A DNA stretch of 64,000 nucleotides from Nitrospirota bacterium (GTDB taxonomy: Bacteria > Nitrospirota > UBA9217), in assembly GCA_963737155.1 (NCBI GenBank), contig CAVTRN010000002.1, forward strand, positions 2,624,001 to 2,688,000, given 5' to 3'. The position numbers were made by a program, and so were the translations under genes. Positions 1 to 64,000 of the stretch are shown piece by piece. The first letter of the stretch is position 1; every line of letters begins with the position of its first letter. The notes under the pieces were generated by a model. It searched no databases. It was given only the letters and a program-made list of their open reading frames with translations, and was not told where the DNA came from.

Positions 1-2
1 CA

Positions 3-740
3 CCAGGACTTTCCGGCGCAGAACTGGCTAACCTAGTGAATGAAGCCGCTCTGCTCGCAGGAAGAATGGGCAAGACGCAGGTTGAAAACGATGACTTTGA
101 CCGGGCAAAAGATAAAATTCTGATGGGCCTCGAGCGTAAGTCTATGCTTATCAGCGATGAAGAGAAGACAAACACGGCCTATCATGAGGCCGGCCATACG
201 ATGGTTGCGAAACTTCTTCCCGGCACCGACCCCGTGCACAAAGTCTCCATCATTCCACGTGGCATGGCTCTGGGAATCACGCTTCAGCTTCCCACCGCGG
301 ACCGCTATTCCTATGACCGTGAACACCTCCTGAACAACATTGCCATTCTGCTGGGCGGCAGGGCCGCTGAGGAGATAGCGCTCCAGCATATGACGACGGG
401 AGCGGGAAACGATATCGAGCGCGCCACCACTCTGGCGCGAAAAATGGTAACCGAGTGGGGCATGAGCGACAAACTGGGCCCCCTTGCCTACGGCAGAAAG
501 GAAGAGCAAATATTCCTCGGCCGCGAAATCGCGCAGCACCGCGACTACAGCGAACATACAGCCATCGAAATCGATGAGGAAGTGAAACGGATTGTGTCGG
601 AAAACTACGAAAAAGCAAAGAAACTGATCGGCGACCGTAGGGAAACACTTGACCGGCTGACCAAGGCCCTGCTCGAAAAAGAAACCCTTGATGGTCCCGA
701 GATCGAGGTTATCATAAACGGCCAACCAGCGGCGGCATAG
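3..740 (+). CDS. ftsH: ATP-dependent zinc metalloprotease FtsH, C-terminal part (5' end outside window)
   Basis: Frame open from the window edge: [17 protein letters not shown] (end of AAA domain), HEAGH zinc motif, GGRAAEE and [12 protein letters not shown] of peptidase M41. Confidence 0.97.
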
Positions 741-749
741 GAGCGAAGG

Positions 750-1916
750 ATGGTGCCTATCCTCCGGATCTCCGGCCGTGGAGAGCTCGGTATAATTATT
801 CACGGACTGACCCCGGATCATGTAAGGAGAATCCGGGAGTTAATGAAATCATCGGACGTCGGGGCAGGTTTCGAAACTGCCCCGACGTCTTCTTTGAACG
901 GCGCAATACCGGCGCTTATACTCAGCGGCGCCCCCGGGCAATTGAAGCGTCTTCCGCCTATTTTCGCATTAGATCATAGCGTCCCCGCTGCTATTCCCCA
1001 AAAAATCAACTCTTTGCTTGACAACTACTTGCGCTCAGATTATAAGATTGATTGCAGGGGAAAAGTCCTCGATCTCGGTAGGCACACCCATATTATGGGA
1101 ATCCTGAACGTAACTCCAGATTCCTTTTCAGACGGTGGACAGTTCGTCGCAGCGGACCGCGCCCGGGCTCATGCGCACGAAATGGTTGCGGCAGGAGCGG
1201 ACATCATTGACGTAGGGGGAGAATCCACGCGCCCCGGCGCGGATCCGGTTCCGGAAGACGAGGAACTGCGAAGGATACTCCCGATCATCGAACGTCTCTC
1301 GGTTGAACTGCCCGTTCCCCTCTCTGTCGACACCTACAAAGCATCTGTGGCCAGGAAGGCCCTTGAGGCCGGCGCATCGATGGTAAACGACATCAGCGGG
1401 CTCCGGTACTCTCCGGATATGGCAAAGATTGTTGCAGACTCAGGAGCCGCCCTAGTCATCATGCACATTAAGGGCAAGCCGCGCAACATGCAGCAGAACC
1501 CCAAGTATGACGATGTAGTCGGTGAAATCATAGACTACCTCGAGGAAAGCATCGAGACAGCGGAGAAGGCCGGCGTCGACCGGGAGAAAATCGTCATCGA
1601 TCCCGGCATCGGATTCGGTAAGAACCTAGCGCACAACCTTGAACTGATCGACCGGCTCGATGAGCTCAGGGTCCTCGGCAGGCCCATTATGCTCGGGACG
1701 TCAAGAAAAAAATTTATTGGTACGATTCTCGACATCTCCGTCCCTGAGCAGCGCGTCAACGGCACGGCTGCTTCAGTGGCCCTCGGAATCGCCCGAGGCG
1801 CCGCCATCTTCAGGGTTCATGACGTGGCGCAGATGGTCCAGGTCGCGCGCATGACGGATGCGATGGTTAAAACAGACCCCAGGATCAGGCTGCAAATCAA
1901 CGATATATACCCGTGA
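750..1916 (+). CDS. folP: Dihydropteroate synthase with about 100-aa N-terminal extension
   Basis: MGILNVTPDSFSDGG, DVGGESTRPGA, DPGIGFGK, GTSRK, RVHDV motifs; canonical position after ftsH. Confidence 0.96.
   Translation: MVPILRISGRGELGIIIHGLTPDHVRRIRELMKSSDVGAGFETAPTSSLNGAIPALILSGAPGQLKRLPPIFALDHSVPAAIPQKINSLLDNYLRSDYKIDCRGKVLDLGRHTHIMGILNVTPDSFSDGGQFVAADRARAHAHEMVAAGADIIDVGGESTRPGADPVPEDEELRRILPIIERLSVELPVPLSVDTYKASVARKALEAGASMVNDISGLRYSPDMAKIVADSGAALVIMHIKGKPRNMQQNPKYDDVVGEIIDYLEESIETAEKAGVDREKIVIDPGIGFGKNLAHNLELIDRLDELRVLGRPIMLGTSRKKFIGTILDISVPEQRVNGTAASVALGIARGAAIFRVHDVAQMVQVARMTDAMVKTDPRIRLQINDIYP
855..889. repeat. REP-like palindrome inside the folP coding sequence
   Basis: Perfect 13-bp inverted repeat gacgtcggggcag / ctgccccgacgtc around gtttcgaaa. 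Confidence 0.6.
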
Positions 1917-2032
1917 TCAACAGCCTTTTTTTGCGCGGGAAACAACGATTCCGAGCAAGCAGGAGTGACCGCAAAATCCCGAGGCCCTGTCGTTGTCATA
2001 ATTGATGAGCCCTATCGTACAAATCAGAAATC

Positions 2033-2857
2033 ATGTTCAAGAACTTCACCGAAATACGCGAAATCCTGGCGCACTACCGCTGGCTTAATGATACGATAGA
2101 CATTGCACTCGTTTATTATATCTTTTACCGGTTACTACTGCTTATCAAAGGCACCCGCGCCTTCCAGATGCTTATCGGCATCGGAATCATCGTGCTTGTG
2201 CTTATTGCTTCTCAGGCCTTTGAATTTTATACGCTCGACTGGCTCATCCACAGTTTCTGGTCCCAGATCGTGCTCGCTGTCGTGGTTTTGTTCCAGCCTG
2301 AGATCAGGCGCACCCTGGCCCGGGTGGGAGAACGACCCCTGTTCCGGTCCCTCTCAACAGTCGAGGGCTCAAAATTTATCGAGGAGACTGTGAAGGCCGC
2401 CGTATCCATGGCAAACAAGCGGATCGGCGCGCTCATCGTACTCGAGCGCGATACGGACCTGACGACGATCGTCGAAATGGGTACTGAACTCGACGCCAAG
2501 GTCACCAAGGAGCTCCTCGTGAGCATTTTCCTTCCCTACGCGCCGATCCACGATGGAGCCGCTATCATCCGGGGTGGGAGGATCATTGCCGCCGGCTGTT
2601 TCCTGCCGCTCACGCTTTCCTCGAACATATCAAAAGCGCTCGGCACTCGTCACCGAGCCGCTGTAGGCCTCACCGAGGAGGCCGATGCGGTGGTAGTTGT
2701 CGTGTCCGAGGAGACTGGCGAGATATCAGTCGTCAGGGATGGAACAATCGATCATATCGCCGACGCTCAGGCTCTCAGGAAAACGCTGTCCGATCTTTTC
2801 ATACAGAAGAAAAACGGGAAATCACGATATGGACTTCCGGAAAATTATACTCGATAA
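2033..2857 (+). CDS. cdaA: Diadenylate cyclase CdaA/DacA (c-di-AMP synthase)
   Basis: Three N-terminal TM segments, FQPEIRR, catalytic HDGA and GTRHRAA motifs. Confidence 0.96.
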   Translation: MFKNFTEIREILAHYRWLNDTIDIALVYYIFYRLLLLIKGTRAFQMLIGIGIIVLVLIASQAFEFYTLDWLIHSFWSQIVLAVVVLFQPEIRRTLARVGERPLFRSLSTVEGSKFIEETVKAAVSMANKRIGALIVLERDTDLTTIVEMGTELDAKVTKELLVSIFLPYAPIHDGAAIIRGGRIIAAGCFLPLTLSSNISKALGTRHRAAVGLTEEADAVVVVVSEETGEISVVRDGTIDHIADAQALRKTLSDLFIQKKNGKSRYGLPENYTR

Positions 2858-3485
2858 TTGGGGTATCAAGCTGCTGTCGCTTGCCCTGTCACTCACACTC
2901 TGGTCGTTCGTCACCTCGAAAGGGAAAACCGAGATAACGCTCACGATCCCGATCGAACTGCGAAACATCCCCCAGGATATGGCAGTTGTCGGCGATGTAA
3001 CCAGTTCCATGGAGGCGCGCGTACAAGGCCCAGAACGGGTGCTCGGTGACATCGCCATCGGTAAGAAAGTGGTCTGTATTGCCGATCTGTCTATGACAAA
3101 GGTTGGGGAGAACCTCGTACAGGTCTCTCCTGACGACATCAGACGGCCGACCGGACTGGCAGTCACCTATATGTCCTTGTCTGAGATCGAGGTTAAACTT
3201 GAGCCCTTGATGCGAAAAACGTTTCGTCTCAAACCTATTCTTCATGGAAATCCGGCAGCTGGCTTCCATGTGGCAAACATCTCGGTTTCGCCTTCGAAAA
3301 TCACTCTGGAAGCTGCCACAGGCGTCATGAAAACTCTGGACAGCCTTGAAACCATGCCGATCGATATCCGGGGAGCCCACGAGGACCTGACGGTGGAGCC
3401 AAAAATCGATTATCAGGGCAAACAGGTAAAAATTCTCGAGAAGAACATTTCTGTGCATATCACTCTGAAAAGGACTCACCAATGA
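2829..3485 (+). CDS. cdaR: YbbR-domain regulator CdaR
   Basis: Start taken at MDFRK; [12 protein letters not shown] anchor followed by YbbR-like repeats; lies between cdaA and glmM. Confidence 0.88.
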
Positions 3486-4831
3486 AAAAACTGTTCGGAA
3501 CCGATGGAGTCCGTGGTGTTGCAAACCAGGACCCCATGACCTCTGAAATGGCACTCCGTATCGGCAGGGCCGCTGCACACATTTTCCGTGATTCCCCCCG
3601 GAGACACCGCATCGTCATCGGGAAGGATACACGCCTCTCGGGGTACATGATCGAAAGCGCGCTCACGGCCGGACTTTGCTCCATGGGCATGGATGTACTA
3701 CTCGTAGGTCCGGTCCCGACGCCTGGCATCGCCTTCCTTACGAGAAGCCTCAGAGCCGACGCGGGTGTCGTTGTCTCAGCCTCGCATAACCCCTATGAAG
3801 ACAACGGCATTAAGTTCTTTGGCAGGGACGGATTCAAGCTTCCCGACGAAGTCGAGAAAAAGATCGAAGGCCTGATCTTCACAGGTGCCATCGACGGCAT
3901 CCGGCCGACGGCGTCCGAAATCGGCAAGGCTTTCAGAATCGATGACGCGATCGGGAGATACAATGAGTTCGTAAAGTCCTCCATTCCACGCGGCATGGAT
4001 CTGTCTGGCATCCGGATGGTTGTCGACTCCGCCAACGGCGCGGCATACAAGATAGGGCCGCGCATCCTGACCGAGCTCGGAGCGGATGTCATTTCTCTTT
4101 ATGATCAGCCGTCGGGCATGAACATCAACCAGGGCTGCGGCTCCCTCTATCCTGAAGTGATCTCACACGCGGTAGTCGCGAATAATGCCCAGATCGGTAT
4201 TGCCTTCGACGGCGACGCGGATCGAATGATCCTCTGCGACGAAAAAGGAAAGATCATCGATGGCGATGCTATTATGGCTATCTGCGCCCTCCATATGATG
4301 CGGGAAGGAACGTTGAAACACAACACACTTGTTGCGACAGTCATGAGCAACCTGGGCCTAGAGATCGCATTGCAGAAGGCGGGCGGCAGACTTATCCGCG
4401 CGTCGGTAGGAGACCGTTATGTAATGGAAAAAATGATCGAAGGCGGTTTCAATCTCGGCGGCGAGCAATCAGGACATGTCATTTTTCTGGACCACAATAC
4501 CACAGGAGACGGAATTATCTCGGCTCTCCAAGTTCTATCCATCATGAAGCGGACCGGCGAACACCTGTCGGTGCTCGCCGGTTGCATGAAGACCTATCCT
4601 CAGGTCCTGGTAAATGTAAAAGTCAGAGAGCGACGCGATCTCTCTTCAATTCCGGAGATAGCCCATCGCATGGCTGAAATCGAGAAGCAGATCGATGGGA
4701 CGGGCCGCCTCCTCCTTCGATATTCTGGAACCGAGCCCAAAGTGCGTGTTATGATCGAGGGTGAGGACCATGAGAAAATCAGGGCGCTTGCCAACGATCT
4801 TGCCGAAATCATCAAAGAAAAGTTGGGGTAA
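3482..4831 (+). CDS. glmM: Phosphoglucosamine mutase
   Basis: [15 protein letters not shown] phosphoserine loop, DGDADR metal loop, GEQSGH, RYSGTEP. Confidence 0.97.
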
Positions 4832-5016
4832 ACAGCCCGCGATTTCACCATGTCAGTTAATCCGTGACTCTGCCGTTTCAATGCCGGGTCCTCCCTGCGG
4901 AAACTCAGTATCTCCTCAAAGGCAGTCATGATTTTTTTAGTTCCTGTACCGGATCAACATCACTGATCATGAATAATGGTTTGAAACAGATTATCTGAAC
5001 TGGAATCGGTTCGGGA

Positions 5017-5925
5017 TCAGGAAATGGGGGATTTGATTGGATAGACCTTCAGAAAATTCAGAAACTCCTTCGCTGTGTGGGTGCAGTAATTCCGCTTAGG
5101 TGAAATAATGCTGAAGTTGCGATGGAATTTGACATCCTTAAATGTCGTAACTTTGAGTATCCCGTGTTTGATTACCTGCCGCGCCGCCCAGGCTGATACG
5201 ATGGATATCCCCATCCCCTCTTCCACTGCGCTCTTTATGGATTCGGTGCTCCCAAGCACAAGCGTAATGCGAAGGTGGTCAAGTTTAATACCATGGTCCT
5301 CGAGATGCTTCAGGATGATCTGGCGGGTGCCGGAACCTTCTTCCCGCATGATAAGCGGTTCCTTGGTCAGATCCATGCCCGGAATATTTCGTCGCTCGGC
5401 CCAGGGATGCGCTGGCGACATGATCACTACTAATTCATCAGAAAGGAGCGTATCGACACTGAACCGCTGTTTGCTCACGTCGCCTTCAACTAGAGCGATA
5501 TCGATCTCACCGGCATTCAGCTTTTCCGTAATGGTTTTCGTGTTGCTAACGAAAAGGGATATATTGACCTGGGGAACTTTTCTCTTGAAGGCTGAGATGA
5601 TCTGAGGAAGAAGATAGTTCCCAATCGTGGAACTAGCACCGATGGAGAGCGATCCCTTGACTGCACCGGTGATTTCACTGATATTCTTCTGCGCCTCGGC
5701 GTAAAGAGCGAGGATCTCCTTGGCCCGTTTATAGAGGATCTCACCGGCCGGCGTGAGGTTGATCGTATTCCCAGATCGGTCGAAAAGCCGCGTCTCGTAA
5801 AGTTCCTCCATGGCCTGCACCTGGAGACTCACGGCCGGCTGAGTCAGGTGGATGAGTTCTGAGGCTTTGGAGAAGCTCTTCGTATCGGCGACTGCGCAGA
5901 AAACTCTTAGTTTATGATCTTCCAT
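5017..5925 (-). CDS. LysR-family transcriptional regulator (CysL-like)
   Basis: N-terminal HTH SFSKASELIHLTQPAVS, LFDR, and REEGSGTR in the effector domain. Confidence 0.92.
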   Translation of the reverse strand: MEDHKLRVFCAVADTKSFSKASELIHLTQPAVSLQVQAMEELYETRLFDRSGNTINLTPAGEILYKRAKEILALYAEAQKNISEITGAVKGSLSIGASSTIGNYLLPQIISAFKRKVPQVNISLFVSNTKTITEKLNAGEIDIALVEGDVSKQRFSVDTLLSDELVVIMSPAHPWAERRNIPGMDLTKEPLIMREEGSGTRQIILKHLEDHGIKLDHLRITLVLGSTESIKSAVEEGMGISIVSAWAARQVIKHGILKVTTFKDVKFHRNFSIISPKRNYCTHTAKEFLNFLKVYPIKSPIS

Positions 5926-6104
5926 AAATTAACCAAGGACAAGTGTGATTAAGAAGGGTTGAAAAGCTATTAGTATGGATGGTAAAACTATTCACGAAGT
6001 ATATTATTATAATTTATAAATCAATCACTTGCCATTGTCAAGAGGTTTATACGTTCTGTTATCGAAATAGAACATAGTCCGTCTTTATTCCGAACAAAAT
6101 TTTC

Positions 6105-6132
6105 TTGACATTTTCCGCAATACAGTTAAAAT
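6105..6132 (+). promoter_or_regulatory. Sigma70-like promoter of the small Cys protein gene
   Basis: TTGACA-N16-TAAAAT, upstream of a GGAGGTGA ribosome-binding site. Confidence 0.55.
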
Positions 6133-6170
6133 GCACGGGTTTTGCGATATTCCCCGGAGGTGATACTACC

Positions 6171-6344
6171 ATGGCAGAAATGAGTAAAACCGCAAAAGCA
6201 GCCACCAAAAAGGCCGTTGTCAATCTCAACGTCCCCCAGTGCTGCGGCAAGCCGATGCAGGCGGCGAAAATGATGACTACGACCGGCAAAGTCCGCGGCA
6301 TGATGTGGCTGTGCGACAAATGCTGGAAAGAAAAAGCAATCTAA
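6171..6344 (+). CDS. 57-aa basic Cys-rich (zinc-ribbon-like) protein
   Basis: Strong SD (ggaggtga), CCGKPM...CDKC cysteine pattern, own promoter and terminator. Confidence 0.75.
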   Translation: MAEMSKTAKAATKKAVVNLNVPQCCGKPMQAAKMMTTTGKVRGMMWLCDKCWKEKAI

Positions 6345-6373
6345 GCTTTTTAACCATCAGTTAATTCCTGTAG

Positions 6374-6400
6374 AGGCGGTGAGATGTTCACCGCCTTTTT
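6374..6400 (+). terminator. Rho-independent terminator
   Basis: Stem aggcggtga / tcaccgcct followed by a T run. Confidence 0.85.
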
Positions 6401-6587
6401 CCTTTTTTAGTCTCTTCTCCCCATTCCATAAAATCTCCAAACGCCTCCTCTATGAGGAGTTCCCTCTTGCAAATAATTAATTCTTATGATATTTTAAGAA
6501 CGCTTAAAATAAAGTGTCAGAGCTCTTTGATCCTCGTGAATGCATTGTTCCGATCTTTTTTACTTAAGGAGCTTTATTTATAAACTT

Positions 6588-7205
6588 ATGGCCCTTTTTC
6601 CGAAATCGATAGACTTTTTTGAACAATTCGACCGATCTCTCGAAAATCTGTCCCGGGCGGCCAATGTTCTCGTCGACGCCTTGAACAATTTCGAAAACTT
6701 CGATAAGAAAGCGAAGGCTATCTATGAGTTCGAGCAGCAAGGGGACATGCTCACCCATGACATCATGAAAGATCTGAACAAGACCTTTCTGACACCGATA
6801 GACCGTGAGGATATCCACGCCCTGGCATCTTGCATCGACGACATTCTCGATCTCATCTGGACCGCCGTAGATAGGATGGTGGTTTACTGTATCGAAAAAC
6901 CGACTCCCGAGGTCATTTCGATCGCCGAAGATCTCCAGATGATTGCCGACGTCCTAAAAAAGGCGCTCCGCGAACTCCGCGAGAAACAGTATTCCCACGT
7001 GCAGGAACTCTGTATCGAGGTCAACCGTCTTGAAAACCGTATCAATCGAAAATACCGCGACGCCCTCGGCAAACTCGTCAACGATCAGCACAACGCGGTC
7101 CATATCATCAAATGGAAGGATATCTACCATCTTCTAGAAGATGCCTCGAACCGGGCGGAGGATACTGCCAACATTCTAGAAGGCATCGTTCTGAAACAGA
7201 CTTGA
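6588..7205 (+). CDS. DUF47 / PhoU-like phosphate transport regulator (PiT accessory)
   Basis: EQQGD, TFLTPIDREDI, LEN, IKWKDIY motifs; start taken at MALFPKS; precedes a pit remnant. Confidence 0.9.
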   Translation: MALFPKSIDFFEQFDRSLENLSRAANVLVDALNNFENFDKKAKAIYEFEQQGDMLTHDIMKDLNKTFLTPIDREDIHALASCIDDILDLIWTAVDRMVVYCIEKPTPEVISIAEDLQMIADVLKKALRELREKQYSHVQELCIEVNRLENRINRKYRDALGKLVNDQHNAVHIIKWKDIYHLLEDASNRAEDTANILEGIVLKQT

Positions 7206-7680
7206 AATTCTGCTTCCTCATCATTATCCTACTGTAGCCTTCTTCGTCATCGCGAAGGGATAGCACGACTCGAACGCAATCGCGTATCAACCATAGTCCT
7301 GTCTCCCATGCTTGGTTGCGGTAATGCTAACGGCCTTCATGAACATTCTCGGCGCCTTCCTTACGACGCCGTGGCAAAGACCGTCGACATGAGTATTATC
7401 GTCCCCAATGCCGCCACCGACCTAGTCATCATCTCGGCGCTGCTCTCGGCCATAATCTGGAACCTCATCACGATTCTCATGGAATTTCCTGTGAGATCCT
7501 CGCATAAGCTCTTCGGATGAATCGCGAGGATATCCATGGCGCATGGCAGCTCGGGATCCTGTAAATCAGCAGTATCATCAAGATACTCACTGCGTTGCTC
7601 ATATCCCGGTCTTAGGCGTCGTCTTCGGCTATCTGTTCATGACGCTTATCCTCTCTCTGTTCGGACTTTTGTTCCACGGT
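7205..7680 (+). pseudogene. Degraded PiT-family inorganic phosphate transporter
   Basis: Fragments G*HDSNAIA (cf. GFHDxANAIAT), AVAKTV and IIWNLIT...SSHKLFG (cf. WNLITW...SSSHALIG), with stops and frameshifts. Ends approximate. Confidence 0.8.
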
Positions 7681-7689
7681 ACACTCTGT

Positions 7690-7960
7690 AAATATGTCAA
7701 ATGCCGCGACTCAGGTCATTTTTAAGGCAAGGAAAATCGAATCTCCGCTATAAGGCTATATCAGGCGGCCAAGATCGCATTGTTCAGGAACAAAGACTTT
7801 ATCGTATATTTTATGAACAATCTTAAAGGACGGGCAAGAGCAAAAGGCATCGGCACGAATATGCATATCAAATTTGCCTCGGAACTTTTAGTCATCGTTT
7901 GGACGTTGAGGAAGAAGAAAGAATGCTTCGATCCGAAATATCTCAAGAACGAGGATCAAG
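7690..7960 (+). mobile_element. IS110-family transposase C-terminal remnant
   Basis: LYQAAKIA...YF...IKFASELLVIVWTLRKKKECFDP resembles the C-terminus of IS110 transposases; no N-terminal DEDD domain. Ends approximate. Confidence 0.55.
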
Positions 7961-8436
7961 ATTCGCAAAAAAGCGGCATGACCGCGAAGTATAAACGCCT
8001 ATTTCGGCAAGAGAGCCCGGTAAGTAAAGTAGAGAGCGGTTGACTTCGTTTAATACAATCAGAACCTCTCGTTTGTATGATAGAATAGGGTATTATGGGG
8101 GCCAGAGAGAAAGCGCGCCACGCCGATAAGCAATAACTATTAGATCTATCGTTCGTGTAAACGCGAAAAACTCATCGATAAAAACGATAGCGGCACGGAT
8201 GCCGAAAGACCAACTGTACTTTTCTAAACAAAGATGTATGTTGTTGAATAAATTAATCTTCTTTTTGGCAGGTGCGATATAATACAAACGCACGGAATAT
8301 TGTGACAAAGTCGCGGAAGTAGCTTCATGAAATCAATAGGTTGCTCGCTCTGTCTGGATCAAAATATTTCACATTTGAATTAGTATCAACAATAAGAAAA
8401 GGTGATAAACTTAGATTACTTCATGGGAGGAAGAAG

Positions 8437-9882
8437 ATGGTCAGAAGGAACATCTTCAGAAGACTGCTGGAAATAATTGTACTCGCGGGACTACTTTCCG
8501 CGTGCGGTGGAAGCGGGACATCATCGAGTTCTCCCGCGGCTAACCTGATTTCCATCTCGCTTACGCCAGCTGATTCAGCCATTGCCTTAGGAACAACCAT
8601 GCGGTTCACCGCAACCGGTATTTATTCCAGCAACATAAGACGGGACATCACCGCATCAGTTATCTGGACCTCGTCGGATAAGACAATTGCGACCATCAGC
8701 AACATGCCAGGTTCTCAGGGTGTCGCCACGGCTTTTCTAACAATCGGGTCCACAACTATCACAGCGACATCAGGCAGCATTGCCGGCATAACCACCATGA
8801 GTACATCAACAGTTGCTTCCATTGCTGTATCACCAGCGTCTGCCAGCATCGCGCCGGGGACACAACAGCAGTATAACGCTCAGGGGACTCTTGAAAGTGG
8901 CGATACGCAGGATTTAACTATATGGGCAGCTTGGACTTCATCGAATCAGACCATCGCCTTCATCAATAACACATCAGCTTTAGCCACTGCGGGAACCACC
9001 TCCGGTTTGGCCACGATCAGCGCCGCCTATGTCGGGGTCACCGGTACGGCTGTTCTCATCTCCTCACCAGTGATATCCATCGCAGTTAACCCGGCGAGTG
9101 CAAGCATAGCCGATGGCACGACGCAGCAGTTCACTGCTTCGGGAACCCTTGCAGATGGGGCCGGACAGAGTCTGACCACCTGGGCAACATGGACGTCGAC
9201 AAACACGGAGGTTGCCACAATCAGTAATCCCTCGACCACCAAAGGACTGGTCATGTCCGTTAACACGGGGACGACTTTCATTGCCGCGATCTTCGATTCA
9301 GTCAGTTCACCGTCAGCAACACTATCTGTTACTCCGGCTATTTTGTCTTCAATCACTATATCACCATCAAGTTCGAATATCCCCTTGGGCAAAACACAGC
9401 AGTTTGCTGCTTCGGGGACTTTTTCGGATGGTTCAAACCAGGATATATCGTCTTCAATAACGTGGGAATCTTCGAATGCGAGCGTAGCAAGCATCAACAA
9501 TAGCGGGCTGGCAACTTCCATTGCCGAGGGGGCGACTGCGATAACAGCAAGTTCGTCCGGAATTACCTCCAACACAGCAGCATTAACGGTAATTCCTCCC
9601 AAACTCGTATCCATCCGGGTTACTCCATCATCGGCAAGTATTGTGATAGGAAACACGCAGCAGTTTACGGCGACGGGGACTTATACCGATGGAAGTTCGA
9701 ATAATATAACAGGAATAGTTAACTGGACGTCTTCCAATACGTCTATAGCCACCATGAGCACGGCAGAAGGCTTTCAGGGGGTTGCTATTGCCTCTTTTTA
9801 TCAGAACGGATCGACCATAATTACCGCGAGTTTTTCCGGAATCACTTCTAATAATGCCGTCCTTACTGTAACTTTATTTTAA
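8437..9882 (+). CDS. Lipoprotein with five bacterial Ig-like (Big_2) repeats
   Basis: Start MVRRNIF with SD ggagg, lipobox LSAC, five SIxVxPxSxSIxxGxTQQFxAxG...WxSSN repeats. Confidence 0.9.
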   Translation: MVRRNIFRRLLEIIVLAGLLSACGGSGTSSSSPAANLISISLTPADSAIALGTTMRFTATGIYSSNIRRDITASVIWTSSDKTIATISNMPGSQGVATAFLTIGSTTITATSGSIAGITTMSTSTVASIAVSPASASIAPGTQQQYNAQGTLESGDTQDLTIWAAWTSSNQTIAFINNTSALATAGTTSGLATISAAYVGVTGTAVLISSPVISIAVNPASASIADGTTQQFTASGTLADGAGQSLTTWATWTSTNTEVATISNPSTTKGLVMSVNTGTTFIAAIFDSVSSPSATLSVTPAILSSITISPSSSNIPLGKTQQFAASGTFSDGSNQDISSSITWESSNASVASINNSGLATSIAEGATAITASSSGITSNTAALTVIPPKLVSIRVTPSSASIVIGNTQQFTATGTYTDGSSNNITGIVNWTSSNTSIATMSTAEGFQGVAIASFYQNGSTIITASFSGITSNNAVLTVTLF

Positions 9883-10429
9883 GGCTCAAGTCCTTATTGA
9901 GTGGGTACTTTTCGTGAAAATAGCCAAAGATTTCAGATTTGACCGGTGCAATAATCTGAACATGTTCAGCGATACCCGCATAAATAGGCATCGATACGCA
10001 CTCGATGGTGCCTTTAAGATTGATAAATAAAAGCGCGCAGTGAGCTAAAAGGCATTTCTATTCCGGCTCAGTTTGTACCACTTTTTTACATGCCATTATA
10101 TGCATAAAACACTGTCGCAGAGCGGGTTCTATGAGTTGCTTATCTCATTTATACCCACTCGATAGGGACTTGACCCTATTTTAATTTATGGAACAGAACT
10201 CTGACTACGGATGCTCATCAGGTTTGACAATGAAGTTGAGAAAATCGTTGATCGTAAAGGTTCTGATAATTACCGTGTTGCCACACGCGTCGAGAAACGT
10301 TAAGAGGTGGATAATAGCTGGGAAAAGAACAAGATATGCCGCCATTGAGAATCCGAGATTAAAAAACTACCATTGTCATTCCCGTCGTTGCCTTCCACCG
10401 GTTACGCCCGTGCAGAAAACAGGCGTGTT

Positions 10430-11062
10430 CTAAAACCTTTTTAACATCTTCGATACTTTTCTAAGATCTATCCCGCGATATTTTCCAGCATTTAACGTAG
10501 CGATAAAATTTTCATTAGTCACGCGGTCGTCAAATTCGGTATAACAGGAACCGACATCTTTCGATTCATGGGCATCGGACCCACCGGTATAGGGAATGTT
10601 CAGCATTTGCGCCGCATCTACGGCCCGCTTATTAAACGGGTGCATGTTGCATCCATTATATCCTTCCAGAGCTCGAATCCCTTTCACAGTCTTCACTAAG
10701 TCGCCGAGACTATTGACAGACCGATAGGGATGCGACGGGATAGCAACCCCTCCCGCCCGATTGACAGCCTGTATTACTTCTTCGGCAGGAGCATATTTGA
10801 GCGAAAGGTTGTCTGTGTTCAAGCCAAAGACCAGACAATGCCCCTCTGCAGTCGAAAACTCTACACCACGCAAAATCAGAATCCGGTCGCCGTACTTCTC
10901 CTTCAGAAGCTCAATCGGTTCAGATACCTCGTAATAATAATGCTCGGTAAAAGCGATCCCCTGCAAGCCATACTCTATGGCACGAATAACTGTTTCCTCG
11001 GGTTCAGAGTCATTGTCACCGCTGTATTTTGAATGAACGTGAAGATCAATCTTGAATTTCAT
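10430..11062 (-). CDS. PHP-domain metallo-phosphoesterase
   Basis: DLHVHS, TEH, GVEFST..GH, SHPY, GGSDAH motifs. Confidence 0.9.
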   Translation of the reverse strand: MKFKIDLHVHSKYSGDNDSEPEETVIRAIEYGLQGIAFTEHYYYEVSEPIELLKEKYGDRILILRGVEFSTAEGHCLVFGLNTDNLSLKYAPAEEVIQAVNRAGGVAIPSHPYRSVNSLGDLVKTVKGIRALEGYNGCNMHPFNKRAVDAAQMLNIPYTGGSDAHESKDVGSCYTEFDDRVTNENFIATLNAGKYRGIDLRKVSKMLKRF

Positions 11063-11129
11063 GCTTTATCGCTTCCGGAACCAGACAAGATGAAGATGAA
11101 AAACTCTCCCTTTCCTGGACCCTTAATTT

Positions 11130-11796
11130 ATTACTCAACGCTGACTGGGACAAACCTCTTCACAACTATGTTCGAATAAACCCATCTTGGCTTATGAATA
11201 AGCAAAAACCACAAATAATGAAATGCCCCGATTGAATTCAGCCCCCAATGCTGGTAAGTTTGTAACCGACGATGGCGATGAACAAATCGATCAAGAGTTG
11301 ATGGCATGCACGCGACAATGCCGCATCAGCAAAGATCGCATAAGAATTCAGTTTCTTCCCAACTTTTTCTTTTACCTGGATGAGCAGCACATGGACAGGA
11401 TGGCAATGATCGAGATGACAATTCCCCGAAAAGTATTTTACAGCACGTTTCCCCGATATATATCAATCAGGGACGTGAGAATTAATCCAGTCGTAAGAGC
11501 AGAAAAGCCGGCCCAGTTATTCGGAGTCCATGCTGCTCAAATCTGTCCAGTTTTTCAGCGCCTTTCTGTTTGATCCTTTGAACCATCAGTCAGATTCCAA
11601 ATTTCTGAAACCACCTCGACAAATGAGTCGAGTTCAAAACCGAAAAGCAATGCGATCTCATTTTGGGATCCAAACGGTGTCAAAACCAGATCTTCGGCAA
11701 TATTATTAAAAATGGTAACCTAACCTACGCCCAGTCAGATGCCAGGGCATAGAGTATGCGTTTGTCGGATATCAACTTTACCGCAATTGCCGTCAT
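11130..11796 (-). pseudogene. Degraded cation diffusion facilitator (CDF)-like transporter
   Basis: Minus-strand fragments TIFNNIAEDLV, LFGFELDSFVEVVS, DRFEQHGLRITG and KVGKKLNSYAIFADAALSRAC, interrupted by stops and frameshifts. 3' end approximate. Confidence 0.7.
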
Positions 11797-11823
11797 AGAG
11801 GCAGAAACTGCCGTCAGTGTAAC

Positions 11824-11853
11824 TTGACTATATACCATGTTTAAGTATAGTTA
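11824..11853. promoter_or_regulatory. Dyad operator/promoter-like site
   Basis: TTGACT-N16-TATAGT on the + strand, with an imperfect dyad ttgactata...tatagttaa just upstream of the CDF pseudogene. Confidence 0.4.
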
Positions 11854-12345
11854 ATCAACATCAAATGGCGGCGCCGACTTGTTCGTCGTTTCAAGGTAAG
11901 GCTGGCATGAGGCCTTGATTTGGGCAACGTGGCGCCAAGTACCCGATCAGTTCGCATTATCTCAACGCGATGGAGGAATGAAGGTTCGAAAGCATTCTAA
12001 AGGTCCCCAATAGAGGCTATATGTAATCGATATGAAAAACTAACAAAAAAACACTCTTGGACTATTTGGTAAGAAGCGATATCACACATCGATCCTCCAC
12101 CTGATTTGGATTTGGACAGCATCACCTTTCGAAATGGCATAGTCATATTTTAGCCCCTAGTTATTTGGGCTAAAGCGACAGAAGCTTTCCCCGCCCCCTT
12201 CATTTTCCCACTTATCGATTAAACAACTTCCACCAGCGTCAGAGCTACTGAGGAACCAACCTACGGCTTCCGGCCGGAGGGGCCGGTCTTACCTGGTTTT
12301 CTTCGACCTCCCGGCTTCTTAGTACGGCTCTTTTTATTTTGTCGC

Positions 12346-12599
12346 TCACGATCTTACACTGCCGTGCAGTATACAACCGTCAGTAAACTTGATATAGATA
12401 ACCCCGGGGTTCACACATCTGCGCATTGATTTGCGATCATTGCCTCTCCGGGATCGAAAAAGAGATATGTGCAGCCGGGACCAATTAGTATTAGAATGAC
12501 GAGCAGCAGCGATGTTCCGACAGGAGAACCTCATGGGCGTAAAATCAGTAACGCAAGCCCCAATCTCCTTTCTTGAAAACCTTGATTTGCCGTATTCAT
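12346..12599 (-). pseudogene. N-terminal remnant of an alpha/beta-hydrolase lipoprotein
   Basis: Fragments LLLVILILIGPGCTYLFFDP and VIYIKFTDGCILHG lie in different frames with stops. Confidence 0.4.
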
Positions 12600-12616
12600 C
12601 TTTCGTTTCCTCGTTA

Positions 12617-13060
12617 CTATTCCCGCGAATCGAGCCATATGGTCACCGGTCCGTCATTAATCAGGTATACAGCCATCATTGCCGAGAACACACCGGTCTG
12701 GACAGGAATACCAGTATCCTTCAGGCGTCTGATAAACTCATCGTATAAGCCCTTCGCGCGATCTGACACCTCGGCATTATCGAAAGATGGACGGTTCCCC
12801 TTTCGCGCTTCAGCTGCAAGAGTGAACTGCGATAGCACGAGCGCGGCGCCATGAATATCCATGAGCGACCAATTCATCTTGCCCTGGTCATCCTCGAAGA
12901 TCCTGAGCTGGGAAACCTTTTTTACCAGGTAGTCGAGATCCTTATCCCTATCACCTTTCATTGCACAAAGGAACACAACCAACCCCTTATCTATCTTGCC
13001 GGCAACTTGCCCGCCTACCTCGACGCTAGCTGATATAACCCGCTGAAGCAGCGCTATCAT
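12617..13060 (-). CDS. dtd: D-aminoacyl-tRNA deacylase
   Basis: LQRV, LRIFEDDQGKMN, SQFTL, GNRPSF, NDGPVT motifs. Confidence 0.97.
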   Translation of the reverse strand: MIALLQRVISASVEVGGQVAGKIDKGLVVFLCAMKGDRDKDLDYLVKKVSQLRIFEDDQGKMNWSLMDIHGAALVLSQFTLAAEARKGNRPSFDNAEVSDRAKGLYDEFIRRLKDTGIPVQTGVFSAMMAVYLINDGPVTIWLDSRE

Positions 13061-13158
13061 GATCCAATTCTTAGCACGTTATTATCGAGGCTGTCAATGC
13101 CTTTCCGCACAAATTCCTTGCAATCCTCCATGCAAGGGCTTAAAATTCATTCTCTCGG

Positions 13159-14253
13159 ATGGGCAGGTACATCATAACCATGATAACGGATACTTCGCAA
13201 GCAACAATCGACCTCAAATCGCTCACACCTCGCGCAATTGACCGATTCTGCTGCGATAAATTAGGACAAAAACCGGGGCAGGGAACCCGTGTGGCAGTCT
13301 GGCTGTACCGAAAAAAAGAGGAAGCTTTTGACGCGATGGAGGACCTGAACAAACCGTTTCGTGAACAGCTCAAACGGCATAGCACGATTTCACAGCTCTC
13401 TATTGAGCAGCATCAGACGTCAGAAGACGGTACGGAAAAACTGCTCTATCGTTTCAATGACGGCAATGCGGTGGAGGGGGTCCTCATCCCCGGTCCAGCA
13501 GGCCGTCTAACGCTCTGCGTTTCGTCGCAGGTGGGCTGCGCATCTGGCTGCCATTTTTGCCTTGCTGGTTCCGGCGGACTCGTGAGAAACCTTACCGTCT
13601 CGGAGCTCGTGAACCAAGTTTTCGCAGCGCAAAAAAACGCATACGGAAAAACAATCTCGAATATTGTTTTGATGGGGACCGGCGAGCCGCTGGCCAACTA
13701 TGAGGTGGTCAAGTCTTTTATTGAAATCGTCACGGACCGGAACGGGATGGGCTTCTCACCGAGAAAGGTAACGATCTCGACGTGCGGCCTCGCACCGATG
13801 ATTGAGAAGCTTGCAGACGATAAAGTTGATGTCAGCCTCGCTGTTTCGCTTCATGCAACGACTGACGAGGTGAGGAACCGCATCATGCCAGTGAACAAAA
13901 CCTACCCCCTTGCCCGGCTCCTACGGTCTGTGCACTACTACTGTGATAAAACGGCCAGAACCGCGACGATTGAGTATGTGCTGTTCAAGGGGATTAACGA
14001 TTCACCTGATGATACAAAGCGTCTCATGGAACTGCTGAAAGACCTACCCTGTATGATAAATGTTCTTCTCTTCAATCCATTCCCCGGCTGTTCCTACCAA
14101 CGGCCCGATGAACAAAGCGCCTTCGTCATGCGCGACATGCTTGTGAATAACGGTTATGTAACTGTAGTCAGGAACAGCCGCGGCCGGGACATTCATGCAG
14201 CCTGCGGGCAGCTTAGGGCAACCGCTACCCGCGCTATGCAAAACATGGCTTAG
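13159..14253 (+). CDS. rlmN: Dual-specificity RNA methyltransferase RlmN (radical SAM)
   Basis: CVSSQVGCASGCHFC, MGTGEP, SLHA, EYVL, AACGQL; true start may be a few codons downstream. Confidence 0.9.
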   Translation: MGRYIITMITDTSQATIDLKSLTPRAIDRFCCDKLGQKPGQGTRVAVWLYRKKEEAFDAMEDLNKPFREQLKRHSTISQLSIEQHQTSEDGTEKLLYRFNDGNAVEGVLIPGPAGRLTLCVSSQVGCASGCHFCLAGSGGLVRNLTVSELVNQVFAAQKNAYGKTISNIVLMGTGEPLANYEVVKSFIEIVTDRNGMGFSPRKVTISTCGLAPMIEKLADDKVDVSLAVSLHATTDEVRNRIMPVNKTYPLARLLRSVHYYCDKTARTATIEYVLFKGINDSPDDTKRLMELLKDLPCMINVLLFNPFPGCSYQRPDEQSAFVMRDMLVNNGYVTVVRNSRGRDIHAACGQLRATATRAMQNMA

Positions 14254-14678
14254 TATTCCTCTGCATGTTACACCTAGCTTTTTTTCTGTTCCAAAGAAAA
14301 TGATCAGGTGGAAAAAGCAGTTCATGTCAAGTAAGATTGACATTAAAGCCGCTTCAGGATTCAGTTTAGGTAGCCACTCGATATAGAGTCATCCTTCTGA
14401 GACCTTATTATAGATTAACCCATTGAGATTGCATGCTTTTTATCCTTAACTACCTGCTTTAGCGACTCATATCCTCAGCTGTTTTGGGGCTACCTACAAT
14501 CATTACGGTAGGACCGCATTAAATAAGAAAAAGCATGGCTCGGTTTTAGAACGAATTTGTAATTAGTAAATCGTATTTTTCGCGCACGATAATACCATCC
14601 CCCGTCAAAATACTTTGGACCCGATTATAATAATCATGACTGACGTCAGCGGAAACAAACATAAATTTAATTCAGATT

Positions 14679-14707
14679 TTGACAAACTGCGAAAAATAAG
14701 TAATAAT
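14679..14707 (+). promoter_or_regulatory. Sigma70-like promoter upstream of phoB
   Basis: TTGACA-N17-AATAAT. Confidence 0.45.
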
Positions 14708-14752
14708 AGATTGGTTCCGTATCTACTGCCACACCATCGTTAAAGAGGATCG

Positions 14753-15457
14753 ATGAGTCCTGCAGGCGCACAAACCATCCGCATTCTCGTTGTTGATGAC
14801 GAACCCGATCTCGTTGAGCTTGTAACATACAACCTCACGCGTGAAGGGCTAAGAGTCTCTTCAGCGCCAGATGCTGAAGAAGCTCTGGATATGATCAAAA
14901 AGGTCGATTTCAGCCTCATCATTCTCGATCGTATGCTTCCCGGCCTCCAGGGGACCGAACTCTGCCGCATCATCAGAAGCAACCCGAAAACGGCATCCAT
15001 CCCAATAATCATGTTAACCGCCAAGGGTGAGGTGGCCGACAAAATTCAAGGTCTCGAAACAGGCGCCGATGATTATATGACTAAACCGTTTAGCCCAAAG
15101 GAGCTCATCGCGCGCGTGAATGCCGTGCTTCGGAGGAGCTCAGACAAGACAACTCGGGAAAATATCATCACCCTCGGGAACCTCCGCATCGACAGGGAGC
15201 GGTATGTTGTTCTCAAAAACAATGTCCCGCTGAACCTCAGTTCGACCGAGTTCAAACTCCTGCTCTATCTTGTTGAACGGAGAGGCAGGGTTTTCAGCCG
15301 GGACCAACTGCTCGACGCAATATGGCAAAACGACACCTTCGTGGAGCCTAGGACAGTCGACGTCCACGTCCGGAGGCTTAGGACACAGATTGAGGACAAC
15401 CCATCAAATCCCACGTACATCAAAACCCGAAGAGGCGTGGGCTATTATGTCGGGTAA
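14753..15457 (+). CDS. phoB: PhoB-like OmpR-family response regulator (copy 1)
   Basis: VVDDE, LDRMLP, GADDYMTKPFSPKEL, SRDQLLD, RTVDVHVRRLR; adjacent to a PhoR-like kinase. Confidence 0.85.
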   Translation: MSPAGAQTIRILVVDDEPDLVELVTYNLTREGLRVSSAPDAEEALDMIKKVDFSLIILDRMLPGLQGTELCRIIRSNPKTASIPIIMLTAKGEVADKIQGLETGADDYMTKPFSPKELIARVNAVLRRSSDKTTRENIITLGNLRIDRERYVVLKNNVPLNLSSTEFKLLLYLVERRGRVFSRDQLLDAIWQNDTFVEPRTVDVHVRRLRTQIEDNPSNPTYIKTRRGVGYYVG

Positions 15458-17207
15458 TCACGCAGAAAACCGCGGCATTTTCAAACGCACATTTATTATC
15501 TACGCTGCTATCCTGCTTCTGGCGGCGATTGCCGTCGAACTGTATATCCCTGATGCGGTCGGTGATAGTTATATTGCCGATCTCCAGAAAAATCTTGTAG
15601 CAGAAGCCAGGCTTATGTCAATCATGCAGCCGTTCAAGGCAACTCCACCACTCGACAATCTCTGCCGTCAATACAAGGAAAAAACAGGTGCAAGGACAAC
15701 AATAATAGCATTTGATGGAAAGGTTCTCGGCGACTCGGACACTGATTCAACCGGCATGGACAACCATGAGCATCGTCAGGAGATTCAGCAGGCAGGACTG
15801 AACGAAACGGGATCGGCTATCCGATTCAGCGACACGCTGAAGCATAATTCTCTATATGTGGCGCTGAAGGTCATGAACGGAAAACAACCGCAGGGCTTCA
15901 TCCGCCTGAGCGTGCCACTCACGGAAGTCGACCGGACCGTTAACCTGCTCAGGGTCAAGATCATCATCGTTTTACTGGTGGTCCTGCTAATGGCAGCCCT
16001 CTTTTCATTCCGGCAGTTAAATCGCGTCAGGAGATTAACAGACCGTATACAAGACTTTACCCGCAATGTCACCCGCGGAGAACTGGGGAAAAAATTTTTT
16101 ATAGAAAGCGCCGGAGAATTTGATGAGATCGCCGATAGCCTAAACAACATGTCCACTGAGCTGCTCAACAGCATCGCCGACAGCGAAGAGGAAAAAAACC
16201 GGCTCAATGTCATTCTCCGAAGCATCCCTGATGCGCTCTTCATCATCGATGCGAAAGGCGTCATTCTCATGGCGAGTTCGGCCGCAAACGATATGTTCGG
16301 AAGTCTCACATTTACGGGCAGGCCGTTCATCGAAGTGGTACGAAATAACGAATTTTTTTCACTGATCGAGCAGGTTCGCGAGCGCCACGAACCAGGGGTG
16401 ACTGAGTTTCCGATCGAGTATCCGGAAGAGCGGTACTGCGTCGTCAGGGTATCGCCGCTTATGTATCGCCGCGAAGACGTCCTGTCCGGCTTTGTGGCCA
16501 TCTTCCACGACATCACTCAATTGAACAAGCTAGAACAGACACGCAAGGATTTCGTCGCCAACATATCTCATGAGCTCAAAACACCGATTACCGCCATCAC
16601 AGGATTCGCGGAAACCCTGCTGGAAGGAGCGCTTGACGACAAACAGCATGCCATAAAATTCCTACAGACCATCAAGGCGAACAGCGAGCGAATTAATGGC
16701 CTCGTAGACGATCTCATGATGATTTCGAAAATCGAATTGGGCGTTATCAAAGTTATGAAAACGTCGGTCCGGTTCGCAGAAGTGGCCGAGAGCGTTCTGG
16801 CCATACTGAAAAACAAGGCCGTGGAAAAGAAACTATCGCTGACAATGTCGGTACAGCAGAACAGGGAGGTCATCCAAGCGGACCGGGATCGGCTTACTCA
16901 GATACTAACCAATCTTGTGGATAACGGGATCAAGTTTACCGAGCGTGGCGGCATCATATTTGGCACCGAAGAGGAGAACGGCAAGACCGTTATTTTCGTG
17001 GCCGACACCGGCATCGGCGTGCCACAGAAAAACCTGCCCCGACTTGGCGAACGGTTCTATCGCGTAGACGCCGGCCGTTCGCGGAACATGGGTGGCACCG
17101 GCCTCGGCCTCGCCATCGTCAAACATCTGGTGAAGGCGCATGGATGGGACTTACAGATCGAGAACAATACAGGGAAAGGGTTAAAGGTCAGGATTATCAT
17201 CCCGTGA
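15447..17207 (+). CDS. phoR: PhoR-like sensor histidine kinase (TM-sensor-TM-HAMP-PAS-HisKA-HATPase)
   Basis: DFVANISHELKTPIT H-box, NLVDNGIKFT, ERFYRVD, GGTGLGLAIVKH; start uncertain. Confidence 0.85.
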   Translation: MSGNHAENRGIFKRTFIIYAAILLLAAIAVELYIPDAVGDSYIADLQKNLVAEARLMSIMQPFKATPPLDNLCRQYKEKTGARTTIIAFDGKVLGDSDTDSTGMDNHEHRQEIQQAGLNETGSAIRFSDTLKHNSLYVALKVMNGKQPQGFIRLSVPLTEVDRTVNLLRVKIIIVLLVVLLMAALFSFRQLNRVRRLTDRIQDFTRNVTRGELGKKFFIESAGEFDEIADSLNNMSTELLNSIADSEEEKNRLNVILRSIPDALFIIDAKGVILMASSAANDMFGSLTFTGRPFIEVVRNNEFFSLIEQVRERHEPGVTEFPIEYPEERYCVVRVSPLMYRREDVLSGFVAIFHDITQLNKLEQTRKDFVANISHELKTPITAITGFAETLLEGALDDKQHAIKFLQTIKANSERINGLVDDLMMISKIELGVIKVMKTSVRFAEVAESVLAILKNKAVEKKLSLTMSVQQNREVIQADRDRLTQILTNLVDNGIKFTERGGIIFGTEEENGKTVIFVADTGIGVPQKNLPRLGERFYRVDAGRSRNMGGTGLGLAIVKHLVKAHGWDLQIENNTGKGLKVRIIIP

Positions 17208-17689
17208 GGCGACGCTTCGCAGTGTGGCTGTGCGACATTCGCATCTATCGTGTTATCAATTTCGTCGTTTCGGGCTTAAGTCTGGGTCCCCCAATATGCT
17301 GATATATGCTGCTTTCACACTGAAAGGGATAACTAACCGATTATAAAAAGTTTTCAATCCCTTAGGCAGTGGGTCATAAACTTGAGACGGCAGAGAGAAT
17401 TCATTTGGCGCGGTTCTCTCCTACCGATCACCTTCAATCCGTTGCACGGCTTCTGAATATGTCCGGACCGGTCGGGATGCCGCGATAAAGTATTCCTGCC
17501 CAGTTCCATGAACAACATGAACAAGCAGAATCATTCATGCACCAGAAAAGATGCTGCCAACAGGTCGGTTCTCATCAGGTTCATGCGAGCCATCATATCA
17601 GGATTCCTGGCACATCCTGGCCTAAATCTGCAGAACATCGCGCGAACAAGTTGTAATTCCGTAGTAGAAGTGCTTTTTCATCTCAGTGT

Positions 17690-18259
17690 TTAAATCCACT
17701 TTATCTTCGGTTCCTTCTTGGCAGGACGCTGCGTCTCGCCTTTGGGATAACCAAGCAGAATGGGGCCGAAGATCGCGTCCCCTTCCTTTAATTCAAGGAG
17801 TCTCCGCACCTCCGGATCATCAGTCACCATAGCGCCAAAACCGACCCAGCAACTACCTAAACCCAGTGAATGCGCGGCAAGCATCATGTTTTCACATGCC
17901 AGAGGGCAGGAATGGCCCGCATACCTCCCGTCGCCAACGACGAAGACAATCGTGGGAGCGGAGTAATACACGGGATCCGGCAGCTCAGCATAGCGCTTTT
18001 TGATCATGGCATAGCGCTCCGGATCGACATCTTTCACTGCTTCCGTGATTTTTTTCGCTTGCGGCAGGGCAGCGCTGAGAAGCTTCCTCTTCGCCCCTTC
18101 GCCCTCCACCACGACGAACCTCCAAGGTTGGCTGTTCATAGCTGAGGGCGCCTCGTTTCCAGCCTCAAGAACTGTGTTCAGAATATCCCTTGAAATCTTC
18201 CGCACGTCATAGGACCGCACGGATCGCCTTTTTCTTATTGCTTCCAATACATCGTTCAT
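17690..18259 (-). CDS. Nitroreductase-family flavoprotein
   Basis: RRSVRSY, APSAMNSQPWRFVVV, ENMMLAAHSLGLGSCW. Confidence 0.93.
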   Translation of the reverse strand: MNDVLEAIRKRRSVRSYDVRKISRDILNTVLEAGNEAPSAMNSQPWRFVVVEGEGAKRKLLSAALPQAKKITEAVKDVDPERYAMIKKRYAELPDPVYYSAPTIVFVVGDGRYAGHSCPLACENMMLAAHSLGLGSCWVGFGAMVTDDPEVRRLLELKEGDAIFGPILLGYPKGETQRPAKKEPKIKWI

Positions 18260-18573
18260 GGCTTTCTCCTCCTTGCAGGACAGACATTATCGCGGCATTT
18301 ATTATTGATCCTACACTTTGCTAAAATTGTACCCATTATTTGAAAGTTGTCAATGGCTCAAAAAGGATGGTGCTGCGGATGGTGCATCAATCCCGTGATA
18401 AATAGCCACTGTTCCCGAAGCTTTAGATGGAAAGTACTACCATTGGTGTTGAGCATATCACGCTGGTGATCATTTGTCCACTAATTTGCAATAAAATCTC
18501 CTTCGATTGCTTCGCGACCGGTATGTCTTATCGCGCCCTGAAGAGACCGAGCTTTACGGCACAAGAGAACAGA

Positions 18574-18613
18574 TGTAACACAACTGTAACAATTCCGTAA
18601 CACTATTTTAATA
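18574..18613 (+). promoter_or_regulatory. Pho-box-like array (4 repeats)
   Basis: TGTAACA, TGTAACA, CGTAACA, TTTAATA at 18574/18585/18596/18607 (11-bp period), then TATGAT at 18623. Confidence 0.8.
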
Positions 18614-18646
18614 ATTTGAATTTATGATAATGATGTATTAAGAAAG

Positions 18647-18964
18647 GTGTCACAGGGGATGGTAACTTCAGATGAACTCAGGTGCCCGGTGTGCCGCTCG
18701 GAAGCGGTATATAAGTATGGCCACATCAAAACTGGGAAGCAGCGACTCAAATGCGTGCTTTGCGGAAGACAGTTTGTTCTCGGCTTTGCGCGAGGCGAAT
18801 TGAAAAATCGTCCTAACTGTCCTCAGTGCGGCCTGAAAATGCACCTGTATATGCACGACAAACAAGGGTTGCGATTCAGGTGCTCGGATTACCCTGCATG
18901 CAAAACCTATGAAAAAATTCCACACGAAAAGGAGGCAACGAATCATGAATTGTTATGTTCATAA
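18647..18964 (+). CDS. Tandem zinc-ribbon protein (IS1 InsA-like finger plus topoisomerase-C4-like finger), copy 1
   Basis: CPVC...YKYG...GKQRLKCVLCGRQF, then CPQC...RFRCSDYPACKTY; paralog at 32111. Confidence 0.8.
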   Translation: MSQGMVTSDELRCPVCRSEAVYKYGHIKTGKQRLKCVLCGRQFVLGFARGELKNRPNCPQCGLKMHLYMHDKQGLRFRCSDYPACKTYEKIPHEKEATNHELLCS

Positions 18965-19316
18965 TGTCCCCGGAAGGTTGCGGATCAAAAATTCGTTGTT
19001 TAAGAATAGCGCCATACATTATGAGGTTCAAAAAACTCTCGTGAATATGGGCCATGGAATAGGTACGGCCGAATTCAATTCCACGACTGGCAGTCTTCTG
19101 ATTCATTATAATCAAGCGGAAATCCGGCACCAGGACATCCTGAGTACTCTCGAGCGGACCGGTTTTTATCATCCTGAGAAAACCGTGACCAACGATCAGG
19201 TGATTCATCAGGCAACCGCAAAGGCATTCAACATCGTCACCAAGGCGGTTACCGGCGCTTTTATCGAAACCGCGCTGCAGGGAACGGGGTTATCGTTCCT
19301 GGCAATATTATTGTAA
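18945..19316 (+). CDS. HMA2-domain protein with C-terminal hydrophobic tail
   Basis: VHNVPGRLRIK...NSTTGSLLIHY; SD ggagg before MNCYVH. Confidence 0.85.
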   Translation: MNCYVHNVPGRLRIKNSLFKNSAIHYEVQKTLVNMGHGIGTAEFNSTTGSLLIHYNQAEIRHQDILSTLERTGFYHPEKTVTNDQVIHQATAKAFNIVTKAVTGAFIETALQGTGLSFLAILL

Positions 19317-19567
19317 CGGCCTATCCGGCCATTGTTTTCCCCGCCTTTTCAAGGAAGCGGCAGTGTTGCTGCCATTTCCTATCCTTTCCCTCTCAAACAA
19401 TAATCCAGAGAATTCAGAGATACATGCCGTCCTCTAAGACCGTAAAAACGTCAGGTCCTTTGATTGTTACTGATGATAATAGTTCACCTCGATCTTGCGT
19501 TTCTCTTTTTTTAAGAAATGCGTTAAGTGTCTCGACCCGCATCCGGCGCCGTTTGTGGATCACATAC

Positions 19568-20338
19568 TCATCCAACTTTGACAGCAAGATAATCGTAGAG
19601 CGGACGCTGAGGATCGTATATCATCGTGGACCGGTATACAAACCAATAGCCCAACCTCTCAAATGATGATTGTTGTTTCAGGAGATGAGAAACGCCAACA
19701 TCATTTTCCAGGGCCGAGGACAATTCCGAATTTGGCGAGAGCACAATCGGCGGTTGACCCGGTTGGCTCACGATGAGCACAGGAACAATCTGCAGGCCGG
19801 CAGGCGCGAAACCGGCCGCCGCCTGCCGTGCTTCCAGACGCACCATTCGCGCACGTGCTTCCGGCATCCCCGCCTCAATCGCCGTAGACACCCAATCCAG
19901 CAGGCGATTGCGCACATCGGCGATATCATCCGCGCCCGAAATCGCCTGGATACCTTCTTCTTTTTTAATGGCCGATACTAGCGCGGAGACCTCCTTGAGA
20001 TAAGCCACTTTTTGGGAATCAGGCACATAGTACATGACCACCAGGTGAACTTTTTGATCGTCGGGCGAACCATAATCGATCCCTGTAGGGCTCCAACCCA
20101 CCGCGCACCATAATTCTCCCACTCCGGCGGCACGCGTATGCGGGCAGGCCACTCCCAAACCGACCCCGGTGTTTCCCTCTCGCTCTCGAACCAGCACGTC
20201 CTCATCAACCTGAAGATGCCCCCCCAATTCTGGGATACCCTCGATGAGATGCGCAAGGTATCGCAATGATTTTTCTTTATCGCTGTCGGGAAGTTCCACG
20301 AGCCTGCCGTCCTTGAGCGCCGTCAAAAGACTTTTCAT
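19568..20338 (-). CDS. PTS EIIA (fructose/nitrogen-type) domain protein with C-terminal extension
   Basis: REREGNTGVGLGVACPH (phospho-His), GIDYGSPDDQKVHLV; 2 bp downstream of mgtA. Confidence 0.85.
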   Translation of the reverse strand: MKSLLTALKDGRLVELPDSDKEKSLRYLAHLIEGIPELGGHLQVDEDVLVREREGNTGVGLGVACPHTRAAGVGELWCAVGWSPTGIDYGSPDDQKVHLVVMYYVPDSQKVAYLKEVSALVSAIKKEEGIQAISGADDIADVRNRLLDWVSTAIEAGMPEARARMVRLEARQAAAGFAPAGLQIVPVLIVSQPGQPPIVLSPNSELSSALENDVGVSHLLKQQSSFERLGYWFVYRSTMIYDPQRPLYDYLAVKVG

Positions 20339-20340
20339 GC

Positions 20341-22989
20341 TTAATCGCCTCCGAATTTGCGAACAAACCAGGTTTTAACATTGTGCGTCAATGTTACATA
20401 GGCCACGAGCGTCACTGTGAGCCATAGCCAGTACATGGCGGGGAGCCTTACGAAACCAAAATAATCCGCCAGCGGCGAATACGGCAGGATGATTCCCACG
20501 GCCATGACGATGAGCGTGGTCAGCGTCAGGGCGGCGCTGGCCCGGCTCTGAATAAACGGTATTCGATTGGTGCGAATAACATGCACAATGAGCGTCTGGG
20601 TCAGAATTGATTCGACAAACCACCCCGTGTGGAAAAGACTCTCATAGTAGACTTTGGAATTATTCGACACCCCCGGAAGGGAGTAACGCGCGCAGTAAAA
20701 AACAAAAAGCATGAGGGCATAAGTCGTGTAGTCGAATACCGAGCTGGTGGGACCGATATACAGCATGAACCTTTTGATACTGTCAATATTCCAACGGCGG
20801 GGTTTTTCCAAAAATTCGTCGTCCACCTTGTCCGTCGGGATGCCGGACTGGGAAAGATCGTACAGGAGGTTATTTACGAGCACCTGAATCGGGGCCATAG
20901 GAAGAAAAGGCAGGAATAGGCTGGCTCCGACGACACTGAACATATTGCCGAAATTGGAGCTTGCGCCCATTTTAATGTATTTGATGATGTTGCCGAATAC
21001 TTTACGACCCTCTATGGCCCCCTGTTCCAAAACGGAAAGGTCTTTTTCAAGGAGGATGATGTCTGCCGATTCCTTGGCCACATCGACAGCGGTATCCACG
21101 GAAATACCCACATCTGCGGCCCGCATAGCAGGCGCATCATTTATTCCATCCCCCAGAAATCCGACAACATGGCCGCCCCGATGCATGGCGCGAATGAGCT
21201 GCTCTTTCTGAAACGGCGATAAACGGGCAAACACGGTGGATTTTTCCGCTATCTCCGTCAGCTCATCATCGCTGAGGCCGATAAGCTGCGGACCGGTTAC
21301 AATTCCCTCAACTTCCAAGCCAACATCCCGGCACACTTTCCGCGTCACAAGCTCATTGTCCCCAGTGAGTATCTTAGTGGATACACCCACACGACGCAAT
21401 TCCGCCACTGCCTTGAGGGCGGAATCCTTCGGGGGATCAAAGAAGGCGACATAGCCTAAGAGTATCAAACCGGCTTCATTCAGAGCGGAAAATACCTGCT
21501 GGGTCTTGGGAAACTCACAGTACGCTATTGCCAGGACCCGGTATCCGTCCGCGCTCAGAGCCCGATACTCTTCCATTAGATCTTTTTTAAGCATCCCGAT
21601 GAGAGGATGAATTTCTTCATCAACCTGGTAGTGGTCGCAGACAGTGAACATTTCCTCCACTGCTCCCTTACAGATGAGCACATGGGCATCTTCATAATCG
21701 ATGATCACCGACATCCGTTTCCGCGAAAAGTCAAAAGGGATTTCGTCAACCTTCCGGCAGGTACGCTCGACATCAAGTTCTCCGTGTTCGAGGATGGCCC
21801 GGTCTAGCAAGTTGCGCAGGCCTGTCTGGTAATAGCTGTTCAGATATGCATAGCGAAGAACATCATCGCTTTGGCGGTTTGTTACATCGACATATTTTTC
21901 AAGTACGACGCGGTCCTGAGTAAGCGTGCCGGTCTTGTCCGTGCAGAATACGTCCATAGCTCCGAAGTTCTGAATGGCGTTGAGTCTCTTGACGATTACC
22001 TTCTTTCTTGACATCGCGAGCGCCCCTTTGGACAGATTGACCGTCACAATCATAGGGAGCATCTCCGGGGTAAGACCGACGGCTACGGCAAGGCCGAACA
22101 ACAGCGCCTCCATCCAGTTATGTTTCGTGATGCCAATAATGAGGAAAACCACCACCACCATTATGACCATGAAGCGAATCATCAGCCAAGTGAATGCATT
22201 AATTCCCTTGTCAAAATTTGTCAAGACGCGCAGGGAAGCAAGATTCTTTGAAATTGAACCGAAATATGTTCTGTTGCCTGTATTGACCACAAGCCCACGT
22301 GCGGACCCGCTTAGAACGTTGCTCCCCTGAAAGCAGGCATTTATTAATTCCAAAGCGTTCTGAGCGGACTTGGGTGCAGGGGCAGCCATTTTTTCGACAG
22401 GCATCGACTCCCCGGTAAGCACTGACTGGCTTACGAAAAAATCCTTGGTGCTCAGTAGGCGCAAATCGGCCGGAATCATGTCCCCTGCCGCCAGAATAAC
22501 GATATCACCGGGGACCAATTGGTCCATGAGAAGCTCTGTTTCTTTTCCCCCACGCAGCGCGACACAGGTCGTGCGCACCATAGCTTGAAGTTTTTCCACC
22601 GCGCGGCCCGCCCGTGATTCCTGATAGTAACCGAGCCCCACGCTCAGGAGGGCCATAGCGCCGACCATAATCGTCGCTCGGAGATCACCCATGGCGAAGG
22701 AGACCGCTGCGATGGCCAGAAGCTGAACAACAAGAGGGTTTTTACAGCGCTGATAAATTTCTCGAAGAAAACCCATTTTTTTGTGATTGGCAGTTGCATT
22801 CCAGCCGAAGCGTGTCCGCCGGTCATGCACCTCATCGGCGTCCAATCCCTGCTCTGATACGCCGGCCGCCGTAAGAGCCTCCTCCGGAGTGAGAGCACAG
22901 ATAGCGAGAAGATCCTGCTCGCCCTGAGTCATCTCAGTGGGCTTCGCTGTAAATTTTTTAGAAGAGATTTTCTGCATCATAGATAACAT
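20341..22989 (-). CDS. mgtA: Magnesium-translocating P-type ATPase (P3B)
   Basis: TGES, GLTPEMLP, DKTGTLT, PFDFSRKRMS, GDGINDAPA, SSNFGNMFS, NNLLYD; start taken at MLSMMQK (uncertain). Confidence 0.94.
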   Translation of the reverse strand: MLSMMQKISSKKFTAKPTEMTQGEQDLLAICALTPEEALTAAGVSEQGLDADEVHDRRTRFGWNATANHKKMGFLREIYQRCKNPLVVQLLAIAAVSFAMGDLRATIMVGAMALLSVGLGYYQESRAGRAVEKLQAMVRTTCVALRGGKETELLMDQLVPGDIVILAAGDMIPADLRLLSTKDFFVSQSVLTGESMPVEKMAAPAPKSAQNALELINACFQGSNVLSGSARGLVVNTGNRTYFGSISKNLASLRVLTNFDKGINAFTWLMIRFMVIMVVVVFLIIGITKHNWMEALLFGLAVAVGLTPEMLPMIVTVNLSKGALAMSRKKVIVKRLNAIQNFGAMDVFCTDKTGTLTQDRVVLEKYVDVTNRQSDDVLRYAYLNSYYQTGLRNLLDRAILEHGELDVERTCRKVDEIPFDFSRKRMSVIIDYEDAHVLICKGAVEEMFTVCDHYQVDEEIHPLIGMLKKDLMEEYRALSADGYRVLAIAYCEFPKTQQVFSALNEAGLILLGYVAFFDPPKDSALKAVAELRRVGVSTKILTGDNELVTRKVCRDVGLEVEGIVTGPQLIGLSDDELTEIAEKSTVFARLSPFQKEQLIRAMHRGGHVVGFLGDGINDAPAMRAADVGISVDTAVDVAKESADIILLEKDLSVLEQGAIEGRKVFGNIIKYIKMGASSNFGNMFSVVGASLFLPFLPMAPIQVLVNNLLYDLSQSGIPTDKVDDEFLEKPRRWNIDSIKRFMLYIGPTSSVFDYTTYALMLFVFYCARYSLPGVSNNSKVYYESLFHTGWFVESILTQTLIVHVIRTNRIPFIQSRASAALTLTTLIVMAVGIILPYSPLADYFGFVRLPAMYWLWLTVTLVAYVTLTHNVKTWFVRKFGGD

Positions 22990-23418
22990 CCTGAAAATTC
23001 TTGTTAATAAATCCGGATTGGGAACCTGGCGTTTACATGGTAATCTCCAATAATACAATTGTCAATCAGTGAATATCACGCATGCCTACCTGGAATGGAG
23101 TATTATGAAAAAAAACCATATATCACCCCTTACTTATTTGATCAGTCAATACACCGCGGCAAGCTAACGACGGAGTATAGGAGTATAAAGGAAGAGCGTT
23201 CAACTGAGAAACCTGCGGTTTCTCTTACTCTTCCCTCTGTAAAGTAACGCCGTATTGCAAACAACAATTTTAAGGCCAGTTCCTCCCAGGCCGGCCATGC
23301 AGCGTATACATGGTTCTTTCGCGATTACAGATAAATAAAAGAGCGCCGGGGGCAGCTTTCGGTGCTCTATCCTAACTTCCCTCACAAACACTCCCAGCCT
23401 TTTGAGCGGGATGACTAA

Positions 23419-23469
23419 GGTAACGGAAATTTAATGCAACCGTCATGTCCCTGTAAACTCATTGTCGTA
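23419..23469 (+). promoter_or_regulatory. Pho-box-like array (4-5 repeats)
   Basis: GGTAACG, TTTAATG, CGTCATG, TGTAAAC, TGTCGTA at 23419/30/41/52/63; TATTCT at 23468; SD aaggagg near 23484. Confidence 0.7.
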
Positions 23470-23499
23470 TTCTTTTAGATAAAAAGGAGGGGCTTTCTC

Positions 23500-23924
23500 A
23501 TGTTAAATGGGTAGTGATTGCAAGTTTGTTAAGTTTAGGTTGGAAAATCGATGGCATGAAATACCGTAAATCCAATGATTTTAAACTATCATCTGCATGC
23601 TTAAAAGGTACGTTAGACTACAGCAAGGCGGTCTACCCATTTGAGATGAGAAAGAACCAAAAAAGATTACATCAGCAGCTGCGATGGGCTCAATTTATTT
23701 TCCTACTCATTCTAATCACCGGAGGTGTCCAAGAATGGATCCGCGATATAGGGTTGAATATGTATGTCCGAATTGTGATAAGTCGTATCAGATTACCTGC
23801 CCGGAGGTCGTGGAATTATGCAGCTGCGGCGCTGAACTACAAAAAGCGTCGTAGAAGCCGGGCAACGAATGCGAGACACGGTCACTTCGTGACAGACAAT
23901 GCGTACCGACGCGACGCAGGTTAG
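23500..23924 (+). pseudogene. Frameshifted hypothetical gene downstream of the Pho-box array
   Basis: SD plus ATG at 23500 hits a stop after 4 codons; adding one base would join it to the 23514 ORF (MLKWVVIASLL...). Confidence 0.35.
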
Positions 23925-23964
23925 TTCCCAGCATCTTTTCTATTAATCAGTAATCCCGCCAGTT

Positions 23965-24222
23965 TTAGAATTCACGGGAACGGCATCTCCTGCCTTCTAT
24001 ATCACAGGGCGACCTTGTGTCTTTTATCAACTCCTTGACTCGTTTGGTGACGAGCGCCGAGAGAAAGTGCTTGTTTCTCGCCGTCTTCATATAGTGTCTG
24101 AGAACCATCGCATAAAGAGTTTTAACGCTTTCCGTGGAATGATTTAGACTCTTCGCCAGATTCTCGACAGCAACCTGATGATTACGTTCCACAGAGTGAT
24201 CAAAAACCATCTTGTTGTTCAT
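23965..24222 (-). CDS. DUF3562-like three-helix-bundle protein (copy 1)
   Basis: AVENLAKSL...VKTLY...ARNKHFLSALVTKRVKELI; SD upstream; paralog at 31760. Confidence 0.75.
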   Translation of the reverse strand: MNNKMVFDHSVERNHQVAVENLAKSLNHSTESVKTLYAMVLRHYMKTARNKHFLSALVTKRVKELIKDTRSPCDIEGRRCRSREF

Positions 24223-24417
24223 GCCGTGCCCCTTCCTTCACTGGCCGGGGCCATCGAGTCTTATTCCGGCTAGTGATTGTAAACAACCGACATCAGAGCG
24301 CTGAATACGCCTTGCGCGGCTCTTGCCATACCCTGCGATATATATACATCGAAAAAACAGCATTTCCTCCGACACAGATATTTCAACATCCTAATAGAAT
24401 TCCGCCCACGCCCCTAT

Positions 24418-24709
24418 TCAGCTTGATCCGACCCTTTTAAGCAGTAGAATCCTTTCCGACGACAAACCCCAACTGATCATGTCTATGACACTCCGTATGT
24501 CGTGGAGCGTGCGGCAACAATAATCCGATACGTTGTCAGTGCCGATCTTGGCAGGATTTCCTTCCATTAGGATCAGCATGCAATCTATGATCAAGAAACA
24601 GGCAGACGCCCAATGAGGATCCCGGCTACTGAATCGACGAACCAGCAATAAGTATAGCGAATTATGAGTGCTGTGCAGATAACGCCTGCAAAGCCGGAGT
24701 ATCGTTCAT
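24418..24709 (-). pseudogene. C-terminal fragment of a CzcD/ZitB-like CDF transporter
   Basis: Fragments AGVICTALIIRYT, WFVDSVAGILIG and ILMEGNP...SVIDMISWGLSSE (cf. VHDLHIW), frameshifted. Confidence 0.6.
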
Positions 24710-24798
24710 GATCTGACTGGTCTCATTTTTTTATTTCACACTACGCCTCGATCCTCAGCATGTCACAACCGCGCTTCTGAACAGCGCCTGACTTGCTG

Positions 24799-25998
24799 CT
24801 ATTCCTTGAGGAGAGCGGCCTTGTCCGTTAACTCCCAAGGGAGACCGATATCCATTCTCCCTACCTGTCCGTAAGCTGCGAGTTTGCGATAAAACCCACC
24901 CTTGACCTGGGACGGCAGATACCGCAGATTGAACTGACGAATGATCCCCGCCAGCCGAAAATCGAAATATTTCTCCACCAGGTCGGCTATCTTTTCATCG
25001 GGCATAACTCCGGTCCCGAAGGTTTCCACCTGCACGCTTACGGGACGCGAAAAACCGATTGAGTAGCTGAGCTGAATTTCGCAGGACGCAGCCAGTCCCG
25101 CCGCAATCACATTTTTCGCCGCATAACGCGCGGCGTAAGCCCCGGTCCGATCAATGCGTGAAGGGTCTTTGCCGGTCAGCGCGGACCCGCTGTGGCGTGA
25201 ATATTCTCCATAGGTATCAATCGCGTTTTTCCTTCCCGTGAGCCCCGAATGCACCGAGGGGCCGCCGTGGATGAAGGTGCCTTCCGGATTAACGAAAATT
25301 CTCGTTTTTTCGTCCGGCTTTATCAACTCGTCCTGGAAAGCCGTATTGATTACTGCCTCCTGGATATCATCAGAGAGCTTTTTCTCATTCGGTCCGCCTT
25401 TCTCCGAAGAGCGTTCCTGGCTTGCAATGACTGTAATGCTGTGAATGCGGGAGGGGCTGCCATTCCGGTATTCAACGCCCACTTGCGTTTTTCCGTCAGG
25501 CGCGAGATAGGGCAAGATTTTCTGGAGCCTTACTGCCGTTAGCCTTCGGGCAAGCCGGTTTGCGAGCCATATGGGAAGAGGCATGAATGCCGATGTCTGA
25601 TTGCAGGCGAAGCCGAAGACTGTAACCTGGTTCCGCACGAGGACCCGTTCGAGCTCGTCCTCCGCCATCGTCCGCTCATCGACAACTCTCCGAACGCTGT
25701 CAGGAAACTCCTTGAGGCTTGTTATTACGCTGCAGGTCTTGGAATTGAACGCCTGTTGATCATATCCGACCTGATTAATGACCTGACGGGCGATATTCGC
25801 GAAGTCGGCCCTGACAGGCGAAGAAAACCGCGCCGCGATAAATACGATGGCCGTTGCAACCGCGCATTCGGCGATAATTTTTGCAAAAGGGTCCTGCTGA
25901 AGGAAATGATCTACGATAGCATCGCTGATGACGTCACACAACTTGTCAGGATGGCCTTCCGTCACCGATTCCGAGGTAAACATGAAATCTTTTTTCAT
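24799..25998 (-). CDS. Divergent methionine adenosyltransferase (MetK-fold) paralog
   Basis: FTSESVTEGHPDK, PDGKTQV, GLTGRK, GKDPSRIDR, AAYG present; GAGDQG and QSPDI signatures absent. Confidence 0.9.
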   Translation of the reverse strand: MKKDFMFTSESVTEGHPDKLCDVISDAIVDHFLQQDPFAKIIAECAVATAIVFIAARFSSPVRADFANIARQVINQVGYDQQAFNSKTCSVITSLKEFPDSVRRVVDERTMAEDELERVLVRNQVTVFGFACNQTSAFMPLPIWLANRLARRLTAVRLQKILPYLAPDGKTQVGVEYRNGSPSRIHSITVIASQERSSEKGGPNEKKLSDDIQEAVINTAFQDELIKPDEKTRIFVNPEGTFIHGGPSVHSGLTGRKNAIDTYGEYSRHSGSALTGKDPSRIDRTGAYAARYAAKNVIAAGLAASCEIQLSYSIGFSRPVSVQVETFGTGVMPDEKIADLVEKYFDFRLAGIIRQFNLRYLPSQVKGGFYRKLAAYGQVGRMDIGLPWELTDKAALLKE

Positions 25999-26163
25999 CT
26001 GAGATTGCCTTTCTCCAGAACTCTTCCCCCCTTGAGGAGGGAAAAATTCAAAGATAATGGTGAAGTCTCTCGAAAGCCGGACAATCTTTGATTTTCATTT
26101 CCCCCATGAACGCCGGTATAAGAGATTAGATGATACCTAATCCTCACTCTGCATTAGGCACGA

Positions 26164-29100
26164 TCACATAACCGCGTCTACCCGGAAGTTTTCCGGCACC
26201 CTGGTCGCGACCGGGGAATCGCTCTCCTTCGTCTGCTTCGTAATAGATCGTGTTTTTGTTCCTTCATTAATGAGAAGCGGCACAATCGCGCTCCCTATTG
26301 CGATTACGGCGTCCACCGGACCCATCGGGCTCAACCCGAGAAACTGGCGAAGGCCCGGGATGAACATGGTCGCAGTCTGGATCCCGAGGGAACCGGCAAG
26401 GGCCGCGGTAAGATACTTGTTCGTTGCAAGCTGGTCAGAACTGAATATGCTGTGGGTTTCGGAACGGCAGCTGATCGCGTGCAAAAGCTGTCCCGTACAG
26501 AGGCTCATGAAGGCCATGCTTCCCGCCTCAGCCCCCTGTCCATATCGTGTGAGTCCATAACCATAGGCCGCCAAGGACCCCGCGGAAATAGTGGAAGCCT
26601 CAAAAAGAATCCGCTTGAAGTCCCCAGATTTGATAATCGGTTCATTCGGATCGCGCGGAGGCCGGGACAGGATATCGGGCTCCGGTGGTTCAAGGGCGAG
26701 CGCCAGTCCGGGGAAAATATCCGAGATCAGGTTAATCCAGAGAAGCTGCATAACATTCAGCGGCTGTCCCATTCCGCCCGCCATCGCGGTAAACATCACT
26801 ATGATTTCGCTCATGTTTGTCGCAAGAAGGAACCGGACTGATTTTCTGATGTTGTTATAGACTGTTCGGCCCTGACTGATAGCGATCACCATGGTTTCAA
26901 GATTATCGTCCTCCAGGACGACATCTGCCACCTCTCTCGCCACATCGGTGCCTGTGTGACCCATGGCAATGCCAATATCGGCCGCTTTGAGCGCTGGTCC
27001 ATCGTTGATGCCGTCGCCAGTCATCGCCACAACCTTACCGGCTGATTGAAGCGCTTGGACGATCTGGAGTTTGTTTGCCGGGCTTACCCGGGCAAAGACT
27101 TGGACCCGTCCCGCAAGAGCCGACAAGACTTCCGGTTCCATCTGAGAAAGGTGGCTCGAATCCAAGATTTCCAGCTCTTCGTCCTTGTTCAGGTTGAGTT
27201 CCTTCCCGATAGCGTAGGCCGTTGTTCCCTGGTCGCCGGTAATCATAACCGTATCAATCCCCGCGCGATGAAAAGTCCCTATGAGGCCCTTTACGCCAGC
27301 GCGCACAACATCCGCCATGCCTACCAGCCCGACCCAGATAAGCCCTTCTTCAAAGTCGTCACCGTGGTTCAGCCCGACCTCATCGCCCAAGGCATAGCAG
27401 ACCGCGAGCACGCGGAGCGCATCACCGGCCATCCGTTCATTTTCCTTGTCCAGCATTTCGCGCGCACGGTCATCAAGAATAAGTCTTTCACCATCCCTGA
27501 GATACCATTTACACAGGGAGAGAACTTCGGAAGGACTTCCCTTGAGAGCCAGCAACCGCTGTCCCTCGTCGGCGCGATGAAGCGTGCTTACGTAAGGACG
27601 GTCTTCCGAGCGATGGTTGATTTTGATCAGCGAGTACTGAGACCGGAGCGCATTGACGTCGATGCCGGCCGCAAGCGCCATGTGCACCAGGGCATTTTCC
27701 GTTGAAGAACCCTGAACCGAATATTCTCCTTCCTGTCTCGATACTGTTGATTCATTGCAGAGAACTGACAGGTGGATAAGGCGGAGAAGTTCATCGTCAG
27801 AGTAGGGATTAACGGTCATACCGTCGGCGGAAATCCTACCGTCGGACACCGTAAAACAGCGCATGCCGGCATGGATCTCGACGACCGACATGCGGTTCAT
27901 GGTAATAGTCCCGGTTTTGTCAAGACAGATGGTCTGAACGGCCCCGAGAGCCTCCACGGCGTCAAGGTGACGAATAAGAACATTCAATTCCCGCATACGC
28001 CTGATTCCGAGCGCCAGCGTTGTCGTCGCTATGGTCGGCAGCCCCTCGGGAACAGCGGCAACAGCGAGTGCAATGGACGTTTTAAGCATTTGGAGAAAAC
28101 CATAGCCGCGCAGCAGTCCGATGATGAACACGATGCCGCATACCGCACCGCTGATGATGACTAGCTGAACGCCCATTCTGTCCATTTGCCGTTCCATGGG
28201 CGTCTCTGGAGGACGCGCTGTCTCCACAAGAGTCTGTATCTTTCCCATCTCCGTATAGCGACCTGTCGCCACAACGACAGCAAGGCCCTGCCCTCCCGTG
28301 ACGAGGGTGCCCATATACACCATGTTGGTTCGATCGCCAAGCGGGATATCGAACGCCTGAAGCTTTTCCCTTGTTTTCATGACCGGCATGCTCTCGCCGG
28401 TCAGCGCCGATTCGTCGACACTAAGATAGTTCAAGTCCAGGAGACGTGCGTCGGCGGCCACATAGCTGCCGGGCCTGAGCACGAGCAGATCTCCCGGCAC
28501 TACATCTTTGGCGTCGATATCCCGTAGTGTATTGCCGCGGATGACCGTTGACACCGGCCGCACAAGGCTCTTTAGCCCGTGAATAGTTTTTTCCGTCTGT
28601 CTTTCAGTCGTATACCCGATTGCGGCATTAATCATAACAACGCCAAGGATCACGGCAGCATCGGCGATACCACCCGTGAAGACGGATATGCCCGCGGCTA
28701 CCCCGAGAAGGCCGACGGGAAGGGATTTGAATTGGCCGAAGAAGATGCTCCACCCTGAGCGGGGCACCGATTCCGGCAAAAGGTTAGGACCGTATTGGGC
28801 TGCGCGCCTCAAAGCGGATTCTTGAGACAGACCTACTGAACTGGAAGCATCCCATTTATGCAAGACCTCTTGCTCTGTCATGCAGTGCCAAAGGTCTTCA
28901 GACTGTCCCTCAGCATGAACGACTTGCGACCTTACTTTTCGCAGGCTCGGATCTTTCCCCGCTGCTTGCGGATATGCCGGAGGCGCAACACCGAGGGCAA
29001 GCCGAGAATCGCGGTTGCGCGTGACAGTCGAACCAGAACCGGCGCGATGCGTCCCTTTCTCTATCCCACCTGCGGGAGAGTCCGTTGGGAGATTTTCAAC

Positions 29101-29328
29101 GATCGCTTTGAGGAGTCCGGCCATGACCGATTCATGATTGCCATTGCCGTTCTTCGTATCGTACAATATGAGAACCGAGCCCGTCAGAGTGTTGACGGAA
29201 ACATTGAGAACCCCTGCATACTGAACAAGACCTTGCTCAATACGCTTTTTCAATGATTCCGAACGATAAAGCCCCCTAACTTTATAACGGACACGCCCTT
29301 TAACCGCGGCATGAACGGTCTCAACCAC
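26164..29328 (-). CDS. Ca2+-type (P2A) cation-transporting P-type ATPase with N-terminal HMA2 domain
   Basis: TGES, VAAVPEGLP, DKTGT, GDGINDGP, TM5 TNMSE, TM6 WINLISD; N-terminus VHAAVKGRVRYK...NTLTGSVLILYD. Confidence 0.92.
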   Translation of the reverse strand: MVETVHAAVKGRVRYKVRGLYRSESLKKRIEQGLVQYAGVLNVSVNTLTGSVLILYDTKNGNGNHESVMAGLLKAIVENLPTDSPAGGIEKGTHRAGSGSTVTRNRDSRLALGVAPPAYPQAAGKDPSLRKVRSQVVHAEGQSEDLWHCMTEQEVLHKWDASSSVGLSQESALRRAAQYGPNLLPESVPRSGWSIFFGQFKSLPVGLLGVAAGISVFTGGIADAAVILGVVMINAAIGYTTERQTEKTIHGLKSLVRPVSTVIRGNTLRDIDAKDVVPGDLLVLRPGSYVAADARLLDLNYLSVDESALTGESMPVMKTREKLQAFDIPLGDRTNMVYMGTLVTGGQGLAVVVATGRYTEMGKIQTLVETARPPETPMERQMDRMGVQLVIISGAVCGIVFIIGLLRGYGFLQMLKTSIALAVAAVPEGLPTIATTTLALGIRRMRELNVLIRHLDAVEALGAVQTICLDKTGTITMNRMSVVEIHAGMRCFTVSDGRISADGMTVNPYSDDELLRLIHLSVLCNESTVSRQEGEYSVQGSSTENALVHMALAAGIDVNALRSQYSLIKINHRSEDRPYVSTLHRADEGQRLLALKGSPSEVLSLCKWYLRDGERLILDDRAREMLDKENERMAGDALRVLAVCYALGDEVGLNHGDDFEEGLIWVGLVGMADVVRAGVKGLIGTFHRAGIDTVMITGDQGTTAYAIGKELNLNKDEELEILDSSHLSQMEPEVLSALAGRVQVFARVSPANKLQIVQALQSAGKVVAMTGDGINDGPALKAADIGIAMGHTGTDVAREVADVVLEDDNLETMVIAISQGRTVYNNIRKSVRFLLATNMSEIIVMFTAMAGGMGQPLNVMQLLWINLISDIFPGLALALEPPEPDILSRPPRDPNEPIIKSGDFKRILFEASTISAGSLAAYGYGLTRYGQGAEAGSMAFMSLCTGQLLHAISCRSETHSIFSSDQLATNKYLTAALAGSLGIQTATMFIPGLRQFLGLSPMGPVDAVIAIGSAIVPLLINEGTKTRSITKQTKESDSPVATRVPENFRVDAVM

Positions 29329-29379
29329 GTATCTCCCCCCTTTCGGACACGAGAACCGATCTGGTGTATGCCACGATTC

Positions 29380-30120
29380 CTACGCGGGAGGCTTGGTTTT
29401 CGGAAGGGCTGTGCTGGCTACCTCCTTTACCCCTTCAACAACGCCGACTAGCATATCCTTTACCGCTTTGACTGCCGTGTTGCCGATCGCTGATGCGGCA
29501 TCAACTGCTCCTGTTACGGCGACCTTAGCCACTTCTTCGGCATTTCCCCCAACTTCCTTCGTGGCTTCAATCACGCCGTCCACAGCCCGACGAGCCACCA
29601 TCGCCACATCTGCGCCGACTTCAGCCGCCCCTTTAACAGCACCCCTAACGGTGGATCCCGCAACAGCGATCACATCGCCGCCCACATCGCTCACGCCCAT
29701 GACCACGCCTTTTGCGACGCTCTTGGTGCTCAAGATCAGGCCAGTGCCGACCTCCTCCGTTGCCTGAATGGCCCCCTTGATCACATCCTTTGTAATAACC
29801 ACCGCCTCGCCGGCAACGCTGCCAGTTGCACGAAGGGCATTGGATACGGTGTTCCGGACAAGGCTCACGATTTCTGCCTCTATCTCATTGATGCCCTTGA
29901 GACTGCTGACGACACCTTCCTTTACCGTAGTCCCCGCCTTGCCGATTTCCTCTGATGATGCCGGATTGCCTGTGGGCTCTGCGCTTGTCATTGGTAAGCC
30001 TCCTGTAATAGTAATATCCTCTGTAGTAGTAATTTCATCCTTTGACGATTGAATGCGCGGCCGTCGTGTCACAGTCGCTTTCCTTTTCGGTTTTTGCTTG
30101 TTGTCATTCATGTCTTTCAT
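29380..30120 (-). CDS. Ala/Val/Gly-rich protein with about eight 22-aa amphipathic repeats
   Basis: SD aggag; repeats such as KGAIQATEEVGTGLILSTKSVA / RGAVKGAAEVGADVAMVARRAV / DGVIEATKEVGGNAEEVAKVAV. Confidence 0.85.
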   Translation of the reverse strand: MKDMNDNKQKPKRKATVTRRPRIQSSKDEITTTEDITITGGLPMTSAEPTGNPASSEEIGKAGTTVKEGVVSSLKGINEIEAEIVSLVRNTVSNALRATGSVAGEAVVITKDVIKGAIQATEEVGTGLILSTKSVAKGVVMGVSDVGGDVIAVAGSTVRGAVKGAAEVGADVAMVARRAVDGVIEATKEVGGNAEEVAKVAVTGAVDAASAIGNTAVKAVKDMLVGVVEGVKEVASTALPKTKPPA

Positions 30121-30297
30121 GTCTTTTCTCCTGGATCAATCCGAAAAAGTAAGGAGGGACTGCAAACACGGTATGCTAAAGACTTCTGAAGGCTTTCTTA
30201 GAAAATGAGAGTAAGTATCACAAGAATGTTTTCGTTAGGATCGAATGGAAAACCCCAACCGACCCCAAGCTCTCAAAAAGGCCATCTGCCCGCTCTG

Positions 30298-30783
30298 CTA
30301 CTTTTCCGGATCTTTCGACTTTAAGAAAATATTGAATGCGTACCACAATGCTCCATACCAAGGGATCGCGCCTGCATTCCCGTTAAGAATCTGAAAGCCA
30401 CCCACTCCTAGCAGCACAACGGTTGCCACACCTCCCATGTTCATTTCGCCATCGGTCAGACTCTTGATCTTGCTATCAATGCCCCTGAACATCTCGGTGA
30501 CATTCTCGTGAAAATTCCCAGAACTCATACCCTTAACATGCGGTTGTTCCCTCAAGACAAAAATATCTTTCGTTCGCGCGTAATCAGCAATGGCGGCAAT
30601 GCTCGTTTGATGCAGCAAAAGTATGCTCCCCGTGGTCGCATTCACCTCCACCGCGGTAATACCGGGGCACTGTGCCAACTGCTCCTTACACACCGCAAGC
30701 GCTCCCCCATCGCCTTTTAAAACGGTGATCTTTACCCGGAACCGTCCCGGCGTGTTATGTGCCACCACTGCATCCCGTATCAT
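30298..30783 (-). CDS. HMA2-domain membrane protein
   Basis: AHNTPGRFRVK...NATTGSILLLH; C-terminal hydrophobic hairpin ending PWYGALWYAF; overlaps the DUF5132 stop codon. Confidence 0.85.
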   Translation of the reverse strand: MIRDAVVAHNTPGRFRVKITVLKGDGGALAVCKEQLAQCPGITAVEVNATTGSILLLHQTSIAAIADYARTKDIFVLREQPHVKGMSSGNFHENVTEMFRGIDSKIKSLTDGEMNMGGVATVVLLGVGGFQILNGNAGAIPWYGALWYAFNIFLKSKDPEK

Positions 30784-31091
30784 GACGCCGGTGACTCATC
30801 CGGCGACGCTGCAACCGCCGCCGTCGCAACCGGTGCTGCAGCGGCAACTGCTGCTTCGGATAGCTCCGCCTTTGCTTCGGCCACAATATCCTCGGTTATT
30901 TCAGCGACCTCGGCAAGAGTTTCCTTGCCGCGCTCATACAGCTGTATTCCTCCCTTGATCGCCGCTTTCGCCAACGGTTTAGCGATATTTGCAAACAAAG
31001 GTATTACGACGGGCGCTAATATTGCAGCCCCTATCCCGATAGCCAAGCCGGTAACCATGTTCCCCTTCAAACCATCGTCTAAAAGTGCCAT
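30780..31091 (-). CDS. DUF5132-like small membrane protein
   Basis: GLAIGIGAAILAP (GxxxG), KPLAKAAIKGG, EDIVAEAKAEL; SD aaggag. Confidence 0.85.
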   Translation of the reverse strand: MALLDDGLKGNMVTGLAIGIGAAILAPVVIPLFANIAKPLAKAAIKGGIQLYERGKETLAEVAEITEDIVAEAKAELSEAAVAAAAPVATAAVAASPDESPAS

Positions 31092-31396
31092 GCTATAATC
31101 TCCTTTCGCTGTAGAAATTGTAGTCTTTTCCTTAAGCCCTGTCTATTTTCTCTTTCATTACATACCTAACTATATCATAAAATGAATGGATCTCTCATTA
31201 TGCCTAGTCGTGAGGAAGAATGTTCGTTCTTTTATTTTACCGATCATTGGCCATAACTGATTGGATAATCAAGAGTATCAGAATGAAAATCACTGGAAAT
31301 GATTGCGCAGTTGGTGCAGCGATCGCTGCGTGAAAAGGGCTACCATCCTTCAACTGTATTTCAGTAAATCTTCCCTACAGGCTGTATTTCTACATA

Positions 31397-31436
31397 TGTC
31401 ACAGACTTTTCTGCATTTTGTAATATTGCTGTAACA
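31397..31436 (+). promoter_or_regulatory. Pho-box-like array
   Basis: TGTCACA 31397, TGTAATA 31419, TGTAACA 31430 (11-bp phase; 31408 is poor), then TATAGT at 31446. Confidence 0.75.
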
Positions 31437-31469
31437 TTGCCATATTATAGTTTTAGAGAAAAGAGTGAG

Positions 31470-31682
31470 GTGAACTTGTATATATCGCAATCAATTCTCA
31501 TCGAAAGTACAAAAGCGGCAGGCGTTCACACGTTCATGTGCCCCTACTGGGCTGCGGAAAGCAGATTCTGTCCAGCATCGATCATGACGGTCGATATCGA
31601 TATGCGTCGAAAGGCACACTATTGCTGTACGGAGAATTACGATTGCTGCCCAATGTTCCTCGCAAAAATTCTTCGAGGGTAG
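31470..31682 (+). CDS. Small Cys-rich hypothetical protein
   Basis: CPYW...FCPAS...YCCTENYDCCPMFL; first ORF after the Pho-box array; start uncertain. Confidence 0.6.
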   Translation: MNLYISQSILIESTKAAGVHTFMCPYWAAESRFCPASIMTVDIDMRRKAHYCCTENYDCCPMFLAKILRG

Positions 31683-31759
31683 AAAAATGGTGGGCGATCC
31701 CGGAGATTATCGGTAACCATAATATATATAATATTAGGTGGAGTTATAAGGAGATATGC

Positions 31760-31987
31760 ATGAATCAAGAGACTACAACGCCATCCCGCGTGTTTCGCAA
31801 TGAAAAGGAAGTTGATCAGCATTCCCGCGCCATTCAAAAACTTGCGGAGGAGCTTCAACTGCCGGCTGATGAAATTCGGCGGCATTACACGGCTGTTCTA
31901 GATGTTTTGAAACAGGAAGCCAAGATAAGAGCCTACCTCCCGGTCCTTGTCAGCCGGAGCGTAAAAGAACGACTGCGGCATCGCTGA
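31760..31987 (+). CDS. DUF3562-like three-helix-bundle protein (copy 2)
   Basis: SD aaggag; AIQKLAEEL...IRRHY...AKIRAYLPVLVSRSVKERL. Confidence 0.8.
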   Translation: MNQETTTPSRVFRNEKEVDQHSRAIQKLAEELQLPADEIRRHYTAVLDVLKQEAKIRAYLPVLVSRSVKERLRHR

Positions 31988-32110
31988 TGGAGAGATTACG
32001 AGGGGCGCACCAAAGCATCATTGCCGGAAGCATTATTGACAGCGGCACGTTTTCTGCGCCGCATGTAACACTATTCTGTCCAACAATCCTTTTCAGCATA
32101 ACCAGTCAGA

Positions 32111-32398
32111 ATGCCTAAAGACACGATCGATAATATCCAGTGCCCTGGCTGTGAATCAAAAACAGTTTACCGGGATGGTAAGGCGCGGACAGGCAATCAA
32201 CGTTATCTCTGCTTGATGTGCGGCATGCAATTTACTGTTTCCCGCCGGATGAGAGTGAAGGACAGGCCGTTGTGCGCAGCATGCGGGAATCCGATGCACC
32301 TCTACCGCGACGAGAAAACGCTACTTCGCTTCCGGTGCTCCCGATATCCGGAGTGCAGAACATACCTGAAGGTTCTTAAAGAAGATATTAAAAAATAG
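32111..32398 (+). CDS. Tandem zinc-ribbon protein, copy 2
   Basis: CPGC...YRDG...GNQRYLCLMCGMQF, then CAAC...RFRCSRYPECRTY. Confidence 0.8.
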   Translation: MPKDTIDNIQCPGCESKTVYRDGKARTGNQRYLCLMCGMQFTVSRRMRVKDRPLCAACGNPMHLYRDEKTLLRFRCSRYPECRTYLKVLKEDIKK

Positions 32399-32441
32399 GA
32401 ATGGATTAGCAAACACGTAAATCTTGTTTTCGAAATACCTT

Positions 32442-33152
32442 ATGAGCTTAGCCGTTGCACAGATAATACGCATACTCGTCGTTGATGACGAACCGGATCT
32501 TGTGGAGCTTGTCACCTATAATCTCACTCAAGACGGGTTTAAAGTCTCTTCTGCGTCGGCTGCCGAGGAGGCCCTTGATAAAATCAAGCAGGGCGGAATA
32601 AGTCTTGTTATACTCGACCTTATGCTTCCGGGCCTCCAAGGCGGGGAACTTTGCCGCATCATTCGAAGTAATCCCAAAACAACGTCTATGCCAATCATCA
32701 TGCTGACCGCCAAAAGCGATGTTACCGACAGAATACAGGGCCTCGAAACGGGCGCCGACGACTATATGACGAAGCCCTTCAGCCCAAAGGAACTCACAGC
32801 CCGCGTAAACGCCGTACTCCGGAGAGTATCCGGCAGGACAACGCATGAAAATGTCCTCACCATAGAAAACCTCAGCATCGACAAGGAACGGTTCGTCGTG
32901 AGCAAAAATAATGTTCCTCTGAGCCTGAGTTCGACCGAGTTCAAGATCCTGCTCTATCTTGTTGAACGGAGAGGCAGGGTGTTTAGCCGCGATCAGCTGC
33001 TCAATGCACTGTGGCAGAATGATACATTCGTTGAATCCAGGACGGTTGATGTTCACATCAGAAGGCTGAGAACGCATATCGAAGACGACCCGTCTCGGCC
33101 CCTATTTGTGAAAACACGGCGGGGTGTTGGATACTATGTTGAGGGGAAATAA
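32442..33152 (+). CDS. phoB: PhoB-like response regulator (copy 2, no adjacent kinase)
   Basis: Closely similar to the 14753 copy: IRILVVDDEPDLVELVTYNLT, GADDYMTKPFSPKEL, RTVDVHIRRLR. Confidence 0.85.
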   Translation: MSLAVAQIIRILVVDDEPDLVELVTYNLTQDGFKVSSASAAEEALDKIKQGGISLVILDLMLPGLQGGELCRIIRSNPKTTSMPIIMLTAKSDVTDRIQGLETGADDYMTKPFSPKELTARVNAVLRRVSGRTTHENVLTIENLSIDKERFVVSKNNVPLSLSSTEFKILLYLVERRGRVFSRDQLLNALWQNDTFVESRTVDVHIRRLRTHIEDDPSRPLFVKTRRGVGYYVEGK

Positions 33153-33188
33153 GGCGAGGACAGATAAAGACTTTTCCCGTGGTTGCGG

Positions 33189-33467
33189 TCATATTGTTTC
33201 AATTCTCTGAATATGACTGATTAGTTCGTCGAGGATGCTCCATATCCTGCGGCGGGAAACAAACCAACCGCTATGAGCAATTGATACAACCAATGTTGAA
33301 GCAGTCTCATTCCATTCCGCTTTAAGCATAACTCCATGTCGGCGCGTGTCAACGTTCCAGGGATTGTTCCCTGTTATTATAGCTCCGCCCTCTATTAGAT
33401 CGCTGATCATCATTGCGATTTTTGTATTATTGATCCCGGCGTAGTTGCGGGTATCAGATCCCAGCAT
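33189..33467 (-). CDS. Hypothetical protein
   Basis: SD ggagggg before MLGSDTR; globular-looking GNNPWNVDTRRHGVMLKAEW segment. Confidence 0.55.
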   Translation of the reverse strand: MLGSDTRNYAGINNTKIAMMISDLIEGGAIITGNNPWNVDTRRHGVMLKAEWNETASTLVVSIAHSGWFVSRRRIWSILDELISHIQRIETI

Positions 33468-34196
33468 GTCAACCCCTCCCTGTCGTTTCCTCATGATGAC
33501 GGCGTTTTTGATATTCGCCTCAGCGACCCGATGTCTCTCAAACAGGGTCTGAACGGCAACCATTGGTGCTTGTTCGGATCACAGTCAAAATATTAATACG
33601 GGGTGATATCCGCTGATCATATAGTATTATGCATACAACATATCAAGCATCAGGATACAGTGTCTGGATCACAACCAATGTGCCATCTTCTAAAATGATA
33701 ACCTCGCCATATTGCAGCGTCAATGTAACGGTATCTCTTCTACTTTTACCGCAATAATAATTTAAACGCTAGAGCAATAGAGGATTCTCTGCCATATTTA
33801 AGGATAACGGCATGGATTGGAAGCGAGTGTGTTTATAATCTGTCCACAACAGCGCGCGAAACCAAATGGCAGAGGCGCCTTTCCTCAAGTTTACTGGAAC
33901 GGATGATGAAATCCTGCTCAATATGCGATACATATGAGACCAGATCAAGGCCCACACAGCGCGATGGATAAAAAAGAAGAATAACAAAGGGAATGGCGAA
34001 TGGACAAAATCCAACATTTATTTTCACAGGAACTGTTAATAACGTGTTATCAATCCTGTGCAAAGAAATTTTTTAATGACCTTGTGCACTCTTAAAATGT
34101 AAATTGCGTAATTTTGAGGCAGCCAAAACATGAAAAAATGGTCCAGTTTATTTTTTTCGAAAAATCCAGAACGAAAACCAAACGATATGAACTGAA

Positions 34197-34604
34197 TCAG
34201 GGATTTGCCTTGGACTCTGTGTAGGGCACATATTTCTTATCTTCCTCAAGGATGTGAGCGTTTAGCCAGTTTGTCAGCAAAAGCATGACATCGATGTTCG
34301 ATGGCTTGTTCCCTTTGTCCAATTCTTCCTTTAGGCCACGCGCCTTTTTGGCAATTTTATCGTGCATCACTTTGTGATCATCATACTTTGGGTAGCCATG
34401 CTGCTGCATAAGCCGTTCTTCAGCGTGAAAATGATAAACCGTATAGTCAACAAACTTATCAAGGACAGTATCTATAATTTTCTTACCTTCACCGGCTTTC
34501 ATGGCGTCGTACATTTCATTGATCAAGTTAATCAGCTTCTGGTGCTGTTTGTCTATTTCATCAACGTGGACTGAATACCGATCGCTCCATTTCAAGTAAC
34601 CCAT
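34197..34604 (-). CDS. Bacteriohemerythrin
   Basis: W...YSVHVDEIDKQH, HFHAEE, HKVMH, WLNAHILEED; start MGYLKW with SD gagagg. Confidence 0.95.
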   Translation of the reverse strand: MGYLKWSDRYSVHVDEIDKQHQKLINLINEMYDAMKAGEGKKIIDTVLDKFVDYTVYHFHAEERLMQQHGYPKYDDHKVMHDKIAKKARGLKEELDKGNKPSNIDVMLLLTNWLNAHILEEDKKYVPYTESKANP

Positions 34605-34632
34605 AAATCCTCTCAATATTCCCAGCAAATAG

Positions 34633-34775
34633 TAGATGCCACAGGCTTATGTCCGTGGCTCTTTGAAATGACAAAAGCACCCCCTCCTAATTCCTCCCCT
34701 GAAGGGGGAGTGCAACACGAGGGATGCATTCATCCACGGCCTAACGCCCGTGGTCTTCCGCTTCGCTTTTGATAA
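34633..34775. mobile_element. About 140-bp IS200/IS605-like non-autonomous element (copy 1)
   Basis: Hairpins ccacagg...ccgtgg and ccacgg...ccgtgg at the two ends; terminus gcttcgcttttgataa shared with the copy at 37506. Confidence 0.65.
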
Positions 34776-35026
34776 TTTTTACGGAGATGCACCGGTTGAA
34801 ATGCACTTACTGCTCTTTTTCCAAAACTGTTGGAGCCCCGTAAATATGAATACGCTTATTATTGTACCATGAGAACATAATTGCGTGCAATAATAAACCA
34901 AGCAGCCGCTGATAACAACGCTGGTAATTGTAAAATATCCGCGTTACTGAAATGTAAATGTACTAAAAATTTTCCTCCGTCGATATGTGCGATAGTCGTC
35001 GTCTGTAAGCATCAAACGTACCTCAA

Positions 35027-35077
35027 TTTCATGCAATTGTAATGCATTTGTAACACATCTGTAATGAAAACGTGACA
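35027..35077 (+). promoter_or_regulatory. Pho-box-like array (5 repeats)
   Basis: TTTCATG, TGTAATG, TGTAACA, TGTAATG, CGTGACA at 35027/38/49/60/71; directly upstream of the psiE-like pseudogene. Confidence 0.8.
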
Positions 35078-35128
35078 GTATGTCCTTAAACGAGCGGCAC
35101 GACGTAGTACCAACGGGGGCGAACAACC

Positions 35129-35553
35129 ATGAAGCGCCGGGCAAGGGATCATGGAATACTTTCACGAAAATTGTTGACACCATGATCAATTTCATGATCC
35201 CGCTCGTGATCATCGCTCTTTTTAATAGGGACCGCTCGGGTCATCCTTGACTTTCGGGCCGTTCGGTAGCCCAGCCCATCACGGCCCTTCGACATGATGG
35301 TAACAAACATCCCTTCCCTAGTTGGTCGTCATCAAGTTGCTCCGCATCATCACCGAATATTTTACCGTTACAGGCTTAAGACTCCCTTTATTGCCAATGC
35401 CGCACTGGTTTTCGTGCTCTGCTAAGTAATGATCGGGCGCTACGAACAAACCATGGGAACAAGGATGTCATAGCTCTCGCAATCCTGATCCTTATAATAG
35501 GAAGCAGTAGAATACTGGCTGCGATATTTTCATCAGTTACATACAAAAGTTAA
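35129..35553 (+). pseudogene. Degraded phosphate-starvation-inducible PsiE-family membrane protein
   Basis: Fragments TKIVDTMINFMIPLVIIAL, LVVIKLLRIITEYF, FIANAALVFVLC*VMIG and VIALAILILIIGSSRILA in shifting frames. Confidence 0.7.
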
Positions 35554-35840
35554 ACAGGAGAATCACGGATAACAGTCTCAATAGGGTTGTGAAAAAACAT
35601 GAGGAGATCATTCTTGTCGCGATATCCATAGTAGTATTTATTTTGATTGGGATATTTCCTTCACTCAACCGAGCACAATGCATTGGGCATCTATGAAACA
35701 CCGGATCTCCGAGCAAACCATCGAGGCGCCTCTATAAGGAATCCGGTTTCCTATATATTGAGGAGATTTGAATCAGGTGGATATCCCTGTATTTTAATGG
35801 TTCATCGTTGGAGTTAGGGTAGGAGGACACTGCCGTTTTC

Positions 35841-37103
35841 ATGCGTGAACGTATAAAGGAAAAGGTTTTTCCCAAGAATTTTCAATGGGGCGTCGCGACT
35901 TCGGCATTTCAGCTCGAAGGCTCTCCAAACGCGGATTGGGCTACGTGGGATCCCGTGCTCAGCAACATGCCGCAGATTACAAATCACTATGCTCTGTTCA
36001 GGGAGGACCTCAAACTGCTGAAGGAGCTCGGCGTCAACGCATACCGTTTTTCCTTGGAATGGAGCAGGATCCAGCCCCGGCCCGATATTTGGGACGAGGA
36101 AGCGATCGCTCACTACCAGGAAATCATCGATATCCTGCACTCATACCACATCGAGCCGATGGTCACGCTCCACCACTTTACTCACCCGCGCTGGTTTCTG
36201 GAGCGTACACCCTGGCATCGAACCGCATCCATTGAGAAATACCTACGCTACGTTGAGATGATGGTCTCTACGCTCACAAATGTGCGCACCTGGATAACAT
36301 TCAACGAACCTTATGTCATACTCATCGGCGGTTATATGGACGGTTGCATGCCCCCGGGACTGCGGGACGTGCCGCGCGCCCTCATTGCATTAAAAAACAT
36401 CTTTACATCCCATGGCAAGGCCTATGACATCATTCACCGACATGTTCCCGATGCCCGGGTGAGCATTGCGCACAATATGTCTGTTTTTGCTCCATGGAAA
36501 AAATGGAACCCCCTTGATCGTCTTCTAAAGAAGACGGCTAACTTTTTTTACAATCACTCAGTCATCAACGCATTTCGTACAGGAATATTTACGATTAAAT
36601 TTCCTTTTTCGCGCCAAGTGGAAATCGAAGTCCCGATTGCGAACAAGCTCGATTTTTTTGGTGTGAATTACTATACCCGGATCCACCTCCGCTTCAATCC
36701 CTTTAAAAAAATGGGAGTCGAACTCCGGCACCTGGACATCGACGGACATGGCCTTACCAATCTCGGTTGGGAGATCCACCCCCGCGGCCTCGCTAAGGTC
36801 CTCCGCTATGCATCGCGGCTCAACCTGCCGATGATAATCACCGAGAACGGCATCGCAACGCACGATACCGAAGAAAAAGTGAAATATATGAAGCAGCATA
36901 TCGATGTTATCGAACGGTGTCTCAAGGATGGCCTTGACATCCGGGGATATTACTACTGGACCCTCATCGATAATTATGAGTGGCTGCAGGGCCTCGAAGC
37001 GCAGTTCGGGCTGTATCGGGTCGATTTCAATACGCTCAAGCGTACACCGACAAGCGCGGCTTCCTACTATTCCTATCTTATTCAAAGCCGATCTCAGATG
37101 TAA
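35841..37103 (+). CDS. Glycoside hydrolase family 1 (beta-glycosidase)
   Basis: FQWGVATSAFQLEG, YRFSLEWSRI, TFNEP acid/base, ITENG nucleophile, DNYEW. Confidence 0.95.
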   Translation: MRERIKEKVFPKNFQWGVATSAFQLEGSPNADWATWDPVLSNMPQITNHYALFREDLKLLKELGVNAYRFSLEWSRIQPRPDIWDEEAIAHYQEIIDILHSYHIEPMVTLHHFTHPRWFLERTPWHRTASIEKYLRYVEMMVSTLTNVRTWITFNEPYVILIGGYMDGCMPPGLRDVPRALIALKNIFTSHGKAYDIIHRHVPDARVSIAHNMSVFAPWKKWNPLDRLLKKTANFFYNHSVINAFRTGIFTIKFPFSRQVEIEVPIANKLDFFGVNYYTRIHLRFNPFKKMGVELRHLDIDGHGLTNLGWEIHPRGLAKVLRYASRLNLPMIITENGIATHDTEEKVKYMKQHIDVIERCLKDGLDIRGYYYWTLIDNYEWLQGLEAQFGLYRVDFNTLKRTPTSAASYYSYLIQSRSQM

Positions 37104-37138
37104 GATAAACTTCACCTGAATGTAATCACGCATTAACA
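37099..37138 (+). promoter_or_regulatory. Pho-box-like array (4 repeats)
   Basis: TGTAAGA, CTTCACC, TGTAATC, ATTAACA at 37099/110/121/132, then TACCCT at 37148. Confidence 0.65.
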
Positions 37139-37214
37139 ATGCTTTGCTACCCTCATTGGAGAGATAGGATACTTCCCGTTATTTAAACCATTCAAACGAG
37201 ATAAACGAGGGAGC

Positions 37215-37493
37215 ATGAGCAATTCCATTATTATTAAAGTTGAAAGTGGCGTTGTGGCCGAAATATTTTCAACGTCGCCTGTTCAGGTAACCATCGTCGA
37301 TTATGATATGATCGAAGGTGGGGAAACGTATCAATGCCGTGAAAAAAAAGCGGTCCTTTCCATGGTTCCCGAGCAACTTGTCGACCAAGAGCATATAGAA
37401 GAGTTTGTCAAGTCACTCGTGCTCGAGTGCCGGCGCCCGGCCGACTTCGTCCCGCTGTCGCCCGTCATGGAAGAGGTCGAGGTTGGAGTATAG
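37215..37493 (+). CDS. Small acidic hypothetical protein
   Basis: SD gaggg; IIIKVESGVVAEIF...VQVTIVDYD beta-strand pattern. Confidence 0.65.
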   Translation: MSNSIIIKVESGVVAEIFSTSPVQVTIVDYDMIEGGETYQCREKKAVLSMVPEQLVDQEHIEEFVKSLVLECRRPADFVPLSPVMEEVEVGV

Positions 37494-37505
37494 ACCCCAT
37501 TAAAG

Positions 37506-37645
37506 CAGATACACACAGACATACGCCCGTGTCACATTGAGACCGCAATAGCACTCTCTCCTCACTCCCCCTTAAGAGCGAAACAGGACGGACGCATGCA
37601 TCCACGGATGCTAATGCCCATAGTCTTCTGCTTCGCTTTTGATAA
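37506..37645. mobile_element. About 140-bp IS200/IS605-like non-autonomous element (copy 2, degenerate)
   Basis: Colinear with 34633-34775; shares catccacgg...gtcttc.gcttcgcttttgataa. Confidence 0.6.
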
Positions 37646-37683
37646 CCTGCAACGAAATTCCTACCCTTATGAAAATTCGTTCC

Positions 37684-37723
37684 TGTAACAGAATCTTAAT
37701 AAACCCTTAATACCTCCGTAATA
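37684..37723 (+). promoter_or_regulatory. Pho-box-like array (4 repeats)
   Basis: TGTAACA, CTTAATA, CTTAATA, CGTAATA at 37684/695/706/717, then TATAAA at 37733. Confidence 0.8.
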
Positions 37724-37745
37724 CAAGTTTTGTATAAATATAACA

Positions 37746-38438
37746 ATGATGCTGTGTGACTTTCATATTCACACGACCTATTCGGACGGCTCACTGGAGA
37801 TGAGAAAGACCATAGACCTTTTCGGCCAGGCGGGATTCGACGTTATTGCCATCACCGACCATGTGGTAAACGGAGATAACACGTTGGGCAAATTTGCACG
37901 ACGTTTCAATCTGTCGGTCCGTGGGGACAATTTTGACGAGTACCTTTCCACCATACGAAGCGAGGCGGAACGTGCATGGGACAAATATGCAATGCTCGTG
38001 ATTCCCGGGGTTGAAATCACCAAGAACTACCTCTCCAAGGAGGAATCCGCCCACTTCCTGCTTCTCGACATTAAGGAATTCGTTCCAGCGTGTCTCGATT
38101 ATGAAGAGATTTTTCTAGATGCAAGGCGTCAAGATGCGCTAACTATCGCTTGTCATCCCCACCATACTCCGGACATCTTAAACCCCGACACGCTCTTTCT
38201 CTGGAACAACAGAGACAAATACGCGAAATACATTGATGCATGGGAGATCGCGAACCGGGATGATGTTTTCAACGTGATCAGCCTGAAAAAATACCCCTAC
38301 ATCGCAAACAGCGATTTTCACAAAGCACGGCACCTATATTCTTGGAAGTCGCTGTTGAACTGCGATAAAAACGTCGATGCGGTAAAAAACTGCATCCGGC
38401 ACAACAAAGGAGTGGCAATCACTCTCTTTAGGAATTGA
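37746..38438 (+). CDS. PHP-domain phosphoesterase
   Basis: DFHIHTTYSDG, AITDH, PGVE, CHPH, NSDFH motifs. Confidence 0.9.
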   Translation: MMLCDFHIHTTYSDGSLEMRKTIDLFGQAGFDVIAITDHVVNGDNTLGKFARRFNLSVRGDNFDEYLSTIRSEAERAWDKYAMLVIPGVEITKNYLSKEESAHFLLLDIKEFVPACLDYEEIFLDARRQDALTIACHPHHTPDILNPDTLFLWNNRDKYAKYIDAWEIANRDDVFNVISLKKYPYIANSDFHKARHLYSWKSLLNCDKNVDAVKNCIRHNKGVAITLFRN

Positions 38439-38487
38439 ATAATGAGGATTGATTCAACTTTTAGGTAATACCTTTAGGAGGCGACTC

Positions 38488-39726
38488 ATGATTACCTTTA
38501 TCATCTGTGCGACAATCTCCATCTTAGGTATCGTTCTCTATCTGCTCCAGGCGGGCGCGGCATGTTTCCTCGTCAGAAAGAACGGGCGTACTTCAGCAGC
38601 ATCGGATCGCCACGGCGATTCCTTTCCTCCCGTCTCAATCCTCAAACCCCTACGCGGGCTAGATGATAATCTCTTCGACAATCTCTCAAGCTTCTGTACC
38701 CAGGACTATCCCGAATTCGAGTTACTACTTTCCCTCCAGGACCACAATGATCCCGCATACAAAATAGCAAAAAAGATCCAGGAAAAACACCCGAAAATAA
38801 ATATCACGATCGTCGTGGAGCAGTGTGCAGTAGGGCTCAATCCCAAGATCAACAATCTCATTCCTGCATACCGGAGGTCCCGTCATCCTTACATCCTCAT
38901 CAGTGACAGCAATGTGATGGTTGAGAAAAACTATCTGCGGGAGATCATGCATCATACCCAGGACCCGGCTGTCGGGCTTGTGAGCAACCTGATTAAAGGC
39001 GTCGGCGGCCGCAGTATTGGCGCCCGCTTAGAAAATCTTCATCTAAACTCTTTTGTTATCGGTAGTGTCAGTTTTCTCGACCGGTTTCTCGGCATGCCCT
39101 GCGTCATCGGCAAATCCATGCTCATGAGAAAAGACGACCTGAACCTTCTAGGCGGGCTCGAAAAATTCAAGGATATATTGGCTGAGGATTTTATTATTGG
39201 AAGGGAAATGTCACGGGTAGGGAAAAAAGTCGCCCTCTCACATCATCTCGTCAGCAATGTTAATGAGTTCTGGAGCATCAAGCGGTTTCTAAACCGCCAC
39301 ACGCGATGGGGCAAAATCAGATGGAAAATCGGTGGATATAAGTACTTCTCGGAACTCCTCGCGAACCCGGTTTTCATCTCTGCGATCCCGAACCTCACAT
39401 CAGGTTTTTCACGGACCACAGTATCGTTCACAGCACTCATTGCCCTTATCAAGGTCCTCGGCGATTCAATAATCGGTAGAACCCTGGAGTCGTTGAAAAA
39501 CAACGATACATTCAAGAAGCAATCACCTTTCATCTATTTCCTTACGCCAATCAAGGATCTTATCATCGGCATAATCTGGTTCGTACCCTTTGTGAGTTCA
39601 ACTGTGATATGGCGCGGAAACCGATACCGTATCGGTAAAGACACCTCTTTATTACCCTGTCACGAGTCCGGCTTCTGGTCATGGGGTTATCGAATTACGG
39701 ACAGAATACGAGAAAGAGTAGCGTAA
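38488..39726 (+). CDS. Ceramide-glucosyltransferase-like (GT21/HpnI-like) lipid glycosyltransferase
   Basis: SILKPLRG, NPKINNL, SDSN, LAED, RHTRW; SD aggagg before MITFII. Confidence 0.9.
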   Translation: MITFIICATISILGIVLYLLQAGAACFLVRKNGRTSAASDRHGDSFPPVSILKPLRGLDDNLFDNLSSFCTQDYPEFELLLSLQDHNDPAYKIAKKIQEKHPKINITIVVEQCAVGLNPKINNLIPAYRRSRHPYILISDSNVMVEKNYLREIMHHTQDPAVGLVSNLIKGVGGRSIGARLENLHLNSFVIGSVSFLDRFLGMPCVIGKSMLMRKDDLNLLGGLEKFKDILAEDFIIGREMSRVGKKVALSHHLVSNVNEFWSIKRFLNRHTRWGKIRWKIGGYKYFSELLANPVFISAIPNLTSGFSRTTVSFTALIALIKVLGDSIIGRTLESLKNNDTFKKQSPFIYFLTPIKDLIIGIIWFVPFVSSTVIWRGNRYRIGKDTSLLPCHESGFWSWGYRITDRIRERVA

Positions 39727-39846
39727 ATTACTGAAATTTCAGCGTTCGAAGTTTGCTGTAGAGAGTTTTAACTATGTATCCGGAACTTGGTTTTTACCAT
39801 GATTTTAGCAATATGAGCTTTAAACTCTTTTCACGCAAGGAGTTCA

Positions 39847-41688
39847 ATGACCTGCAACCGTATTTTCAAGCTTGACGTCAAGTTCAATGGCCCCCTTCAA
39901 GACAAGCTCTTCACGATAGTAAAGGGGCCCCTTGAGCATGTCCTTGCTTTCCCCCGGTTAAACCGGGCATATGCCGACATCGCCCGGATGACAGATAACC
40001 GTCCGTTCACGGAAAAGGTCCTGGATGTGTTAAACGTAAACTATGATATCAGCGACAAGGACCTTTCAAAAATAATGATACCGACAGGGCCAGTAATTGT
40101 CGTTGCAAACCACCCTTTTTGTGGCATTGAATGCATTATTCTGGCGTCGCTCTTACGATCAATTCGCTGCGATGTGAAATTCATTGCAAACCACCTGCTT
40201 ACTGCGATTCCGGAAATGCGCAATCTGCTCATCCCGGTGAATCCCTCCAAACAGAAGAATGCTGTGAGTGAAAATATAATGCCGCCCCAGGAAAGCATCC
40301 AGTGGGTAAAAAATGGCGGCATGCTTGTTATTTTCCCCGCCAGCGCGGTGTCTCATTTCGACATCCAGCATGTCTCAATAACCTCCCCGACGTGGAGCAC
40401 CAGTGTCGCTGAGATCATCAGGAAAACGGGGGCGCCGGTTCTTCCCGTTTTTTTTAAAGGCACGTACAGCGCTGTTTTCCATATGGCGGGGATGGTTCAT
40501 CCGCTTGTCAGAACAGCGATGCTACCGAATGAACTGCTCAACAAGGGACGCAAAAATATCCAGCTTCGCGTCGGGAACCTCATTCCTTTTAAGAAATTGA
40601 GGACGATCGAACAGGACTACGAAATGTCGGAGTATCTCAGGTTGCACACCTATCTTTTGGAATTTAACCGAACCCGCAAGGGATACCACGGATTCACATC
40701 CTCCCTGCGATTGAAAAAAGAAAACCTGGGTGATGTCATTATGTTGCCCCGCAATGCTGATATGATGGGCGAGGAACTCCACAGGCTTGCACCGAGCCAA
40801 ACCCTGGTTGAGAGTGGAGACCATGTCGTGATACAGGCCACGGCCGACCAGATCCCAAATATCTTATTAGAAATCGGACGGTTGCGCGAGATAACCTTCC
40901 GCGCTGTCGGCAAAGGGACGGGGAAGTCGGAGGATATCGACCGCTTCGACCACACCTATATCCACTTGTTCAGTTGGAACCTGTCGAAACAGGAAGTAGT
41001 CGGTGCCTGCCGTCTCGGGAGAACCGACGCTCTTGTTAAAAAGCACGGACTCAAGGGACTTTACACCAGCACCCTCTTCCAGTATAAGCCTGAATTTATC
41101 GAACGACTCGGTACCTCTCTCGAAATAAGCCGTTCCTTCATCCGACTCGAATGCCAGAAGTCCTATGCGCCGTTGCTGTTGCTCTGGAAAGGCATCGGAC
41201 GGTTCATTGTGGACAATCCCCACTACAAGACGCTGTTCGGTCCTGTCAGTATTACCGACGGCTATCGTGCCTTATCGAGGGAGTTAATCGTAAAATTTTT
41301 ACAAATGACCCGGTATCGTGACGACAAGACCGTATTGGTGAAGGCCAGGAAATCGCTCAAGTCAAAACCGTTCAGAGGATGGGATGTAGATGCTGCTAGC
41401 AGGATCATTAAAGACGACATCGAGGACATATCGGAATTAATATCCTCCATCGAATCGGACCACAGAGGAATCCCGATACTCTTGAAACAATACCTCAAGC
41501 TGGGCGGTAAAATCGCCGGGGTCGATGTTGATCCGGCTCTCGGAAACGTGCTCGATGGCTTGGTCATAGTCGACCTCACGAAGACGAAGCAACGGATGCT
41601 GGACCGATACATGGGCAAGGAAGGCGCCGAACTCTTCATGACGTATCAAGAAGCGTTAAAACGCGACCGCTATGCGACCTGCGCCTGA
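39847..41688 (+). CDS. PlsC-acyltransferase plus GNAT fusion (OlsF-like aminolipid synthase)
   Basis: VVANHPF and IFPA in the N-domain; EIGRLREITFR, DIDRFD, LLLLWKGI, FGPVSI, PILLKQYLKLG in the C-domain. Confidence 0.8.
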   Translation: MTCNRIFKLDVKFNGPLQDKLFTIVKGPLEHVLAFPRLNRAYADIARMTDNRPFTEKVLDVLNVNYDISDKDLSKIMIPTGPVIVVANHPFCGIECIILASLLRSIRCDVKFIANHLLTAIPEMRNLLIPVNPSKQKNAVSENIMPPQESIQWVKNGGMLVIFPASAVSHFDIQHVSITSPTWSTSVAEIIRKTGAPVLPVFFKGTYSAVFHMAGMVHPLVRTAMLPNELLNKGRKNIQLRVGNLIPFKKLRTIEQDYEMSEYLRLHTYLLEFNRTRKGYHGFTSSLRLKKENLGDVIMLPRNADMMGEELHRLAPSQTLVESGDHVVIQATADQIPNILLEIGRLREITFRAVGKGTGKSEDIDRFDHTYIHLFSWNLSKQEVVGACRLGRTDALVKKHGLKGLYTSTLFQYKPEFIERLGTSLEISRSFIRLECQKSYAPLLLLWKGIGRFIVDNPHYKTLFGPVSITDGYRALSRELIVKFLQMTRYRDDKTVLVKARKSLKSKPFRGWDVDAASRIIKDDIEDISELISSIESDHRGIPILLKQYLKLGGKIAGVDVDPALGNVLDGLVIVDLTKTKQRMLDRYMGKEGAELFMTYQEALKRDRYATCA

Positions 41689-42805
41689 TTTATCAAGCGG
41701 CGTGCAGCCCCGCCCGACCAAGGGGACAGATAAGTTGTTAAACAAACTGTTCTTTCTCATACCACTGGGAGTCATTGTCAACGTCTTATTTTGTCTAACT
41801 GCCGTTGACCGAGTGGCGTTCCGTGCTGCATTGCACGTTACGCCGTCGTATCTGGCCATTGCCATGCTCCTAAGCATCGTGCCCTGGTTCACCTGTTCTC
41901 TCCGTCTGTTCCTCTGGAGTAAATTTCTCGGTGGGAAAATGCGCTATCGCGACACATTCAAAATAGCGCTCGGCGCCGAACTCAGCGCGGCTGTCTCTCC
42001 GCCGTTCATTGGCGGAAGCCCGGTAAAAATCGGAGTGCTTATGAGCCGGGGATTTTCCGCTGGCACCGCCTTTTCGCTTTCGGTACTGGAAAATTTTGAG
42101 GATGCTCTTTTTCTTCTCGTTATGGTGCCGATCATGCTCACCCTTTCGTCGGCATGGAATCTGCCGATCGTGAAAGACGGATTGAGCGGTTTAAAGCACG
42201 CGCATTTCTGGATGCCGCTGTTAGGAATTGTGGCCGCTTCCCTGCCAGTCGCTTTCCTATTCCGGTTTCAATTAGAAGGAATAAACCGACGGTTTCCCGT
42301 TGTTCGGGGCATAACCGTTCGGCTCATTTCTTCTTTTCGCCAATTTATCGAGACATACCGCGCCATCATCCGTACCGGAAAAACATTTTTTGCCATGACT
42401 ATGACATTGACGGCTGCGCAGTGGATATGCCGGTATTCAATTATCACTTTCCTGCTGATGGGCCTCGGCATTCCGGCCCAGCCGTTGCTGTTCATGGCGC
42501 TTCAGGTAGTCGTTTTTGTGCTCTTGGCATTTATTCCTACGCCCGGGGGAGCGGGCGGAGCAGAGGCCCTCTTCTATCTCACATATCGTTCTTTATTGCC
42601 AGCTAATGCGATAGGAATCGTGATCGCTGGCTGGCGTTTTCTTACATTTTACTTTTTGCTGCTTCTCGCCTCAATACTATTGCTAGTGTTTAACAGATGG
42701 ACAACCGCCGATGAATTGATAAAAATGAAAAATCTTAGTTCTGAAGATGATTCCTTAACCGTTAGAAGTTGCAGTTATGTTCCTGGAGGAAACAATATAG
42801 ATTGA
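41672..42805 (+). CDS. Lysylphosphatidylglycerol-synthase TM / flippase-like membrane protein
   Basis: Multi-TM; SPPFIGGSP, PTPGGAGGAE and WRFLTFY motifs. Confidence 0.88.
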   Translation: MRPAPDLSSGVQPRPTKGTDKLLNKLFFLIPLGVIVNVLFCLTAVDRVAFRAALHVTPSYLAIAMLLSIVPWFTCSLRLFLWSKFLGGKMRYRDTFKIALGAELSAAVSPPFIGGSPVKIGVLMSRGFSAGTAFSLSVLENFEDALFLLVMVPIMLTLSSAWNLPIVKDGLSGLKHAHFWMPLLGIVAASLPVAFLFRFQLEGINRRFPVVRGITVRLISSFRQFIETYRAIIRTGKTFFAMTMTLTAAQWICRYSIITFLLMGLGIPAQPLLFMALQVVVFVLLAFIPTPGGAGGAEALFYLTYRSLLPANAIGIVIAGWRFLTFYFLLLLASILLLVFNRWTTADELIKMKNLSSEDDSLTVRSCSYVPGGNNID

Positions 42806-43498
42806 CCGCGGGCAATCGCCAGCCTGACATCCTCCTCGGTCTAACGACAGAGGATTCCTGAATCTGGCCCTAGAGCTACTAAGAGTTACTGCTGATTCTC
42901 TTCGTACATGCGGCAGAGAGGCCTGTCGCATCGCGGTTTATAGGCTGATATAGAAATCCAGTTTTTATCCTGGCAAACCCGTTAATTGCGGGCTGTTCCA
43001 AGCAGCCACTACCCCAGCAGATAGCTTTTGTTAATTTCGGTACCGCACCGATTGCAGATATATAGAGCTGCGATACATACGGCTGGATTTTATTATGCAT
43101 TACACATGCAACAGACATAGCTCATGTAAGTTCTCCTCTATTTTCGCAAGGCGGATGTCTTTGAGTCTGGGGTACGCGAGTATCTTGGCGATCCGGCCTA
43201 ACGGACATTGGTGGAACTACTGGTTTCCGCCGTTTCTCTACTCTTTGCCTTCTCTGATGTCTTTGAAGTCCTTCATTACAATCGCGGAGACACCGCGCGA
43301 GCGTCTCCCTCGCCGACAAGAGACTTGGCAAAGCTATAGAACGTTGTAGGCTCAACCATATTATCTCAGTGTATCATATAGATGATCATTTGATCACTTA
43401 CTACAGAGACCATATTTACATATTTGATTCAGAATCATCGCATTATATCCCCGTCCTCTAGACATCGGGCTTGCGGTGCGGATGATAAAGGAGAGACC

Positions 43499-44344
43499 GT
43501 GAAACCAACACACAAACCGTCAGTTTACTCAGGAAAACCCACTTTGCAAGGCATGCCGACGGCTTGTCAAACATTGGACTCTCCACCGCTAAACACGTTC
43601 AGTACACCCGACCGGCAAGGTGACTCAGGCCTGTTTAGGGAATACTCGACCGTTGTAACTCGGACAACACGCGACGCATGTTCGGCACGCTATGAAATCC
43701 TCGACACGGCAGAACGTATAGGAATGGCATACCAGAAAGGAGAACTCGTAAGCGCTCGGGAAAAGCTCTCGCTTCTCATAGGAGATACGGCAACACTTTC
43801 CACGGTAATTTCTAAAATTCTTGATTTTGCGATGATCGAGGCCGAGTCTTCAGAACCAGTGTATGAACGATTCAACATCACAGCACTTCTGCACGAAGTT
43901 ACACAGATGGGGCGTTTAATGGCCGCCAAAAAACCGATAACTGTTATGGACGTTTCGACCCTAGCTCCAATTGTCATTGAATCGAACCCCAGCATGATAT
44001 TCCGAATTATGACAGAGCTTATAGGCAATGCGGTTAAGTTTACCGACCGAGGCCGTGTGACCATAATCCTGTGCAATGAAGATGAACTTCTACGACTAAC
44101 CGTTGCGGACAATGGCAAAGGGATGACACATGAGCAGGTCCATGCCCTTTTTGGCACCTCCTATCGCGCGAACAATACTGAAGTGCAGGGGCAGGAAAAG
44201 TTCGGCCTAGGCCTCCGCATAGTCAAAAAATTGGTCAAGCGATTGGGTGGCAGCATTTCCGCGGCTAGTAAGATGGGAGAAGGAACAATCGTCGAGGTCA
44301 CGCTCCCGTTGAAAACTATGAACAGGTCTGAGTCGTGCGGATGA
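43499..44344 (+). CDS. Histidine-kinase-like ATPase lacking a recognisable H-box
   Basis: ELIGNAVKFT, DNGKGM, GLGL, SKMGEGT present; no His in the preceding helical segment; GTG start with SD aaggag. Confidence 0.75.
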   Translation: MKPTHKPSVYSGKPTLQGMPTACQTLDSPPLNTFSTPDRQGDSGLFREYSTVVTRTTRDACSARYEILDTAERIGMAYQKGELVSAREKLSLLIGDTATLSTVISKILDFAMIEAESSEPVYERFNITALLHEVTQMGRLMAAKKPITVMDVSTLAPIVIESNPSMIFRIMTELIGNAVKFTDRGRVTIILCNEDELLRLTVADNGKGMTHEQVHALFGTSYRANNTEVQGQEKFGLGLRIVKKLVKRLGGSISAASKMGEGTIVEVTLPLKTMNRSESCG

Positions 44345-44905
44345 GGAGAAACAAATGACGGCAAGGTCTTATTGCGGATAGTAGTCGGCTTTGACAAAGA
44401 CCGACCATCAAGAAGAAGGACAAATCGGGAAATGAGCAGGTCAGACAGATGGGAACATGCAAAATGCGGTCGGCGCCTAGGAGGAGCGTAAACAAAGGAC
44501 TTGGTGATGTGTCCCGTGGCAATGTATCGGGAATCTCACGGCACTCAATAAGAGGAATAAAGGCAGACAGGGCCTTTTAGGTCGTGGCTGGGATGCTGTG
44601 CGGCGGAAGGGCCCAGAAGTTCGCTGCGCAGAATCTATCGTAATGCTGGCGCCGTGTTTAAAAAAACAATCCAATTTCTACCATCTGCTATTTTATTGAT
44701 TGGCTAACAGATAATGTTCAGGACATCGTGGACTCCTCTGTTTTACTTGATATCAGAATGAGTGCAGAGAAATGCTTTCAACTTTATCAGCATTGAGCAA
44801 AATCGCCTTATCCCTTACATGTTACCGTATTAAGCAGTTGCGATTACACGATGTTGTGAATGTTTTTTGTGTCCACGATGTCCTGAACGTTGTCAGCTAA
44901 CTATT

Positions 44906-45282
44906 TTATTGTCTATTTATGATAAATTCCGGTTGGAACGAGCATTGAATGTCTACATTCCCCACGTCAGCGCTGGAAACGGTCCCAATGGCTTTCGTTA
45001 CCATACAAAACTGCGTTTCGGGTTGGTTTTTTACCGTGACATTGTAATTTTCTCCGTCAGCAATGGCTGTCGGAAAAGTGAAAGAAGTACTGTTTGCTGA
45101 AATCACAAGATCATCACAGCCGTTATTCTGAAGTACAAGTCCGTCGACGAAAAGGGCGGATATAGTACCACCTACCGTATAGTCGTGTAAATTTCTGCTG
45201 TTACCAGGCGCTCCGCTGCCGCAGGCAGGGAGCACAAGCAAACCTGAGATAACCAGATCCGAAACAGCCCACCTGTTCTCAT
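44906..45282 (-). pseudogene. Frameshifted lipoprotein with one Ig-like repeat
   Basis: ATG at 45282 is out of frame with lipobox LPAC; YTVGGTIS...LVLQNNG.DDL...YNVTVKNQP..QFC repeat. Confidence 0.55.
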
Positions 45283-45548
45283 ATCAATCCTTATATTATT
45301 CCTCAAGTTGCAATTCCCATCACACAAGGAGCGCTGAACGCCCGCGAGTCTCTCCGTGACAACCGCTAAACAGGCATAGTGCATCGCGGGATCGATAGTT
45401 TTTCCCACTATTTAGGATCACCCGCCCACCATTATCCTCTGTGCCGCAAACCCCGTTTCTTAATGGCGGGGGCATAAGGCGCCGGTTGTAATGCAGCCAA
45501 TTGAGAATTTTAGCAAAAGCTATGAAATATTCGCTTCTCTGGCACAAT

Positions 45549-46667
45549 TATTAATCGTCTCATAATAGTATTAACACTAATTATGCCGCATACTTTGTTG
45601 TTTCGTTATTAAAGTAAGCGCGCACACGATCAGGAGACTTTTGGATAAACCTCAAAGGACTGACTACTGCACCATGTAATTGTTCCGGTGAACTAATTGC
45701 CTGACGACCAACTGCATTGTTCTTCAGGTCATTCCAGACTCTCTCATCGGGATTCAGCTCTGGAGAATACGGCGGTAAAAAGAACAGACGAAACTTTTCC
45801 TTAATGGTTTCAATATAGTTAGAAACCTTGCGAGACTTGTGTGACGGATGACCATCAACGATGAGAAATATCATCCGTTTGCTGCCTTGAATAAGCCGCT
45901 TTATGAATTCAATAAATTGCTGCGACGCTACGCGACCTTTGACTACCATGAACCTAAATTCGCCTTGTGCACTAACAGCCGAAATCATATTCAATCCGAA
46001 GCGCGCTCCTGTGCTGCTCACAATCGGGGTCTCACCCTTCATGGCCCAAGTGGTGCCCGCATGATGATCAGAGCGAACGCCAGCTTCATCTCCAAAGAAG
46101 ATTTGAGCCTTCATGCGACGCGCCATGCTTCGTATCCGAGGATACTCCTTCTCCAGCCACTCCTGAACCGCTGCCGGCTTTTGCTGATAGGCACGCCAAA
46201 CAGGACGCTGTGGAGTCAATCCCAACTGTCCCAGCAAACGACAAACGGATGCTTTGCTCAATCTCATACCAAATCGCTTATATATTACCTGCCCAATGAT
46301 CTTCGCTGTCCACAGGGCATAGGTAAACTTCAACTGAAGCGGATTTTTCGTGGTCACAGTACGATAAACCCATTCTATAGCCTTAGCATCCATTTTTGGC
46401 GGGCGACCGCCTCGTTTGTTGGCATCAAGAGCACCCCAGCCCCCGTTTCGATATCGTGCCAACCAGCCATAGATGGTGACGCGATTTATACCCAGGGCTT
46501 TGGCCACCAGTTCGGGGCTTTGTCCTTCCTGGACACTATTTACCGCACGCTTTCTGAGCTCAGTCAGAGTTTTATGGTCAAGATTTCTCGCATCTGCTTT
46601 TTTCTTCATGAAAATAACTATACCACAGATGCAAGATTATGTCAATACTATTATGAGACGGTTAATA
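45549..46667 (-). mobile_element. Complete IS630-family insertion sequence
   Basis: Terminal inverted repeats ttaatcgtctcataatagtattaaca / tgtcaatactattatgagacggttaa (2 mismatches), each flanked by TA. Confidence 0.93.
45581..46609 (-). CDS. IS630 transposase
   Basis: HTH N-terminus; DDE motif GDEAG / IVDGHPSH / YSPELNPDE. Confidence 0.95.
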   Translation of the reverse strand: MKKKADARNLDHKTLTELRKRAVNSVQEGQSPELVAKALGINRVTIYGWLARYRNGGWGALDANKRGGRPPKMDAKAIEWVYRTVTTKNPLQLKFTYALWTAKIIGQVIYKRFGMRLSKASVCRLLGQLGLTPQRPVWRAYQQKPAAVQEWLEKEYPRIRSMARRMKAQIFFGDEAGVRSDHHAGTTWAMKGETPIVSSTGARFGLNMISAVSAQGEFRFMVVKGRVASQQFIEFIKRLIQGSKRMIFLIVDGHPSHKSRKVSNYIETIKEKFRLFFLPPYSPELNPDERVWNDLKNNAVGRQAISSPEQLHGAVVSPLRFIQKSPDRVRAYFNNETTKYAA

Positions 46668-46985
46668 ATAAACAACATTTACTTCGGAAGCTATATGTCT
46701 TACCGCATCATCACCGTCCCGGTTATGAGTTTGGTATACATACAGCATGCAGGCACCATGATAGTTCCAAGCATTTTTATAAATACACCCCTCGTTTTTT
46801 GGAAAATCAGAGAGCTTCACAAAACAGAATATATTAATTTAAAACCACCAAAACTCTTTTTGGCCTCAGAAGGGTCCCCCATGCCCGATGCGAAAAAAGC
46901 ACGTCAAAAACAGGATGCGAGCGCATCTCCCCACTTCGGCCATTCTGGTGCCCGTCATGTACATGCCAGCAGCAAAGAACACTGA

Positions 46986-47123
46986 TCATTTGTTCTTCAA
47001 TATTTCTTCGAACTGTTCCACTAGCTCGACAGTCCCACGGTTGAACTTAATCTTGATCGAGCCCGTGAACTTCCTGTCCATGAGTGTCTTGATAAAACCA
47101 ATGATCTTTGTCAGTTTTTCCAT
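46986..47123 (-). CDS. 45-aa small protein (below the ORF-track cutoff)
   Basis: SD ggtggag; MEKLTKIIGFIKTLMDRKFTGSIKIKFNRGTVELVEQFEEILKNK. Confidence 0.55.
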   Translation of the reverse strand: MEKLTKIIGFIKTLMDRKFTGSIKIKFNRGTVELVEQFEEILKNK

Positions 47124-47396
47124 CACTCCACCTTTTGTGCCCGCAATTTTGGATTATTATTGAGCCCTGTTGCACAAATCCCATGACATTAGTATGCGAA
47201 TTATAGAATATTTGGCCATCACAAATCAGGGAGATGAATGATGGCCTATAATTCCAAGGAATGTAACCACGAACAGACCTATCTTCTGGCACCCGTATCG
47301 CAAAGGTCGCAAGATTCTGAGCGGGAATCTGGTTCTGATCGATTACGCTATATCGCCGATAAAGTCTTCTGGGCTGACTGTTTTATTATGAGACCG

Positions 47397-48203
47397 TTAA
47401 TAACAGCGGTTCAAGACCAGCCCCAGAATCTTTTCCTTCGGAAGATACCGAAGAGCCTTCTTGACGTCGTCCTTTGAAGTCTTGCCAGCCTGAACAACGA
47501 CAAGGATCTTGTCTACCAGAGGCGCCATCGTCAGCACGTCGGCACCGGTTAGGATGGGAGGCACGTCGAAGATTATATACCGTTCAGGATAGCGGCTCTT
47601 TACGCTTGATACCAGCTCCTTCATGCGGGGAGAACCGAGGATCTCGGAGCTTTCATGCTGCAGGCGGCCGCCGGAAATAATCGTCATTTTCTCTATGCCG
47701 GTCCATGTGACCAGCTCTGAAACGGGCGAGCGGCCGGCAAGGTAATCCATGAGCCCCTTTTCTCCCCCGCAGCCCAGGTATTTATGGATGCTCTGCTTTC
47801 TCAAATCGCCGTCGACCAGCATGACTGTATGCTGGAACTCCCGCGCGATGGCGATGGCGAGATTGATGGCGGTGACGGTCTTTCCCTCGCCCGGGAGTGC
47901 GCTGGTAACCATGATCGTGTTGGCGCCCGAGTCTCTTGTCCGCTGCAGGACCTGCGTTCGCAATATCCTGAAGGACTCCGCCTCCCTGGTGTTGTCCAGA
48001 TACAGGAGACAGCGGTTTCTGGCGAGAAGCAGCGGGTCCAGAATGACCGACTGTGACTGGACATACGCCGGCGATATCCATCCAGACTGTTCCTTGTACT
48101 GTTCAGAGGCAGTATCCCAGAGGGAAGGCGGCGGTTTTTTCAGGTGCCCATTTCTGCCATTCTGTCTGATAAGGGCGATCGCTTCCTTGATCTTGTGCAT
48201 CAT
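47397..48203 (-). CDS. CpsD/CapB-family tyrosine autokinase-like protein
   Basis: ESFRILRT, SALPGEGKT Walker A, VDGDLR, FDVPP. Confidence 0.92.
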   Translation of the reverse strand: MMHKIKEAIALIRQNGRNGHLKKPPPSLWDTASEQYKEQSGWISPAYVQSQSVILDPLLLARNRCLLYLDNTREAESFRILRTQVLQRTRDSGANTIMVTSALPGEGKTVTAINLAIAIAREFQHTVMLVDGDLRKQSIHKYLGCGGEKGLMDYLAGRSPVSELVTWTGIEKMTIISGGRLQHESSEILGSPRMKELVSSVKSRYPERYIIFDVPPILTGADVLTMAPLVDKILVVVQAGKTSKDDVKKALRYLPKEKILGLVLNRCY

Positions 48204-48234
48204 CGGTTCTCTCCTTCGCACCAGAGCAGCTTCG

Positions 48235-49806
48235 TTACATGGTCGTATATTTCATTATACGGATCCAGAGGATATCAATATCCATCACAAAGAAATGGAT
48301 GATCAGGACACTGATCAGTATGAAGAGAAACGAAGAGACAACGACTATTCTAAACCGTTTTTTATTGCGCAGTTCGTCCTCAAGCGTGACGATCTCCGGA
48401 ATCTCCGCCAAGACGGGGAAAGCGAAATTCCTTGTCAGATCTTCCGCATTTCGGGCAGATCGGTCGGATACCTCCTGGAGAGATGCAAGCCCCACTCCGG
48501 ATGCGATACCGAGAATGAGCCCGATCAGAAGGACGACCGGTCGGTTCGGACGTACTGCTTTTTCGGGGAGCTTGGCCGGATCGATCAGCGTGAACCGTTC
48601 ACCCATCTGCTGCTTTTCCAGTCCAGAGGCCACTTTGGCTTCCATATACTTTTTCATGAGATCGTCATATTTAGCCTGGGTGTTGTTCCGTTCTACCATC
48701 AGGTCCTTGAACCCCTCCTCTACTTTGGGAGATGCTTCCAGCCTGCGCTGAAAATCTTTCCGCTTCAGATTAATGCCCTCGATTTGCAACTTGATGGACT
48801 TGATATCCGCCTGAACGCCGGCCAGATCCGAGGAGATCGAAACGTAAGCGGGATTGTCCGGTTTTTTCTCAACCGTGGGTTCGCTCACTTTTTCCTGGAG
48901 CCTCTTTTCTAAAACAGCGATCTCCGACTTGGTTTTGATCACGTCGGGGAATTCCTCGGAATACCTCGCCTTCAGGTCGACCAGGGCAACACGCAGTTCC
49001 TTCAGCCGATCCTTGTCCTGGTTGGTCGCATCCGGCGCCATTGTGGCCAGTTCTGATTGGTAGTATTTCTCCTTATCCCGAAGTGCACGGAGTTGCTCGT
49101 TCAACTGATCCCAGTTCCGCTCATCCCAATCCAGTGATTGCAGGTTGAATTGTAGCAGCTCGGGCAGCGCCCTATTGTGCTGCTCCTTGTAAACCGCGAT
49201 TTTCCTTTCCAGATCGACAAGTTCGGCCTGAACGGACTTCATTTCCTCATCCAGAAATTTTGTCGTACCTTCCGTCTGCTGTCCCACAACCTTCATGTTC
49301 TCCTCGAGATAGAGGGATGCGAGCTCCGTCGCGACCTGCTGGACCACCTGGGGATTATGTCCCTCGTAGGAGACGGTAAATGCGATAGTAGCAGCGGTTT
49401 TCTGTCCCGTTCTCCGGTCGATGACGTCGGCCATTATGGTGTCAAACTTAATGTCCTTTTTTTTCATGTTATCGATGATCTCTTCCGTCGTCAGCTTGTC
49501 CCGCTTATCTGCATATAGGTTGAATCGGTTGATGATCTCGAGCAGCCGACCAGCGCTCATAATCCGCTGGTTGATGATTTGCAGCCGCTGTTCCGCGTAG
49601 CTCGTCACAGCCGCCATCACGTACTCTCGGGAGATTTCCTGCTCCTCAATCAGAATCGTGGACGTGGAACGATAGACAGGCTTCCAGATCAGGATAACCA
49701 GCACGGAGAGCAGAGGGACGATCAGTGCTGGCATAATAAGCGCCCAGCGCCGCCTTTTGATGATCCTGATCACATCTTTGGTACTTGTTATTTTGGCTTC
49801 CTCCAT
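48235..49806 (-). CDS. Polysaccharide chain-length determinant (Wzz/GumC-like)
   Basis: Two TM segments flanking a coiled coil; YSEEFPDVI and IDPAKLPEKAVRPNR. Confidence 0.9.
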   Translation of the reverse strand: MEEAKITSTKDVIRIIKRRRWALIMPALIVPLLSVLVILIWKPVYRSTSTILIEEQEISREYVMAAVTSYAEQRLQIINQRIMSAGRLLEIINRFNLYADKRDKLTTEEIIDNMKKKDIKFDTIMADVIDRRTGQKTAATIAFTVSYEGHNPQVVQQVATELASLYLEENMKVVGQQTEGTTKFLDEEMKSVQAELVDLERKIAVYKEQHNRALPELLQFNLQSLDWDERNWDQLNEQLRALRDKEKYYQSELATMAPDATNQDKDRLKELRVALVDLKARYSEEFPDVIKTKSEIAVLEKRLQEKVSEPTVEKKPDNPAYVSISSDLAGVQADIKSIKLQIEGINLKRKDFQRRLEASPKVEEGFKDLMVERNNTQAKYDDLMKKYMEAKVASGLEKQQMGERFTLIDPAKLPEKAVRPNRPVVLLIGLILGIASGVGLASLQEVSDRSARNAEDLTRNFAFPVLAEIPEIVTLEDELRNKKRFRIVVVSSFLFILISVLIIHFFVMDIDILWIRIMKYTTM

Positions 49807-49823
49807 AATAGACGCTCCTGTGA

Positions 49824-51194
49824 TTATTTGTACTGGCACGAGCTGCAGTACGGGAATCGGGCTGTCAAACGGATATAGTACAACTGTCTGTTCGCTTCGG
49901 TACTCGCTGCCTGATAACCGATCCTGATCTGTTGGTAGGTCGCCTCGAGCGCCAGGTCCTGCGAGAAATCGTATCGGATGAGCGGTGAGAAGCTGATGTT
50001 CTGCTGATTGATGACAACGGCCGCATTCTGTTCAGGCGACCGGTACGTAGTGTACTCGGCAGTCAGTGATGCCGACAGTTCATAGGTAATTCTGTACCTG
50101 GCCGTGAACTGCAGGTCGTTCTCATCGGTTGCGGACTGGAGACCCGAGGCCAGTGTAAGATTCTTAGTATACGAAATCTGGGCATCCGTATATTCGTCCT
50201 TATAGTTCAGGGAAAGGTTACCAACCTGACCCCAAGCGGCATTGTTTAGCCTCACCGCGGCCACGACGAACGAAGTAGGAGGCGTCTGACTGCCCAAGGG
50301 AACCAACACGTCCAAAAATTGATCCGACACAGTTCGGCGAAGACCGCCTTCCGCGAGAATACTCCATGTCTCGCTGATATTGTAGGAAAAACCAATAGAA
50401 CCCTCAACATTGCTTGTTCTCGCGTCAGGTACAAGATACTGGCTGTAGTCCACGTTCATTATGCCTTTCACCTGAGGAAGATACGTGCCGAGATCGGTTA
50501 CAAGTCCCAACTGCACGTCGTTGGATGTGTCGCGATACCGAGGTTGTTCATACGTGCTCCCGACGTATTGGTACTGGCCCGTGAGTAATGTCTTTTCCGT
50601 CAGTTGATAGCCTGCGGATTCCGACGACGTGATACTCTTCACAGGCAATGCCGCGAGAGGAAATGCGGGGCCTGCAGAAATAACTCCGCTGGTATTGGCG
50701 TTGGAGTTGGGGTTGCTGGCCGGTGGGGAAGATGTTACCGGTTCCGGTTCGGGAGGGCTGGTAGGAGTCGTAATTACCGTTCCAGGCGGTGGTCCAGGAA
50801 AAGCCGGCCCTGTCTCCAAGCTCAGATTGGCATCCCTTATATATCCCGCTCCCGCAGAGACATTGAGCAGCGGTGTAACTGCATACCGTACGGTGCCATT
50901 GTACGACTCATTGGTCGCACTTAGATAATCGTATTTGGAGTATTGCATCCGGTCCAACCGAAGCGACAGCAAGGAATCAAGGCGTTCGGTCTTGTTGGTC
51001 AGATCGAACCCGGGCGAAATGGTCGTAATATAATCCTTTATTACACCGTCCGCCTCGGGGACCAGCAGGATGTTGCTGTTATATTGCTCCATCAAGGCAA
51101 CGGACGGAATAAAGCATAATTCATCACCCCGCGCGATCGCCGGGCAGACCAGCAGGAGCAGGACGAGCATTATGGAGCATCCGGCGTTTATCAC
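49824..51194 (-). CDS. Outer-membrane beta-barrel protein of an EPS/exosortase locus
   Basis: Signal peptide, EQYNSNI and DYITTISPG start, alternating beta-strand pattern. Confidence 0.75.
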   Translation of the reverse strand: MINAGCSIMLVLLLLVCPAIARGDELCFIPSVALMEQYNSNILLVPEADGVIKDYITTISPGFDLTNKTERLDSLLSLRLDRMQYSKYDYLSATNESYNGTVRYAVTPLLNVSAGAGYIRDANLSLETGPAFPGPPPGTVITTPTSPPEPEPVTSSPPASNPNSNANTSGVISAGPAFPLAALPVKSITSSESAGYQLTEKTLLTGQYQYVGSTYEQPRYRDTSNDVQLGLVTDLGTYLPQVKGIMNVDYSQYLVPDARTSNVEGSIGFSYNISETWSILAEGGLRRTVSDQFLDVLVPLGSQTPPTSFVVAAVRLNNAAWGQVGNLSLNYKDEYTDAQISYTKNLTLASGLQSATDENDLQFTARYRITYELSASLTAEYTTYRSPEQNAAVVINQQNISFSPLIRYDFSQDLALEATYQQIRIGYQAASTEANRQLYYIRLTARFPYCSSCQYK

Positions 51195-51787
51195 GGGATG
51201 ACCACGACATCGCCTCGCCTGAGATGGATGTTCTGTTCCAGGTGCTTTCCATCCACGACTGCATCATAATCGAAGGGGAAAATCGTAGTCTCGTCACTGC
51301 CGCTTCGGAATATTTTTATCTTGCGCCCTTTAGCAAAAACATTGAGCCCCCCCGCCGTGGCCAACGCCTGCAGGACGGTCACATCAACGCCCAGGGTGAA
51401 CCGGCCGGGATTATTCACCTTGCCAATGACATATACAATCAGGCTGTTGACCTGCTTTACGTCAATGAGAAGGACGACTCCCGGAACATAACGATTCAGT
51501 TTGACTTCCATCTCCGATTTCAGTTTGGGTATAGTCTTTCCCGCCGCGGGTATATCTCCAATAAGCGGGAACGAGATGAACCCGTCAGGCCTGACCACAC
51601 AGGTTCTTGTCAAGGCCTCGTCCTTCCATACGGATACCTCCAGGACATCGCTCGGACCGATAAGATAGCCCTGTCCCATGCTCTCTTCACTCGCCGGCTG
51701 CATCGGTTCGGTCAATCCCGCGGAAAAAACTGGAGACCAGACGCCAAGCAGTCCGACTATCACCAGCGCTAGTATTTTACGCATCAT
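51191..51787 (-). CDS. Polysaccharide export protein (Wza-like)
   Basis: YLIGPSDVLEVSVW, VRPDGFISFPLIG, SLBB domain, GDVVVIP. Confidence 0.92.
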   Translation of the reverse strand: MMRKILALVIVGLLGVWSPVFSAGLTEPMQPASEESMGQGYLIGPSDVLEVSVWKDEALTRTCVVRPDGFISFPLIGDIPAAGKTIPKLKSEMEVKLNRYVPGVVLLIDVKQVNSLIVYVIGKVNNPGRFTLGVDVTVLQALATAGGLNVFAKGRKIKIFRSGSDETTIFPFDYDAVVDGKHLEQNIHLRRGDVVVIP

Positions 51788-51815
51788 AATCCGTATGCTC
51801 CTCCTTTTTATTAGA

Positions 51816-53810
51816 TCAATGGATGGCCGCCATGGTCTTCTCGGCTTGCTCCCTTCCGGGGAATGTCGACTTGGAAGCCAAGGCTATCTTCAGATACTGT
51901 ATGGCCTTTTCCGGCTGGCCGATCTGATTGTATGCCATACCTAGATGGTAGTTAATGACCGGGTTCCCGGCGCTCTTGGCCTGCGCCTTCCCCAGCCACT
52001 CGATGGCCTGCTGCACATCGCCCTTGCGGTAATTGACCCAGCCAAGGGTATCAAACACTGACGGATTATCGGGATTCAGCGTTCTCGCCTTTTCGGCAAG
52101 TGCAAGGGCACGGTCAAGGTTTTTTTTCCCGAAACCGTATTCGGTCAGGAGATAAGCCAGGTCGTTCGTCGTCTCCCAGAGGTCCGGACGGGCGCGCACC
52201 GCATACTCAAGTTCGTTTATGGCCTTGCCCCATTTTTTCTGGCCGCCGTAAAGGGCGCTCAACTTCTCGTAACTCAGCGGATTGTTCGGTGCGAGCTGCT
52301 GGATGTCCAGATACTCCCCTTCTGCCCGCCGTGCGTCCCCATCTAGAAGCAATAGGTCACCCAGATCGGCATGCACATCAAGGTCCTTGGGATTCGCGAC
52401 CAGTAGCTTGCGGAACTCAGCCTCGGCGTTCTTGAAATCCTTCTGCACGGTGTAAATGCGAGCCATGGCGAGATTCACCTCGCGGGAGTTCGGCGCAATT
52501 TTCAATGCATTCTGAAGCGTATCAAAGGCCAGATGATAATCCTTGTTCAACAGGTCGGCTTCCGCCAGGCTGATATACCCGGGGATAAAATCCTGCCGTT
52601 CGTTTATCACAGTCCTGAACGATGACACGGCCCGCACTGCCTCCTGCTTCTTGAGGTAAATGGTTCCCTCAATGAAGTTGGCATCAACATTTTTCGGGCT
52701 TTCTTTGATCACTTCGTCGGCATACTGTTTTGCCTTGTCCAACTCCTGACGGGAGAGATAGTAGTCTGCCAGGGAATTCTTGGTGTGCAGAATATTGGGA
52801 TTGTCGGCATCCCTTTCCAACTTCAGGCATTCCTGCAGGACGGTAAGCCCCTCATCAGGTCGATTGGCTGTAAAATAGTACGCGCTCAAGGCGAAACGGA
52901 TCGGGAAGCTCTTGCCATTCTGCCTAATCCCTTCCTTCAACTGCTCCTCGCCATCGGCAGGCTTATTTCGTGCTATATAGAACTGAGCAGACTGGATCCA
53001 GCGGTCCTCCTTTTTAGGATTCGCCTGTACGTACGAACTCAGTACGTCCTTTGCTTGCTGCTCCTTGCCTGACTGCCAGTAGATCGAGGCCAAGCTTAAG
53101 TGATACTGGTTCACGTCCGGTTCTATTTCGACGACCCTCTGCATCTGGTGGATTGCATCGTCCATCCGTTTCTTCTTCATATAAAATTCGGCAAGGCCGA
53201 GATAAAGGGGAACGGATTTCTGATTTTCCCTGATGCCGTCCAACAAGACCCGCTCGACGTTCACTGCGTCATCCTTCTCGGCGTAGATCGAGGTCAAGAG
53301 CATGTAACCTTCAGGTTTATGGACGTTGCGGCCGAGCACCGACTCGAAATACGTGCGGGCGCTCTCTATATCCTTTTTCTTCAACAACACTGCTCCCTTC
53401 AGGATGAGGGCATCCTCGTGCGCAGGGTTGCTCTTCAGGATGAGTTCGGCCTTGTCCATGGCTTCACGTGTATTTCCGCTGCCCAGGAGGAACCATCCCA
53501 TCTGCAGTTGGGCATCCCAGTGCCGAGGGTTCAGTTCAATAGCCTTGTAGAAACTGCCGTAGGCTCCGCGCGGGTCGCCAGATTTCAGAGTAGTCATCCC
53601 CATCATGTAGTAAGCATCGGCATATTTGACATCAATCTGGAGCGCGTTTTTGAATTCCAGTCTCGCCTTTGCGTATTCCCCTTTTTCATAAAGCGCTTTG
53701 CCTTTGTTATAAAACTGGGCCTTTTTCTGTTCGGGCCCGCCGCAGGACACCGTCGTCATCACGGCCAACAACACAACAATTCCCACCAGCACCCTGTTCT
53801 TCATACACAT
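51816..53810 (-). CDS. TPR-repeat lipoprotein (PrsT-like)
   Basis: Lipobox TVSC, many TPR repeats, C-terminal NDLAY...DTLGW...YHLGM. Confidence 0.85.
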   Translation of the reverse strand: MCMKNRVLVGIVVLLAVMTTVSCGGPEQKKAQFYNKGKALYEKGEYAKARLEFKNALQIDVKYADAYYMMGMTTLKSGDPRGAYGSFYKAIELNPRHWDAQLQMGWFLLGSGNTREAMDKAELILKSNPAHEDALILKGAVLLKKKDIESARTYFESVLGRNVHKPEGYMLLTSIYAEKDDAVNVERVLLDGIRENQKSVPLYLGLAEFYMKKKRMDDAIHQMQRVVEIEPDVNQYHLSLASIYWQSGKEQQAKDVLSSYVQANPKKEDRWIQSAQFYIARNKPADGEEQLKEGIRQNGKSFPIRFALSAYYFTANRPDEGLTVLQECLKLERDADNPNILHTKNSLADYYLSRQELDKAKQYADEVIKESPKNVDANFIEGTIYLKKQEAVRAVSSFRTVINERQDFIPGYISLAEADLLNKDYHLAFDTLQNALKIAPNSREVNLAMARIYTVQKDFKNAEAEFRKLLVANPKDLDVHADLGDLLLLDGDARRAEGEYLDIQQLAPNNPLSYEKLSALYGGQKKWGKAINELEYAVRARPDLWETTNDLAYLLTEYGFGKKNLDRALALAEKARTLNPDNPSVFDTLGWVNYRKGDVQQAIEWLGKAQAKSAGNPVINYHLGMAYNQIGQPEKAIQYLKIALASKSTFPGREQAEKTMAAIH

Positions 53811-53950
53811 ATTCTTCGCCTCCCTTTTCCACAGCCGAAAAATAAAACCGGTCATTGTTCACTATATTAGCGGCAGGCTTCGTTCAAGCTGTGCCGGATT
53901 TCCCTCCCCAGCGAGGATCCAAATGGTCCGTTCCTGCCGGATGCCTCCCC

Positions 53951-55594
53951 TCACACCCCCGCTAATCCACGGACGCCGAGAACTACAGTTGCCGCAAGCG
54001 TTGCCATCGCTAAAGCATCGAATTTTTCCCGAAGTTCGTTGATCAGCACTTCATAGCTAAAGAAAAACACGATAATCTCCACTGCAAGCAGGCCCAGGTT
54101 AAAATGATGCGCTAACTGACCTGTCAAATTGGGTACGGTCACTGCAATGAAGATGATCAGAAAGTCCATGGTCGACATTCTGAAACCTTTCAACCGTTTC
54201 GAAAATTTGACCGTGAGCATCACGAAAACAGCTATGATCCCGAAGCATAGTCGATACAGGAACAGTGACTTTTCGCTCATCCAGGTTGCTCTTCCTTCCT
54301 CGATGCAATAGAGCACGAGGGGGACCGTCATATATAGCACCAAGCGCAGACACGCCCCCAAGTATCTCTTCTGCGCGAAGAAGGCTCCCAGGATCAGCAC
54401 GCTGAAGCAAAGAGCCGTGATCGAGATATGCGCCGGAATCCGTGCGGGAATGAAGCAGGAGGCCAGCAGGAGAAGAGGAATTACCAATTTCGATGCGCCG
54501 AATGAGAACTTGATGATGTAGTTGTTTTCCCGAATCTTCCGCATCCGGTCCTTTATGGCACCTTCTAGCATGGGAATGCGCCGGAGCCGCAGAGCCTTGC
54601 GGTCCACCACGACAAACAGTCTGACAACGACCACGGAGAATGCACTATAGCCGGCAATGAGAATCCAGTCGGAATAATACTTGAAGAAGATGGCACACAA
54701 GATCATCAGCGCCTGTATCACGTATATGACAAACACCGCTTCGGAATGGGAAAGCCCAAAGTTGATCAGGCGGTGATGAAAATGGTTCTTGTCAGGTGCA
54801 AAAGGTGACTTGCCCCGGCTGATCCTATGCACCATCACTGTCAGTGTGTCGAGCACGGGTAATCCGAGAATGATGAGCGGCAGCACGGGGCTCAGGGGAG
54901 TGTTGCCTTGCGTCGTCTTAATTGCCAGTACGATCGCGGAGAACCCTAAGAGCTGACTTCCCGTATCGCCCATAAAGAGACTGGCGGGATGGGTGTTGAA
55001 CCGGAGAAATCCGAATATCGCGCCGGCCACTGCCATGGTTATGAGCAGGACCGTGTTACTGCCGTCAAGATAGGCGAGATATCCGATGCAGCAGAAGCTG
55101 AGCAGCGAGATACCCCCGGCTAGCCCGTCGAGGCCATCGGCCAGATTCACGGCGTTCGTAACCCCGACGATCGACACAAGGGTGAGCGCGATCTCCAACC
55201 ATTCGGCCAACTGCATGTCGCGGGGCAGCAGGCTGCCGAGGGAGCTGATCCTGAGCCCGCCGTAAAATATGATGATCATGGCCGCGAGGATCTGTCCACC
55301 GAACTTCGCCTGGTAGCCCAGCCCTTTCATGTCGTCGATGAATCCGAAGACTACCAGGAGGCTCGTTGCCGCGATGAAAGCCCGCACGAACTCGCTGGCA
55401 AGGGCCCAAAAGATGATGGGGATGAAGACACCAATGGCCATCGCCAGCCCCCCGATCCTCGGCACCGGATGGATATGGACTTTCCGGGGGTTGGGAAGGT
55501 CCACAACCTGGTATTTGTCCGCAAGCCTCATCATCATGGGTATGAGGCTAACAGTAATGAATACCGAGAGCAATAAAGTCGAGAGATATAACAT
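53951..55594 (-). CDS. WecA/MraY-family initiating glycosyl-phosphate transferase with extra C-terminal TM domain
   Basis: PNPRKVH..PVPRIGG, IDD, NLADGLDG, FMGDTGS, DKNHFHHRL. Confidence 0.92.
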   Translation of the reverse strand: MLYLSTLLLSVFITVSLIPMMMRLADKYQVVDLPNPRKVHIHPVPRIGGLAMAIGVFIPIIFWALASEFVRAFIAATSLLVVFGFIDDMKGLGYQAKFGGQILAAMIIIFYGGLRISSLGSLLPRDMQLAEWLEIALTLVSIVGVTNAVNLADGLDGLAGGISLLSFCCIGYLAYLDGSNTVLLITMAVAGAIFGFLRFNTHPASLFMGDTGSQLLGFSAIVLAIKTTQGNTPLSPVLPLIILGLPVLDTLTVMVHRISRGKSPFAPDKNHFHHRLINFGLSHSEAVFVIYVIQALMILCAIFFKYYSDWILIAGYSAFSVVVVRLFVVVDRKALRLRRIPMLEGAIKDRMRKIRENNYIIKFSFGASKLVIPLLLLASCFIPARIPAHISITALCFSVLILGAFFAQKRYLGACLRLVLYMTVPLVLYCIEEGRATWMSEKSLFLYRLCFGIIAVFVMLTVKFSKRLKGFRMSTMDFLIIFIAVTVPNLTGQLAHHFNLGLLAVEIIVFFFSYEVLINELREKFDALAMATLAATVVLGVRGLAGV

Positions 55595-55606
55595 AAGGGG
55601 GAAATG

Positions 55607-57178
55607 CTATGTAGTGACCTGCTTTTCTTTCAGGAACTGAAGAAGGACAGGCATAAGGTCCCGTATGAACGTGTCAAGCCTCTGCTCGGCATTTTCTATC
55701 CGTTCCGTCCCGTTGATAGGTGTGATCGGACGCAGAAACAGGTCATAGGTATTGTCCCTACGGAGGGCATGGAGCGAAAGATGGAATCGGTTGATGTTTT
55801 TGTCGTAAGTGGCTCGGTCCTTGGTCTGGAACCAGAAGTACACGAGTTGCCGTATCCCTTCCTTTTCGATCACCATCGTCATGACCTCGAGGGTACCGAA
55901 AAAGGGGACGCCGGTAATAGTTCTACGTTGCACGTTCTGTTCCAACCATCCTGAAGAAGGGATGCATACCGTGGGACTGTGAAAGAAGTTCTCATCGGCA
56001 AGGAACGCCGAACTGCGGTACCCAACATAAAGCGATACACGGCCACCGGACCGGTCCGTGAAATATCCGCTGAAAGCCTGTTCAGCGCCTGATTCCTGAA
56101 TCATGACCGGGTTGACTACCTCCTGATTCCCTTTCCATGGACCGATGACCAGAGGCAGGCTCTCGATGCCACCCGCGATGGCAACGGGCGGCAGAGTACT
56201 CGTGCTAAGGCTGAATGCTGCGACGGCTATTAGGACCCCCACAGAGACCAGGAACGCGGGCGTTGTCTTACCCCGCTTTGTCTCCACGAATGGGGCAGAA
56301 GTGGTTTTTGGTGCAGCTGGTTGTTGGCCGACCTTGGTCCGGGGCGTGAACATCTTCAGAGCCCAGCTGACGACAAAAAGCATGATGAAGGCAAACACGA
56401 ATACGATCCAGCCCTCCAGGTCATGAAAGAACCCCTGTGCAACCCTAGGGCCGAAACGGTCCATGAGCACCCCCGTGAGCCCTATCCGCAATGCATTGAA
56501 CAGGACACCAACGGGAATGGTCATAAGAACGCAGACTGCTCTCTTCCAGAAAACTCGCTCAAAGAAATGCGCAAAGAGGAATCCCAGGGCGAGCAGCGGG
56601 AAGATATAGCGCATGCCGCTGCATGCGTCGACCACCTGCAGTTGCATCGCGCCGAGATCGATGATATTGCCGCTTACGTTAACCGGGACATTGCACAGGG
56701 CTATAAACGCCCCCCCCAGTCTGGTGGATATGGCTTTGAGATGCAGACCGAGATACCGCTCGATGACCGCGGGAAGGGGGACCATGAAAATTAGGAAGCC
56801 CAGCGGCAGCACCAGCTTCCAAACAGCCTCGATCCCGAAACAGAACAGTGTGAACAGTATTATCAGCAGTGGCACTGACGGCATGGATATATTGCCACTA
56901 GAGCCAAGTATCCCGTAGAGAGAGAGTAAGGTGAACAGCAGCAGCACTGGCAGCCCGCCCCATGCGCTCCTAACCGGAATCGTGCCAAAGCTCTTCCGCT
57001 TCTCCCAGAGCAGATAGGCCGATACGAGCGGGATCATGAATCCGTAGGAGTAGTCCTCGTTCTCCATCCAGATCGTCGCCATGGATCTAAGGGGCACCCA
57101 GTAGGCAATGAAAAAGAGCGCGGCCAGCACGAAGATCTGCGTTCTGGTATCACCAATGCGGGCAAGGAATCTGTTCAT
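55607..57178 (-). CDS. Exosortase fused to an EpsI domain (XrtD-like)
   Basis: DYSYG, VVDACSGMR (Cys), NALRI (Arg), FFH (His); C-terminal HSPTVC and LVYFWF. Confidence 0.9.
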   Translation of the reverse strand: MNRFLARIGDTRTQIFVLAALFFIAYWVPLRSMATIWMENEDYSYGFMIPLVSAYLLWEKRKSFGTIPVRSAWGGLPVLLLFTLLSLYGILGSSGNISMPSVPLLIILFTLFCFGIEAVWKLVLPLGFLIFMVPLPAVIERYLGLHLKAISTRLGGAFIALCNVPVNVSGNIIDLGAMQLQVVDACSGMRYIFPLLALGFLFAHFFERVFWKRAVCVLMTIPVGVLFNALRIGLTGVLMDRFGPRVAQGFFHDLEGWIVFVFAFIMLFVVSWALKMFTPRTKVGQQPAAPKTTSAPFVETKRGKTTPAFLVSVGVLIAVAAFSLSTSTLPPVAIAGGIESLPLVIGPWKGNQEVVNPVMIQESGAEQAFSGYFTDRSGGRVSLYVGYRSSAFLADENFFHSPTVCIPSSGWLEQNVQRRTITGVPFFGTLEVMTMVIEKEGIRQLVYFWFQTKDRATYDKNINRFHLSLHALRRDNTYDLFLRPITPINGTERIENAEQRLDTFIRDLMPVLLQFLKEKQVTT

Positions 57179-58134
57179 GGGCAGACCACATCCCTGCCAT
57201 TCCATTTGTTCCGCGCGATCCAAAACAGAGGCACCCAGATTTTCCGCCGGATGAGGTGACCCACGCTCCCGATCATCCAGCAGTTATGGTCGCAACAGCC
57301 TACCCGTTGCCGCGCCTCTGTGGCCTCCGGACTGATCCATATCTCCGAAAAGGGCTTTTCTTTTATGTTCCCGAAGGCCTGGTTCATGACGTTGCAGGGT
57401 CGGACATCGCCGAAGGGGTCAATGAAAAAGGAATCGCTTGCCATGGTGCACTTCAGCTCCCTCTGCCCTCCGTGCATATGCTCCACGATCCCCTTCGTGA
57501 AGTATGCGCGGAACCAGTCCTTAGGATGGAAGGATTTGAGGTATTCGTGCATGAGCTTCCGTATTTCGGCCTCAACACGGTGCTTGTCGTTGATTACGTT
57601 GTCTTCCTTGTGGAAATAGTAAGCGTTGTGAAGGATGGCGGTTGCCAGCTCCACGTCGTGTTCGCAGGCAAGCTTGTACAGCGGCACCAAATCTTTGGCA
57701 TTCTGGTCCGATATCGTCACGGCAATGCCCAAGTCCTTGATGCCAAGTTTTTTGAGGCCCGTCAAGCTGTCCAGTGCTCGGCGGTGGGCTTTGGAAACGC
57801 CCCTAACCCGGTCATGGGTTTCGCCGATGCCGTCAAAACTGATCCTGATTCCCACGTCCTGGCGATCTTTCATAACCGCAAGGATCTTTTTTGTCGCGAA
57901 CCCGTTCGTACTGATCACGACCCTCTTCGCTTTGCTCTTGACCACGTCCAGGACATCGCCTAAATCGTCACGCAGAAAGGGTTCTCCGCCGGTGATATTA
58001 AGCCTGTTGAGAGAAGGCAGTGTCTTCAGGTCATCCGGCCTAATCTCGCTATTCCGGTCGCTTGGATATAGCCATGTATTGCACATGATGCAGCGGCTGT
58101 TGCATCGATAGGTTACTGCCACGATCCCGTCCAT
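57175..58134 (-). CDS. Radical SAM protein with SPASM/Twitch domain
   Basis: CNSRCIMC, TGGEP, C-terminal C...PCN...CCDHNCW. Confidence 0.9.
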   Translation of the reverse strand: MDGIVAVTYRCNSRCIMCNTWLYPSDRNSEIRPDDLKTLPSLNRLNITGGEPFLRDDLGDVLDVVKSKAKRVVISTNGFATKKILAVMKDRQDVGIRISFDGIGETHDRVRGVSKAHRRALDSLTGLKKLGIKDLGIAVTISDQNAKDLVPLYKLACEHDVELATAILHNAYYFHKEDNVINDKHRVEAEIRKLMHEYLKSFHPKDWFRAYFTKGIVEHMHGGQRELKCTMASDSFFIDPFGDVRPCNVMNQAFGNIKEKPFSEIWISPEATEARQRVGCCDHNCWMIGSVGHLIRRKIWVPLFWIARNKWNGRDVVCP

Positions 58135-58152
58135 ATGTTCACCTCGATTTCG

Positions 58153-59280
58153 TTATCCCCGTGCTGGGGCACATGCACTGCCGTTCCAGAACAGGGAAAG
58201 ATACAATGTCTCCATTTGATCCGCCACCGCATCCCATGAGAAGTTTTTCCGAACATGCTCCAGCGCGGGTCTCTTCTTTTCATGAACCTTAGAAGGATGT
58301 TCGATCAGGTCAAACAACACGCGCCGGAGATCGCTGGCATCGCGGTTTCGGAACGTGTATCCATAATCTTCCACAGCCTCCAGATTTTCAGGGATGTCGC
58401 TGGAGAGGCAACAATTCCCGTAGTTCATGGCCTCCAACAGCGCCACGGGCAACCCCTCCAACATCGAGGGGAGGCAGAACATATAGGCGTTGCTGAAGAG
58501 CTCCTCGAGCGGCGCCCCTTTGACAAAACCGGGGAACAAGATCCTCCGGTCATCCCCAGCCAAGTTTCGGAGCCGAGCCTTGTACGGTTCCGCATACGCC
58601 GCATCCCCAGCAATAACCAGCTTCATGTCCGTCTTTATTCCCTGAAAGGCCTCGATCAGGAGGTGGGCGCCCTTTTCAGGTACCAAGCGTGCGGCGAAAA
58701 GGATGTACTGGCCCGGGACAAGTCCCTGTTCAAGAATCCACTGTGGCGGTCGGTATTCCACTGGGCTCACGCCGTTCGGAATGTAGACCACTTCGCGGCC
58801 GAATCGCGTTTCATAATAATTCTTTTGCACTTTCGACACGGCCGTGATCTTGCTCGGGAAGTATGCTACGCTGTAATCCGACAGCCGAAGAAACGTCTTG
58901 CCGGTCAGACCCCACTTGTCCCGTTTCCACTCCAAGCCGTGTGTCTGCACGACCGTGGGGATGCCTCTCATCCGTGGGAATATCGAAAAGAGCGAAGGCC
59001 CCACGGCATGCACATGAACCAAGTCAACGTTGCCATGTCGCATAACGTCCAGCGTCGCGTTCCAGCAGATAGACAGCTTGTGGAATGCCCTGGTATTCAC
59101 CGAGGGGACTGTGGTGATACGCATGCCTTTGAAAATTCCGTCCAACGTACCATAGTTCCTGCTGGAGTACACGGTCACTGCATGGCCTCTAGCGACCATG
59201 CGAGAGCCCAGCTCCTCTGTCACTTTTTCCACTCCGCCTCCACCGGGCATGCCCTTGACAGCAATGTAGGCTATCCTCAT
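58153..59280 (-). CDS. Glycosyltransferase family 4
   Basis: GGVE, HGLEWKRDKW, RLVPEKG, EGLPVALLEAM. Confidence 0.93.
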   Translation of the reverse strand: MRIAYIAVKGMPGGGGVEKVTEELGSRMVARGHAVTVYSSRNYGTLDGIFKGMRITTVPSVNTRAFHKLSICWNATLDVMRHGNVDLVHVHAVGPSLFSIFPRMRGIPTVVQTHGLEWKRDKWGLTGKTFLRLSDYSVAYFPSKITAVSKVQKNYYETRFGREVVYIPNGVSPVEYRPPQWILEQGLVPGQYILFAARLVPEKGAHLLIEAFQGIKTDMKLVIAGDAAYAEPYKARLRNLAGDDRRILFPGFVKGAPLEELFSNAYMFCLPSMLEGLPVALLEAMNYGNCCLSSDIPENLEAVEDYGYTFRNRDASDLRRVLFDLIEHPSKVHEKKRPALEHVRKNFSWDAVADQMETLYLSLFWNGSACAPARG

Positions 59281-60500
59281 TATCCCAACGCTTTCTGGTA
59301 CGCCTGCATCAACTGATCAAAATGGGACGCGGCACTATAGCGCTCGGCCTTTCTTCGGGCAGCTTTTCCCATCGCGATGACGCGGTCTTCGGGCAGAGCC
59401 AGAAACAGTTCCAGCTTTTTCTGTAGATCCGCCGCGTTGCCAGGCTCGAACAGGTAGCCGTTGATCCCATCGTCAACCATCTCCGGAATGCCTCCGATCC
59501 TCGCCCCAATCACAGGCTTGCCGCGGCTGAAGGATTCGAGGATCGCCATAGGTGCATTCTCATACCATTCGGAAGGGAGAATTACGACTCTTGCAGAGTC
59601 TATTGTTTCCTCGAGCGGCGCCGCCGTTAAATAGCCCGTAAACTTTATGTTCTCCTTCTGCTCTTGTGTGACCATCTCCTCCACCGCCTGGCGGTCCGGG
59701 CCGTCGCCCACTACGTAAAGGGGAAGGTCGGTCCTCACCCTTCCCAAGGCGGCAATGAGCGTCCGGATACCCTTTTCCCGCGAGAGCCGACCGAAATGTA
59801 ACATATACCTGCCCGCCCGCTCTGACTCCGCCATGCCGTCCAAGTCGACTGGATTCGGGATGTGCACGAAGCGGCCAGCATCAAAACCGAATTCCCGATG
59901 TTTGTTCAGCAGAAACAGGCTGGGGGCTATAAAGAGTTTCACTGAAGCGTACTTCCTGAAAAAATGGCTAAAGTACGACTCTGCTGCGTAGATCGCGGAC
60001 GCTATCGTGTTGTCCTTATGGCATCTTGTCAATACTGCATGGTAAAACTTGTTCCCCTTGCATTGCTCGCAGACTCGGCCGTGGTTCAGCATGAGGTAAC
60101 TGGGGCACAGGAGCTTGAGGTCGTGCAGCGTCATCACCGCAGGCACGTCCTTTTCTTTCAATGCATCCAATACGGAAGTGCTAAGCCCACCGTAAATATT
60201 GTGTGCGTGGACCAGATCGGGCTTGAACTGTTCCAGCATACGCCGCAGTCCCTGGCGCGCCGGACTGGAGTAGATCATCTCCTTGACGGTCCTAACGCCC
60301 TCGAACGAAACACGGTAGCTGTCCCGCTGGATTGCAGCCGGAAAAAACCGCTCATAAGGAGCGGAATTATTGCGTGGATAGGACCTGGTAAATATGGCAA
60401 CCTCGTGCCCTGCCTTCTGCAGCATCCGCATCTCTTCGAAGAGGACCCGTTCGGATCCTCCACGGAGATAATAAAAGTTATTTAAAAATAAAATCTTCAT
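59280..60500 (-). CDS. Glycosyltransferase family 4
   Basis: GGSE, HAHN, GRLSREKG, PSEWYENAPMAILE. Confidence 0.93.
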   Translation of the reverse strand: MKILFLNNFYYLRGGSERVLFEEMRMLQKAGHEVAIFTRSYPRNNSAPYERFFPAAIQRDSYRVSFEGVRTVKEMIYSSPARQGLRRMLEQFKPDLVHAHNIYGGLSTSVLDALKEKDVPAVMTLHDLKLLCPSYLMLNHGRVCEQCKGNKFYHAVLTRCHKDNTIASAIYAAESYFSHFFRKYASVKLFIAPSLFLLNKHREFGFDAGRFVHIPNPVDLDGMAESERAGRYMLHFGRLSREKGIRTLIAALGRVRTDLPLYVVGDGPDRQAVEEMVTQEQKENIKFTGYLTAAPLEETIDSARVVILPSEWYENAPMAILESFSRGKPVIGARIGGIPEMVDDGINGYLFEPGNAADLQKKLELFLALPEDRVIAMGKAARRKAERYSAASHFDQLMQAYQKALG

Positions 60501-62335
60501 CAGTTTGAGGTTAAGTTGACGGTCGTTCCATCTGCGTTCACAATGAGTATTCTGTCAACATTGTAAAGACTGTTCCCTCTAATATCACTTATTTGTCCCT
60601 CGTCAACCAGAATTCCCGGATCTGCATTCGTTATGACATTATTGGTCACTACTACTCCGGCGGCGGCAAACACTCCGGAGCCGGTACAGTTTGTGATATC
60701 GTTCTGATCCACTAAAACGTCGAGACCATCCGCAAATATGCCGGAGCGACCGGCGTTCTGTACGCTGTTCTGGATAACATTCACGTGGTCTATGGGTGGG
60801 CCATCCCCTCTTTGAAGAAATATTCCATCGTTCACCGTATCCCTCACCTGGTTTTCTGAAATAACGACATCCTCGGCTCCGCCCAGAATGCCGATGGCTC
60901 CATTTTGGCCCCCTTCAATATCGTTTCCGGTAATTGTTACCCCTCTAATCTGTCCGCTTTGCGTCGTATTAGTAGTACCGAATGCTGTAATACCGAAAGA
61001 TGCCCCTTTGGCGCATACCGTGTTTTGCTCAATCAGTACGTTCTCCACCATACCTTCCCATCCGAAGGCAGCTATGGGTTCGTCGCTGACTGATTCAACC
61101 CGATTGCCCTGCAATGTTATCTGCGACGTCGCCGGTGCCGGTAGAGGATCACTGTTCCTGACCATGATGCACCCTCCACTCACCTCGTTTGCATTGCTGA
61201 TCGAGCACCCCTCAACAGTCGCATTCTGGACCTGTCCGGACAGATCAATGGCGTACAACGGCGAGTCGACGACCATGGTAATGTTACTGATGTCCAAATT
61301 ATCAACATTATAGAAACGCACAATTCCGACAGCATCTCCGTCGAGCTGTGATCCTGTAAACTGGATCGCTAGATTGCGAAGAACAATGTTCCTGTTACCG
61401 TGGACAAAGTCCGAATTCGTGATGAACTGAGATCCGTTAAATGCGGTTCCGAGAGTGAGCACCGTCGCTTCTCCCTCTCCTTCCAGAACGGTATCCGAAG
61501 GGAGCTCGATAGTACTGGAGACCGAATAAACACCGGCTGACACATGGATAACGGTCACGCCATTAGTGATTGTCCGTGCGCAGGACGACAGGTCAAGCTC
61601 GGTTGCTGCGGTTGCACCCTGACTGACCGCTGCTGATTGAGCACTCGATGCTGGAGTGCCTGACGAACCCGCTCCGCCACTACCGCATCCGGTCATTCCA
61701 CCCAGTGAAATGGCGGCAATGAGGGTGGACGTCATCAGCATGTGCTGGATGCGAAGGCTGCGCCTGACGTGATGCGGCTTGACATAACCTTCTTCGACGA
61801 GCACCTCTCCGAGTTTTTTGTCGGATGCCTTATGCTTCCGCAACGCGTCGTCGAGCTGCTCTCGGGCAATGTAGCCCGCCGAAATAAGGATCTCGCCTAA
61901 TCTGAGCTTGCTGGTATGTCCAGCCACTCGATCCTGACGCCGCTGAAAATCCAGCAGGATGTCCAGTTGACTCTTAGAGACCATGCCACGACGCACGAAG
62001 ATCTCGCCCAGCTTCGCGCCGGTCCTTTTCTGTTCGGCTAGCGCTTGTTCAAGCTGCTGAGGTTCGACATTACCTGCCTGCACGAGCAGGTCCCCGAGCG
62101 TCTCGCGCATACCCGCAGCGAGTTTGACCGCGGTAGCGGGATTGCTGAGATGATCCTGAACGGAGAGCACCGCGTTGATCTCGGCAGCTTCCAGGACACC
62201 CATCCTCACCAGAATCTGGCCCAGTTGTTCGCTGGTTTTGACCTGCTCAAGGAGCGCCAGATTCAGGTTCTGTGCGGACAAGAACCCGCCGTCTAGCAAT
62301 ATTCGACCGAGGGGCCGCTTTGCTTTTTTATTCAT
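60500..62335 (-). CDS. 3x MshEN (c-di-GMP-binding) domains, hydrophobic helix with lipobox, and right-handed beta-helix domain
   Basis: Six LGxxLxxxG motifs; TLIAAISLGGMTGC; GVYSVSSTIELPSDTVLEGEG pectin-lyase-like start; start may be 62371. Confidence 0.8.
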   Translation of the reverse strand: MNKKAKRPLGRILLDGGFLSAQNLNLALLEQVKTSEQLGQILVRMGVLEAAEINAVLSVQDHLSNPATAVKLAAGMRETLGDLLVQAGNVEPQQLEQALAEQKRTGAKLGEIFVRRGMVSKSQLDILLDFQRRQDRVAGHTSKLRLGEILISAGYIAREQLDDALRKHKASDKKLGEVLVEEGYVKPHHVRRSLRIQHMLMTSTLIAAISLGGMTGCGSGGAGSSGTPASSAQSAAVSQGATAATELDLSSCARTITNGVTVIHVSAGVYSVSSTIELPSDTVLEGEGEATVLTLGTAFNGSQFITNSDFVHGNRNIVLRNLAIQFTGSQLDGDAVGIVRFYNVDNLDISNITMVVDSPLYAIDLSGQVQNATVEGCSISNANEVSGGCIMVRNSDPLPAPATSQITLQGNRVESVSDEPIAAFGWEGMVENVLIEQNTVCAKGASFGITAFGTTNTTQSGQIRGVTITGNDIEGGQNGAIGILGGAEDVVISENQVRDTVNDGIFLQRGDGPPIDHVNVIQNSVQNAGRSGIFADGLDVLVDQNDITNCTGSGVFAAAGVVVTNNVITNADPGILVDEGQISDIRGNSLYNVDRILIVNADGTTVNLTSN

Positions 62336-62467
62336 AGGTTTCTCCGAGAAGCTGTCATGATAGATCCTCATGCCATGGGGGAGGAATATTCATTTTTTGC
62401 TCGTCGGGTCAGAACACGACATGTTTGGGTCTAGAAGCAGCGTTCGATGAGCCATGCCCGAGGATCA

Positions 62468-63913
62468 TCATGTGCCGGTCGGACAGCTTTTTTCTATCAG
62501 TGCTGATTCTCCATCGATTGTTTCTGTCTCGTTGCACTCAAGAGCTAACTCCCGCGCGGTGTCCCGGCTCTTACCGCCTACCCCCATCATACAAAACGCG
62601 AGCAGGCTCATTGCGAGGAAGTTATCGTAGTTGTTTTCCGTCATGCAATAACATGCTATCATCACAGCAACCCACCGGTATTGCTCCTCCATACGGTGAA
62701 AAAGCATGACCCATACAAATAGGGAAAGTAGCAGGCCTGTCAACCCGGTCTGGAAAAGAAACCGTATGTAATCGTTATGCGCCTCAATTCCGAACACGCT
62801 GTCTATCGTTCCTATTCCATGTCCAAAAAGAATTTCAACGAGGTTGGAATTTCGAAACACATGTAGAATGCGGTTCCAGTGATAGAGCCTCCATACTCCG
62901 GAGGTCACATCCTGCCCGTTTTCTTGAATCATCTCATAAAAATCAATTGGCTTATCGGAAAACACCCGGCTAATATTGTTTACAGCGAGAGTTACCTTCG
63001 CATTGGTTGCATCAACCACCTCAAGCGTTTTGGGAGGAATAGAGACAAAGATAAATATCGACAGTCCTATGCAAGCCATCACAAGCGTCCACTTTGCTAT
63101 GATGGGTATCCCGCTCTTCCTGTCGATGAATCGATACATTATGCCGATAAGAAAACTCAGAAGGGCTCCGCTAGTATGGGAAAGGTAAATAAGAAACACG
63201 ACCAGAGCCAGGTGCAAACCGCCAACGATTTTTCCCAATCGTCCATAATCTACGAGAAACAGCAACATCATAGCGGTAAAAGCAAAATTATTACCGTTCG
63301 CCAGAAAGCCCTTCACGCCCATAACGGGCTTCAACAGGTCGGTAGCTGAAACATGCTGCGGCCTCATCAGCCATCCAGAGAGGAGAAATACGAGTATCGT
63401 GAAATAGAGGAGCCATGCCCGTCTTGAACGGGCAAGAGGTGTGAGTGGCATGGCCAATCCCATGAGAATGACACAATTCAATGCATAATACTTAACCAAT
63501 TCTTGATATGCCTTTTGCATTACTTTTTCGTCGAGCGAAACAATTGGAATCACTGTAAGCACGAGGCACAATAATATCGAAAACAGTATCAATCCGGGCT
63601 TCAGGTTGAACAGGTAATGCCAATAAAGCACGAAAAGACATAATAGAAACATAGCCGCGCCGATGCTTGAGGCCACCTGCAATCCAGCAAGTTCGCCAAC
63701 CACGATAACGACGATGTAGAGGCAATATAGGTAGATGACGGGTTCCCAACGAAAATCCGCTGTAGATAGATCGTCTATGGTATTAATGTGAGGCCTCATC
63801 TGTTGAAACAGACCCGTCCCTATTCTGAAAGAGAATTCTAGCGCCCTGATGAAGTACATTCCCCCTGATGTTCTTTCTCCGTCCTCCGTCCACCAGGATG
63901 CCCGGTTTTGCAC
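62468..63913 (-). CDS. O-antigen ligase/polymerase (Wzy-like) membrane protein
   Basis: Multi-TM; SGVWR, LFGHGIG, AHNDYIRFLFQTGLTG; start uncertain. Confidence 0.85.
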   Translation of the reverse strand: MQNRASWWTEDGERTSGGMYFIRALEFSFRIGTGLFQQMRPHINTIDDLSTADFRWEPVIYLYCLYIVVIVVGELAGLQVASSIGAAMFLLCLFVLYWHYLFNLKPGLILFSILLCLVLTVIPIVSLDEKVMQKAYQELVKYYALNCVILMGLAMPLTPLARSRRAWLLYFTILVFLLSGWLMRPQHVSATDLLKPVMGVKGFLANGNNFAFTAMMLLFLVDYGRLGKIVGGLHLALVVFLIYLSHTSGALLSFLIGIMYRFIDRKSGIPIIAKWTLVMACIGLSIFIFVSIPPKTLEVVDATNAKVTLAVNNISRVFSDKPIDFYEMIQENGQDVTSGVWRLYHWNRILHVFRNSNLVEILFGHGIGTIDSVFGIEAHNDYIRFLFQTGLTGLLLSLFVWVMLFHRMEEQYRWVAVMIACYCMTENNYDNFLAMSLLAFCMMGVGGKSRDTARELALECNETETIDGESALIEKSCPTGT

Positions 63914-64000
63914 CGGCTATATCGTTATCGAGCACGGTAACATCTCCCGCGGCGTAAATGCCGATCTGAGAACAACCGTGTATAACGTTCTTTTCTACGT

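Follow-up and report, generated by a model that had tools for sequence, protein, structure and literature searches.

The stretch of DNA addressed here, called the window, comprises 64,000 nucleotides of a contig of a Nitrospirota bacterium (CAVTRN010000002.1, positions 2,624,001 to 2,688,000). It contains a run of genes in which a paralog of the SAM synthetase MetK follows a P-type ATPase, preceded by several small proteins (Table 1). Soil-metagenome DNA contigs match parts of the window, with shares of at most 0.35, and no RNA data set is among the matches listed.

Table 1. Features of the gene cluster in the window, in their reading order.
Feature	Coordinates	Strand	Basis
Small membrane protein of the DUF5132 family, 103 aa, which opens the same-strand run	30780..31091	(-)	PF17195, 3.5e-14
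CoBaHMA (HMA_2) protein, 161 aa, with a hydrophobic glycine-rich C-terminus	30298..30783	(-)	PF19991, 2.2e-15
Ala/Gly/Val-rich repeat protein, 246 aa, upstream of the ATPase	29380..30120	(-)	No Pfam or NCBIfam match
P-type ATPase of the P2 type, 1054 aa, carrying a CoBaHMA/HMA_2 domain at its N-terminus (residues about 5-60)	26164..29328	(-)	Pfam and solved relatives
MetK-like paralog, 399 aa	24799..25998	(-)	Pfam domains, alignment, family counts, AlphaFold2 model
DUF3562-like small protein, 85 aa, 3' of the MetK-like gene	23965..24222	(-)	Weak PF12085 match, 4.3e-4, below the cut-off

In Pfam, HMA_2 (PF19991) is the CoBaHMA domain. In Nitrospirota and Desulfobacterota the same-strand order runs from DUF5132 through the CoBaHMA protein with its hydrophobic tail, the Ala/Gly/Val repeat protein and the ATPase to the MetK-like gene. 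The separate CoBaHMA protein (cluster 3) was found in 34 loci and the repeat protein (cluster 4), which is typical of the Nitrospirota/Desulfobacterota form of the cluster, in 32. Other loci carry a cluster 6 protein at the DUF5132 position (23 loci), and in the Nostocales a DUF5132+HMA_2 fusion precedes the ATPase and replaces the separate CoBaHMA protein. By ESM-Atlas features the closest neighbours of the repeat protein are clusters without a name and one with the automatic label 'Phasin family protein' (0.93, with low recognition), which serves as a lead only. The genes 3' of the MetK-like gene are variable; CDF and CorA transporters, DUF3562, small HMA_2/HMA proteins and zinc-ribbon proteins are among their products. 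The relatives of the small protein at this position in the window (cluster 9) match PF12085 at 9.6e-9, and comprise about 20 ORFs downstream of the MetK-like gene in 16 loci. A promoter and terminator scan of positions 23900-31600 stayed at the level of shuffled sequence (7 against 5.8 expected, and 10 against 7.8 expected).

Residues kept and replaced in the MetK-like protein

The MetK-like protein is related to MetK from end to end, as the original prediction had assumed. Its ORF matches all three MetK domains in Pfam (N-terminal 6e-34, middle 3.5e-35, C-terminal 6.3e-53), it passes the NCBIfam metK model TIGR01034 with 365.2 bits against a cut-off of 309.4, and its best solved relatives are all MetK/MAT (5h9u, 4.8e-94; E. 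coli 1fug, 5.1e-90). Modelling by AlphaFold2 from a family alignment of 58 rows gave a mean pLDDT of 83.9 and a pTM of 0.85, and the model superposes on solved MetKs with a TM of 0.82-0.86. Only at residues 251-276, the triphosphate loop region, does the pLDDT of this monomer model fall below 50, which counts against the reading that we favour below.

The window protein was aligned by MAFFT with E. coli K-12 MetK (NC_000913) and with the canonical MetK of its own genome, and residues are numbered as in mature E. coli MetK, with Met as 0. In this three-way alignment the window protein is 43% identical to the E. coli enzyme. GAGDQG and GGGAFSGKD are MetK signature motifs, and both are altered in the window protein, to LVRNQV and SGSALTGKD, respectively. 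The substitutions originally read from a manual alignment are all reproduced by the formal one, namely E55R (GGEI to AARF), D118N (GAGDQG to LVRNQV), D238H (GGPMGD to GGPSVH) and K269R. The same holds for the residues described as retained (H14, D16, E42, D163, K165, R244, K245, K265 and D271), and K17, F230 and R272 are likewise unchanged. For Q98, predicted to have become F, the loss stands; the replacement is alignment-dependent, because MAFFT places F opposite Q98, whereas HMMER, aligning the protein to 5h9u, leaves a gap there. The protein also has an insert of 7 residues near the C-terminus relative to MetK.

The roles of these positions are given in section 8 of PMC3853416. It names H14 as the catalytic acid and describes F230 as stacked on the adenine and D163 and D238 as ligands of the ribose hydroxyls. 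The methionine is held through its amino group by D238 and E55, through its carboxylate by Q98 and K269, and through its side chain by I102 (E55, Q98, K269 and I102 being written with an asterisk). This agrees with the assignment of E55, Q98, D238 and K269 as methionine-binding residues in the original prediction.

The pattern is a property of the whole family. The family set consists of 79 members, that is, the window and 78 loci from the best 80 of 218 relatives. E55R, D238H and K269R are present in 79/79, so that the substitutions are indeed common to the homologues, and the same is true of G54A, G258S, F262L and H189Q. G253E is found in 78 members, T43C in 76, and position 227, which is T in MetK, is D or E in all 79. 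D118N occurs in 68 members and D is kept in 11, a retention that weighs against the favoured reading. Q98 is replaced by L, S, V or F across the family, I102 is variable, and position 117 is often R or K; other changes are G115P/T, A116V (65/79), G120V/A and G260A/S (79/79). Meanwhile, H14, D16, K17, E42, D163, K245, K265, D271 and R272 are kept in every member, R244 in 78, K165 in 76 and F230 in 71. Measured against 74 canonical MetKs, 57 of the 79 positions that are at least 90% conserved there are kept in the family, and 18 have a new consensus. As judged from these residues, the methionine pocket is rebuilt into a predicted, mostly basic one, with R55, H238, R269, N118 and often R/K117.

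A separate and conserved clade

Among 5.8 billion proteins searched, more than 120 clusters have 74-89% identity to the window protein, and those that bear a name are called SAM synthetase. Scanning one genome per species yielded 218 relatives, of which the best 80 have identities of 69-92%. They belong to Nitrospirota, Geobacteraceae, Syntrophorhabdus, a Myxococcota-labelled MAG, Ca. Loosdrechtia (Planctomycetota), and many Nostocales and other cyanobacteria, so that the phyla represented are Nitrospirota, Thermodesulfobacteriota, Planctomycetota, Myxococcota and Cyanobacteriota. The reading frame is intact in all 80 loci, and a mobile element or a decaying pseudogene was rejected as an explanation on this ground.

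The family is sharply set off from canonical MetK. In 201 Nitrospirota genomes, family hits score at least 550 bits at an identity of at least 60%, the full-length canonical MetKs reach at most 343 bits and 47%, and nothing full-length lies between the two groups. The sole low-scoring family hit is a contig-end fragment in genome G038, with 329.7 bits and 80% identity over residues 216-398. In a quick IQ-TREE tree of 95 rows, the family, represented by 17 rows, forms a single clade (SH-aLRT 99), nested in a 35-row clade characterized by H238 and R269, which a branch with a support of 98 splits from all canonical rows. Branch lengths are 0.04-0.24 in the family versus 0.3-1.0 in the canonical rows. 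The remoter members of the H238/R269 clade have lost K165 (to Q) and F230. These members keep H14, D16, K17, E42, R244, K245, K265, R269 and D271, and the triphosphate and Mg ligands are the most conserved feature of the clade.

Members from Planctomycetota, Geobacter and Syntrophorhabdus nest among those of Nitrospirota, and the MetK-like gene has therefore moved between phyla. Compared over one set of genome pairs, identity is 70-76% for the paralog and 54-64% for the housekeeping MetK. The MetK-like feature is real, strongly selected and apparently new to the literature. No paper that connects a MetK paralog with P-type ATPases, CoBaHMA or DUF5132 was found in a search of main texts other than the description of the CoBaHMA family (doi 10.1002/prot.26668).

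Pairing with a P2-type ATPase

The ATPase partnership, which the original prediction did not contain, ranks in our analysis as the most informative fact about the gene. In Pfam the ATPase matches E1-E2_ATPase, Cation_ATPase_N, Cation_ATPase_C, Hydrolase and HMA_2 (1.7e-10), and its nearest solved relatives are LMCA1 (6zhf, 1.1e-147), SPCA1 and SERCA, with E-values from 1e-147 to 1e-121. TGES, DKTGT, TGD, TGDGxND, PEGL, N838/E841 and N866/D870 are invariant in 46 aligned orthologues. We take N838/E841 in TM5 and N866/D870 in TM6 to be the Ca2+-site positions, by analogy with SERCA. Since both the catalytic and the ion-site motifs are invariant, the partner pump looks active as far as its motifs can tell.

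In a tblastn survey of the best 80 of the 218 relatives, an orthologue of this ATPase lies directly 5' of the MetK-like gene, on the same strand, in 79/80 genome loci. The lone exception is at a contig end, where the sequence begins 26 nt before the MetK-like gene. The gaps between the two genes (n=76) comprise 22 overlaps, of which 18 are of exactly 4 nt, 18 gaps of up to 30 nt, 19 of 31-120 nt, and 17 longer ones, up to 303 nt. The gap in the window itself is 165 nt, which does not favour our reading. ATPase orthologues (at least 57% identity) and the paralog are found in exactly the same 31 of 201 Nitrospirota genomes, and adjoin in all but two, where the genes lie at contig ends. The next-best Nitrospirota ATPases, one at 45% (with a stop) and others at about 37-40%, lack a match to the N-terminal part. 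The pairing extends to H238/R269-type metagenome loci whose protein is 45-75% identical to that of the window: the ATPase is directly upstream in 10/12, and the remaining two consist of a contig without flank and a different arrangement. The paralog and the CoBaHMA P2-type ATPase are a strictly conserved two-gene module.

This linkage points to a shared function, not to physical contact. Among 85 matches to longer proteins in a fusion search, four (P0286, P0287, P0306 and P0370) combine P-type ATPase and MetK domains. They are single sequences on single contigs, shorter than both proteins summed, and might equally be products of frameshifts or miscalls. Intein-containing MetKs make up most of the other long matches. 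A complex prediction of two copies of the MetK-like protein with ATPase residues 1-150 (CoBaHMA and linker) gave no answer (score 0.00, mark 0.32, run without controls).

Source of SAM in genomes with the paralog

The source genome was expected to hold a canonical metK elsewhere if the paralog had lost SAM synthesis, and it does so: a protein of 385 aa, 62% identical to E. coli MetK, is encoded in the G000:C2:2319005-2319421 region. The same arrangement prevails in the group. A canonical MetK occurs beside the paralog in 27 of the 31 Nitrospirota genomes that carry it (26 among the matches listed, that of G011 beyond those), and in the other four the paralog is the only PF02773 protein. Two of these four, from one genus, hold an archaeal-type PF01941 MAT about 6 kb from the paralog and no bacterial MetK; this genus has replaced its bacterial MetK although the paralog was already there. 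A true MAT, bacterial or archaeal, is thus present in 29/31. The remaining two, G123 (89% complete) and G193 (100% by markers, in about 300 contigs), yielded no further MAT, bacterial or archaeal, and these two genomes are the main result against the view that the paralog is not a SAM synthetase. In the genomes of other phyla, the paralog and the canonical type occur together in 5/5. Where a genome is well checkable, the paralog is never the sole MAT.

Function of the MetK-like protein

The explanation that we favour, with moderate confidence, is that the protein would be a MetK-derived partner of the cation pump within the DUF5132/CoBaHMA cluster, one that binds ATP or triphosphate with Mg, no longer makes SAM, and is probably still catalytic. 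The MetK fold appears to be kept together with the whole ATP/triphosphate-Mg2+-K+ site, including D163, F230 and the catalytic H14. The retention of H14, D16, D271, K245, K265 and R244, along with the adenosine ligands, speaks for continued binding and probable cleavage of Mg-ATP; the latter would proceed by C5'-O cleavage, by tripolyphosphate hydrolysis, or by both. The former amino-group ligands are now basic (R55, H238), the carboxylate ligand is still basic (R269), and positions 227 and 253 are newly acidic, which makes a different acceptor likely. A new anionic acceptor, or water, would probably take the place of methionine. The activities originally suggested, a tri/polyphosphatase or an adenosyl transfer to an anionic acceptor, are both plausible from these residues.

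The strict pairing with a CoBaHMA P2-type ATPase argues for a function in cation transport or storage, and not in general metabolism. The protein would act as a dedicated partner of this Ca2+-ATPase-like pump, the genes being co-inherited, adjacent and often translationally coupled. Its ATP chemistry may serve a cation-handling module that consists of the pump and the DUF5132, CoBaHMA-TM and Ala/Gly/Val-repeat proteins.

The original interpretation stands in part, and its claim that the protein is not a SAM synthetase is well supported by indirect evidence. The methionine ligands are replaced family-wide and a separate MAT is usually present, therefore SAM synthesis has probably been lost. On the other side, the TIGR01034 cut-off is passed and all ATP-side catalytic residues are intact, so that residual SAM synthesis is compatible with the sequence, and 2/31 genomes showed no other MAT. 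The protein could then be a SAM synthetase of a specialised kind, an isozyme whose methionine site has changed and which supplies SAM locally or under particular ionic conditions; public sources use the name SAM synthetase as well, and call its relatives 'methionine adenosyltransferase'. We regard such an isozyme as very unlikely, given that the two residues which bind the amino group of methionine are charge-reversed or replaced in every member, that Q98 and I102 are lost, that a true MAT accompanies the paralog in nearly all genomes, and that even the genus devoid of bacterial MetK holds an archaeal-type MAT alongside it.

If SAM synthesis is indeed lost, the protein might also have lost catalysis altogether, and represent a MetK-shaped regulatory or structural subunit of the pump, which senses ATP or cations in the manner of dead paralogs that regulate an active partner. 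The strict co-inheritance with the ATPase, the translationally coupled genes and the lost substrate pocket all fit such a subunit, and conservation of 70-76% across phyla is what several binding partners would be expected to produce. A pure scaffold, however, would not need H14, kept in 79/79, nor the Mg2+, K+ and triphosphate ligands, and a clear fused or interacting form was not seen, the four ATPase+MetK matches being too short and singletons. This makes a non-catalytic pseudoenzyme rather unlikely. If catalysis is kept, it could be restricted to the second MetK half-reaction, in a dedicated tripolyphosphatase or polyphosphate-binding enzyme without adenosyl transfer. Such an enzyme would be in keeping with the prominence of the triphosphate and Mg ligands in the H238/R269 clade and with the Pst-type phosphate transporter genes that lie upstream in about nine Nitrospirota loci. 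The remoter members, in which K165 and F230 are lost and the triphosphate site kept, keep this reading alive. Within the family itself, however, D163 (79/79), K165 (76/79) and F230 (71/79) are retained, which argues that a nucleotide is still bound, and we consider a pure tripolyphosphatase unlikely.

The favoured reading, that of a probably catalytic pump partner, can be carried further to a joint reading in which the MetK-like protein and the CoBaHMA P2-type ATPase together would be the enzymatic core of a bacterial cation-sequestration system; as a whole we hold it to be speculative and at least as doubtful as the pure tripolyphosphatase. In this scheme Ca2+, or some other divalent cation, would be delivered by the pump to a compartment or a patch of membrane, and the DUF5132, CoBaHMA-hairpin and phasin-like repeat proteins would organise that site. 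By splitting ATP, the rewired MetK would release tripolyphosphate/pyrophosphate or an adenosyl-anion product, which may bind to the basic patch of CoBaHMA, or may trap and stabilise the cation as an amorphous phase. The module would have spread by transfer through at least five phyla.

Relation to known systems

With the solved MetKs (E. coli 1RG9/7LL3; Thermus 5H9U), the protein shares the three-domain fold and the ATP-side ligands from H14 to D271. It differs from them in the replacement of E55, Q98, I102, D238 and K269, in the altered GAGDQG and GGGAFSGKD motifs, and in its linkage to a P-type ATPase. The partner ATPase, in turn, resembles LMCA1 (6ZHF), SPCA1 (8IWP) and SERCA1a in its catalytic motifs, PEGL, the TM5 N/E and the TM6 N/D, and differs from the P2A/P2-type Ca2+ pumps in its extra N-terminal CoBaHMA domain and its obligate MetK-like neighbour.

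The closest parallel for the wider cluster is the neighbourhood of ccyA (calcyanin) in Microcystis. According to bioRxiv 10.1101/2024.07.07.602159 (see also PMC8890360), CoBaHMA and DUF5132 proteins cluster there with a Ca2+/H+ exchanger, in a context of intracellular amorphous CaCO3; the bioRxiv study also describes C-terminal helical hairpins in the Microcystis CoBaHMA proteins. In the window, HMA_2 is found on the N-terminus of the ATPase and at 30298-30783, and DUF5132 at 30780-31091, so that the two loci are alike in having CoBaHMA and DUF5132 beside a Ca2+ transporter, which is here a Ca2+-pump-like ATPase as judged from the genes alone. They are unlike in that Microcystis has a Ca2+/H+ exchanger as its transporter and calcyanin as its marker. 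The terms 'adenosylmethionine', 'MetK' and 'P-type' have 0 occurrences in the accessible text of bioRxiv 10.1101/2024.07.07.602159.

The AdoMetDC prozyme of trypanosomes is another instructive case, described in PMC6221367 as a catalytically dead paralog that partners an active protein. Both are paralogs of a SAM-pathway enzyme that have lost a key function and are under strong selection. The prozyme, however, pairs with its own active paralog, whereas the partner of the MetK-like protein is an unrelated membrane pump. The ATP-side catalytic residues, moreover, are intact in the MetK-like protein.

Conclusions

MetK is regarded as a housekeeping enzyme that is near-universal and has a single function. 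The clade defined here is large, sharply separated and very conserved, with an acceptor pocket that appears rebuilt and a tie to a CoBaHMA Ca2+-pump-like ATPase. Annotation pipelines should not count its members as SAM synthetase in metabolic reconstructions. If the new activity is true, the chemistry of the MetK fold would be wider than known, and P-type ATPases would have a type of soluble partner not known before; if the sequestration reading is true, it would represent a new use of the MetK reaction. CoBaHMA and DUF5132 proteins have been linked to the biomineralisation of carbonate inside cells, which makes the module a concrete candidate for bacterial cation storage or mineralisation. 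Taken together, the evidence suggests that the MetK-like gene has a so far undescribed role in cation handling.

Genes Surrounding the Cluster

The MetK-like gene and the directly upstream CoBaHMA-domain P2-type ATPase gene form a module, which sits within a same-strand cluster surrounded by regulatory and transport genes. The sCache/HAMP/PAS histidine kinase family is also present near the module in eight other loci. The pair of the MgtA-type ATPase and the PTS EIIA-2 protein lies downstream of the module in the window, and was otherwise found only in the closest relatives, L004 and L007. In several Nitrospirota loci, ABC phosphate-type transporter genes (PstS-, permease- and ATPase-like) adjoin the DUF5132 end of the cluster, being located upstream of it in L021, L023, L024, L025, L033, L040, L041 and L045. 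Within the cluster itself, the Ala/Gly/Val-rich repeat protein has only unnamed clusters as ESM-Atlas neighbours, apart from one that was automatically named 'Phasin family protein' (0.93, with recognition below the useful level); this hints weakly at a granule-coat-like protein.

Regulatory, transport and repeat-protein genes in and around the cluster
Feature	Window position	Strand	Remark
OmpR-type response regulator and sCache/HAMP/PAS histidine kinase	14753-17207	+	about 8 kb downstream
MgtA-type Mg2+ P-type ATPase, then 256-aa protein with PTS EIIA-2 domain	19568-23058	-	ATPase: TIGR01524, 1117.6 bits
Ala/Gly/Val-rich repeat protein	29380-30120	-	family: none
Second OmpR-type regulator	32424-33152	+	just upstream of cluster

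Duplicated, Interrupted and Deviant Modules

Some genomes carry two complete modules of ATPase and MetK-like gene (L164 and L165 of G203; C19 and C2 of G151). Hydrococcus rivularis is one example, its second copy having 54% identity in the ATPase and 68% in the MetK-like protein; another is a same-genus Nitrospirota genome. A six-frame search read through one in-frame stop in three ATPase orthologues, a TGA in G114:C47 and in G178:C62 and a TAG in G130:C81; the CoBaHMA domain could be split, or the stops could stem from frameshifts or assembly errors.

The gene order differs in one metagenome locus (L099:7490-11497), where DUF2656 is followed by the MetK-like gene (67% protein identity) and then by the relic of a P-type ATPase (657 aa). 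This relic is devoid of the nucleotide-binding domain and, because GSGKTGM replaces DKTGT, of the catalytic Asp. PEGL and the TM5/TM6 ion-site residues are still present.

Other AdoMet Synthases and Long MetK Homologues

Among the 85 long matches from the search for MetK fusions, many, of about 780-1240 aa, contain LAGLIDADG and intein-splicing domains, and are therefore canonical MetKs interrupted by inteins. Other long homologues are fusions to unrelated domains, such as PF01717 and PF04127/PF02441. Additionally, bacterial MetK is absent from one Nitrospirota genus, in which an archaeal-type AdoMet synthase is present (PF01941, 537-539 bits; G176:C46:3575-4762, G147:C70:5491-6675 and L009:16283-17551). 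This archaeal-type enzyme is encoded about 6 kb from the MetK paralog, with a two-component system between them.
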